Shown here: positions 1 through 63,326 of the stretch, in pieces | How the letters are laid out: every line of letters begins with the position of its first letter | Numbering within the stretch: the stretch's first letter is position 1 | Source: Lama guanicoe | Lineage: Eukaryota | Assembly: GCA_013239625.1 (NCBI GenBank) | Contig: MU053185.1 | Location: 62,001 to 125,326 of the forward strand | Reading direction: 5' to 3' | Length of the DNA stretch: 63,326 nucleotides | Notes under the pieces: model-generated | What the model saw: the letters and a program-made list of their open reading frames with translations, nothing else | Database searches by the model: none | Told to the model about the DNA's origin: nothing | Program-made: the position numbers and the translations under genes

Positions 1-1249
1 AGTTTACTTAAACTCACTTCCTAGTAGCAAGAGGAGACTGCTCTGTGCAGTTGGGTAGGAGAAACTTGGCCTTGCTGAAGGTTAGAACTGTGCCGAGAAA
101 GGGGGTGGGGTGTTACCGCGCTGCTACAGAATCATAACAGCTATTTCCTGCTGCTTCTCCCACTATGTGAAGCTGGGAGAGGCCTCAAGGAATTACATGA
201 CCCAGTGTCCTGGTTGCACCCCATGTTATTGAACAGGTGGCTGAGGTCACCAGGGGTAGTGCTGAGAGTCAGATCTGACTTGAATCCAGTTTCCACAGCA
301 TCTTGGGCAAGTAGTTTATATCCTGGACTTCAGTTTCCTCGTGTGGGAGATGATAAGACCAATCCTACCTCACAGCATTGCGAGGATTAGCGAGAATGCA
401 GGAAATCACCCAGTCTGGGGAGGACTCATCACATCTTTCACTTACTGTCTGGTGACAGAGCTGGGACTGGCTCCCTGATCACCTTTATTAACCGCTGCTC
501 ACTGTGGCCAGGCTCCCGAACCCCGGGCTTCTCGGAAAGCACTGCAGGAACTCTGCCCAAAGGCGTCCCGGGCCTGTATCTGGGGGCTGAAGCCATCTTC
601 CATCCCCACAGATGTCTCTAACAGGTTGTTCCAGGCCTTTCTGAGCCCACTTTGGTTGCTCCTTTCTCTCTGTGCCCGTTTCCAAAGGTGAAGAATTGCT
701 CAGGGGAGGAAGTGCTCGGTGCCTGGAGTGCTGGATGGTGTAGGGGACACAAACAGATCTGGGACTCACTCACTTCTATGGGTCTCACAGTCCACAAGGG
801 CAGACTGAAGGGTACAATCCCTGGACCATCTCCTTAGCTCTGCCACCACTTCTGGAACAGCATCCTCCTCTTCTGGGGAGCTGCCCCACACAAACACATC
901 CTCGGATTATGTGGTCCCAGGGGGAGCCCCCGTTCCTACAGGACCCACACCTCCCTCACCACAGCTGACCTGACCCGCCCCTGGCGCCTCCTGTTGTTGG
1001 CTTAAAGTCAGGCACCTGAGGACCAGGTGGAGTTTGTTCCCTGGCATTGAGGGAAACAGAGAACCTTATTTCTTGTGCTTCATGTGTTCTTGAGCGATTT
1101 CTCATTCCACTCTCCATGAAGGAAAATGGGAGCAGGACGGAAATATATTACTGATGACTTTAGCACAAGAAATAGAGCATGATGATTCAGCTCTGTCTAG
1201 ACTTTTTAACTTTGGGATCTGCATTTCCACCAAGAGGAAATGCTGTAAG
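1..1249 (+). repeat. Near-identical segmental duplicate of 44559-45807 (may extend beyond the window edge)
   Basis: Direct repeat at constant offset 44558; ORFs 205/488/652 recur identically at 44763/45046/45210; about 6 substitutions seen by eye, all after position ~930. Confidence 0.97.
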
Positions 1250-1322
1250 CTTACAGTGGCTTACACCATGGGTATCACCCAGAGTCATCCAGAACTTGAT
1301 TTGACTGGGTAATTAGTCAGGG

Positions 1323-2012
1323 TGAAACCAAGGAGAACCCTGCAGGGTCCTCCCAGGTACAAAAGCCCCTCTGTGTCCTCTGTCTCTTGTTTGCAGAGAA
1401 ACTGCAGTCTCCCAGGCTTCCCCTGAGTCACAAAAGGCTGACTCAAGACTTGATAATTGAAAGGATGTGAACACGTGGTGATAAGGATGGCAGTCAAGCC
1501 TGGAGGGCTGATGACAGTTTCAACAGGGAATCAGCCATGCAGCAGCCACAGAATCTTTAGTTCCTCCCTCAAGGACAGCGGTAACAGTGTCTGATGCACT
1601 TTCCTGAGTTGTTGTGCAGATACTAAAACAGTGACGAGAGAGAAAAAGCTAACCCCAGACTACAGCCATGACATAAGCTGCTCCATCATGCACAATTCCA
1701 AGAACTGGCCTCAAGGAAATGGAGCAAATCAACCTCGGAGTTAAAGATTCACTTACTTAAAACAATCAAGATGATGCTGATCAGACAACAGCATAACCAG
1801 TTTTATGGTTATAGGAACTAATTGTGCTGTTCTGTACCTACCCCCACACACCTTCAAAAGCTCTTGCCCCTAATCGGCAACGGGGAGTTGGTTCCTTGTG
1901 ACATAACTCCACCTTCTTCCAGGACTTCCCCAATAAAGCTATCTTTCCTTTTACCCAATACTTGTCTCTCAGTATTGGATTCTTGAGCAATGACCAGCCA
2001 AACCTGATGACA
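1323..2012 (+). mobile_element. ERV1-type solo LTR
   Basis: TG...CA ends (TGAAACC...GATGACA), AATAAA at ~1932, imperfect 4-bp TSD AGGG/AGAG; absent from the paralogous site at ~45886; 5' end resembles the LTR at 43103. Confidence 0.8.
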
Positions 2013-2159
2013 AGAGTAGGCTGACTGCTGTAACAAATATTTTGAGTCCTTCTGACTTAAAATAGTAAAATTTTATTTTTTGATCTTACCAAGATCCAGT
2101 GCACATTGGTGGTGCAGGTGATAGGAGGATAATCTCTCTATGTCATTCAAAGGCTCAGC

Positions 2160-2845
2160 AAGGAAACCCATATTAGAGCACGTCTGAGATAACTGCAGAC
2201 CTGCTCAGCAGAAGAGAAACAGAACAGGACACAATCTACCTAGAAGAGGTATACAGAAGTCCTCCAATGTCAGAAAATGCCAAGATTTTGGCCTTTACTA
2301 TGGTCCATGTCTTACCTGCAAGCTTCAAATCGTGTGTCCTAAAGAGAGAAGACCATTCCCTAATGGACACACTCTGCCCTCCCATTTGGAGGAGAAGGCT
2401 ATTAGTGAAATGGACATCACAACTGTAGATCAGATCCATTCTAAGTACCTAGGCCAATCAAATGAGTCCTTTATTCTCAAATATGAATGAACAAATGTTG
2501 GCCAGATATTTGAGTAAAGTAAAAGAAGATCATAATGAACAAACAGAACTATTTCTGGAGGATTATATATATATACACACACACATACATATATATATGT
2601 ATGTGTGTATATATATAAATATATTTATATATTTGTATGTATATAGATATATAAATAAAATATAGGAAACAGAAAAGAACTTTACCAAAAAATCCATATT
2701 CACATTCTTGGAATTTTAAGGAAGACAGTGGGTTTACAAAATGAGAACAGAGTGCTAAAAAGGGAGCTATTTGTGAACTAAAGTCCTCAGAAAATATAGC
2801 AAAATAAAAAACTTAATAAATGCCTGATGCTCAGGTCAAAGTCGT
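2160..2845 (+). repeat. Diverged paralogous upstream flank of the ferritin-like gene (matches ~58900-59500 plus 60818-60846)
   Basis: Collinear blocks such as GAAATGGACATCACAACTGTAGAT and TGAACAAACAGAACTATTTCTGGAG occur in both units. Confidence 0.9.
2563..2655. repeat. Compound (TA)n/(CA)n microsatellite
   Basis: Seen directly; the paralogous position (~59311) has only a short A-rich tract. Confidence 0.9.
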
Positions 2846-2884
2846 CCTTCCTCACTCAGGCTGTGATGTAACTGTGTTTCTGCC

Positions 2885-3716
<832 letters not shown>

Positions 3717-4000
3717 GCCTGGACTGGAGTTCCCCGTGGTCACGGGGTGACTTCCCGAGGTCCCCCTGCCTGGCATGCATACGGCAATATTGCCCTTGCA
3801 AAAAAAAGTTCACTTAAAAATTTTATTTATGTTTTGTTGTTTCCAGTTTTGCCATTTCTTCCAGTAAAGTTATTGATGCCTATATAAATAAAGGTCTCTG
3901 ATTAATTTGTGTGTGCAAAACCCTAACCTGGGATTGGGCAGGGGTTAAAATAGTGGTCTTCACTGTATTTGAAATGTGGACCATTAATTCTGGGTAGCAG

Positions 4001-4222
4001 TTGGGGGCCTTGGAAGCCAGCATGGCAGAGTACCTCTTTGACAAACTCACCATGGGTGACAGTGATAATACAATTGAGTGTAGGGCTGGCTTCCCGATAG
4101 ACACAGGTGTGACTTCCTGTGGTCACCAATGCTAGGCATGCATGTTGCCCTTATGAAACATCCACATGTGATTTTTTTTTTACTTCAACTATATCATCTT
4201 ACAATAAAGCAACACGGTACCC
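4001..4222 (+). pseudogene. 5'-truncated ferritin heavy chain remnant (last ~25 codons plus 3' UTR), unit A
   Basis: Translates [23 protein letters not shown]; followed by a ferritin-type 3' UTR (GTGACTTCC..GGTCACC..GCATGCATG) and AATAAA at 4203. Confidence 0.88.
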
Positions 4223-4369
4223 CTCAAAATGTATCTCAATAGAAGAGCTGAGAAATATAAGATCTTAGATGAAGGTCAATTTGTGATATTGAATTTAAAG
4301 TAGAATAAATCCCTCTGACTGTTGAGTCAGTGATTCTGGCTGCTTTGAAGAATAGGGGTAGGGGTGGGG

Positions 4370-4830
4370 GGGAGAGTTAAAGCCAGGAGACCAGTTAGGA
4401 GACTCTGTAGCCGGTCCAGGTAAGAGACAATGGTGGTTGGACTGGAGTAGAGGCCGAAGAAATAGAGATGTAGACAAATTGTAGATGGATTTGGATCAAT
4501 CAACAAGATGTCTTTGTGGACCAGAGGTGAGGAATGAGATATAAAGAAAATAATCTAAATTAATCTAACCTGGGTTGATGGCAGTGCTATTTATTAATTT
4601 GGGGACTTCTGTCAGGGCACAACTGAAATGGAAGGGTGGGGAAGGCATGTCATGTAAAATCTGAGATGCCTATTAGACATCCAAGTGGAACTGTTCTGCA
4701 GGTAGTCAGAAAAATGAATCTGGAGCTCAGGTTTAGAAACATATATATGGGTGACTTTAGCCTATATAGGTGATGTTGAGGTCATGGGACTGGATGAGGC
4801 CACTGGAAAGAGAGTAGGGAGAGAGTATGG
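4370..4830. mobile_element. Degenerate L2-like LINE fragment
   Basis: L2-like phrases (GAGATGCCTATTAGACATCCAAGTGGA, GAATCTGGAGCTCAGG); first part paralogous to ~62600-62700. Confidence 0.55.
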
Positions 4831-4898
4831 CACAGCCAGTTCCACACCCAGGGCAGATCACAGTGGAGCATGGGATGAGGCGTTAAAACACTTAGAGG

Positions 4899-5398
4899 AA
4901 ATGTCCATCAACAGGTGACTGGATAAAGAAGATGTGTTATATTTATACAATGGAATACTACTCAGCCATAAAAACCGACAACATAACACCATTTGCAGCA
5001 ACATGGATGCTCCTGGAGAATGTCATTCTAAGTGAAGTAAGCCAGAAAGTGAAAGAAAAATACCATATGAGATCGCTCATATGTGGAATCTAAAACAAAG
5101 GATCAAACAAAGCATAAATACAAAACAGAAACAGACTCATAGACATACAATACAAACTTGCGGTTGCCAAGGGGGCGGAGGGTGGAAAGGGATAGACGGG
5201 ATTTCAAAATGTAGAATAGATAAACAAGATTATACTGTATAGCACAGGGAAATATACACAAAATCTTATGGTAGCTCACAGAGAAAAAAATGTGACAATG
5301 AATATGTTCATGTATAACTGAAAAATTGTGCTCTACACTGGAATTTGACACAACATTGTAAAATGATTATAAATCAATAAAAAATGTTCAAAAATAAA
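4899..5398 (+). mobile_element. 5'-truncated L1 3' end
   Basis: L1 ORF2 tail and 3' UTR, A tail, 14-bp TSD AAAACACTTAGAGG (4885-4898, 5399-5412). Confidence 0.92.
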
Positions 5399-6128
5399 AA
5401 AACACTTAGAGGGCTGCTGGCCCTACCTGGACCATTACCTCATTCCACACTGTGACCAGCTGTGTCCATACCCAGTGGCCCCACATCAGCCTGTTCTGAC
5501 CTAAGTGTGGCCTCTTGGTTTCTCCTTTCAGGATGTGGAGAAGATTTTTCTTAGTTTCATGGCTATGTAGAAAGATTTCCCAGTTTAAAAAAAATTCTTT
5601 AAGGAAATGATAAATTTGGACTTTTATTTTTTTCTGTTCCCCTTTACAAATTTAGCTTCTCAGTCAGCTCTATTTGACCAGATGACCTCTGTACTCACGT
5701 AAACCCTAAGGTGTCGTTGCCTAAGAAAAATACTCCAAACATGTTTCTTCTGTGTGTTAACAGGTGTGTTAACAAAGATAAAAGTTGAAATTTACAGATT
5801 CTGCATGCTTTATCAAGAACACATGGTTAGTTTGAGTTTCTTTAAAGTTTTTATACTGCTTTGAACATTTACTAAAATATGAACAAGCTCAGCCACACAG
5901 TAATTAACTTTCCCATTTTACCATGACTGTAAGTGAATATTTTCTTAAAAGTGAGGATTAAGCCCTTTTAAGTTTCCAGGAAATGCACTTACCCCTTTGC
6001 TCTTCTTAGTCAAATGTGGATCTTTTCACTGTTTCTTTTTCTGTCGGCTTTGAGGACTTCTCCTTTCTCTAATAATGTCTCAGATCATATATATGTCAAT
6101 AAACTGTTCTCCTCTAGATATGAGGAAG

Positions 6129-6735
6129 TGTTACAGAACCAAACTTGGGTCTGCCTGCCTGTGCACAGTAAAACCAATCTACTAACACAGGGAAAGTGCA
6201 GTGTTTATTGTAGGCGCCAAGCAAAGAGTGAAGGCAGCTAGTGCTCAAAAGGCCTGAACTTTCTGATGGCTTTCACTGAAAGGTTTTGAAAGACAGGGTG
6301 AGGGAGGGGGATTGTGGGAAGCGTGATCAACTTGTAAACATTCTTCTGATTGGTTGCTGGTGAGGTAATTGGAAGCCAACCCCATCAACCTTTTGGTTCC
6401 ACCTGGTCTAGGGTCTCCGTGCTTGTGGGCAGGCAGCATGCAGTTAACTTCTTGCACCTGGCGAGGGTTTCAGTATCCACAAAACAGTTCAAAGGACATG
6501 GCTCAGAATATTATCCATAGCCCTTGAGGAAGAACTAAAGGTCCTTGACTTTGTTTAATGGCTAACCTATCATTATTTTGTCTTGCCTTACTGTTTTCCT
6601 TTCTTTCTGCATTTTCTCACTTCTCTGATTAAGTTTATTCTTTGGAACTTGGAGAAGGCCTAGGAGGCTAAGCTTTTCTATGGACAAGCGGGAGGTGGAG
6701 GACACGAAGGCCCCACAAGGTCCCACTCAGTTACA
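6129..6735 (-). mobile_element. ERV1-type solo LTR
   Basis: TG...CA ends, perfect 4-bp TSD GAAG, AATAAA on minus strand (~6205), similarity to the reverse complement of the 43103 LTR. Confidence 0.85.
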
Positions 6736-6819
6736 GAAGCACACACAGGGAGCAGCTGTTTGTGTCTGATTATAAATGGACCGAGGATAAATTGACTCTC
6801 CTGTTTCAGACAAGCACTT

Positions 6820-7060
6820 AGGTGTAGCGGATTCTTCACCACAGATTACCTGGGTTCAAGTCCCCATTTAGCCACTAACTAAACTGGCTGAACTTGGGCA
6901 CATTACTTCTCTGTGCCTGATTCCTCACATGTAAAGTAAGGATAATAAAATTGTTAATACCATTTGGTTGCTTAGAAGATGAGACAAGTTCATTTTTTTA
7001 AATGCTTAGAACAGTGGCTGGTGCATAATAAATACCTTATGTGTAAGCCATAAGGTATTT
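6820..7060 (+). mobile_element. MIR SINE relic
   Basis: CTGGGTTCAAGTCCC..ACTTGGGCA..TTACTT..CTCTGTGCCT..TTCCTCA core. Confidence 0.65.
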
Positions 7061-7649
7061 ATCGTCAGCATCTTCATCATTCACTCACTTCTAAGTTCCT
7101 CTGTGGTGTTTATACTTTGGAGAAAGATTTTTTTATCTTTACTTTGCTACTGGGGAATCTCTCTTGCTTCAATCAACCTTGTCACTCTCCTAATTGAAAA
7201 GGAAAAATCCTTTGTAGCTGTGTGGTTGTCAGGTCCTGACACCTGACAGATGCTGTCAGGTTCGAGAGAGCAGATTGATGTTTTCACTGCTGCAAACTCA
7301 GGGCCAAGACTAAAGGCAAGTTTTCTTGTGACCGTGTTCCCTGGCAATCCCTCTGCCCCATTCTGTTTCAACTAGCTTTTCCTTTAAATCGCCCTGGACA
7401 AAGCTTTTTGCTTATTCTTCCCAAACCCTGGTTGCCTGAGCCTGCCCTTTCCATCCTGGACCACATTCTACTCCTCAGAGGTGGGGAAGAATGAAAGGAT
7501 GAGTGCTAATCCTGATCCCACCATCCTCCGGATGTTTGGACTTGAAAAGCAGAGGGATAAGTCAGGGTGCAGGGAATGGGAAGAGAAGACCACCTTAGGG
7601 CTATGGGTAAAATAATAATTGAACTTGATAAATCATCACACACTTTCCC

Positions 7650-8045
7650 ATAGAGGTTGGCAAGCTTTGCTGTACATTAGAATCACCTGCAGAGCTTTAG
7701 AAACTAGCTGCACAGACACCTCTCAGACCAATTGCATCAGTCTCTGGGGCAGGATCTACGCATCCCAGGCAACTAAAACCAGCACGAGAATCTTCCTAAC
7801 TTCCTTGCTGGTGCGAATTAGCAGCATCGGCCTCACCTGAGAGCTTGTTAGACACTCAATAGTCTTAAGCCTGACCCCAGACATACTGAATCAGAATCTA
7901 CATTTTAACAAGATCCCAGGTGATTAATACGCACAATGAATTTTGAAAAACATTCCTTAGCATCCTAATTGTCAAACATGATTGCACCTTGGAATCACCT
8001 GGGGCACTGGAAAATAATGCTGATGCCTGAGTTTAAACTCAGGCA
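7650..8045. mobile_element. MER5-like hAT DNA transposon fragments
   Basis: Recurrent GAATCACCTG and ACTGAATCAGAATCT..TTTTAACAAGATCCCAGGTGATT motifs. Confidence 0.55.
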
Positions 8046-8504
8046 TACCTTCATGTTAATACTGAAGCAAACATAATCAAAACTCATTGTATCTTCAGCA
8101 GCAATTATTGAATTGTCAAATATCCCAAAGATCTTGGAAATCCTTTATTTCATCTGATGTTGCACACAGACATGGTGACACAGACACATCGCCAGGTATA
8201 TACACACACACACTTTAACCCGTTTTATCAGAACTTCCCCACTTTGCTTTCTACAAACTGATGCAGTCACACCTCTTCCACCCTTCTTTTCATTAGGTAA
8301 GTTTTTCAAGGTGGCAAATGAGATCCCTCTGCAATAGGCAAGCCTGCCCTCAGCACACTGGGAAAAACTATTAGAAGCTTCTGACCAAATGCGCTACAGT
8401 CTTGAAACTGCTGGGACAGATTCCTTGGCAACTGGGTAGCACATGTGACTTTCAAGCTACAGTTCATGACAATCACCTCTAACGTAAAGCTTTTCAGTGT
8501 TAAG

Positions 8505-9080
8505 TGTTAGAGCAAGCAGATAGCTAGATATGAGCAGAGAAAGGCAGGCACAGGCCAAATGGGAGGAAACCATACATCTTACAAACAACAGGAGTCCTAG
8601 GGCAGACAGAGGTAAGCAAGAACCTCCAGAGAGATAAGAAACCATACATTTTGGAGTGACAAGTGTCCTGGAAGTAGACAAAGAAAGGTGGGACAAGGCA
8701 GGAATTTCCAGTGTCCAAATATAACGTTTTGCTCATTATGCCCTCATTTCAATCAAATTAGCCTTGCAGATTAGAAGTACCCATCGTGCACCGACGCCAT
8801 AACACTTCTGATCCAGACTAAATAAGGACAAAAATCCCTCCTGCCATCAGGAAGGTGGAGTTGGGATGAAAATCAGGGAATACAACCCCAAACCCTTCCC
8901 TCCCCAGTGAATATTCTGCCAATTCATGTTTGCACCCCATATAACCAGCTTGCAAAAGAAACTCAGCATAGCACTCACCTGACTCAGCCGGGTCTTCTGT
9001 TGAGAGCGTCCTATTACTTAGTAAATCCTCACTTTACTTTCTTAACCTCCATGTCTCGTCTCTGAAATTCTTCAGTAACA
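8505..9080 (+). mobile_element. Solo LTR nested in the provirus leader
   Basis: TGTTAG...GTAACA with perfect 4-bp TSD TAAG (8501-8504, 9081-9084); TATA-like at ~8940, AGTAAA at ~9020; no similarity seen to the 3' LTR at 15718. Confidence 0.85.
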
Positions 9081-9375
9081 TAAGTAAACCCTCAAATCCA
9101 AGCTGGTCATCTTTAAGACTCAGGTCCATTCTCCTCAATGGCTTCTCCAGGGAATTCTTACAGCCAAGTTGTGGATGGCCACTGCTGCATTTGTTCCAGA
9201 AACCAAACTAGGAAAGGGGGTTGGTTCCTAACTCCTAAGGTTCTTGCTTCCTCTCCTACACCTCTTGAGACTGGGGGGAGTGAGAGAAGGCAACTTTCTA
9301 GATTTACAATCTGTAGACTGTTCTCACCTCCCGAGATTGAAACCTAGGATACAGACTATGCCTTTGCTTAGAGGT

Positions 9376-9841
9376 TTCTCTCTCTCTCTCCCTCCCTCTC
9401 TCCCCCAACTGTCTGTCTCTCCTTCTTTGTCTCCGTCTCTCCCTCTCCCCTTCCCTCTCCCTCTCCCCTTCCATCTCCCTCTGTCTCCCCCCTCCTCCTC
9501 TCCCCCCTTCTCCCTTATCTCCTTCCCTCTCCCTCTCTGTCTCCCCCTCCCCCTTCTCCTTTCTCTCCTTCCCTCTCCCTGTCTCCCCCCTCCCCCTTCT
9601 TTCTCTCCTCCCCTCTTCCTCTATCTCTGTCTCCCCCTCTCCTTGTCTCTGTCTCTCCCTCCCCCTTCTCTCCTTTCCTGTCTCCCCCCTCCCTTTCCCT
9701 CTCCCCCTGTCTNNNNNNNNNNNNNNNNNNNNNNNNNNNNNNNNNNNNNNNNNNNNNNNNNNNNNNNNNNNNNNNNNNNNNNNNNNTCTCCCCTTCTCCC
9801 TCAGCTCTCTCTCTTCCCCTCTCTCCTTCTGTCTCTCTCTT
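9376..9841. repeat. CT-rich polypyrimidine low-complexity repeat containing an assembly gap (N 9713-9786)
   Basis: Seen directly. Confidence 0.95.
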
Positions 9842-12800
9842 CAAACGTCCATCCTCAGAGAGGCTAACTGAAAACTAGCCCGAAGCTGGAGAGCAGTTGA
9901 GTGGCAAGCTTCTAGTGCACCCAGGTGCTTCCTACAAAGGAACAAAGTGTGCTCTGAGCCACAGATTGGCAAACTCTGGTATCTCCTTTCATCTCCTTTG
10001 AACGCAAGGGTTTCCCAGGTGCAGCCAATATTTCTGCATCACACAGACCTCGAGTTTCTGATAATACTGCTGGTTAACGTGGAGCCCAATCCATGAAGGC
10101 TGGGAATAGGTGGCAGGCATTTGCTAAAGGCAGTTGTTCTAGGCGCTTCCATGGTTTTCTTGGCCCCAAAGTAAACTATTTTGAGCACTACAATGGAGAC
10201 AGTCATCAGCCAACCACAGAGCTCCAACTTCACTAAGGGCTTGCCTTTCTTCAGAGGATAGATTCCCAGATGGAGAACTGGGCTGTCCTACCATCAGCTC
10301 TGCCTTGCACTGCGGTTATCAACTTTCCTCAGATCCAGGGGAGGCAGGTACAAGTAGTGGCCTCAATATTTGACCTTGACTAGTTTTTCCAAGTTATTTT
10401 GCAGAATAGGGATTTTGAGAAGAGATATAAAATTATGGTTCAGAGGGAAGATCTTCAGAAAAAAACCTGTCTTGCCTGAGTCAGAGCCTAATGATCTTTA
10501 CTTACTACATCTGGTTCCTCCTTCGGTGCTGCCTTCTGTTCCCCCATCGTATGAAGGGGGGATCCCTGTGAGCAGTGTCAAAGCTTCCACCACCACTCCT
10601 CCTAGGGCCACAGGTCCAGCCCCAGCCTTGTACCCTTCCTTACTAGAGAGTCAAAAGGGATTGGTGTCCCCTCCTGGCACCCACTAGGGTATTCAATTCA
10701 GCCCAGGGTGTCCTCTGCCTCAGGCAGGGCAATATCCACTGAAACAAGTTCTCACAGGTCTAGATGACCAAGGTTAACTCAGGGCATCTGTGTATGGGCA
10801 CGCCCCCTTTTTTATTTCTGATCTATCTAATTGGAAAAAAAAGACACATTTAAAGCACAGCTTTCTATACATGCCTGAATGCCCTATTCCCTTGTTGGGG
10901 TGAGATCTAACAGAATTAAATGCCCAGTGACTTTCTTACCAGAAGTAAACACTAAAGTACTCCCAGATGAAGCTGCACTAATACAACTGGGAGACAAACC
11001 TCACTCAGAAGTTCCTTCAGAAGTTCTACAAAACGTTAAGAGCGGGTGCTTGGGCTGACGGGAGTCCAGCAAGAGCCAGGACAGCTAACCCAACGGTAGT
11101 AAAGCTCCATCCAGGGGCCCAGGCTCCTAGTTTAAAGCAATACTCTTTAAAGAAGCACGTGAAGGAAAGTATAAAGCCACTGATACCCACCTTTCTGAAA
11201 TGCCAATTGATCTGACCTTGGCAATCCCCATATAACAAAAACCTGGGACCAATTATCCTTTTGTACAGAATTTGAGAGCCATTAAATAAATTGTAGAGGA
11301 TATACATCTGGTGGTGCCAAATCCTTACACATTGCTTACAATGTTATCTGGAGATTCTGGCTGTATGCCTTTTAGTGCATACCCCTAAGTCCTGGGTACC
11401 AGGAGCTATTTGCCTTTGAATGGCAGGATCCAGAGACTAATATAAAACACCAGTATTGTTGGATAGTACTTCCACAAGAATTTAAGAATAGCCCTACCAT
11501 CTTCAGGGAAGCCTTAGCCAAGGACTTAAGAGATCCCCACTTAAATGAGGGAGACTCACCATAGTATGACATACTAATTGCTAGTAAAACTAAGAAAGCT
11601 AAAATACTAATACAATACAATCCTTACTTTAAGCTTTCTGATAGACCAGGAATATTAAGTCTCTAAGGGAAAGGCAAAAATTTTTCAAGCAACTGTAAAA
11701 TATCTAGGATTTGAGTTATCAAAAGGAAAAACTTAACTGCCGAACCAGAGGGAAGCATTAGCTAGGGTAGCTGTACCCACCACCAGAAGGCAATTGTGAG
11801 AATTCTTAGGAATGGCAGAGTTTTGTCATATTAGGATTCCTAACTTTGGACTCATGGTAAAACCTATATGAGGCTCGTAAAGGAAATGACAGTGAGTCAG
11901 CAAGTTGGACTGATAAATGCCATAAGGGGTTCTATACCATAGAAATAATTAAAGAAGTCAGGTCGAGCAGACCCGACCTGACTGAGCAGCCTTTAGACAA
12001 CCCAGATAGAGAGATGTTTATGAACTGGAGCAGCTTCATGGACCAGGGACTCCAAAAAGTGGGGTGTGCAATAGTAACTCATCAAGAAGTCCTAGAAACA
12101 GAAGCCCTCCTCCACGTACATCTGCCCAGAAGATGAAGCTCATAGCCTTCACAAGAGCCCTGAACCTTGTAGCTAAGAAAAAGGTAAATGTTCATCGATA
12201 GATGACTGGATAAAGAAGTGGTGGTATATTTATACTGATTCTAGTATGCCTTCTCTGTCATGCATGCCTGTGGGGCAATATGGAAAGAGAGGTCTACTAG
12301 CATCAGGAAGGAAAGAAATACACAGTAGAAATCAGCCTTATTAAGACTATAATGACAGAACAATTATCCATTGTTCATTGCCCAGGCCACCAAAAGACTG
12401 ATAGTTAAATACCTAAAGGAAATAATTTGGCTGATCAGGCCACAAAATAGGCAGCCAGAACCAAAACCCCAGGTCCTAAGGCCCTAGCACTCATTCCAGA
12501 TATAGACCTATCCCTGTTTAAGCCTCAGTATTTGGAAATGGATCTAGAGAGCAGACAAATGGGGATGTCATGTTCACTCTCGAGACTTAGATGGTGATCA
12601 GTATCAAAGAAGGCTGGATTTATAATGAACAGGGACTAGGGCTTATACCCAAGCATTTAATGGAAAGAATTATTACGCTTTTATATCAAGAAACCCATTA
12701 TGGGGGGAATGCAAACTATCATTAGCTACAACAGTTTATTGTCGATCCACAAATGCAAAGGACTATCTAACAGGTAATACAAAATTGCCTGATCTGCACC

Positions 12801-12847
12801 AGAAACAATCCTAAAACCAAGCTGCCTCCAGTAATAAAAGGGGTAGA

Positions 12848-14012
12848 CATAGGGCAATAGAAATAAAAGCAAAAATAAACCAATGAGATCTAATTAAACT
12901 TACAAGCTTTTGCACAGCAAAGGAAACCATAAACAAAAGAAAAAGACAATCTACGGAATGGGAGAAAATACTTGCAAATGATGCAACTGACAAGTGCTTA
13001 ATTTCCAGAATATACAAACAGCTCATATAACTTAATAACAAAAAATAAACAACTCAATCCAAAAATGGGCAGAAAACCTAAACAAGCAATTCTCCAATGA
13101 AGACATACAAATGGCTAATAGGCACATGAAAAAATGCTCAGTATTGCTAGTTATCAGAGAAATGCAAATCAAAACTGCAATGAGGTATCACCTCAAACCA
13201 TTCAAAATGGCCATCATTAAAAAGTCCACAAATGACAAATGCTGGAGAGGATGTGGAGAAAAGAGAACCCTCCTACACTGTTGGTGGGAATGCAGTTTGG
13301 TGCAGCCATTATGGAAAATGGTATGGAGAGTCCTTAAAAAACTGAAAATAGACTTACCATATGATCCATCAATCCCACTCCTGGGCATATATCCAGAGGG
13401 AACTCTAATTTGAAAAGATACATGCACCCCAATGTTCATAGAAGCATTATTTACAATAGTCAAGACATGGAAACAACCTAAACATCCATCGATAGATGAC
13501 TGGATAAAGAAGTGGTGGTATATTTATACAATGGAATACTACTCAGCCATAAAAAGAATAGAAGCATGCCATTTGCAGCAACATGGATGGACCTGGAGAC
13601 TGTAATTCTAAGTGAAGTAAGCCAGAAAGAGAAAGAAAAATACCATAAGATATCACTTATATGTGGAATATTAAAAAAAAGACACAAATGAACTTATTTA
13701 CAAAACAGAAATAGACTCACAGGTATAGAAAACAAACATGGTTACCAAGGGGGAAGGAGGTGGGAAGGGGTAAATCGGGAATTCAAGATTTGTAGATACT
13801 AACTACTATATATAAAATAGATAAACAACAAGTTTCCACTGCAGAGCACAAGGAACTATATTCATTATTTTGTAGCAACCTATAATGAAAAAGAATATGA
13901 AAAGGAATATATGTATGCCCACGTATGACTGAAACATTATGCTGTACACCAGAAACTGACACAACATTGTAAACTGACTATACTACAGTTAAAATTTTTT
14001 TTAATTAAAAAA
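12848..14012 (+). mobile_element. 5'-truncated L1 inserted into the ERV integrase
   Basis: L1 ORF2 C-terminus ([18 protein letters not shown]) plus 3' UTR; 15-bp TSD AATAAAAGGGGTAGA (12833-12847, 14013-14027); integrase resumes afterwards. Confidence 0.95.
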
Positions 14013-15012
14013 AATAAAAGGGGTAGAAACCAAAGGGACAGAACCAGGAGGTGATTGGCAAATAGATTTTACTGTTATGCCAAGAGCCATGGGAAATTAG
14101 AAATACCTGCTGGTATTTGTGGACACCTTCACAGGATGGGTAGAAGTTTTTCATGCCAGACAGAGAGCTTCCAACGTAACAAAGTCCTTACTAAAAGAAA
14201 TAATCCCTCATTTTGGGTTACCAGTTTCAATTCAAAGTGACAGCAGAGGAGCTCGCATAGCCAAGGTAACTCAAGAGGTGTCTGGGGCCCTTGGAATATG
14301 ATGGAAATTACATGCGTCATAGAGATCTCAGTCTATAGGAAAACTGAAAACATGAATCATACCTTAAAGAGACAATCGCTATAATATGTCAAGAAACCAA
14401 CTTAACCTAGGATAGGGTCTTACCAATTGCTCTGCTTAGAGTAAGAGCAGCCCCTAGAAGCAAGCTCCAATTGAGCCCTCATGAAATGCTGTATGGGAGA
14501 CCTTCCTTAAAACTAAGTTTTATTGCAGTCTTGAAACTGATCATATTATAAAAGAATTACATACTATAAAATATGCATAGTTTCTAGGTGTTACTTTATA
14601 TGCTTCTAGTCAATGTTTCTTACAGACGTTCCCCCACACTGCATAAATAAGGTCAGGGGATTGGGTTCTCCTCAAAACTTGGAAAAATCAGCCTAAATGG
14701 AATGGCCAGTTCCCAAATGGCACACTCTCCATGGATAGGAGGAAATAGGAGGACTCAACCATCGTAACATCATAGGGAAACCTACTATCAATTTCTCAGC
14801 CCCTAATTACAGTTGTAAACTCTTAACTGTCTTTAAATTACTTTCCAAAAAGAAACAGGACAGCTAAGACCCACCTTGGCCAGGAAGAGAAGACTGTTTC
14901 TCCCCAAGAGTCTAGACCAGGCCTATATAAATCCAAATTAAATCACTAAAAATGTTTTTAAAAAAATAACATGTTTTTCATGGATTCCCAAATGAAGAAG
15001 GCCTGTTAAAAT

Positions 15013-15600
15013 TAGCACCCCAATGTTCATAGCAGCACTATATACAATAGCCAAGACATGGAAACAACCTAAATGCCCATTGGCAAAGTACTGGATAAAG
15101 AAGCTGTTGTATATTTATACAATGGAATTCTACTCAGCCATAAAAAATAATAAAATAATGCCATTTGCAGCAACATGGATGGCCCTGGAGAATGTCATTC
15201 TAAATTAAGTAAGCCAGAAATAGAAAGAAAAATACTATATGATATCACTCATATCTGGAATCTAAAAAAAAGAAAAATGAACCTATTTACAAAACAGAAA
15301 CAGACTCACAGACATAGAAAACAAACTTATGGTTACCGGGGGGAAGGGATAAATTGGGAGTTTGTGATTTGCAGATATTAACTAATATATACAAAATGGG
15401 TAAACAACAAGTTCATGCTGTATAGCACAGGGAACTATATTCAATATGTTGCAGTAACTTATGGTGAAAAAGAATAAGAAAATAAATATATGTATGTTCA
15501 TGTAAGACTGAAGCATTATGCCATACACCAGAAACTGATACAACATTGTAAAATGACTAAACTTCAATAAGAAAAAAACATATATATACAGAAAAAAAAG
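15013..15600 (+). mobile_element. L1 3' end within the provirus
   Basis: MFIAALYTIAKTWKQPKCP motif, L1 3' UTR and A tail. Confidence 0.9.
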
Positions 15601-15717
15601 AAGTCATAGTTCTGTGTATCTTAGGGTTAATCCTTTTACTATTTATCGAAGAACTAGAGCAGTCATCGCCCTATTTCCCTCAAGATTGAGGGATGTACAG
15701 AGGAAAAAGGGAGGATT

Positions 15718-16173
15718 TGAAACAGCATGTAAAACACTGACCAACTTAAACTGGCTTGGCTTCCTTAAAATACATTGTTGATGAACCAAACCTGGAGTTT
15801 CTTTACAGAGACAGCGCTGTGCACATGCAAGACAGGAATCCATGTCTCCAGGATGACCCCAGAACCAAGAATCTTCATTGTACAGAACTCAAAGAATAGA
15901 AATGTTGCCTCCAGAGCCCTTTACGAAGTGAGAAGTCCTTCGGTAAGGAAAATCTGGCTTCCAGCAGTACAAGTAGCTTTGAGACAAGCCAATCAGCTTA
16001 TTCAACTAACCTCTTAAATTTCACCCCAACCTTGGATCGAGGAGACAGATTTCAGAGCCTTGCCTTCTGTTTCCTTGCCAGTCGACCTTGCAATAAAGCT
16101 TTCTTTCTTCAAAAGCTAGTGTCATAGTATTGGCTTCTGTGTGCATTGGGCGGCGAGCCCTTGCTCGATAACA
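15718..16173 (+). mobile_element. 3' LTR of the provirus
   Basis: Begins TG directly after the polypurine tract, AATAAA at ~16092, ends ATAACA. Confidence 0.8.
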
Positions 16174-16319
16174 GACACATGGTGATACACATACATCAAC
16201 AGACACAGATACACATTTACCCGTTTCATCACAAATTGGTTTATCTTATACTATAGGTCGCCAAACTGTGGCCTGCAAGCCAAATCCAGCCCACCATCAA
16301 ACCATGTGTTGTTTTGTAA

Positions 16320-19190
16320 TTTGTTAACGATTATTTTTAGAGCAGTTTTAGACTCACAGCAAAATTGAGAGAAAGGCACAGAGATTTCCCACACATTCCC
16401 TGGCCCCACCTATGCATAGCCTATGCCACCATCAGCATCCAGTAGCAGAGTGGGACATTTGTTACAACTGATGAACCTACATTGATATAATCACCTCAAA
16501 GCCATAGTTTATATTAGGGTTCATTATTGGTGGTGTATATTCTATGGGTTCAGACAAATGTATAGTGACATGTATCCATTATGATAGAAACCTACAGCTT
16601 TCACTGCCCTAAAAATCCTCTTCACCTATTCCCTCCTCCCTTCTCAACCACTAATATTTTTACTGCCTCCATATTTTTGAAATTGAGATATAACTGACAT
16701 ATACCATTACATTAGTTTCAGGTATACAACATAATTTGATATTTGTATATATTGTGAAAAGATCACAATTAGTTAACATCTGTTACCATACACAGTTACA
16801 AATTTTTTCTTATGATAAGAACTTTTAAGATTCAATCTCTTAACAACTTTTGAATATACACAGTATTATTACAGCATTATTAACTATAGTCACCCTCCTG
16901 TACATTACAACCCATGACGTATTTGGAAGTTTGTAATTTTTTACCATCTTGACACATTTTGCTCACTCCCCACCTCCTGCCTCTGCTCTGGCAGCTACCA
17001 TTCTGTTCTATATATCTATGAGTTTGGTTTTTGTTTTGGGTTTTTTGGTTTTGGTTTTAGGTTTCACATATAAGGGAGATCATATGTCATATGGTATTTG
17101 TCTTTCTCTGATTTATTTCACTTAGCCTAATGTCCGCCAAATCCATCTATATTGTCACTAATGTCAAGATTTCCTTCTTTGTATTGCTGAATATTGTTCC
17201 ATTGTCTATATATGCCACATTTTCTTTATCTATTCACCTATCAATGGACACTTAGGTTGCGTCCATGTCTTGGCTATTGTAAATAATGCTGCAATAAACA
17301 TGGGAGTGTATATATCTTTTTGAGTTATTGTTTTCATTTCCTTTGGATAAATACCTAGAAGTGAAATTGCTGGATTATATGCTAGTTCTATTTTTAACTT
17401 TTTCGAGAACCTCCATACTGTTTTCCATACTGGCTGTGCCAATTTACAATTCCATCAACAGTGCACAAGGGTTTCCTTTTCTCCACATCCACACCAATAC
17501 TTGTTATTTCTTGTCTTTATGATAATAGCCATTCTAACAGGTGCGAGGTGATATCTCATGTGGTTTTGATTTGCATTTCCCTGGTGATTAGTGACGTTAA
17601 GTACCTTTTCATGTACCTGTTGGCCATCTCTATGTCTTCTTTGGAAAAATGTCTATTTAGATCTTCTGTCCATTTTAATAATCAATTTTTTTTTGCTATT
17701 GAGTTGCATGAGTTCTTTATGTTGGGTATTAACCCCTTATCAGATTTATCATTTGCAAATATTTTCTCCCATCCAGTAGGTTGCCCTTTCATTTTGTTGA
17801 TAGTTTCCTTTGCTGTTCAGAAGCTTTTTAGTTTGATGAAATCCCACTTGTTTATTTTTGCTTTCCTTGCCTTTCCTTTTGGTGTCAAATTCAAAACACC
17901 ATCACCAAGACCAATGTGAAGTTTTCTACCGATGTTTTCTCCTGTGAGTTTTATGGTTTCAGGGATTACTTACGTTCAAGACTTTAATCCATTTTGAGTT
18001 GATTTTTGTGTAAAGACAGTGGTCCAGGTTCATTCTTTTACATATAGTGTCCAGTTTTCTCAACACCATTTTTTGAAGAGGTTGCCTTTTCTCCATTGTA
18101 TATTCTTAGCTCCTCTGTCCTAAATTAATTGACCATATATGTGTGGGTTTATTTCTGGGCTCTATTTTGTTCCATTGATCTAGGTGTCGTTTTTATGCCA
18201 ATACCATACTGCTTTGATTACTGTTTCCATATTTTTGTCTTTTCTAGAATGTCATATAGTTGGAATCATATACTATGTAGCCTTTTTAGATTGGCTTCTT
18301 TCACTTAGTAATATGCATTTAAGTTTCCTCTATGTCTTTTCATGGCTTGATTGCTCATTTCTTTTTAGCACTGATTAGTATTCCATTGTCTGGATTTACC
18401 ACAATTTATTTATCCATTCACCACTGAAGGATATCTTGGTTGCTTCCAAGCTTTAGACATTGTGGATAAAGCTGCTATAAACATCTACAAGCAAGTTTTT
18501 GTGTAAACATAAGTTTTCAACTCCTTTCAGTAAATAGTCAGGAATGTGATTCCTGGATCATGGTAAGAGTATGTTTAGTTTTGTAAGAAACCACTAGAAT
18601 GTCTTCCAAAGTGGCTGTAACCATTTTGCATTCCCACCAGCAATGAATGAAAGTTCCTTTTACTCCATATCCTAGCCAGCATGTACTGTTGTCAGTGCTC
18701 TGGATTTTGGGCATTCTAATAGGTAGGTAGTAGTTTCTTATTGTTGTTTTAGTTTGCATTCCTTGACGATGTATGATGTGGAACATCTTTTTGTATGCTT
18801 ATTTGCCATCTTTTTATCTTCTTTGGTGAGGTGTCCGTTAAGGTCTGTGGTCCATTTTAAAAATTGTTTTATTTTTTCCCTCTAACAGAGGCACTGGGGA
18901 TTGAACCCAGGACCTTATATACACCAAGCATGCACTCTACCACTGAGCTATACCCCCATCTCCCTGTGGTCCATTTTTAAATCAGGTTATTTCCTTACTG
19001 TTAAGTTTTAAGAGTTCTTTGTCTATTTTGGATAACAGTCCTTTATCAGGTTTATCTTCTGAAAATATTTTCTCCCAATCTGTGGCTTGTCTTCTCAGTC
19101 TTTTAACATCATCTTTCACAGGGCAGTTTTTAATTGTAATGAAACACAGTTTATCAATTATTTCTTTCAAGAACCATGTCTTTGGTGTTA
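16320..19190 (-). mobile_element. Nested L1 fragments: a younger L1 (~16680-18220) within an older L1M-type 3' end
   Basis: Minus-strand ORF2 motifs (PMFIAALFTIAKTW, FIHCWWECK, RQATDWEKIF). Confidence 0.85.
18861..18963 (-). mobile_element. tRNA-Ala-derived SINE (Vic-1-like)
   Basis: A/B-box tRNA head on minus strand, A-rich tail, TSD CTGTGGTCCATTTT. Confidence 0.85.
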
Positions 19191-21592
19191 TTAAATGGCT
19201 TACAGAGACATAAACTAGGTTTATTTGTCTGAATGCTAATTATAATATTGGTCTTCATTTCAAGTGAATTTTCATCTGATCTGCTGATCTCAGGGGAAAA
19301 GAGAAGTCTACTTCCCAAAGAAAGAAATCTGTCAGTATGTTCTTATTCAGACCATTGTTACCTTAATTGAAAATATTTAACCTGTAAAATGAGCCAGCTC
19401 ACATGACTACACATTTCACATGATGGGAAGATTGAATTTTTTAGGGAAGTGGCCAAATAGGTTCAAAATATCTTATATATCAAAGCAGACTGCTTTTTGG
19501 TTTGCTCTAACGCCAGGCTTCTTGGGTTAAATCCCATTTCCAACGTTTACATGTTAAATGATCTTGGGAGCCAACTGGAAAAGGATCCCACAGGCCAAAT
19601 ATGGGATAAGAGGAGCATCGATAAGAATCATTACTGCTTATGATAAATTTTAAGCACCAAATATGTCTAAATCCAGGATTTCATATTTAAAATATCTAAG
19701 AAGATATGTGAAAAATCTTCTTAGGAAGATGTTTGGAAAACTGATAGTTAAAGTGAAAGAGAGGAGCAGTTATCCTGACTTCCTATTCAAACTCCTACCT
19801 CAGGTTAACCAAAGCCTCTAGAACTATCAATTCAGAGGGAACAGCAAGGGAACATACTAAAGGACATCACAGGGATTTAATTGGCAAAACCTTGACTCTG
19901 GAGAAGTCTATAGGGCAACTGACCAAGTTTTTTAATAAATAATTTTCAAGAAAAAAAATCAGAGAGGGAACCTAGAGATTAAAAGGAACTTAAGAGACCT
20001 ATTAACAAACTGTGAAACAATTATGTATAGAGACGCTTGGGGCACATTGTTTGTACACTTCACATCAGTTCTTTCTTATACTCTAGCCATTGCTGGATTC
20101 TAAGGCTTGTGCTTTTAATAACCCTTAGGCTGCTCTGCTACTATTTTGTAAACTCTGTGTATCTGTGGATAAAGAGTACTAGAGAGAAGTCCGCTGATAG
20201 TAAGGTGAACTCCTTACCTTTTGGTCTCAGTTCAGTAATATACAAGGTACTTCTGGTGGTGCATGGGGGCAGGGGGAAACTTTTCTTCCAACCAGGAAGA
20301 TTGCTTATTAAGGAATGTTTTTATTCTTCAGTGACTCAGGAAAGGGGATCATCTGTCTTTATCTTTGGATTGTATTTAACTTTTGGGCTTTCTGTCAACC
20401 AACAACTTTGGCATTTTAAAAGGATTTTAGGACATTAGAATCTTCCTAATCCTCCTGCCCTCACAGTTTTCTTTTCATTCTCTTGGAGATAAGACACTCT
20501 TTTAGGCATTTAATTCTTTTCCTTTCAGCAATTTCTCTTGGAGGCATATTTTACATGTAAAGATTTGTGTTTATTTTTCTACAAATGCCATATAACCTGT
20601 CAGGTGTTTACTCCTGAGCCATGAAATTATTATTTTTGAGACTATCTTGACTTCTCCAACTAGCCTCAAAAAAAGGTTAGGTGATCTTGGTTAGCACAGG
20701 CCATGGGATTGATGCTTAATAAGGTTCATGAGTCCCCAAGGGTGACAATTTCCTGCAACCTGATGTGCTAGACATCTTCAGGGAAGGAAAGAGAGAGGGA
20801 AAGGGAAAGGATATAAATGATCCCTAGCTTCTTGAGGTTTGGCCAGTTATCTGAACAGGATGACTTTTGGGGGTGGGTGGTAAGCAGGTCATGGCTTTTG
20901 TGGTATGAGTTTTAGCTTCCAGTAAGGCTTCTTACCCCTACCTCACAACACAAAGGATCACATGATACAGTCTCATCAACTAAAGATGCCATGTTTGACA
21001 TAGAAGATAAAGTATTTGGTCATCTTTTTCTTCATTAACAGCAATATTTGATAAAAGAGGAGAAAGCACACTGGTGAGTACTTGAGGTGGCTATGATGGT
21101 TCATACTGAAGAGACAGAGGATTCCTAATGCAGTATTTTTGGGCATAAGGTAGCATTTCCCAGAATATATATTTGGGAAACATTTGGTCTGAGACACATT
21201 CATCATTTTTAAAAAGGTATATGATTAATTAATTTTGGAAAACACTGTATTATGACCCATCTCCTAGAGATTCACAGTACACATTATCACATTAAGGCTC
21301 TAAAAAGTACCACAATAAAAAAGCAAACTAAATGGTGTCAACGCCTACTTTCACTTCAAAAAAGAGAAAGGACTTCTTGTCTTGGGTGATCGCTGGATAT
21401 CATGTACAACTGCTAAACCGTACATACTCTTTAAAGCCAAAACACAGAAAATCACAGCAAATCAAACTCAGGTAGGAAAAACAAGGAAAATGCAGAATTG
21501 TCATTTAAAAAAATTTCCTGGGGTAGTGGTAGAAATTCTGAGGGAATGAATCTAGGATTTAAAGTAATTTGAAAAAGACATCCAGAAAAGAG

Positions 21593-21804
21593 CTTTTTTG
21601 GGTTTTGGGGGTTTGTTTTTTTTTTGATATTTTACTTTATTTTGATTTCTGTAGTATTTTATTTTATTTTATTTTTTAAACTTTTTTTTAATTGAATTAT
21701 AGTCATTTTACAATGTTGTGTCAAATTCCAGTGTAGAGCACAATTTTTCAGTTATATATGAACATACATATATTCATTGTCATATTTTTTTTCGCTGTGA
21801 GCTA
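21593..21804 (-). mobile_element. Short L1 3' end
   Basis: Reverse complement of the 3' UTR seen at ~5270-5400, long T-rich tail, TSD CCAGAAAAGAG. Confidence 0.85.
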
Positions 21805-23007
21805 CCAGAAAAGAGTTCTGTAAGCAAACTGACATGAGAAAATCTGGTCCAGAGAAAATGGGAAAATATAGATTAGGAAAGGTCACGTATGATCCTCAAA
21901 TGAGAATTGTTTCATTGCTTTTTTATTACAATACAATTATATTACAATACAATAAACAATTTCCTGAGCCTCTACTGTGACTACTCAAATGCTGATCTGA
22001 TGCCCTACAACAAGATACAGAGTTTGTACCAGAATATAACGCAATTCAATGCTTCCTTCATTGATAAAAGTCTTGCTTCCACAAAATATGTTTAACTAAA
22101 CAGTGTGTTTGGTGAAATACTCCATTTACACCCTGGACCAAGCTCTTATCTTGTTGCAGTTACTAAAGTTTGCAGATCAGCATTTAAAGTAGTACTGAAC
22201 TGGATGATATATGAGCACAAAGTCTGAAAAATTAGACAGGCATATTGTTAAGTAAAATAATTCAGGTTACAGGAAAGTATGATGCCATTTATGAGAAAAC
22301 TGTACGTGTGTGGGGTGAGTGTGTCTGTGTGTATACAAGGACTTCTGACTAGAAGAATCAATTTCAAAATAATAACTATGGTTATTTTGGGGTAGTAGGA
22401 TTTCAGGAGATTTTAACTTCTTTTTTATAATTTATTACACTATATTTTTTTTATAATGACCATGCATCATTGCCCTCAGTAGATCAGAAACTGTGAGGAA
22501 TCCCTGATATATGGAAAGCACATGGGAGAAAGCTGAAGAAGGAAATCACAGCCCCAAGTATCCAGTATAGGACTGATACAAAAGTGTTTTCCACTTTTGT
22601 ATCATGAGGAACAAGTAGCCTGGAGGCATCCAAGAGGGTGATAAGTTGGGCACCCACAGGAAGAACATGTACCTTTACCCACAACTGCTTCCTACTCCCC
22701 GCACGTAGCAGTGGCAAGAGCAGTGAGTGCTTTTAGATCAGAGCAGTATGTGTGGAAGCTCAGGTCAGACGGTTGGGACAGTACCCACAGGTGGCTGGTA
22801 ATACCCAGGAAGAACAAGGAGCATCCAAACCCAGAAAATCGGCACCTCACCAAAACCACGAGCTAATTCTCTCCAGTGTCACTAATAACTGGCCAGAGTA
22901 CAAGCTGCCCTACCCCTGACCTCACCTGGCTTTCTAAATTCATAAAGCTGAATGTCTAACAAGGAATCTCAAAATCAAACATGAGCACACAATCAAGAAT
23001 GATCATT

Positions 23008-23138
23008 GGTAGGGAGGATGTAGCTCAATGGTAGAGCGCTGGCTTAGCAAGCACGAGGTCTTGAGTTCAATCCCCAGTACCTCCGTTAAACAAACAAACA
23101 AACAAATTTAATAACCTCCCTCACCAAAAAAAAAAAAA
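23008..23138 (+). mobile_element. tRNA-Ala-derived SINE (Vic-1-like)
   Basis: TAGCTCAATGGTAGAG and GAGTTCAATCCC boxes, poly-A, TSD AAGAAT(G/C)ATCAT. Confidence 0.85.
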
Positions 23139-25761
23139 GAATCATCATCAAATGTTTGAAGAAAAGTTATAAAAATGAATTAAAAAAAGAAATATCAAAG
23201 TAAACAAATGGAAAAAAAAAACCCTTATACTCAAAACATTACACAAGCCCAAATTCAGAGACATTCTATAAAATGACTGGCTTAGGATCTTCAAAAGTGT
23301 CAAGCCATGCGATACAAAGAAAGATTGGAAGAATTGTGCCAGACTGAAAGGAGCTAAAAGTCATGACAAATAAATGTAGCATGAGATTCTGGATTGAAAC
23401 CTTTTGCTGTATAGGACATTTGGGGGATAACTGGAAAGGCCTCAGTGAGTATTATACAGTAGTAATATATCAATGTTTATCACCCAATTTTGGTTGTTGT
23501 ATTGTAGTTTTTAGGAGAATTTCCTTGTTTTTGCAGAAAATACACACTAACGTGTTTGGGCTGATGAAACATCAGGCCAACAACTTATTCTCAAATACTT
23601 CAGAAGCCATAAATTATTCGTACTAAGCTTTTAATTGTCTGTAACTTTGTGGATATTTCAAAATAAAAATACATACCAAAAATCTCAATTACACCCAAAG
23701 ATAAAGCATTAGCATAGTAAGAACAGTACTTTAGAATAGGTGTACTTAATATTCCCAGAGAGCAACAAAAAAATTTGTGTCCACAAAATAATAAACTAGA
23801 GGTCATGGAAATTAAAAAATTGATTGTTGGAATAAAAAAGCCAATAAATGGACTGAATAACAAAATAGGCATTGCTGAATAGCAAATTAGTGAGCTGGAA
23901 AATTAACCAAAGCAGTGCTCCCACAATACAATAGGACCAAGAGATGACAGAAATTGCAATCTGCTAATCTGCTTTCAAAAAAAAAAAAAGAATAGAGAGA
24001 AAATTCTCAAAGAAGTAACATGTAGAAAAGATATGAGAAAATAGAAATAATATATAACAAAGAATATAATAGATGGGGAAATTCCAAGAAATGACCAATA
24101 CATGAGTTTTAGCCTCAATCTTTAGAAAACAGAGGCTGAGGCTCAGTTTAAGCGCTGCTAAGATGCTGATTTAGTTAGAAGGCACAAACCCACAGCAATG
24201 AGGGTGAGGAAAATGGAACATTAGGCAGGGAAAGATGTGAAGAAATGTGATGTTATGCGTTATCATGCTGGCCACTGCTTCACAGTGAGCCACAAAGACT
24301 CAGCAGATCATTCATTGAGCAGGCTTGTCCGGTGGCTAGAAGGCAAAACCATGCCTCAGACCAACTGACAGTGTGGAAGAGGATGGTGGTGGTATTCATC
24401 TTCCAGGCTCCTTCTGCCTCCCATTTCTCATTGGTCAAGGCTCACTCCATGGGAGCTTCTTCCACACTTCAGAGAGACATTATCCAGCCTCTCATCAGCC
24501 CCTCAGGACACTAGATACTACCTTCTTGCGGTGTGACCACTTCACTTGATTCAGGAAGTGAAGAGGTGAGAAACACCAGCACAGAGACAAGGAGTGAGGC
24601 TTTGCTGGGTTATTTCCTAGCAGCTGATTGTTGAAATCCTCCTGTGGTCCATCCTCAAAAGCTATGACTTCACCAGGCAGAAAGAGGGAGATGGTCAAGG
24701 ATTCTGTGAAGGTATTCAATGTCCAATGCAATCCGCGTACTGAAAAGATCTGGTGAGTACTAAGCAGGATAATTTTTAAAAAGTGTTTCACTTGCAAACA
24801 AAGGGTAAAACATATTTCAGATAACCAGGATTTTAAAAAAAAACTAAAAACCTTCATTTAGAGGAAGAAGAATATTTACAAATGATTAAGAATGTGATTG
24901 GTGTCAGAATTTTTACCAGCATCATTAGGTAAAGGAGAAACAGAATAAAATCTTCCAAGTACTGAAGGAAAATAACTTTACACTCAGATTTCCACGTTCT
25001 ATTCAGCTATCACTCAAGTATGCGGGCAAAGTGGCAAAGTACAGATAACCCGAGGCAGAAAATGATTCAGAACATGGTCAAACATTGAGGTCCTTCATGA
25101 AATACTCCATGACATACTTAATTAAGGAGGAAAGTAAATCTAAGTGCAAGTGAAATACGAAAAGCAACGGTGAGTCAAAAAGATGACTAAACCTTAGTTT
25201 GGGGATAAATAAATGTTGACTGTTAAAGAAACAACGTTGGGTATCAATCTAGATCTGAAATACCAGAAGGTATTGACACGATAGTTAGAGCTGAATGGGA
25301 GAGGGAGTGGAGAAAATTAAAAGCTTGTGAAGTTTTTCATCTCCGTGAGCAGGAAGCCTATAAACTCCAATTAGTTCTAGAGAAAGTAAGAAAATCTTAA
25401 GTTAAATTCAATACTATTGATTAAATTCAATACTATTCCAATCAAAATTGCAGGTTTAATTTTCACAGAACATGATAAGCTAATTTTTAAAAATCTGTAC
25501 TAAATAGTGTAGTGGAAACTTTTGCTCTACCAAATATCATAATCTATTATAAAGCCACTGTAAATAAAACAGTATAATGACAGAGACAAATATACTGGTG
25601 GAAACATAGACTCCAGAAAGGGACTCATTATATATGGGAGTTTAGAGTAACAGTGACACCGCAAATTGATTAAGTAAGACAGATCACTCAATAAATGATG
25701 TTGAGACATCTGGCTATCCATTTGGAGAAAAAAGTAATATAATCTTACAGCAAACCAAGAG

Positions 25762-26800
25762 ATGGATTTACTGTGAAGCAAATGAAGCTTAAACCTGAGG
25801 GGCCCTATTAATAGCATGAAACTCCCCCCTGCCTCCATACACCTAAAGGTCTTGGAGGGGATCCCATGAATAAATTTAGGATAGGAGTGTGGATCTAGTG
25901 AGTGGAGTATATTTACATGGTCGACAGTAATTTCTGTGTATAATTAGGAAATTGTGACTTGTTCCATTATGTAGGAATGGCTTCCAGGAATATCCCTACC
26001 ACCTATTGGGCTAATGCCCATGATATAAAGTTGTCGGCCAGTGGTCAAATCAAGATATGAATGTGTCCTATGACACCTGCACTTGAAAATGTGATAGTGG
26101 AGGAGACATAAGGTGTCAGAAATACAAACTCTCTCCTTTCAGAAGAAATTTTGGAATGCAGTTTATACAATTACAACCATACAATATAGATTTTTCTTTT
26201 ATTGGGAAGAGTATAAATAGAAGTTATCAGAATGCCTGAGCTTGTTGGACATAAACCTGTTGAAACACAGCAAACAGCAAATGCCTCTGAATGTGAGGTA
26301 GACAAATATTTTATGTACCCCACTATCAGAAATAAGAAATTTTAATCAACCATGTTAGAAGGAAGTATAAGAATGTTCAAGGATCTCCCGGTAGATTAAG
26401 ATTAACTTTTAATTAGAAAACAAAAAGACCTTCATGAGTTTTCCACAAAGACTAGAAGTTCCTTGCCAGCAAGAATATTTTCTTTTGCTTTGTGACAAGA
26501 AAAGAAAGGACAAAAATAAAAGAGATTTCCAGAACACTACTTTCTGCTAAGCATCAAGAGGAAGCCTGATCTGGCCATTATTCTAATATCAGTCCAGATA
26601 TTGAGAAAATATATTAATTCCTCTATCTCCCTCTTACTAGATCAAACAATAAACGGTGTTGGTGCTTTTGATGCAAAGTTGCTTAAGAGTTCAGGAATCA
26701 AAGATTATCATCCAGAAAAGGAGCAGCCAAGAAATATTAAGTTAATTTCACTCTACTTAAGCAAAGGGAGTGAGTGGGGGAATGTTAGGTCAAGCTGTGA
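25762..26800 (+). mobile_element. Old hAT-family DNA transposon relic (Zaphod-like); right boundary uncertain
   Basis: GGATTTACTGTGAAGCAAATGAAGCTTAAACCTGAGGGGCCC resembles the Zaphod terminus as recalled. Confidence 0.4.
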
Positions 26801-29458
26801 TTGAGAATTAAAAATTAATGCGAGAAATATCTACCTCATTTCTCTCAGTGTTAGTGATTATATATCTTTTTCTAAATTATATATCCTATTTTTGTACCAC
26901 GTACTTAGTTCTTTAAATAAAGAGCTTGAGTATTATAGAAAAAGTATCACTGAGCATGAAAGTCAACTACATTCTTTTCAACATAGCGAATTTCTTTGGT
27001 GGAAGCCTGACTACATAAACCAGGCACCAACATCCCTCTGGTAGCACCAACATCCACTTGACGGCCCCAATATCCACTGGAAGCACCCTCCTGGATTTCT
27101 CCATACATCACTTGATACAGTCAGGGAACTTGTTGCAAAAAATAAAAACTGACCTTAATTAACTTCATCAAAACAGAATTTATTGGAAACACATAAAGTG
27201 CTTTGAAGAATTGACAGGAAGGCTGGAGAACCAGGAATAGAAAACAGGCAAGAACAGAGGGGAGCTGGGATGTCAGAAAGTCAAGGTGATATCAAAAGAA
27301 AACATCTAGGTAAGGGGCGTCTGCCACCAACACTGGCAGTAGAATGAATTCTAAACTCCCTTAGTTCTTTTCATCTCTACCTCCAGATACAAAATCCTGA
27401 GAGCATCTTGCTATGTTTGTGCTCTTTCTCCAGCTGCCAGGGATCAGAGAGAAAAATTATTTCAGCTTTTCCTCTTCTGATACAATAGTGGATTCCTTTA
27501 ATAAAAGAGGCTTTGAAGGCTGGGTAGCTAAGGATTGACTAATTTCCATTATAGCACCTATGAAGAAAAAGCTTTGCTAGACTTACGGTCGTACCCAACC
27601 ATGTACACTTTTTCCAGTTAACGAGGACAGTCTACAGAAATAGTGCTGTAGAAATCCGTACACTCACGGGACACAGATGAATAGGAAATCAAAGGCTAGA
27701 GATTCTACCATCTTTATCTGCCTCCTCTCAGTTCTCCAACCCCACGGACAGTGTATCTGCCCCTCTGAGAAAGAATGGAAGGAGAGTGAGTTTGAGCAAT
27801 AAAACATGAAGAGTATGTACAATGAGGTGCTGGTAAACATTTAACAACTACCACCTGGTGGCCAGGATGATGTGCTCATATTGCATGGAAATCACAAACA
27901 AGCATACCTCAGAGATATTTGGGGTTCAGTTCCAGACCATCAACATAAAGTGAATATCGCAACAAAGCGAGTCACTTAAACTTTTTGATTTCTCAGTACA
28001 CATAAAAGTTATGTTTACCCTATCCTGTACCTTATGAAGTGCACAACAGCATTATGACTGAAATAACAATGTACATACCTTAATTAAAAAATACTATCAT
28101 CTGAGCCTTCAGCAAGTTGTAATCTTTTTGCCAGTGGAGGGTCTTGCCCCAGTGTTGACACCTGCCAACTGATCAGTGTCGTGGTTGCTGGAGGTTGGGG
28201 TGGCTGTGTACATTTCTTAAAATAAGGCAAGAATGAAGTCTTCTGCCACATCAACTGACTCTTCTTTTCACAAATTTAATGATTTCTCTGAGGCAGGCAA
28301 TGCTTTTATATAGCATTTTACTCACAATAGAATTTATTTCAAAATTAGTGTCAATCCTCTCAAACCTTGCTGCTGCTTTATAAACTAAGTTTATGTAAGA
28401 ATTCTTAAATCTTTGCTGTCATTTCAACTGTCTTTACAGCATCTTCACCAGGAGTAAATTCCATCTCTAGAAACCACTTTCTTTGTTCATCCACAAGAAG
28501 CAACTCCTCATCCGTTAGTCTATCACGAGATTGCAGCAATTCAGTCATATCTTCAGGCTCTACTTCTAATTCTAGTTCTCTTGCTATTTTCACCACTATC
28601 TGAAGTTCCTTCCTCCACTGAAGTCTTGAATATCTCAAAATCATACAAGATGGTTGGAATCAACTTCTTCCAGACTCCTGTTAATGTTGCTATCTTGACC
28701 TCTTACCATGAATCACAAATGTTCTCAATGGCACCTAGAATTATGAATCCTTTCCAGAAAAATTTTCAATTGACTTTGCCTAGATCCACCAGAGGAATCA
28801 CTATCTATGGGATGTATAGCCTTACAAAATGTATTTCTTAAGCAATAAGACTTAAAAGTCAAAATGAACCCTTGATTCATGGACTGCCAAATGGATATTG
28901 TGTCAGCAGCATGAAACACCTTGAATCTTGCTGTCCATCTCCATCACTGCTCTTGGGTGACCAGGTGCTTTGTCAATGAGTAGTACTATTAAAAGGAATC
29001 TTTTTCTGAGCAGTAGGTCTCAACAGTGGGCTTAAAACATTCAGTAAACCATGTATACAGATGTGTTTTCACCCAGGCTTTCTTGTTCCATTTATAGAGC
29101 ACAGGCAGAGTAGATTTAGCATAATTCTTAAGGGCTCTGGAATTCGAAATGGTAAATAGCATTGGCTTTAACTTAGTCACCAGCTGCATTAGCTCCTAAC
29201 AAGAGAGTCAGCCTGTCCTTTGAAGCTTTGAAGCCAGACACTGGCTTCTCTTTAGCTATGAAAGTCTTAGATGGCATCTTCTTCCAATATAAGGTTGTTC
29301 AATCTACATTGAAAATCTGTTGTTTACTGTAACCAATTCATGAATGATCTAAACTAGATCTTCTGAACAACTTACTGCAGCTTCTACATCAGCACTTGCT
29401 GCTTCCCCTTGCACTTTGATGTCATAAAGATGACTTCTTTCTTTAAACCTCATGAACC

Positions 29459-29521
29459 ATTTGACACAACATTGTAAAATGACTATAACTCGATTAAAAA
29501 AATGTTAAAAACAAAAACAAA
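29459..29521 (+). mobile_element. Extremely 5'-truncated L1 tail inside Tigger1
   Basis: TTTGACACAACATTGTAAAATGACTATAA plus A tail; TSD ACCTCATGAACCA. Confidence 0.85.
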
Positions 29522-29958
29522 ACACCTCATGAACCAACCTCTGCTAGTTTCAAACTTTTCTTCTGCAGCTGCCTCACCTTTCTCAGCCTTCACAGAATTG
29601 AAGAGAATTAGGGTCTTACTCTGGATTAGGCTTTGGCTGAAGGGAACACAGTGGCTGGTCTGATCTATCCAGACCACTCAAACTTTCTCCAGATCAGCAA
29701 TAAGTCTGTTTTGCTTTCTTATCATTCGTGTGTTCACTGGAGTAGCACTTTTCATTTCCTTCAAGAACTTTTCCTTTGCATTCACAGCCTGGCTAACCAG
29801 TTCAAGAGGCCTAGCTTTTGGCTTATCTCAGCTTTTGACACGCCTTCCTCATTAAGCTTAATAATTTCTAGTTTTTGATTTAAAGTGAGAGACATGTGAC
29901 TCTTCCTTTCACTTGAACACTTAGAGGCTATTATAGGGTTACTGGTTGGGCTAATTTC

Positions 29959-30585
29959 TTTTTTTTCCCATGTAATTAATTTCTGTTTATCTGGATGAAG
30001 TCATCAGGTTTCCATTAGTTTCATAATTTACCCAGTTCAGTGGTATGATCTAAAAGTTATCAGGAACATATTTGTTTAAAGGTCCCTTTTTTATGAATCT
30101 TCCTGAAGATCTTCATTTTATAAAAGCTGAGTAAAACAATGACTTTATATAAGTGACAAGACTTACAATGGCATGGTTAAAGATTTGATTATAATGTAAT
30201 TAACAAGCAACTTGGATATTTCTGACATACAACATTAAAACAATAATTAGAATTATGACTGATACAAGGACATATTAGATTTTTAGGAACTTTATACAAA
30301 TTTTGGAATAACTATATTAGTGACTTTTATCTCCACAATATAATCTAAGTTTTATCCCCAATTACTTGACAATTTTTTAAAGTAATTTAACATACCAAAT
30401 GTGTCTAGTTAGTTTAATCTCTCTCTTTGGGATGTTTCAGGGGTCCTCTGAAGTGTCCCAAAGTTAACTGGAGGTCAAAAGAATTTTAATCAAAATTTGA
30501 CATTTGGGAATCTTGTTAAAAAGTTTCAAAACACTTGGTCAGATAAAAATCATAGTTCACTGTGAAAAAATACTTATTTATTCAA
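29959..30585 (-). mobile_element. Polyadenylated retroposed insert (not L1-like; possibly ERV-internal sequence) inside Tigger1
   Basis: 16-bp TSD TGGTTGG(G/C)CTAATTTC (29943-29958, 30586-30601); T run at the left end. Confidence 0.65.
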
Positions 30586-32288
30586 TGGTTGGCCTAATTT
30601 CAATACTGTTGTGTCTCAGGGAATAGGGAGGCCCAAGAAGAGGGTGAGAGACTGGAGAACAGCCGGACGGTGGGGCAGTCAGATCACACAAACAACATTT
30701 ATCAATTAAGTTCACTGTCTTATATGTGCACAGTTAATGGCACCCTACAACAATGACAACAGTAGCACCAAAGACTATTGATCACAGATCACCACAGCAA
30801 ATACAATAATAGTGAAACTGTTTGAAATACTGCAAGAATTACCAAAATGTGACACAGAGACAAGAAGTGAGTAAATGCTATTGGAAAAATTGGCACAAAT
30901 AGACTTGTTTAGAGGCAGGGTTGCCACAAACTTTCAATTTGTCAAAAAGACAAAAAAAAAATCGCAATATCTGCAAAGCACAATGAAAGTGAAGCACAAA
31001 AAAATGAGGTTATGCCTATAAACATATTAATGCTTTCCTAATACATTGTATGAAACCAAGCAAATTGAGGAGATGCTAAAAGAAATTCTTCAGAGGAAGG
31101 GTTGATGCTGTTTTGTTCTGCAGTCTTGTGGATCTTGCCAAAGAGTGCAGTTCCCTGCAGGGAGAGGGGCAGTGGCGGGAAGGCACAGCCATTGAAAAAG
31201 TGCCTGAGGGTTGCTCTAATTCATGCATTCCTCACATTCTTGGGTATCTGAAATGTTCTCATAGAAAAGTGTGGTCATCTGATAGATGGAAGAGTTTGGT
31301 TTGATTTGAAGGAAAGGTGAATTTTACTGCTGGCAACAGGCATGTAAATGTTAACGAAGAAGGCTGGAAGGCTGACCAGAGCCTCTGTTCAGTAATCCTT
31401 GCAGAGTGGGTTTGTGAGTGTGATTTGCGGGCTTCCATCCAAGACCGTGTTTGATCATTTTGTGTATTTTGACTTTCTACTGAAGTAGAACCTATGTACA
31501 GAAAAAGGCACATACTTTTATAGCTCATTGAAATTTTCATAAAGTGAAAATATCCATGGGACCAGTACCCCAGATCAAGATTAGAAACATTACCTTCAGG
31601 CCAGCTTCATAGGTGTTGACCTGTGCAGTTGCATGGGACCCCATACTTAAAGACGGTCTCTGCATTTGGTTTAGTGCTCTCTTGAAATTCTTAATACATT
31701 TTTAACAAGGGGTTCTACATTTTCCTTTTGCATCAGGCCCTGTAAATTACGTAGCTAGTCCCAATTATCAGCATCCCAGAGCCCACCTCGTGCCCCTTAC
31801 CAGTCACTATTCCTTCCTGCAATTGTTTTCATATCCTGTTTTCTGTTTTATGTCAATGAAACAATACAGTGTACAGTCTTTCGTGACTGGCTCCATTTAT
31901 TAAGCATCATGTTTTTGAACTATTTTCACATATCATTGTATGTAGTTGTAGGTCATTTACTTTCATTGCCATATCATGTTGCATTGTATAAATGTACACC
32001 CATTTACTTATTCATTCTACTGCTGACAGGCATTGGGGTAGTTTCCAGTCTGGGAATACTTCTTATAGTGCTGCTGTCAGAACAATATGTACAAGATACA
32101 CATTTTTGTTTGCAGTTTTAAACTAGAAAAATGTAATGTTAGGTGTAGCACTTACAAATATCTTTATGTCTGGTCTTACGCTGCCATTTTGATGAAAGTA
32201 TCCACATTTAAATTAGAGAAATCAGGATTTGCTTAAAATACTAAGATACACAGTATATTTTGGACATAGTTTAGGGTTTACTGCACAC

Positions 32289-32569
32289 TTTTTTTTTCAG
32301 TAAAGATAGATTTATTTAGAGAGATACATACTACATAGAGTGTAGGCTGTTTCAGAAGGTGAGAGAAAGGCCACAAGGTGTGGGAGTTGGGTGCTCAGGT
32401 TAAAGTAAAAGTTGATAAAGACTCCATAGACGGAGTACGGGCCATCTCCGAAGATGAGGGAGTGAGAGAGGCCAGCAAGGCACAGTGTTGCCAGTTTTTA
32501 TGGGCTCGGTAGCTTCACATGCCAACAAGTGGTAAGACCATTCCAACTACCCTGGGGAAGGGGCTGGTA
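32289..32569 (-). mobile_element. Polyadenylated LTR-like retroposed fragment
   Basis: Poly-T, minus-strand AATAAA ~15 nt from the tail, TATA-like CATAAAAA at ~32495, imperfect TSD TA(C/A)TGCACA. Confidence 0.55.
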
Positions 32570-33546
32570 TAATGCACATTCTAAGAAAATATTGATAAAT
32601 GAGACCCATGCCAGACGAAAATTGCGTTTTCTCCTCTTAATTTATTTTTTGCTCTACACCTCTGATAAAAATGTGTGTGCATTTCTGTTAGATATATACC
32701 TAAGAACAGAATCTCTGGGTCGTAGGGTATGTGTATGTTCAGTGTTAGTAGATAATGCCAAGCCGTCAAAAGTACACGCCCCGCAGCAGCCTTTGAAGTT
32801 CACCTCCTAGCTGGGCCTTGTTTTAGGTCCTATACTATGATGACATCTGCTGGTGGTTAGTGAGACCCTCTCACACCAAAGCAGTTAAGTGTAGGGGATA
32901 ACAGTTCTTTTCAAGAGGTGAAGATTTTTACCTTTTCCACCCTAGATTAAGTTGAATGCATTCACTTTGATGTTTTATGTTATACATTTAGTGGGGAAAA
33001 CTCAAGTGAGGAAAGAAAAAGTACTGAAGAGGCACAGAACTTTCCATAACAGAGCAGCTATGGCATCAAGACCCACGGCAAGGGTAAGAAGAGGTTAATA
33101 TATGATGATTCTTAGATATTCTGCATTTCAAATTTTGGTCTTCCAGAATCTTCCCTGCCAACATATACTCAAGTGCTACTGATAATTCATCTGGTATACA
33201 GTATATTTAGAGGAAGCCTACTATGTACTAGGAATAAAGTACTTGTTGAGAACTCCATGTTGAGTAATATAACTGTAGTCCCTCCCCTCTGGGAGCTTAC
33301 CATCTAGCCAAAAGATAATTGTGCAAGTTCTACTTAAAAGTGGGACCACTATTAAGATAGGCCCATACGTTATTGGTTAAAGATGTAGATTCAAGCTGGA
33401 TTGCTGGGGTTTGGAGTCTGATGCCATATTTAATAGCTTAATGATGTGGAGCAAGTTTTTAAACTGCTTTGTGCCTCAATTTCTTCATACATAAATGGTG
33501 CAAATAACAGAACAGATCTCATAACAGTTGTGTGAAGATTAAATGA

Positions 33547-33718
33547 ATGTAGCTCAAGTTGTAGAGTGCATGCTTAGCATGCCTGAGGTCCTGGGTTCAA
33601 ACCCCAGTACCTCCTCTAAAAATAAATAAATAAACTTAATTAATTAGCCCCCTAAAAATTTAAAATTTAAATTTAAAAAATTTAATTTAAATTAAAAAAA
33701 TTTTTTTAAATAATAAAA
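33547..33718 (+). mobile_element. tRNA-Ala-derived SINE (Vic-1-like) inserted in a MIR
   Basis: tRNA head, AT-rich tail, TSD AAGATTAAATGA; MIR-like flanks ~33370-33790. Confidence 0.85.
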
Positions 33719-35872
33719 AAGATTAAATGAGTGTAAACACACTTACCATTAGTGACTGACACATAAATGCCATTTGAGGTTGCTGCCATTATAATTATTT
33801 TTAGGGGAGTCCAGGGTTAGGGAATTTAGAAGGGAAATAAAGGACTAAAGACTGCATTCGAATGTCTGAGTCATAGACTTTGGTTAAAAAGAGGGAGGGA
33901 GACAATTTCCTTGATCAAGTGTAATGCATGTAAAACTTATTAATTGCAAGCATGAGTGAAAAAGCAGGATTCTGGGTCCCTTCTTAGTTCTATTTCTGTC
34001 CCCAGTGATCCACTGCTGCATAACAAGCCATCCTAAAAATTAGTAGCTAAAGAAAACAATTTATTATAGTCCCTCATGGTTCTACGTGTTGATTCTGCTT
34101 AGCAGGATGTGTCTCACTTGGAGCCTCTCATGTGGTTGGAGTCAGACGCTGGCTTAGACTAGAGGCTTCAGAAGGTTTTATTGGGAGGACCATCCAAGAT
34201 GGTGCACTCACAAAGCAGGCAGTTATTGTTAACCGGAAGTGTAAGTAGGTCTGTTGACTAGAGCATCTACCAGGAGGAGAGGATCATTGGGTACCATCTC
34301 ACCAGTAATTCACATGCTGGCTACCATTACCAGTAATTCACATGTTAGAGTTGAAGTCAGAATCATGGGCTTCAGCTCAGATCCTATCAACCAGCTCATC
34401 ACTCTGGGACTTGACTTTCTCATTTATAAATTGAGGGGACTAGCCGAGATGACCATTAATACCTCATGTGACTCTATGATTCTCCATTTGTTTCTCAGTC
34501 GCTGAGTATCTTTTTATCTTGATGCCCTTTTGGTCTTAGTCCATTTAACAACATTCACCATCAGATGCTCTTTGTAAAAGCCTACAAAATTCCGTATAAA
34601 CAATTAAAAGTTGGAGCCAAATATATTCTCAATAGAAAACTTCAAGTCACCTAATTTTGGTATGCAGTCCTGTTGTCTTATCTTACTAAAATCAAAAATC
34701 GTGTCAGAGAAATGGTAGATATACTGGCAGATAACCCTTAAATTTTTATCATAATAATTAGTTTTAAACTCTAGGGTGCATGCCTATGTCATCAATTCTC
34801 AGCATTTGGAGTGAGTTCCAAGTTTAGAGTTCTGTTTATATTTTAAATTTAAACTAACAAAATTAACACTTACCAGAACCATAAGCAGGACTAGGAATAT
34901 GTTGAAGCACTGTATATGGTATAGAACATTGCATTAAGCAACTGGCTGCCAACAAGTAGCATTTTTGTGGAGAGTAAGATTTTCATGATTTGGCAATGAA
35001 TTCATGATGTGGAAGTGGGACGCCCCTGGAACTCTCACTTGTTTCTATTTATCCTGCCAGCTCAGATTCCCAACTTTCCACAGTGAGGTTTGAGTCACTT
35101 CTTTCCATGCATGAGGCCGCCTATGGATTGTATGCAACCAAAGAGATCACGTTATGCTCAGCTTCTTGCAGTTTTATGGACAGAAAACTACAGATGTTCC
35201 TTTGAAGTCTGGCTGTAACAGTCGTCAGTTTTGTTTTTTTTTTTCTCTTTATTGATGTCACAGCCCCAGAGCTGGGAACAATGAAGGGTTGGGCTCCTTT
35301 CCAGAATGCTTCTCTTAGGCCAGACAGACACCATCATCACCACCTTCCTGTTTCCACTCTTCTGCTGGGTGCACCACACTCTACACTGCCTACAAAAAGA
35401 CTTTTTTCACATCTCAGAATTTCAATGTCCTGCATTACATATATTGGGACTATTCTAGATTCTGCCATGAAAATTTTCAAGGGTTGTCACTGCCTCCTTA
35501 GAATCTTACTTTGTAAGGAAGTTATTTATAAATGTTGCTGTTACAGCGTTCAAAGAAAGCCTGTGTTACAGTAGGTTTCTTTGTTCAAACCAAATAAACT
35601 TTAGTTCAGTTTAGTAAATGGGTGAGATTTTTGCAGGACTACTCATCAGTAAACTAATTTCCCTAATACAGTACAACTTGGGATGCCTGCAAAGCTTGAG
35701 TCTAGTTTCCTACTCCTAAGCTGCCATGTGAAGCCAAGAAGTAAACTGGAAATCTTCTAGGGTATTAGATACTTTATTAAGGGAGAAACTGTCTTCCTTT
35801 GCCTTCTGAACCATTTTCATAAAGGCACTGCATATAAGGTACAACGTATCCTTTGAGTCTCCCCACCAGCAG

Positions 35873-35873
<1 letters not shown>

Positions 35874-35918
<45 letters not shown>
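35874..35918. repeat. (CA)n microsatellite
   Basis: Seen directly. Confidence 0.97.
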
Positions 35919-35922
<4 letters not shown>

Positions 35923-36361
35923 CTTAATAACACTAAAGTATAATTTCAGGCCCCTGCCACCACTTTCAAACTCATTTTAAAAATTAAGTCCTATTTCAGA
36001 CACTCAGCAGTCTTTGATGATAAGATGTTTGTTTGCATCACACGTTTTCTTTGCGTATGTACTAAAATCGGCTTACTACAAATGGATATATAATTTTATT
36101 TCCTGAGAGACCATGTGTCATGACCAATCTTTCAGGAATTGACCCTATTTGTCAACATATCACTGCTTTACTTTGAGAGAGACAGTCTAGAAAAGGCCTC
36201 ACCAAGCTCAGTCATGTGGTACACACCACCTTTAACCAAGAGAAATTACGGACAGACAGACTCCTCCAAGCCCTCCTATCTCACCTAGAAGTGCTAGCAC
36301 TTTTGCCATCTCTTTCTTTATCGACCAACACCAAAAAAGAGGGCAAAGAAGACTGAAGTGA

Positions 36362-36498
36362 ATGGGGGAGGGGTGTAGCTCAAATGGTAGAGCGCATGCT
36401 TAGCGTGCAGGAGGTTCTGGGTTCAATCCCCACTACCTCCAAAGAGAAATACATAAATAAGCCTAATTACCTCCCTCTCACAAAAAACAAAACAAAAA
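36362..36498 (+). mobile_element. tRNA-Ala-derived SINE (Vic-1-like)
   Basis: tRNA-Ala(AGC)-like head, A tail, TSD AAGACTGAAGTGA. Confidence 0.88.
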
Positions 36499-39193
36499 AA
36501 GACTGAAGTGATAAGTTAAATATACCAAGGGGTACGAGCTCTGATAAAGACTTGGCAAAAATGGAAAAAATGACCAAGATAAAAGGAATACCTGAGGTTT
36601 GTCTTCCTTTACTACCATAGACAAGTTTGTCAGCTTAAAAAAAAAATCAGTACCTTTCAGGAAAACCACCTTTCTATCTACATTTTCTCAACTGCAGAAT
36701 AGAAGATTCAAGATGGTCTGATTATTAGAGATAATATAACTTTTCACTAAGTAAAAAGTCATATATTAGGTTAGAAACTACCCTTTATCAACAACAACAG
36801 TGGAATGTTCATCAGCAGTGGAATAAATACACACATGCAGACATACATTCACACAATGGCATGTCATCTGTTAGTGATAAAGAAAAACCACAACTATACC
36901 CCATCAATTTGGATGAATCTCACTCACACAATGTTGAGCAAAAGAAGCGAGACCCGAAAGAGTACATACTGTGTGATTCCATTTACATAAGGTTCAAAGA
37001 TTGGCAAAGATAATCTCTGGTGTTAGAGTTCAGGAAAGTACTAATCCTTTGGGGGTAATGACTAAAAAGGGGTACCACGGTCTTCTGGGATGTTGGTTTG
37101 GTTTTGTTTCTTGATCTGGGTGCTAATTGCACAAGTATGTTGATTTTGTGAAAATCCATTAAGGTGACTCTCATGATTTTGCACTTTTCTCTAGATTTGT
37201 CATATTTCAATTAAAAGTTTATAATAATGTTATGATAAGCCCTAACCTTATGTGTGGGCTAATGGTAAGTGAAAATGTGGAACTGGAACAAGAGGAAAAT
37301 CTAGTAACTGTTCCAAAGCATTAATTTTATATCCAATTTCAGCAGCAGTTATCAAGACTAAGACTTTTCATTTAGAAATGAATACATACATGTTCATTTA
37401 CCTCAAAAAAAAAAAGGAAAAAACAAAAAAGAAACCCACAACAGACGGAATACTTGACCCCAAAATTTACTAACTCCAAAGACAATGTCTTCGGAGAGAA
37501 AGCTGGATGATTTATCAAACTTACACCCAAAACTGACAGAAATAACCTCATCCTGATTATTGCCCTCAGGCTATTTAGAGAAAGCTGAGCCATTTGAAAT
37601 GTTTAAGAATCCTACAGGCATATTCCATCATCCATTTGTTTTATTTTTATGATCAAGGGAATTTAAAGGCAATGCTATACACTTGAGAAGGACAATTATA
37701 AAATGAAATGTACACGTGGCAGTAAAATGCAAGGATTTTATGTCTAATATTTCATTGTGTTTGAACAAAATCATCTTCTAATTTGGTTCAAAGCCCAATT
37801 CTTAGTGAAAGAACATTATTAACAATAAATAAAACTAGTGGTTTAAATTTCAAAGTGATTTTTTAACATATTATTTCTTGTGTTTAAGTGGTTTCATTTT
37901 CAAAGAGAATAGAAGATGAAAAATGAGCACTGAAGTTGAAGGCCTGAGTTAGACTCTAAGCACTGCCACACTCTAGCTGAGTGATTCTGGGCAAGCTCAC
38001 CTCTCCTGAGTCTTTGTTTTGTCACTTGTAAGCTGAGAGCATTGGACTAGTATATTAGTTAGGACATAAGTTATCTCTCTTTCATGTAGAAGTCTGGACG
38101 TAAGCATCCCAGGATAATGTGGTAACTTCTCGGTAACAGGGTCCCAGACTCCTCCCATCTTGCTATTCCTCTTATAGGGTGTTGTCTTCACCAACATGCT
38201 TCAAGATGGCTCTGCATTCCACCCAGCAAATAAAAGAAACCTGTTACTTCCGCTCATATCCCATTGATCGGAACTTAGTTATCTGGCCCAATTAGCTGCA
38301 AGGAATATGTGAGATACAAGTCTTTGTACTGGGTGGCCATGTGCCCAGCTAAAGATTGGAACATCTATTAAGTAGAGAGAGGACATAGAAAAAAATACGG
38401 GGGGAGTGCAACTAGCAATGTTTACCACAATGAAATAACCTCTGAAGCAGGGAAAAGTACAGCTCGTGACCTCTTGCAGACTGCAGTACATTGTTCTTTA
38501 GAGCTGTAGCTCATACACTGGCCAATTTACACAAAATGGTCTCTTGGCAATGCTCATTCATGGAGTGCAAGACACTCTTTCTGGCACTAAGTCTTCATCT
38601 TTGAAAGTCATCATTTTGCTTTTCCAGTTATAAATACAAAACGTTTAAAAGCACATTTAAGGGTAGTGTGGTACTTATTTAACAAAGAGCTCTCAATTTT
38701 AGAGATAGACACTGAAATATTGATGGATAAAATAGATGATATCTTATAGCTTCTTCAAAATAATAAGGGGGGAAATATTGCCATGAGTTGTTAATTACTG
38801 AAGGTGGGAGATGGGCACATGGTTATTGTACTATTCTGTCCACTTTTGTACACATTTGAAATTGGCCATAATCAAGGGATAATTCATACTTTCCAAAGCA
38901 CATATAGGTAGAACAAAACATTATTTCACATAAGTATAGTTTTGTCACAAAGTGTTGCAAAAACAATAACTTTGTTTATATTTATTGTGAAGTTTATTAT
39001 ACAACACTGTTTTAAGGTCAATAAGTCTTGTTTATAATAATAACTAACATAACTTGACAATGAAATCTAGTTAGTTCTCCTTCACATTCTTACATCTCAT
39101 AAGAAATGAGTTCCTGGTATTTATACTATTTTTATAATATATTCCAGAACTTTCCCTGGTAACTTCTTTCAATATTTATATACTAATATTGTT

Positions 39194-39334
39194 TTGTTTT
39201 GTTTTTGGTTCTTTTGGGGGGGGCAAGACAATTACGTTTATTTATTTATGTACTAATGGAGGTACTGGGGATTGAACTCAGGACCTCGTGTATGCTAAGC
39301 AGTCTCTCTACCATTGAGCTATACCTTCCCTGCT
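39194..39334 (-). mobile_element. tRNA-Ala-derived SINE (Vic-1-like)
   Basis: Minus-strand tRNA head, (TTTTG)n tail, TSD ATAC(T/C)AATATTGTT. Confidence 0.85.
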
Positions 39335-41520
39335 ATACCAATATTGTTGACTAACTTAACCTTGAGAAAATATTTTCTATTCCTGACAAAAACAACAGTA
39401 CATAAATCTTTCATTGCACACAAAAACTGTTACCATAGAGAGGTGAAGAAAATAGGAGAATGTGTAGTTTTGTTTTTATATATAAGAAACATATGGTTAT
39501 GCTTTTTTTGGAATTGTTGATTGACAACGTGAAAAATGATTTAAATTTAATTCCCCAAATTCACTTTATTCAAAACAACTCCCTTTGGCAATTAAGACTT
39601 CAAAAGCAGATGAGAAGTAATGATTTGACATCCCACTTATAAAACGCAGCTTTGCAAGTTATTACATCAAACAACTAATCTAATGTGTAGGTCATGGCCA
39701 CTTAAACCATTTCCCAGTTTGACAAAGCAACAATTTTATTCAACACCATGGACTAAAAGGGTTAGTACAGAATTTGGAAACATTAAAATATGACTTAAAG
39801 CTTGTTTCCTAACCTGGAAGAGTCTAGAAAATGTGTGTTGTTTATCAACTGTAAACATGATTAAGGGCTCCAACTGATAAACTGTGAACCATGACTTCAG
39901 ACCCTACACAGTGTTTAGCGCATGTAAAGAGCCCTTCTCTCCCCAGAGGTAATGTTGCTCAGGGCCCTCAACCACCACCACCACCATCTCCTCCTTCCTT
40001 TCCTCTCCCCCAACAGATGCAGTCACATGACATTTTCCTGTACAACCCTAGACCAAAAGTGTGGATTCTGTGGCGTAATTTGATGGTGATGATTGAAGAC
40101 AGTGGGGGCAGTTAACATCAAGGATTCGGTATATGATCCATTAATGTGACTCACTTCCGGCACGTGGGCCCACAGACCTACAGCTACTCTCAACGTGCCC
40201 TTAATTAGCTCATTCTTTACACACTGGACACAGCCTTTTATGTGTTTGCCAAAAGCTTTGTATTATTAATCACTTTCATCAGAACACAGCAACATAACAT
40301 ATGAAATACTGCACACTATCCAGCCAGTATTCCAGATTCCAGATGACATTAATGGCACCAAATTGATGTTTTACCCTATTTGGTACTTTTCTCTCTTTAT
40401 TGGTTTTAAAAGCTAAGATCATGCCTGACCTTCCCTTAATTATCATAGTAATCTTCCATCTTTCATGAGTGCATCTAATACTTTATTAATCTCATAAATA
40501 TTTTGAGGCTATACAATCTCCTGGGGAAACATGTCCTTCACATACACTCTCTACTTTATAAAGTATGCATTGGGGCTTTTAATCTGAACTAAACTATCTT
40601 TTTCAACTCTATAGGATGACTCTTCATCCTGGAATTTGAAAAAGAAACAAGCTTAAGTTAATTTTCTCTACATATATTCAGATTTTATAAGCTTCAGTCT
40701 CACACTCTTGTGTCTGCCTTTGAAGACTGAAGAGTTCTTTCTTAGAAAACCTCCCTCAGTAAAGTTCTTCAGCCCCTCAGCTATATAAATTGCTACTACT
40801 GGAGATGTTTCCCACACAGCTAATGTCCAACCTGAAGTCTGTGCCCAGAAATGAACAAGGAAATCTACATGGGGAAAAAAAAAACCAGTGTGGATTTCTA
40901 TAGGGTGCCATGACATTTGGAAACAACATTTTGAGACAGTTAGTGCCTTCCTCAGATTGACGCCAAATCCAGAGTATATGATTTCATTAATTAGTCAAGT
41001 GGTTTGTTCATTTGTTAACTTAATCAGTCTATGAAAATGTATCTAATATTTATTGTGTGCCACATCCTGTTCTGGGGGTTGCTGGTATGATGGTGACCTC
41101 ATGGCAATTATGGTATATGTGGTCTTTCTCTTCCTAAAGACAAATTTAATTGGGTAACACTAAAAAACATGTGTTTAAGAGAGCTATTAAAAATGCATAG
41201 CCAAATCATGAGGAAGGGGAAGAGAGGGAGCAAGGATTACTAGCATTACTATCCAGGCATTATTAGAGTGCATGTCCAAAAAAGCTTTCAGTGCAAGAAC
41301 AATCTGAGAACCAAATAGTCACTCTTCTTTGAGTCCAAGCTCCCGAGTTTACTGTGTTTAAGGACTCTTTAAAATTAAAATAAGACTCATATCCCCACCA
41401 CTAACACGTACAGCATAATAAACAGTAATATTTTTCATATCTAACTAAGAAGACCCATAGAAATGAAAATTTACTAGTAATATGTAAGGTTTTGTCTTAG
41501 GGTTCCTTCCAGCAGATTCA

Positions 41521-42100
41521 TTTAAAAAAATTTTTTTTGAAGTATAGTCAGTTTACAATGTTGTGTCAGTCTCTAGGGTACAGCATAATGTTTTGGTCAT
41601 ATATATACATACCTATATTCATTTTCATATTCTTTTACATTATAGGTTATTACAAGTATTGAATATAGTTTCCTGTGCTATACAATACAAATAAGTTATT
41701 TATCTATTTTATATATAGTAGTTAGTATCTGCAAATTGTGAACTCCCAGTTTATCCCTTCCCACCCACTTCCCCCCTTCCCCGGTAACCATAAGTTTGTT
41801 TTCTATGTCTGTGAGTCTTTTTCTGTTTTGTAAATAAGTTCATTTGTGTAATTTTTTTATATTCCACATATAAGTGATATCATATGGTATTTTTCTCTTT
41901 CTGGCTTACTTCACTTAGAATGACAGTCTCCAGGTCCATCCATGTTGCTGCAAATGGCATTATTTTATTCTTTTTTATGGCTGAGTAGTATTCCATTGTA
42001 TAAATATACCACAACTTCTTTATTCAGTCATCTGTTGATAGACATTTAGGTTATTTCCATGTCTTGGCTGTTGTAAATAGCACTGCTATGAACATTGAGG
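41521..42100 (-). mobile_element. L1 3' end inserted in a MaLR-like LTR
   Basis: Reverse complement of the L1 3' region seen at ~13430-14000; imperfect TSD around AGCAGA(T/C)TC. Confidence 0.85.
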
Positions 42101-43102
42101 TCCTCAAGCAGACTCTTAAGATAAGGATTTGATTTCAAGTAGTTGGTTTAAGTGGTGACTCCAAGAAACAATAGGGGAATGAAGAAGTCTGGCAATGAAG
42201 GGAAAGAATCTAATAAAGAATAAGTTGATGAGAAGGATGCTGCTGTACGCAAGTAGGGCTCAGTCCTACTGGGGAGTCTCAGAGAGACTATGAAGTACAC
42301 ACCTCAGAATTGTCCCTTCTGTGACAAAGAATCTGGAGTATTTATGAACAAACTACTGTTCCTCCTCGTTTGAGGGTTGGTCCTCCAGGCATGAACTCCC
42401 CAGTATTTCTGAACTGCCACCCATGACTGAGCTTATTCCAGGGGACAGAGAAAACCCTCAGGCAGAGGGCACAGGAGCTATCTATCTCCCAAAGACCCTA
42501 GTATAGGCCAATGGTACACAGGATGGCAGCCTGCAAGACTTTTTAAAGTAAATTTGTGCTGTCTTAATCACAAGAGCATCTACCTACTTTGAAAACAGCA
42601 GTCCATTGTGAGCCATTATTCAACTCTCAGACAAAGCTCCATGAACATCTGGATTTGCAGGCTACCTGCAATAACTCAGAAACTGCCCTCTGTCCTGCTG
42701 CCCACACATTCTCTACCAAGGTCCCAAAGATGAGGACAACTTGAGAAACCAGTGCTCTAAGAAAGTAGAAATAATTTTCTTATTTAAAAAAATCATACTG
42801 CACACATGTGTTTAGAGGATACCTCTGTTCCCTCAACCATTTTTTCAATCAATCCTTGCCTTAGAGGATATAAAACAGGACATGGCACCTTTATGTAGAG
42901 CATCACTCCCCACCGAGGCTTCTGCTTTTTGCCTTTTTCCTATGTTGGTTCTTCCACAATCCTCTCTGTGAAACCAAGTCCGCCTAAAACTGAGCTCTCC
43001 TGCTGAATTTATGATTAATCTCTCTACCTAAAACTTTATTCCCTTTTTTTGTCCTGCTCCTGTTCCCCTCAGGATTGAGAAGTATCAAAGAAAAAAGGGG
43101 AC

Positions 43103-43680
43103 TGAAACCAAGCAGGACCCTGTGGGGCCCTCCTGGGTCCACAAAAGGGCCTCTATGTCCCCCATTTCCTGTTTGTAGAAAAACAGGCTTTGGTCTCCCA
43201 GGCCCTTCCTAAGTTCCAAAGAGCAGACTCCAGCAGTTAATGATTAAAACAATAGTGCCACATGCCTCCTAGTTCCTCCTGAAGGGATACAGATAACAAT
43301 CTGATGCGTATCTCTGAGTTGTTCTGCAGAAACTAAGATCCCCACCCAGTGGAGGATGGTGACTCCATGCTGACTATAGGCACTAGACCCCAGACTGGTT
43401 GGAACTAGAAGGTTGATGACTGAGATTCCCAAAACATCACCCTGTTACCTCACCACCAACCAAACAGAAGAAGGTCCATAAACTGATCGCACATCCTATG
43501 ACCCTCTCCCCGAACACTTTGAAAATCCTTGCCTGAAATCCATCGGGGAGCTCAGGTCTTTTGAGCATAGCTGCCTGTTCTTGCTTGGTGTCCTGCAAAT
43601 AAACCCTTACTTTGCTGCAAGTCCTACTGTCAGAGTTTGGCTTTCTGCACCGCAGGCACAGGAGTCCTTGCTCAGTAACA
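43103..43680 (+). mobile_element. ERV1-type solo LTR
   Basis: TGAAACC...GTAACA, AATAAA at ~43598, related to the LTRs at 1323 and 6129; no clean TSD. Confidence 0.8.
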
Positions 43681-44558
43681 CTTGGGTGAACTGGTCATTT
43701 AATAAGCAATACATGCTCACTGGGGCCACTGCTTGACTAGAAACTGCCACAAGAGAGATCACAGTCCCTGGCCACATGTGAGAGAGGAATCATTTGAACT
43801 TCTTCTAGAATAAAAAGTACAAATTAGATGTTGGACTTTTGAACCTCATGTGCTTAATCATAAAATAACTGTCAGGAGACTATTAAGGACCTATGATAAT
43901 CCCCTTGTTCCTTGCACTCATTTTTCAAGAATTAAGCTTGAGTTGGTAGCTAGTAAATGCTGAAGGCAGGCTCAGAAAATTGTTTGCCACATTACCCCAA
44001 CTCCTCATTCCTAGACTCAAAAATGGCAGTGGGCAACTACGAGCCACATTTGAGGTGTTGGTTTGGTTAATCCAAGTGGTACATATATCTACTAAGCAAT
44101 TATTTGAGACCTATTTTGTGCACTAAACAGTCAAGAGGGGGAGGAGGGAAGAAAATTACACTCTTGTTGGAATAAGCATGCATAAAAAGCAACTTATTAG
44201 TTGAATTGACCAAGGAAGAATAGGTTGGCAGAAGAAGGGCAAATAACTTTCCAGAAAACTACTTTTAGTCCTACAAGGAAAGGCAATCCAAATATCTTCT
44301 CTACTTTGACAATACAGTATTGATCTTTCCCATTGAAAAAGGATGGAAGACCACCTCCATATATGGAAATGTCACATATAAATTAGAAATACAGTACTGA
44401 AATCAAGAGTAACAGGAAAGGGTGGTGTTTAACCAGCACATGAGAGGAGTGATGCACAACTTAACCCCTCCCTCATCCCAGCCAGGGTCAGGGGCCTGAC
44501 AGCCCTCTGGCGAAAAGGTTTGTTCAGTCTCAAACTATAGCCCTTTGTGATTTTTTAA

Positions 44559-45807
44559 AGTTTACTTAAACTCACTTCCTAGTAGCAAGAGGAGACTGCT
44601 CTGTGCAGTTGGGTAGGAGAAACTTGGCCTTGCTGAAGGTTAGAACTGTGCCGAGAAAGGGGGTGGGGTGTTACCGCGCTGCTACAGAATCATAACAGCT
44701 ATTTCCTGCTGCTTCTCCCACTATGTGAAGCTGGGAGAGGCCTCAAGGAATTACATGACCCAGTGTCCTGGTTGCACCCCATGTTATTGAACAGGTGGCT
44801 GAGGTCACCAGGGGTAGTGCTGAGAGTCAGATCTGACTTGAATCCAGTTTCCACAGCATCTTGGGCAAGTAGTTTATATCCTGGACTTCAGTTTCCTCGT
44901 GTGGGAGATGATAAGACCAATCCTACCTCACAGCATTGCGAGGATTAGCGAGAATGCAGGAAATCACCCAGTCTGGGGAGGACTCATCACATCTTTCACT
45001 TACTGTCTGGTGACAGAGCTGGGACTGGCTCCCTGATCACCTTTATTAACCGCTGCTCACTGTGGCCAGGCTCCCGAACCCCGGGCTTCTCGGAAAGCAC
45101 TGCAGGAACTCTGCCCAAAGGCGTCCCGGGCCTGTATCTGGGGGCTGAAGCCATCTTCCATCCCCACAGATGTCTCTAACAGGTTGTTCCAGGCCTTTCT
45201 GAGCCCACTTTGGTTGCTCCTTTCTCTCTGTGCCCGTTTCCAAAGGTGAAGAATTGCTCAGGGGAGGAAGTGCTCGGTGCCTGGAGTGCTGGATGGTGTA
45301 GGGGACACAAACAGATCTGGGACTCACTCACTTCTATGGGTCTCACAGTCCACAAGGGCAGACTGAAGGGTACAATCCCTGGACCATCTCCTTAGCTCTG
45401 CCACCACTTCTGGAACAGCATCCTCCTCTTCTGGGGAGCTGCCCCACACAAACACATCCTCGGATTATGTGGTCCCAGGGGGAGCCCCTGTTCCTACAGG
45501 ACCCACACCTCCCTCACCACAGCTGACTTGACCCGCCCCTGGTGCCTCCTGTTGTTGGCTTAAAGTCAGGCACCTGAGGACTAGGTGGAGTTTGTTCCCT
45601 GGCATTGAGGGAAACAGAGAACCTTATTTCTTGTGCTTCATGTGTTCTTGAGCGATTTCTCATTCCACTCTCCATGAAGGAAAATGGGAGCAGGACGGAA
45701 ATATATTACTGATGACTTTAGCACAAGAAATAGAGCATGATGATTCAGCTCTGTCTAGACTTTTGAACTTTGGGATCTGCATTTCCACCAAGAGGAAATA
45801 CTGTAAG
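44559..45807 (+). repeat. Near-identical segmental duplicate of 1-1249
   Basis: Direct alignment, offset 44558. Confidence 0.97.
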
Positions 45808-45879
45808 TCCACTGGGGCCCTGTAGATACAACCTACATCCGTGAAAGTTCTTTAGCTGTCCAGAATTTCTTTTGACTGG

Positions 45880-46293
45880 GTAATTAGGGTAGGCTAACTG
45901 CCATAATAAACAATACCAATCTCTTTGGCTTGTTAAGTGAATCTTACTTTTTTTTCCTTATTAAGGTCCAGTGCAGTTTGGTGGTAGAGGTGATGGAGAG
46001 AGAATCTTCACATGTCATTCAAAGACCCAGGGTCCTTCCATACTATAGGTATGTCATCATCTTGGATCTTTTCCTCTTCTGCATTCAGCTGAATGATTGC
46101 ATAGGCAGTTTGTTATAAACTAGACCTGATGATGGCATACATCACTTCTTCCCATGTTCCTCTAAGCCAGAACCCAGAACACGGCTCTACCTAATCATAT
46201 GGGAAACTGGGCAATAAAGTACAGTTGTGTGATCAAGAGTTACAACCAACAGAAAAAGAAAATGAGGTTTGATGAACACATAGTCTCTGCCAC
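45880..46293. mobile_element. MaLR (MLT1-like) LTR relic; only its first ~160 bp are present in unit A (2013-2158)
   Basis: MLT1-like phrases (GGCATACATCACTTCTTCCCATGTTCC, TAGTCTCTGCCAC); paralogy to 2013-2158. Confidence 0.55.
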
Positions 46294-48405
46294 TGTAAGT
46301 TTGTCAACTTTGGGGTATTTCAAAATATTAGAAATCCATTTGGCTGCAAATCTAAAGCCTGTTCTTTGGTCATCTGAGTCCTATGTCTATTAACTGGTTT
46401 CAGATTCAGATGGGAAGAAACAGGGGTTCTTTTGGAGTACCCTAAAACACAAATGGACAGGACTGCTCAAATTCGAGTTTGGAATATCTTCGAGTCCTTT
46501 CTCTGGGTTTGAAGCTTTGAGCCTACAAAATACCAGAAACCATCTTCCCTGCCATATGGAGGAAGCTAGTATACAGAGAAAATTAAGCTTCCAGGCATGG
46601 AGAAGCAGAAACAAAAATTACAACAGGGAGAGAAGATTCTGGTTGTATACTTCCAGGATTCAGTGATCCTCAAGGCTTACATGAAATACCTCAGTTTCTT
46701 TCCACCAACTTCCCTTTGGCATTTAAGCTAGATTTATCTAGGTCACTTGCAACCACAAGGTTCCTGACTAAGAAGAAATACCGGCATGTTAAAAATAACT
46801 GAGATTGACAGTACCAAATGTTAGAAAATATTTGTAGCAAATGGAATACTTATACACTGCTTGTGGGGTGCTAAGGGACACAGCCACTTGAAAAATGGGC
46901 ACTATCTCCTGAGGCTGAACACTGCGACCCAGCAATTAGAACCCTAAGTATATAACCAACAGAAATGTACCTATATGTCTATCAAAAGATATATGCAACA
47001 ATGTTATTCTTAACATTTCCAAATTGGAAACAACCCAAATATCAGTAATAGTATAATAGATCAATAAATGTCTGTTGATGGATGAATAGATAAAAATTTG
47101 TTTATATATATAACTGTTAACATACATATTATCTTTGAAAAGAAGGAGATCCTGCCATTTGATGTTCAGCATGGTGACTATAGTTAGTAATACTGTAATG
47201 TATCCTAGAAATGCACTAAGAGAGTAGAGATGATGTGCTCTCACCACACAGACACACATGCACACAAGGTAACTATGTGAGGAAATGAGTATGTTAATTA
47301 GCTTGACTGCAGTAATCATTTCACTATGTATATCAAAACATCACATTGTACACCTTAAATATATGTAATTTTCATATATAAACTTTTAAAAGAGTTTTTA
47401 AAAGTTCTATAAAGGAAGATAGTTTTTGAAGTAATAAAGATGTGAAATCCACACACACACATTCACCCAAATAAGCTGCAGCATATTCATAATCAATGAG
47501 AATGAATAAAGTATTGCTGTGTAGTCCAAAATGGATAAATTCCACAATCGTAATGCTGGGTGAAGGAAGTCAGACATAAAAAAGGAAATAATGTATAACT
47601 CTATTCACATGAAGCTCAAAAACATGCTAAAGTAATTTATGCCGTTAGAAGGACAACAGTTTACAGTGGGCACTCTGCTAAATCACTCAGATTTCCCTTT
47701 GGGACTAAAAAGCTTACTCCGCAGAGCTGGCAGGGCGGTTGGCTGACTGCCCTCAGCTGTCAGCCCTCCCCAGCAGTTAATCACTCTTGATTACAGAGAG
47801 CCCTTTTTCTTAAGGTCATGCCCTCTGCCTTATGTTAGTCTATATCCAATGATGTTTTATGTAAGAGTTTTAAGGCCCAGTCCCCTTGTCCCAATATGAA
47901 ACAACTCCATAGCGCTGTCTCAGCTTCAAAGTACTCTGTGGGTTCAGCTCAGACCTCAGTTGTGACTGCGTTGCAGCCCCCCTCCTCCGTCTAATCCTGG
48001 TTCTTCCACTTCCCCATATGTGTTGATCTAAATAACACATATAAACGTCTCACGAGAATTCACCATCTCAGAGTCTGTTTCTCAGGAAACTGGCCTGGAA
48101 CATGGGTACTCTTTGGGGACATGGGGAACGGGAAGTGGAACAAGGCAGGAACAAGGCTGTTGGAAATGTTCCATTTAGAGATCTGGTCACTCACTGGTGA
48201 TATGAGTACATATCCATTTTGTCAAAAAGAATGATTGAACTCCATGTATGTTTGTGTGCCTTTCTGTATGTATGTTTTACCTCAATAAAAAGTGAAAGAA
48301 ACAGTGGATCCAAGAGGAAGAAGGAAGCCTAAAACAAGATTATAATCCCAAATTTACTTTAGAGAAATAAAGACACAGAGAGGATTAAGGTCATTCAGCT
48401 ACGTA

Positions 48406-49044
48406 CAGTCTGTTCTTGTCCTTTGTAGTAGTTGTGTTGTATAAAGTCACTGTAGACACAGAATGAGTGAATACTGAACCATTGCTCCTGGGGGAAATAC
48501 AGAGTTAGGTTCCTGTGAGCTTCTGGTAACAATATTTTCATCAACTGATCAACACAAAACCTTGTTTTCTGTGTGTTTCTGTTTAAAGATACCTTATTGA
48601 ATATATACCATTGATTCACCTAACATTGAACTCACAACCAACAGTACTATAACTCATGGTGAAAGAAAGCTTATCTAATAGACGTATTCATAATTTCTCC
48701 ATAAGGCACCCCACAGCCTTCCGATACTTACAAACACCAACCAGCCCTTCAACACTACACTTGGGGACCACTTTAAACAATGGTATTCACCAACAAAAAG
48801 CACAAACATGCAAAAAACATGGCGCTAAATAGACTACAAAAAGGACACTGGTTTACATTGTGAGAGCTGAGTGAAGAAGGCATAGTGGGAATGTGCCTGT
48901 AAGCAACTCAAAATTTTTGCCAGTCTGTGCACTTCTCTGAATGGTAACAAAAGTGCTGCAAATATTGATTTTAGGGTAACAAATAAATGCTAGTGACAAA
49001 GTAAATTCACAAATACAGAATTTATAAAAGATAAGGATCAACTG
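48406..49044 (+). mobile_element. MER82-like TcMar-Tigger non-autonomous DNA transposon
   Basis: CAGT...ACTG termini flanked by TA on both sides; internal sequence matches MER82 as recalled. Confidence 0.7.
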
Positions 49045-49299
49045 TAATTGCCAAGTTGGGCTTCGAACCCAGAGACAGATATAAAAGATACCCATAAATG
49101 TTTCTAATGTGATTTTTTTACCTTTAGAAAATATTTAAAAGAAACAATCCACAGAAAAATAATGAATACAATAAATATTTATTTCATTTACCCATTTTTT
49201 ATAATATAGAGATTTGACGATAAAGGACCTTGCTGATTTCTGGAATTCTTAATTCCTTTAAAACTAACCTTTTGAGAGGAAGACTTTGTGTGTCATGTG

Positions 49300-49794
49300 A
49301 CAGTTTTTTACTGCTAGTGTAACAAATCACCACAAATTTAGTGGCTTAGAATAACACACATTTATCTTATAGTTCTGTAGGTCAGAAGTCTGAGACAGGC
49401 TCACTGGGCTAAAATTAAATTTTATGCAGGGTTTAATTCCTTCTGAAAGCTCCAGGAAAATCTGTTTCTTTGCCTTTTTCCAGCTTCTAGAGGCTTCTTA
49501 CATTCCTTGGCTTGTAGCCCTGTTCCTCAGTCTTCAAAGTCAGCAATGCTTATCTCCATGACTATTCTTCATAGGCTCATCTTCCTCTGACCATAACTGG
49601 GAAAATTTCCCCTCTCTTAAGGACCTATGTGATTAGATTTGGCCTACCCACACAATCCATGGTAATCTCCCCCATTTCAAAGCTTTTAATTTAATCATAT
49701 GGACAAAATCTCTTTTGTCACATAAAGTAACATATTCAAAGTCCAGGAATTAGGGTGTTGATATCTCTGGAGAGCTATTATTCTGCCTACCACA
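49300..49794. mobile_element. MaLR MLT1-type LTR
   Basis: TAACAAATCACCACAAATTTAGTGGCTTA..TTCTGTAGGTCAGAAGTC..ATTATTCTGCCTACCACA. Confidence 0.75.
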
Positions 49795-49799
49795 TGCTA

Positions 49800-50580
49800 C
49801 TTTATTTTTTTTACTGTTTTTTATTGAAGTATAGTTGATATACAATATTATATGTTACAGTACACAATTTTTAAGGTTATACTCCATTTATAGTTATTAC
49901 AGAATATTGGCTATATTCCCTGTCTTGTACAATATATCCTTGTAGTTTATTTCATACCTAATAGTTTGTACCTCTTAATCACCTAACTGTACCTTGCCCC
50001 TCTCTCCTTCCCTCTCCCCAATGGTAACCATAATTTGTTCTCTATATCTGTGAAACTGCTCCTTTTTTGTTACATTCACTAGTTTGCTGTATTTTTTTAG
50101 ATTTCACATATAAGTCATATCATACAGTATTTGTCTTTCTCTGTCTGACTTATTTCACTTAGCATAATATCCTCCACGTCCATTCATGTTGTCACAAATG
50201 GCAAAATATCATTGTTTTTTATGGCTGAGTAGTATTCCATTATTATATGAACACTAGGGTGCATGTATCTTTGAATTAGTGCTTTTTTTTTTTCAGATAT
50301 ATACCCAGGAGTTGAATTGCTGGATTATATGGTAGTTCTATTTTTAGTTTTTTTGAGAAACCATACTGTTTCCCACAATGGCTGTACCAATTTACATTCC
50401 CACCAATAGTGTACAAGGGTTCCCTTTTCTCTACATCCTTACCAACATTTGTTATTTGTGTTCTTTTTGATGAAATCCATTCTGACAGGTGGGAGGTTAC
50501 ACCTCATTGTGGTCTTGATTTGCATTTTCCTGAAGATTGGCAATGGTGAGTATCTTTTCATGTGCCTGTTGGCCATCTGC
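49800..50580 (-). mobile_element. L1 3' fragment
   Basis: T-rich tail and minus-strand L1 3' UTR/ORF2 end. Confidence 0.85.
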
Positions 50581-52169
50581 ACCACATATGCTTTATAAAA
50601 GAAACTATACATACTCTACAAAGAACTAAAGCCAAATAACTTGCACCTAGGAGATACTCTTTTCTTTGCATGTATAATAGAGGGTGATGTTGCTCCTTGA
50701 AGCTTACTGGTTTTCATGGTAACTAAGTCTTAGATACTACATAAAGGTAAACTTTTCCTCTTTGACAAATTTTTATTAAAGCATTTGCTGAAGTGAATTA
50801 GAACACAAAAATTGACTTTACCAGACACCAATTTGCAACGACTAATAGCCAGTGTCTATTTATAATTGAGAGTAACCAAATTCTGGCTGCTGTCATTCCA
50901 TGCAAGGGAACGACATTAGTAAAAGAACTAGGTATGAAACTCTTGCATGTTGAGGGGTTGTTGTAGGCAATTTAGCTACAGTAAAGCTTTTTAACAAGCA
51001 ACCTCAAAGTCTCATTCACAGGTCTACAGAATGACTTTTGCAGGAGTCAGCTGGGACTTGCGAGGCTTAGCTGTGCGTTGAGTTTGGTTGGGCGGGGCTC
51101 ATGTCTGCTCAACATATCCCCTTAATCTGCAACACGCCCAGGACGTGTTCTTCAAATGGTGGATGCAAGAAACATAAGAGGCCAAAGCCAACCATGCAAG
51201 CACATTTACATCTTTTCATCAAATTTGGCAAACCTTGTCTTCTCACATAACATTGGCTAAAACAAGTGACATGGAACACCCAAAATCAGGGAGCAGGGAA
51301 GTATTAACACCACCAGTGAAGTCATGATTAGGACAGGGAGGGAAGGAAGAATTGTGAGCAAATAATACAATCTACAACAAGGAAGGAGATTACAACAGAA
51401 TTCCTGGAGTGGCAGGGAGAAAGTGAATGGTAAGAGCCCAATCTGACTCCATTAATAATGAATCTCCAAACAGGTGGTAGGCCTAGAGTGACTTATGGTT
51501 TGGATGAGTGCAATGACTGACAGCAACATCAATAAATTACTCACACTTGGAAATTATGCAATACACACAGATAATTCAGACTCTAAAAGCCAATGACAGC
51601 TTTTTGTTCATGCCACAAATCTAGTTTGAACAAATCAAATGATTTCAAAAAAGCAATTGAAAATTTGGTGTTGTTAGGCTTCCATCTAGTGGCCACCAAG
51701 AGCCACTGTTCAAGATGGATGATGAATAAAGCATGTTAAAAGCAAAACAAGAGCAAAAACAAACAAAAGGTACATATAGTTTGGTTTATGGCCAGAAAGT
51801 CAAATTCAACCTATGTTAAGGACAGAGTATTTATATGCCAGGAATTTGTTTTTCAAGGATTTCCTTCTTCTGGAGTATACCTAGAACAGAGCCTCATATA
51901 CAGAAATTAATGAGTTCAATTTGATCAGGTTCTTTTTCCCTTAAGGAGCATAAAACTTTTTTTGTGAATGCTTTCTTCATCTTATTATATTGCCTGGGGG
52001 TAGAAAAGAAGTCATCATTAATATGCAAATTTGCTTGATTCAATAAAGCCAAATCATGAAAGTAATAACTTTTCATGACAAATGAGCTGCATAGTCACTA
52101 CTCTGAATTTCACCTCCATTGCACAGTCTGATATTTGGCTGACACACTGTCCCTTTAAAAAAAAAAACC

Positions 52170-53700
52170 TTATTGAGATATAATGACATAGCATATGATT
52201 CCAAAAAAGTATACCATTCAATGTTTTTAGTACATTCACAGAGTAGTGCAACCTATTATGTAATTTCATCTACTGAGATGATTAAATGGTTTTTATTCTT
52301 CAATTTGTTAATGTGTATCGCAATGATTGATATGTGGATACTGAAAAATCCCTGCATAAATCCCACCTGATCATGGTGTATGATTCTTTTAATGCATTGT
52401 TGTAGTCAATTTGCTAGTATTTACTGAGAATTTTTGCACTTATATTCATAAGTGACATTGGCCTATAATTTTCTTCTTTTGTGATATCTTTGTCTGGTTT
52501 TGATATCAGGGTGATGGTGGCCTCATAAAATGAATTCAAAAGGATTCCTTCCTCTGCAATATTTTGAAACAGTTTCAGGAGGATAGCTGTTAACTCTTCT
52601 CTAAATGTTTGGTAGAATTCACATGTGAAGTCATCTGGTCTTGGACTTTTGTTTGTTGGGAGTTTTTAAGTTACTGATTCAATGTCAGTACTGGTAATTG
52701 GTCTATTCATATTGTCTACTTCTTCCTGATTCAGTCTTGGCAAATTGTACCTTTCTAAGAAGTTGTCCATTTCTTCTACGTTGTTCTTTTTGTTGGCAAA
52801 TAGCTACTCATAGTAGCCTCTTATGATCCCTTGTATTTCTGTGGTGTCGGTCGTAACTTCCCCTTTTTCATTTCTGATTTTATTAATTTGGGCCTTCTCC
52901 CCTTTTTTCTTGATGAGTCTGGCTAAAGGTTTATCAATTTTGTTTACCTTTTCAAAGAACCAGCTTTTAGTTTCACCGATCTTTTCTATTGGTTTTTTAG
53001 TCTCTATTTCATTTATTTCTGCTCTAATCTTTATGATTTCTTTTCTTCTACTAACTTTGGGTTTTGTTTGTTCTTCTTTCTCTAGCTGCTTTAGGCGTAA
53101 GGTTAGGTTGTTTCTTTGAGATTTCTGTTATTTCCTGAGGTAGGCTTGTATCATTACAAACTTCCCATTTAGCTGCTTTTGCTGTGACCCAGAGGTTTCT
53201 GATCATTGTGTTTCGTTTTCATTTGTCTCAAAGTAGTTTTTGATTTTCTCATTGATTTCTTCCATGATCCATTGGTTGTTTAGTAGCGTATTGTTTACCC
53301 TCCACGTGTTTGCAGCTTTTTTGCAGTTTTTTTCTTGTAGTAGATTTCTAACCTCATAATGTTGTGGTCGGAAAAGATGCTTGGTACGATTTCAATTTTC
53401 TTAAATTTACTGAGGCTTCAAAACATTTTCATTATCCCCCAAAGAAGCCATGTACCCATTCATACCCATTAGCAGTCATTCCCCTTTCTCCTTCCCTCCA
53501 GCTCCTGGCAAAAACTAATCTATTTTTTTCTCTATAGATTTGCCTACTCTAGATACTTCATATAAGTGAAAGCATACTATACACAGCCTTTTATATCAGG
53601 CTTCTTACATTTCAGCATAATATTCACAAGGTTCATCCTTATTGTAGTACATATCAGTATTTCATTACATTTTATTGCTGAATAATATTCCATTGTATGG
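52170..53700 (-). mobile_element. Old L1 3' end interrupted by an L1 ORF2 fragment (~52265-53420)
   Basis: Minus-strand ORF2-like sequence bracketed by L1M 3' UTR-like sequence. Confidence 0.75.
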
Positions 53701-56700
53701 GAGAGTAGCTAAGATGGCAGAGTAGAAGGACCCTAAGCTCACCTCCTCTCATGAGCACACCAAAATCACAACTAACTGCAGAACAACCACTGATGAAACA
53801 GATTGGAACCTACTAGAAAAGATTTTATAAAACTGAAACATAAACAAGGAACCACATGAGATGGGTAGAAGGGGTAGATTCCCAATATAATCAAATCCCA
53901 TACCCCCTGGGTGGGCGACCCACAAACTGGAGAATAATTATATTACAGAGATTCTCCCACAGGAGTGAGAGTTCTGAGCCCCATGCCAGATTCTCCAGCC
54001 TAGGGGTCCAGCATTGGGAAGAGGAGCCCCCAGAGTACTTGGCTTTGAAGGCCAGCAGGGCTTGATTGCAGGAGCTCCATAGGATTGGGGAAAATAGTGA
54101 CTTCACTCTTCAAGGGTGCACACAAAATCTCACACACACAGGAATCAAGGCCAAAAGTAGTAATTTAATAGGAGCCTGGGTCAGACTTAATACTTGTCTT
54201 GGAGGGTCTCCTGGGGAGGCAGGGGGTGACTGTGGTTCACCCAGGGGACACAGACACTGGTGGTGGACATACTGGGGAGCATTCATCTGCCTGAGCTCTC
54301 CTGAAGGTTAATATGTTGGGTCATTAGCACCAAGACCTGGTCCCACTCAACAGCCTGTAGGATCCAGTGCTGGGATGCTTCAGGCCAAACAACTAACTGG
54401 ATGGGGGCATAGCCCTGACCATCAGCAGACAGGCTGTCTAAAGACTTCCTGAACTCACAACCACCTCTAGACATGCTCTATGACACGACCCTGCCCACCA
54501 GAGGACCAAGACCCAGCTCCATCCACCAGCGGGCAGGCACTGGCCCGCCCACCAGGAAACCTGAACAAGCCTCTAGACCAGCCTCACCCACCAGTAGGCA
54601 GACATTAGAAGCAAGAAAACTTCAATTTCACAGCCTGTAGAACGAGTCCACAAACACAGGCCAGACACTATTATGGGACCAGCTGGCCCCCAGCCCTTTG
54701 GTGTTGAGAGGAGAGTGCACTGCTGCGATGGATAGAATGTCTCCTACAGAGGGCCACTTCTCCAAGGTCAAGAAACATAACTAACCTACCATATACATAA
54801 AAATACAAATAGCAATTTAGATAATATGAGGTGACAGAGGATGTTTCAGACAAAAGAACAAGATATAACTCCAGAAGAATGATACTTGAATGATATGGAG
54901 ATAGACAACCTACCCGAGAAAGAGTTCAATGTAATGATCGTAAAGATGATCAAAAAATCAGGAGGAGAATGGATGCATGAAGACCAAAGTTGGATGTTTT
55001 TAACAAAGAATTAGAAAATATAAAGAACCAACTGAACAGTGTTGAGGAATACAATAACTGAAATGAAACACACACTAGAAGGAATCAATAGTAGACTAAA
55101 TGATGCAGAAGAACGAATGAGGGAGCTGGAAGACAATTGTGGAAATCACTGTTGCTGAACAAAAAAACAAGAGAAAAGAATGAAAAGAAATGAACACAGT
55201 TTAAGAGACCTCTGGACAATACCAAGTGCACTAACACTTGTATTATAAGGGTCCCAGAAGGAGAAGAGAGAGAAAAGAGCTTGAGAAAATATTTGAAGAG
55301 ATAATAGGTGAAAACTTCCCTAATGCGGGAAAAGAAACAGTTACCCAAGTCTAGGAAACAAAGAGTCCCATATAGGATTAACACAAAGAGGAACATATCA
55401 AGACAATGTAGTCAAAATGAAAAAATTAAAGATAAAGAGAGAATATTAAAAGCAACAAGGAAAAAGCAACAAATTTCATATAAGGGAACTCTCATAAGGC
55501 TATCAGCAGATTTTTTTTTTTTTTTAGCAGAAACTCTGCAGCCCAGAAGGGAGCGGTATGATATATCTAAAGTGATGGAAGGGAATAACCTAGATCCTAA
55601 GATGCTCTACCCAGCAAGATTATCATTCAGAACTGAAGGAGATATAAAGAACTTCTCATGCAAGTGAAAACTAAAAGAGTTCATCAATACTAGATCAACC
55701 CTGAAAGAAATGTTAAAGAGTCTTCTCTAAGTGGAAAAGAAGAGGCTACAACAAGAAGTAAGAATTTGTAAGAAGTAAAATCCCACTAGTAAAGGTAAAT
55801 ACATGGTAAAAGCAAATATATACAGACTGTGGATTAGCCACTTAATTAAGCTAGTACAAAGATTAAAGGACAAAAAATTGTAAAATCAACTATAAATATA
55901 ATAACAGTTAAAGTATAAACATGAAGATGTGAAATATGACATCAAAAACACAAAATGTGGTGGAGGGGAGTATAAAATGTAGATCTTTAGAATGTGTTTG
56001 AATTTAAATGACTACCAATTTAAGACAAGTGGATATAGTTATGTCAACATATCTCAATCTCAAAACCACAAATGAAAAAGCTACAATAGATGCACAAAAA
56101 TTAGAGAGAAAGGAACACAAACATACCACTAAAGAAAACCATCCAACCATAAGAGGGAAAAACAAGAAAATAACTGAGGATAACTACTAAAACAACCAGA
56201 AAACAAGAAAATGATATTAACTACATACCTATCAATAACCACTTTAAATGTCAATGGACTTAATGCTCTAATCAAAAGAAAAAGGCTGAATGATTGGATA
56301 AAAGAAAAACAAGACCATCTATATGCTGGCCACAAGAGACTCAATTCAGAGCTAAAGAAAAACACAGGCTTAAAGTGAGAGTATGTGTAAATGAAAACGA
56401 CAAGAAAGCAAACGTAGCAATACTCTTATCAGACAAAATAGACTTTAAGACAACATCTGTAACAAAAGACAAAAAAAGGCATTATATAATGATAAAGGGA
56501 TCAATACAAGAAGAGGATAGAACATGTGTTAACATATATGTACCTAATACAGAAGCACCTAAATATATAAAGCAAATATTATGAGTTATAAAAAGGAGAA
56601 ATTGACAATAATACAATAATAGTGGGGAATATTAACACCCCACTTATATCAATGGACAGATCACCCAGACAGAAAATCAATAAGGAAACAGTAGTCTTAA

Positions 56701-58660
56701 ATGACACCTTAGACCAGTTGAACTTAATAGATATCTACAAGACATTCTATCCAAAAACAGCAGAATAGACATTCTTTTCAAGTATACATGAGCAGTCTCC
56801 AGGATAGAATATGTGCTAGGCCACAACACAAGTCTTGACAAATTTAAGAGGATAGAGATTATATTAAGCATTTTTTCCAACCACAAAGGTACAAAACTAG
56901 GAATCAATCACAGGAAGAAAAATGGGAAAAACACAAACACATAGAAGCTGAACAACCATGCTATGAAAAACCCAGTGGATCAAGGAAGAAATCAAAGAGG
57001 ACATCAGAAAATATCTTGAGACAAATGATAATGGAAACACAATTTTCCAAAATCTCTGGGAAACAACAAAAGCAGTTTTAAGAGGAAACTGTAGCAATAT
57101 GGGCCTACCTCAAGAAACCAGAAAAATATCAAACAAGCAACCTAACCTACTATCTGAAGGAATTAGAAAAAGAGAAATAAGCCCAAAGTCAGCAGAAGGA
57201 AGGAAATAATAAATCTCAGAGAGGAAATAAAAGAGAGAGCCAAAAAACAACAGAAAAGATCGATGAAACCAAGAGCTATTTTTTCAAAAAGGTAAACAAA
57301 AATGATAATCCTTTACCCATGCTGATCAAGAAAAAAGAGAGAGGACCTAAAAGCTTTTGCACAGCAAAGGAATCCATTAGCAAAACAAAAAGATAACCAA
57401 GTGAATGAGAGAAAACATTTTCAAATGATATAAATGATAAGGGGTTAATATGCAAAATATGTAAACAGCTTATACAACTCAATATCAAAAAAACAAAAAA
57501 ACCTGATTGGGTAAAAGACCTGACTAGACATTTTTCCAAAGAAGACATACAGATGGCCAACAGGCACGTGAAAAGATGCTCAATATCACTAATTATCAGA
57601 GAAACACAAATCAAAGCCACTTGAGGACATAGAATACAAACTTGTAGTTGCCAGTGGGGAGAGGGGTGGGAAGGGATAAACTGGGCGTTCAAGATTTGCA
57701 GACACTGACTAGTATATATAAAATAAATAAACAAGTTTATACTGCATAGCACAGGGAAATATATTCAATATCTTGTAGGAGCTCACAGTGAAAAAGAATA
57801 TGAAAATGAATTTATGTATATTCATGTATGACTAAAGAATTCTGCTGTACACCAGAAATTGACACAACATAGTAAATTGACTATACCTCAATTAAAAAAA
57901 AACACTTGAGATATCATCTCACACCTGTCAGAATGGCAGTCATCAAAACGACCATAAACAGCAAGTATTGGCAAGGATATGGAGAAATGGGAACCCTTGT
58001 ACACTGTTGCTGGGAATGTAAATTGGTGCAGCCCCTATGGTAAACAGTATGGAGGTTCCTCAAAAAATGAAAAAATAGAACTACCATATGATCAAGCAAT
58101 TCCACTTCTGGGAATATAGTCAAAGAAAACAGATGAATGGCAGAAAGGCCACAAACACACCGTGGAATATTATTCAGCCATAAAAAATGAAATTTTCCCA
58201 TTTGCAACAACACGGATGGACTTGGAGGGAATCATGCTTCATGAAATAAGTCAGACAGAGAAAGACAAACATTGCATTTTATCACGTATATGTAGAATCT
58301 AAAAAATAAAACAAAGGAATGAATATAGCAAAGCAGAGACAGATTTACAGATTTAGAGAACAAACTAGTGGTTAACAGATTCCACTAGTAGGGAAAGAGA
58401 GGGAAAAGGAGAGGGAAGGGGAAAGGGAAAGGAGTAGGGGCAAGACAGGGATAGGGGACTAAGAAGTACAAACTACCATGTATAAAATAAATAAGCTATA
58501 AGGATGTATTGTACAGCACAAGGAATAGAGCCAATATTTCATGGTAACTTTAAATGCAGTATAATCTATAAAAATATTGAATTATTATGTTGTACACCTG
58601 AAACTAACATAGCATTGTAAATCAACTATACCTCAATTTTTTTAATGAATAAAAATAAAA
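53701..58660 (+). mobile_element. L1 with 5' UTR, ORF1 and endonuclease remnants, a large internal ORF2 (RT) deletion near 57348, and 3' UTR; nested short L1 tail at ~57626-57899
   Basis: 5' AAGATGGC start motif; ORF1 (KERILKATRKKQQISYKG, LYPARLSF); EN (CWPQETQF, VAILLSDKIDFK, VNIYVPN); abrupt jump to AAAAGCTTTTGCACAGCAAAGG; nested insert with TSD CACTTGAG. Confidence 0.9.
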
Positions 58661-59501
58661 CAATGCACCTGCAGTAGAAAGCCAAGCACTCTCAAAGCTC
58701 AAAGAGAGTCAGTGAAATCAAAGCACTGCAGAAGGTTCTGGGTGGGCTGTGAGATTGAAGAGCTACTCTCTGAACAACAGTTCTGTTTGCCGCTACCGTG
58801 CTCTGACCCTATCCCAATCTTTCTTACACTGGACAAAGCACAGTGGCATTTGATCTGCTTTAATCTCCCCAAACTACATTCCAAAGACAGTGACCAAGAA
58901 AGGAACCCAAATTAGAGCAGATCTGGGACAAGTGGAGACCTGCATAACAGAACGGAAACAAAACAGGACAGAAGGACATATCTGCCTAGAAGAGAGATCT
59001 ACCAAAGTCTTCCGATGTCTGAGAAATGCCATGCTTTTGGCAACTGGGAGGGCCCCTATACTACCAGAAAGTTTCCTGCGATTACTACCAAAGGAGAAGA
59101 CCACTCCACAACTGACATACACTACCCTCCCATACAGAAGAGGCCCCTATTAATGAAATGGACATCACAACTGTAGATGAGATCCATTCTAATTAACTAG
59201 GCTGATCAAATGAGTCCTTTACTCCCAAATATGAATGGACAAATGTTTGCCAGATATTTGAGGAAAGTGGAAGAGAAGATCATGATGAACAAACAGAACT
59301 ATTTCTGGAGAAAAAAATAAATATAATACCGGAAACAGAAGAGAACTTCACCAAAAAATCCAAATTTATATTCTCAGAATTTTAAGGAAGACGATGGGCT
59401 TATGAAATGAGAACAGGGTGCTAAAAAAGGGAACAATTAGAGAATAAGAGAAAGTCCTTGGAAAATAGGAACAGTAATGCAAAATTGAAAATTAATAGAT
59501 G

Positions 59502-60817
59502 CCAAACGGGCCCAACAGTGGACTCTGAGAGACCAGCGGCCCTCGGAACCGTCAGCCCTCGCTCTCAACCATCCACCCACCGCTCTCGGAACCACGGCGG
59601 CAGTGGCGGCAGCCTCGGCGGGAACTGCTCATCATCGGCTGGTATGTTTTCTGTGTGCTGCTGCAGGTGTTCCTGGAATGCTGCATTTACTGGGTAGGAT
59701 TCGCTTTTTGAAATCCTCCAAGGACATAGTCCATTGCGAGAAGTGAGGTGTTCAGGTGCTCCCTGAAGAAGCTGACATACACTGTGTCGAGAAACGGGGG
59801 GCCAAGTGCTGGGAAAGCACAACCACCGGGCCCCCAGTTGAGGCTCCAGCCCCTACCCCTGGGCGGCCATGTCACCAGGTGCTCCTGTAAAATTCCACCA
59901 GCATGGGAGCCAATGCTACACAGGAACGGTGGTCGCCTCTGCTCTCTCGCCAGAGGAGCAGTTGCCAAGATCAGTGCCCCTGGAGAAGCAGAACCAACAA
60001 TGACGACAATACAGATCCCTTCCTTACCCTTTGCACCCGTCCCACTGCGGGTGACATTCAAGGAGGAGGGGGGAATGGAAGGAGAAGACCCCTGAGATCT
60101 GGGCACAGGCAATGCATTCTGATCTGGACCAAGTTGGGACAGCGCCACCCCAGCCCCGCAGTGAAGGCCATGCCAGCAGGCCCCACCATAGAGATCCAGA
60201 CAACCACACCAGCCAGCAAGAATGGACATTCCAACATCACCAGCCAAAGCCCAGAATCTCAGTGCGGCGAACAAGGCGACAACTGCGAGCCAGTGGGTCG
60301 GGACTTGAGGGCGACTGCAAAGGAAGAGTTTTAAGAAACAGAGCGGGGCCTTCTCACTGACCCTTGCCTACCACATAGGCTTCCAGCCTTTCTGCCTCTG
60401 CTCCCTCCATTCCTCTTTCCCCCTCACGCCTGTCCAAAACAAATGTGTCGCTCAACTTGGAACTATTCAACAAGAAAATGAATTCCATCTTTACCAAAAC
60501 ACCTTCTCCGAGCCCCCAGCCCTTCACTGATCTTGCTTTACCCAGGTCTTAAGCAATTGTGGTCAGTGTTATGGTAATCACTAATTGTAATGCTTGTATA
60601 AGTGTGCATTAGTTGTGTCTTCCACCTAGACTATAAGCTCTTGGAAAACAGGGATCGCCTCAACAAAAAATTAAAAAAGTACCTCCCCCATCTCGCACAG
60701 TGTCCTAGTCCTGCCAGGCAGTGGAGATACACCCGAAATAATAGTAATAATGAAAATAATAGTAATAATGAAAATAATAATGAAAATAGCAATAATAATA
60801 ACAAATAAAATAAAATG
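59502..60817 (+). pseudogene. NNAT: Full-length processed pseudogene of neuronatin (alpha isoform); CDS remnant 59594-59841
   Basis: Conceptual translation (T)[78 protein letters not shown] matches NNAT-alpha as recalled; no introns; 5' UTR, ~0.9-kb 3' UTR, decayed A tail 60735-60817, TSD core TAATAGATG (59493-59501, 60818-60826); ATG>ACG, two frameshifts, two stops. Confidence 0.93.
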
Positions 60818-61080
60818 TAATAGATGACAGCTGCTCAGCTCAAGTCTCTGCGCCTCACCCAGACTTTGATGGAACCTGGGACACAGGGCTCTGTGCTATG
60901 CCCTCCTTTCCCCATTACCGCCCCAACCCCACCCAGTGTAACAGAACTGGAACCTGCCCTCCCCTCCCCCTCCCAAACCCGGGTATGGGGACCACATTCC
61001 AGTCCATACCAGAGCTGCCGCCCTGGCCGGAGTCACCTGCCTCAGGTCACCCTAACAGCCCACCCTGAGGACACTCTTGA

Positions 61081-61623
<543 letters not shown>

Positions 61624-62243
61624 NNNNNNNNNNNNNNNNNNNNNNNNNNNNNNNNNNNNNNNNNNNNNNNNNNNNNNNNNNNNNNNNNNNNNNNNNNNNN
61701 NNNNNNNNNNNNNNNNNNNNNNNNNNNNNNNNNNNAAGGCAATTTTCCCCTGCAAAAAAAAAAAAAAAAGTTCACTGAAGTTTTTCTTCTTTCATTGTTA
61801 CCATTTCTTCCAATAAAGTTATTGGTTCTTAAATAAATAAAGGTCTCTGGTTGATTCACGTGTGCACACGTCTCACTTTGTAAGTTTAAAACAGGTATCC
61901 AGGAGTCTCTCCAGCACCCATGCCCCATCCACATGCAGCTCAGGGTCTCCACAGATGGACGGAGAAGGTACTGCCTGGGACCATGGAAAATACAAAAGCA
62001 GTATTCCCCTAATGAACAAGGAGTGAGTGGGTGGGGGAGGGGTCATCTGCGGTCCTAGTCTACGTGACACCTGTGTGTGGTAATATTATACTTAAACACA
62101 GTATGGAATTTATAATACTGGTGAACTCTTAAGAAGTGAAGAGTGGGATTGGACAGGAAGTAAAATAAAGGGTGTCTTCAACTTGACCTGAAAACGTTTA
62201 GCTCATTAAGAAATGTTAGCACGTGTTGCTTCTGGGCAGCAGC

Positions 62244-62455
62244 CTGGGGGTCCTAGAAGCAGGTATGCAGAGTCCCTCCTTGACAGTCTCACCCCTACCA
62301 ACAGGGATAATGGTAACTGAGCCTTAGCTGACGTTCCCATAGATGCAGGAGTGACTTCCCGGGTCACCCTGCCAGTTATGCATATTGCCCTTACAAAACA
62401 TCCAAAGATGTGTATTTTTCCTTCCATTGTACCCTTTCTTCCACTAAACGAAAAG
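62244..62455 (+). pseudogene. 5'-truncated ferritin heavy chain remnant, unit B
   Basis: LGVLEAGM/ESLLDSLTPTNRDNGN* plus ferritin-type 3' UTR (GTGACTTCCCGGGTCACC); same left junction as the 4001 remnant. Confidence 0.8.
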
Positions 62456-62960
62456 AATACCACAAAAACCTCAAACTACCTCATCAGAAAGGCTGAAAAA
62501 TTAAAGGTCATGGCAAAGATCAAATTTGTGCTATTGAATATAAAGTAGAATAAATCTCCCTGAATGTAAAACCCAGGATTCTCATTGCTTTGAAGAATGT
62601 CAGGGGAGAGGGAGAGTCGAGGCTGGGAGACAAGTTAGGAGATACTGGAGCAGGTCCGGAGACACAATGGTGGCTTCACCTGTGGTGGCTATAGATGTAT
62701 GTATATATGAAAGATCTGAGACAAACTCAGAGAGAGGAAAGGTCCTCAAAGCAGGCAGAGAACGACGTATTGAACAAACAACAAGTTTGGCAAAGAAGAG
62801 TAAAGGGACAATTGAAGTTTCTGGAGACTGAACTCCAAAGGCCATGATTCTCACTTTTAAGAAAATGTTGAAGTGTAGTCTTGGGGAAATATGGAAGGAA
62901 ATTACTGCTTAGCTAAACTTACTTGTATTTTACTACATACTTTAAGCAATCTGGTGGCTA

Positions 62961-62963
<3 letters not shown>

Positions 62964-62994
<31 letters not shown>
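62964..62994. repeat. (TG)n microsatellite
   Basis: Seen directly. Confidence 0.95.
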
Positions 62995-62996
<2 letters not shown>

Positions 62997-63124
62997 ACAT
63001 CTCTCTCACAGATACAAGACGCACAGGGCAAGCCTATATTGGTGAGCATTTCAAACAGTCCATTGACTGACGATCCTTCTTCCTTTCCTGCTTTGGAGAA
63101 CCAGTTTTCTGTTTGACTCTATTA

Positions 63125-63326
63125 ACCTCAGTTTGCCTGGGTTCACATACCAGTCTAGCCACACATCTTGGGTAGACCTGGGTAAGGTATTTAATTTCTC
63201 TGTGCCTCAGTTTCCTCACATTTAAAATAAGAATAAAGGCGTCAACTCCACTGGGTCACTGTGCCGATTAAAGGAGTTAATGTACGTAAATCTCTAAGGA
63301 GAGTGCCTGGCACAGTGGCAGCACCT
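63125..63326 (+). mobile_element. MIR SINE
   Basis: CCTGGGTTCA..TCTCTGTGCCTCAGTTTCCTCA..GTGCCTGGCACA core. Confidence 0.75.

Follow-up and report, generated by a model that had tools for sequence, protein, structure and literature searches.

An intronless neuronatin copy lies upstream of a ferritin-like gene

The window (the whole stretch of DNA that was analyzed, 63,326 nucleotides) carries two ferritin-like copies, A and B. Upstream of copy B lies an intronless, end-to-end copy (59510-60739, insert start at about 59505) of the three-exon neuronatin gene (NNAT) of the same genome, which is located on contig C55221. Its placement on the strand of copy B and about 320 bp upstream of it, as described in an earlier note on this DNA, was confirmed: 320 bp separate the end of the duplicated target (60826) from the ferritin frame (61147). 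The features of the locus are as follows.

2807..2843, + strand: unfilled (pre-insertion) site of ferritin unit A, target sequence single
3171..3716, + strand: ferritin-like copy A, intact 181-codon open reading frame (ORF) with ATG (PF00210, E 1.5e-27)
59488..59504, + strand: 5′ target-site duplication, core TAATAGATG at 59493-59501, extended form AAAATTAATAGATGCCA; single in unit A and at C7387:195411
59505..59509, + strand: AACGG, the 5 bases between the duplication and the first clean alignment to the parent (placed by alignment)
59510..59666, + strand: exon-1-derived part, 5′ UTR and first 24 codons, 91% to parent exon 1
59667..59747, + strand: exon-2-derived part, 81 nt, 95% to parent exon 2, precise junctions
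59748..60733, + strand: exon-3-derived part, coding end and whole 3′ UTR, 86% to parent exon 3; BLAST match runs to 60739
60734..60817, + strand: decayed poly(A) tail, (AATAAT)n-like array, 84 nt with 53 A (63%)
60812..60829, + strand: 3′ target-site duplication, exact core TAATAGATG at 60818-60826, extended form AAAATGTAATAGATGACA
60830..61146, + strand: eroded upstream region of copy B; compared to the paralogues, it carries deletions and has lost CpGs
61147..61623, + strand: ferritin-like copy B, open for 159 codons until an assembly gap at 61624-61735 (PF00210, E 8.8e-23)

A search of the segment 59502-60735 against its own genome returned a three-piece match on C55221, in which query positions 9 to 167, 164 to 248 and 245 to 1225 corresponded to parent exons 1 (91%), 2 (95%) and 3 (86%). 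The resulting spliced alignment joined the three exons precisely. The parental introns, bounded by GT and AG, are exactly absent from the retrocopy, and the pieces abut at 59666/59667 and 59747/59748. Over 1,218 aligned bases, the retrocopy and the spliced parent are 89.2% identical (Kimura two-parameter distance [K2P] of 0.117, 12 indel events), and both UTRs, all three exons and the 81-codon frame remain recognizable. The earlier description of an intronless NNAT-alpha copy with both UTRs thus holds from end to end, including the isoform: the middle exon of the parent measures 81 nt, and this marker of the alpha form is present in the retrocopy. These alignments support the reading that the stretch derives from the alpha (three-exon) form of neuronatin mRNA, retrocopied over its full length.

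The parent itself encodes an intact ORF of 81 aa when spliced, with 79 of 81 residues identical to a named neuronatin. On the opposite strand, about 2 kb upstream of its first exon, there is an 87-aa BC10/BLCAP ORF (PF06726, E 2.4e-27), and a TATA-like ATACTTAAG is found about 31 nt upstream of the position that matches the first cleanly aligned base of the retrocopy. The five bases AACGG that precede this base in the retrocopy were either added without a template or stem from a 5′ cDNA end that has diverged. A read-through translation of the retrocopy (P0001) was compared with known proteins, and all 35 candidates scored at E ≤ 0.001 (best E 6.5e-26); by source name, 29 of them were neuronatin or NNAT, 4 were unnamed and 2 were "hypothetical/uncharacterized," and each of the 35 carried a precomputed PF27808 assignment. 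P0001 shares 72% identity with a named neuronatin, with a well-conserved N-terminal hydrophobic segment. A Pfam scan of P0001 gave no family, using a Pfam set that contains no neuronatin model.

The junctions support target-primed reverse transcription

Homology to the parent ends at about 60733, where the A-rich tail starts. The decayed tail and the target-site duplication, both named in the earlier note, were recovered. The tail is an array with periods of 6, 9, 18 and 30, and the duplication consists of an exact 9-bp core at both junctions that can be extended to 17/18 bp if one mismatch and one indel are allowed. The core occurs four times in the window compared to 0.72 expected, and none of 100 shuffles reached this number. 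The top strand at the nick site reads TG/AAAATT (59486-59493), one base off TT/AAAA, which is the LINE-1 nick-site consensus. Unit A had been proposed to preserve the empty site; it does so at 2807-2843, and a second ferritin paralogue, at C7387:195411, is unfilled as well, with the target present once.

The tail, the duplication and the empty sites support insertion by target-primed reverse transcription, and we infer that LINE-1 supplied the enzyme. The retrocopy shares with LINE-1 processed pseudogenes the loss of introns, an extent that reaches from near the transcription start as far as the poly(A) site, an A-rich tail, a duplication of 9 to 17 bp, an A-rich nick site, a locus unrelated to that of the parent and a disabled frame; no difference in kind was apparent. 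Particular to it are the imprinted neuronatin parent, the landing inside a ferritin-like unit and a later duplication together with that unit. On this account, the starting point would have been the mature, polyadenylated neuronatin-alpha transcript of the three-exon gene adjoining BLCAP. Its reverse transcription and integration, in the manner of LINE-1 machinery, would have taken place at an A-rich target that had been nicked, about 320 bp before a member of the intronless, X-type family of FTHL17-like ferritins. The retrocopy would have arrived without a promoter of its own and drifted since then as neutral, germline-methylated DNA.

The retrocopied frame is disabled and has drifted

All five disabling changes listed in the earlier note are present. 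The former start codon reads ACG instead of ATG (59594-59596), an extra G in 59620-59622 causes a first +1 frameshift, the exon-2-derived part contains the premature stops TGA (59709-59711) and TAG (59727-59729), and an extra base near 59796-59803 causes a second +1 frameshift. No ORF of at least 60 aa was found in the neuronatin frame of the retrocopy. Because the ORF of about 81 codons is broken, the copy is a pseudogene and not a functional member of the neuronatin family; judged by its reading frame it cannot encode neuronatin, and a canonical neuronatin product is ruled out by sequence alone. The divergence from the parent is similar in the 5′ UTR (K2P of 0.103), coding part (0.097) and 3′ UTR (0.125), which fits unconstrained drift. 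Among 51 CpGs of the parent, 27 are kept and 15 now read TG or CA. The retrocopy was probably methylated in the germline and is probably without function, and the insertion would date back some tens of millions of years. From the divergence to the parent, the insert is predicted to be common to all living camelids. A Pfam scan of four further long ORFs in the window, among them a 195-aa antisense ORF that overlaps the retrocopy (59690-60274, minus strand), gave no family for any of them, and they were treated as chance ORFs.

A second copy of the insertion orders the duplications

The same insertion, with identical junctions, was found on the 10.4-Mb scaffold C7387 in a further ferritin unit (B′). 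Neither the existence of at least two genomic copies of the retrocopy nor the missing start codon of ferritin copy B, described below, appears in the earlier note. Within 59434-60265 no difference separates B from B′, so that B′ carries the same five disabling changes. Of 41 mismatches in total, 18 are concentrated in 192 bp of the retrocopy (60266-60457). A second divergent patch covers 61056-61623, and both patches may be conversion tracts or consensus mosaics. Conversion of the patch 60266-60457 by the parental gene was considered and rejected, as its identity to the parent is 84.8% for B and 86.7% for B′ and the informative sites are split 8 versus 4. The 212-base contig C19643 was likewise rejected as a third independent copy: it is identical to B′ at 211 of 212 positions (99.5%) and is probably a stray piece of the B′ locus.

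Since the identical insertion is present in B and B′, the ferritin unit was duplicated after the insertion. The proposal that the insertion postdates the A/B duplication is upheld by the two empty sites and by the lower identity of the A and B flanks (about 77%) compared to that of the retrocopy and its parent (89%). The events would thus have followed the order in which ferritin units duplicated, the retrocopy entered the B lineage, and the B unit was duplicated again together with the retrocopy to give B and B′.

The region upstream of the host ferritin copy is eroded

The genome contains seven uninterrupted, intronless copies of the ferritin-like family with at least 81% identity. In an alignment with the solved H-ferritin 7u5l_A, the ferroxidase Glu-Glu of the host ferritin is replaced by Gln-Leu, accompanied by Tyr>Cys and His>Trp changes. 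Human FTHL17-type genes are X-linked and lie near NR0B1. All four matches to a DAX1-type NR_Repeat were located at 5.656 Mb on C7387, the scaffold that carries B′ and other copies (five to six of the seven in all); the contig of the window (C304) is unplaced. The nearest relatives are named "ferritin heavy chain(-like)," and the name FTHL17 appears on 1 of 120 among the matches listed. None of three ferritin ORFs had an exact entry in the protein collection. In the literature, FTHL17 is placed at Xp21.1 with a ferroxidase center disabled at Glu61/Glu62 (PMC7760355), and FTHL17 and mouse Fthl17 are described as X-linked ferritin H-like genes, intronless and ferroxidase-dead, that belong to germ cells and early embryos (PMC7760355, PMC2887969). 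The host units resemble these genes in their intronless ORFs, ferroxidase changes, NR_Repeat scaffold and, as in mouse, multiple copies; they differ in that B and B′ lack a start codon, and the FTHL17-like label rests on likeness, not on tree-based orthology.

At the start position of the family, B and B′ read AAG ACG, compared to ATG ACG, GTG ATG or ATG ATG in the paralogues. Their only in-frame ATG lies at codon +36, while the five other copies have one at 0 or −1. The region upstream of copy B contains 10 CpGs (observed/expected ratio of 0.35), versus 17 to 31 (0.66 to 0.83) in paralogues without the insert. When 28 CpG columns common to at least two of four insert-free paralogues were scored, B kept 3 and B′ kept 4; the same test applied to each insert-free paralogue gave 10 to 13 kept of 16 to 24. 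With its start codon and most of the upstream CpG island lost, copy B is probably silenced or dying. In B′, all 181 codons of the ferritin frame remain open. The dS among ferritin copies is low (0.01 to 0.10) against a flank divergence of 23%, which suggests that gene conversion from paralogues may keep refreshing the ferritin frames. As the dN/dS of the family ranges from 0.5 to 2.5, an open ferritin frame is uninformative either way.

An inert processed pseudogene is the best explanation

Taken together, the stretch is very probably a processed pseudogene, in which a mature neuronatin-alpha mRNA was retrocopied about 320 bp before an FTHL17-like ferritin gene and drifted as an inert sequence, with the host units duplicating both before and after the event. 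The insertion may have caused the probable decay of copy B or may have landed in a unit that was already decaying. Three observations sit less easily with this explanation: the B′ frame is still open, which is odd if the copy died long ago, except where gene conversion refreshed it; the nick reads TG/AAAA; and the mismatches between B and B′ cluster in the patch 60266-60457.

A retrocopy that was not inert and altered the regulation of copy B, by displacing elements, through methylation or by way of an upstream or chimeric non-coding transcript, appears unlikely. Its position 320 bp before the ferritin frame on the same strand would suit such a role, B and B′ are both the only copies with the insert and the only 2 of 7 with an eroded CpG island and no ATG, and mouse Fthl17 expression has been tied to 5′ upstream methylation (PMC5312872). 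However, B and B′ represent one event in one lineage, so that cause and coincidence are inseparable; a processed copy brings no promoter, and with the ATG lost a chimeric RNA would yield no normal ferritin. Indirectly, the lost ATG, the loss of most conserved upstream CpGs and the upstream deletions of B and B′ point to decay rather than to new regulation. In six sequencing runs (five on record as RNA, one guessed), the shares of words from 59300-61623 were 0.05 to 0.20, values that are uninformative on transcription either way.

The earlier note had set this insertion against the imprinting of neuronatin and the paternal-X expression of mouse Fthl17, and this background is in print (PMC3217256, PMC2887969). 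The mouse Fthl17 cluster is X-linked, and its expression comes from the paternal X chromosome (PMC2887969). Nnat appears in a list of small imprinted genes believed to have entered an intron by retrotransposition, and its arrival at the BLCAP locus is likewise believed to go back to retrotransposition in the eutherian ancestor (PMC3217256). Expression of mouse Fthl17 is further reported to depend on methylation of the 5′ upstream region (PMC5312872). The retrocopy descends in sequence from all three exons, the UTRs and the 81-codon frame of NNAT at the BLCAP locus and differs from it by lacking introns, promoter and an intact ORF and by its other chromosome context. A far-fetched extension would be that the retrocopy placed CpG-rich, methylation-prone sequence from the differentially methylated region of an imprinted gene beside an X-linked, methylation-controlled ferritin gene, leading to promoter silencing and decay or to a chimeric non-coding transcript in germline or early embryo, with the unit then copied again. 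If true, this would be a natural instance in which the retrocopy of an imprinted gene re-programmed a gene from a second family that is also regulated by parent of origin. Nothing in the present analysis links the imprinting of the neuronatin and ferritin families, and the simplest reading of their pairing is coincidence.

Two further readings can practically be set aside. A retrogene that is expressed and continues to yield a neuronatin-like peptide would agree with the conserved hydrophobic segment of P0001 and its 72% identity to a named neuronatin, but it is hardly credible given that the start is lost, that the 81 codons contain two frameshifts as well as two stops, that no neuronatin-frame ORF of 60 aa or more exists and that the coding part is as diverged as the UTRs. 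An assembly artefact or cDNA contamination, which the small (125,326 bases), gapped contig ending 2.5 kb after the retrocopy might bring to mind, is next to impossible to reconcile with the 11% divergence from the genome's own gene, the decayed tail and duplicated target, the recurrence of the same junctions inside a 10.4-Mb scaffold and the finding that 14 of 24 listed public runs, from four organism codes and seven studies, contain 50% or more of the words sampled from 59300-61623.

The insertion as a marker

Mammalian genomes contain thousands of processed pseudogenes, and the retrocopy, which behaves like others of its kind, is in itself of small import. A neuronatin retrocopy or pseudogene was not mentioned in the literature searched by phrase. 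A retrocopy can be inherited only if its template RNA occurs in germline cells or the early embryo, from which we infer that these contained full-length alpha neuronatin mRNA when the insertion took place. With two empty sites and a later co-duplication, the pseudogene constitutes a clean, datable presence/absence marker that can order the duplications of the X-type ferritin-like family in this probably camelid lineage. B and B′ (insert, eroded CpG island and no ATG) and their five sisters (no insert, CpG rich and with ATG) also offer a natural comparison on whether so near an insert can erode a CpG-island promoter that is controlled by methylation.

Identity and origin of the insert

The insert upstream of ferritin copy B is a processed pseudogene of neuronatin (NNAT), ordinary in kind but unusually well preserved, and has been amplified together with an FTHL17-like ferritin unit. 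The observation in the earlier note proved correct throughout. The window covers the final 63 kb of the 125,326-base contig C304, in which 59200-62200 and 2400-4200 were read directly. The main features are as follows.

3171-3716, plus strand: ferritin copy A
59510-60739, plus strand: neuronatin retrocopy (insert from ~59505)
61147-61623, plus strand: ferritin copy B, followed by an assembly gap

A search of the same genome (2.05 Gb; 55,231 contigs) with 59502-60735 returned three pieces of contig C55221 (query 9-167 at 91%, 164-248 at 95%, and 245-1225 at 86% identity), a result that BLAST reproduces. In the parent gene on C55221, which has a middle exon of 81 nt, introns of ~0.9 kb and ~0.2 kb, each bounded by canonical GT..AG, lie between these pieces; in the window, the pieces are directly joined at 59666/59667 and 59747/59748. 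Aligned globally, the spliced parent and the retrocopy correspond from end to end, with 1218 aligned bases, 89.2% identity, 12 indel events, 89 transitions, and 42 transversions (K2P of 0.117). The earlier note had described an intronless NNAT-alpha copy with both UTRs and had proposed a comparison with NNAT; the abutting exon pieces and the end-to-end alignment to the spliced parental neuronatin of its own genome bear this out. Clean alignment begins at 59510, the counterpart of a parental site ~31 nt downstream of the TATA-like ATACTTAAG; the retrocopy therefore appears to be full-length apart from at most a few bases at the likely start. We infer from the sequence that ATACTTAAG is a putative TATA element. 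In a protein search with P0001, the translation of the retrocopy's neuronatin frame read through its stops, all 35 candidates lay at an E value of ≤0.001 (best, 6.5e-26); in NCBI or UniRef, 29 were named neuronatin or NNAT, 4 were unnamed, and 2 were "hypothetical/uncharacterized."

The spliced ORF of the parent is intact and encodes 81 aa, 79 of which are identical to a named neuronatin; the protein equals a dromedary entry except for a 7-residue insertion in that entry. An 87-aa ORF located ~2 kb upstream on the opposite strand matched Pfam BC10/BLCAP (E value of 2.4e-27), and this is the known BLCAP/NNAT neighbourhood. A reference cited in PMC3217256 names the arrangement in its title, and PMC3217256 itself mentions Nnat as one of the small imprinted genes believed to have entered introns by retrotransposition in the eutherian ancestor. 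By eye, the sequence upstream of the parent closely resembles two primers listed in a pig NNAT promoter study (PMC3427331). The sole canonical AATAAA of the parent (locus L003) is found ~66 nt before the point where retrocopy homology yields to the tail, an unusually long distance for a poly(A) signal; the retrocopy has ATTAAA at this position.

Hallmarks and timing of retroposition

Homology to the parent stops at ~60733 and is followed by 84 nt consisting of 63% A, a tail that has now decayed to an AATAAT-like array. Each junction carries the sequence TAATAGATG (59493-59501 and 60818-60826), of which the window contains four copies compared to 0.72 expected, a count that none of 100 shuffles reached. 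The decayed A tail and target site duplication reported previously were both recovered. When one mismatch and one indel are allowed, the target repeat can be extended to AAAATTAATAGATGCCA and AAAATGTAATAGATGACA. An A-run opens the extended repeat, which is what an L1-type nick would predict; the nick site is TG/AAAA, one base off the L1-type consensus TT/AAAA.

The earlier note had also claimed an empty site in unit A and an insertion that postdates the A/B duplication. Both claims hold: the target occurs once in unit A (2807-2843), with both flanks continuous, and likewise once, with continuous flanks, in a further insert-free ferritin paralogue at C7387:195411. Identity of the noncoding flanks is ~77% between A and B and ~75% between B and C7387:195411, lower than the 89% between the retrocopy and its source, which, together with the empty sites, places the insertion later than those duplications. 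At mammalian neutral rates of ~1-2.2e-9 per site per year, uncalibrated here, the K2P distance of the copy from its parent suggests, as a rough estimate only, an insertion age on the order of 30 to 90 million years. Of the 24 sequencing runs listed, 14 (four organism codes, seven studies) contained at least half of the words sampled from 59300-61623. As the insert and tail make up 56% of this interval and word shares in the runs were 0.59 to 0.72, part of the insert is probably present under all four organism codes.

The retrocopy is disabled

Counted against the parental frame, the retrocopy carries five disablements, and these match the start loss, two frameshifts, and two stops noticed earlier.

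Disablements of the retrocopy relative to the parental frame
59594-59596: start loss, ATG>ACG
in 59620-59622: frameshift, extra G
59709-59711: stop, CGA>TGA
59727-59729: stop, CAG>TAG
near 59796-59803: frameshift, extra base

The neuronatin retrocopy is dead. Its divergence from the parent is about equal in the 5′ UTR (0.103), the coding part (0.097), and the 3′ UTR (0.125). The copy retains 27 of the 51 CpGs of the parent and has TG or CA in place of 15 others, a pattern consistent with methylated, unconstrained sequence of such age.

A second retrocopy-bearing unit

The same retrocopy was found again at C7387:129177-130410, within a 10.4-Mb scaffold, and is new relative to the earlier note. 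Window 58040-63326 matches C7387:126538-133017, with no collinearity further upstream. Copy B and its twin on C7387 (B′) differ by 41 very unevenly distributed mismatches over the ungapped 2920 bases of 58704-61623.

Mismatches between B and B′
58704-60265: 2
60266-60457: 18
60458-61055: 1
61056-61623: 20

Because the junctions, the tail, and all disablements are the same in both retrocopies, they derive from a single insertion that was later duplicated as DNA. The cluster of mismatches that covers the ferritin region is consistent with gene conversion between ferritin paralogues. The other divergent patch (60266-60457; 192 bp) is derived from the neuronatin 3′ UTR and shows 9.4% mismatch compared to ~0.1% on either side. 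Comparison of B, B′, and the parent ruled out the parent gene as its donor; the patch may have stayed unconverted since an older duplication, come from a third, unassembled copy, or reflect a consensus error. Contig C19643 (212 bases) shares 99.5% identity with B′.

The left edge of the shared segment (~58040) is marked by one copy of an interspersed repeat of ~0.6 kb, which occurs in several copies (72 to 86% identical, both orientations) at 13.2-14.0, 15.0-15.6, 41.5-42.1, and 57.3-58.4 kb. A direct repeat (1-1249 and 44559-45807) with copies 44.5 kb apart shows 6 mismatches and no gaps in 1249 bases (99.5% identity) and reflects either a very recent duplication or assembly redundancy at the window start.

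The ferritin family and the state of copy B

The genome contains seven intronless ferritin-domain copies with at least 81% identity to copy A, of which C304 has two and C7387 has five. Scaffold C7387 also carries, at 5.656 Mb, all four matches to the DAX1-type NR_Repeat family, which suggests, by comparison with human map positions, an Xp21-like neighbourhood. Human FTHL17 is placed at Xp21.1 in PMC7760355, where the protein is also defined biochemically by loss of Glu62 function. Compared to a solved H-ferritin, the ferroxidase positions of copy A are changed from Glu-Glu to Gln-Leu, from Tyr to Cys, and from His to Trp. Among the matches listed, the named relatives closest to the ferritin ORF were from two camelids, Vicugna pacos (87%) and Camelus ferus (83%). 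Since relatives were mostly named "ferritin heavy chain(-like)," with FTHL17 in 1 of 120 among the matches listed, the label "FTHL17-like" is reasonable but falls short of proven orthology. Mouse Fthl17 is described as an X-linked cluster of seven genes whose expression, starting at the two-cell stage, comes from the paternal X (PMC2887969). The shared imprinting of the neuronatin and FTHL17 families is best treated as coincidence, as the earlier note had allowed. The literature searched, with subscription journals and retrocopy databases outside its scope, yielded no report of a neuronatin retrocopy, pseudogene, or retrogene; the sole match to such wording was a primer name.

At the start position, B and B′ read AAG ACG, while the other five copies have ATG ACG, GTG ATG, or ATG ATG; the only in-frame ATG of B and B′ is at codon +36. 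The 330 bp upstream contain 10 to 12 CpGs in B and B′ (observed/expected, 0.35 to 0.42) and 17 to 31 in the insert-free copies (0.66 to 0.83). Of 28 CpG columns common to at least two of four insert-free paralogues, B kept 3 and B′ kept 4; 9 (B) and 8 (B′) were TG or CA, and 8 were deleted. Each insert-free copy, put through the reciprocal control, kept 10 to 13 of 16 to 24 columns. The upstream alignment also has two deletions in its GC-rich proximal portion. The coding part of B and B′ keeps its CpGs, and the frame is still open (all 181 codons in B′; 159 codons to the gap in B). Synonymous distances among the ferritin copies (0.01 to 0.10) are far under flank divergence, and dN/dS ranges from 0.5 to 2.5, which fits repeated conversion and weak constraint throughout the family. 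With its lost ATG and eroded upstream CpGs, the ferritin copy behind the retrocopy looks silenced or dying. The start codon and CpG island of this unit have decayed, and in a single lineage an effect of the insertion would look the same as a coincidence. The regulatory or chimeric-transcript role suggested for the insert in the earlier note is hypothetical.

Several further ferritin sequences were observed. A second fragment lies a few hundred bases downstream of each unit (3988-4436 and 62230-62673; ~70% mutual identity) and resembles the C terminus of a further H-ferritin copy (residues at ~4020-4080). Unit A has a TA/CA-rich microsatellite block (2560-2650) that is missing from the homologous 59317-59325 in unit B. 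C7387:193822-195950 (L019/L020) contains two tandem ferritin-like copies on the minus strand, 1.6 kb apart, with identical coding sequences and both with ATG ACG. The copy nearest to B and B′ in coding sequence, L022 (C7387:2152571-2153110), has an ATG, lacks the neuronatin insert, carries a premature TAA five codons ahead of the usual stop, and is unrelated upstream beyond ~65 bp. Finally, the intronless ferritin ORF L024 (C55230:16466820-16467347) retains the Glu-Glu-x-x-His motif intact and has, 60 codons upstream, an in-frame ATG; judging from matches named "ferritin, mitochondrial," it is probably the mitochondrial ferritin gene.
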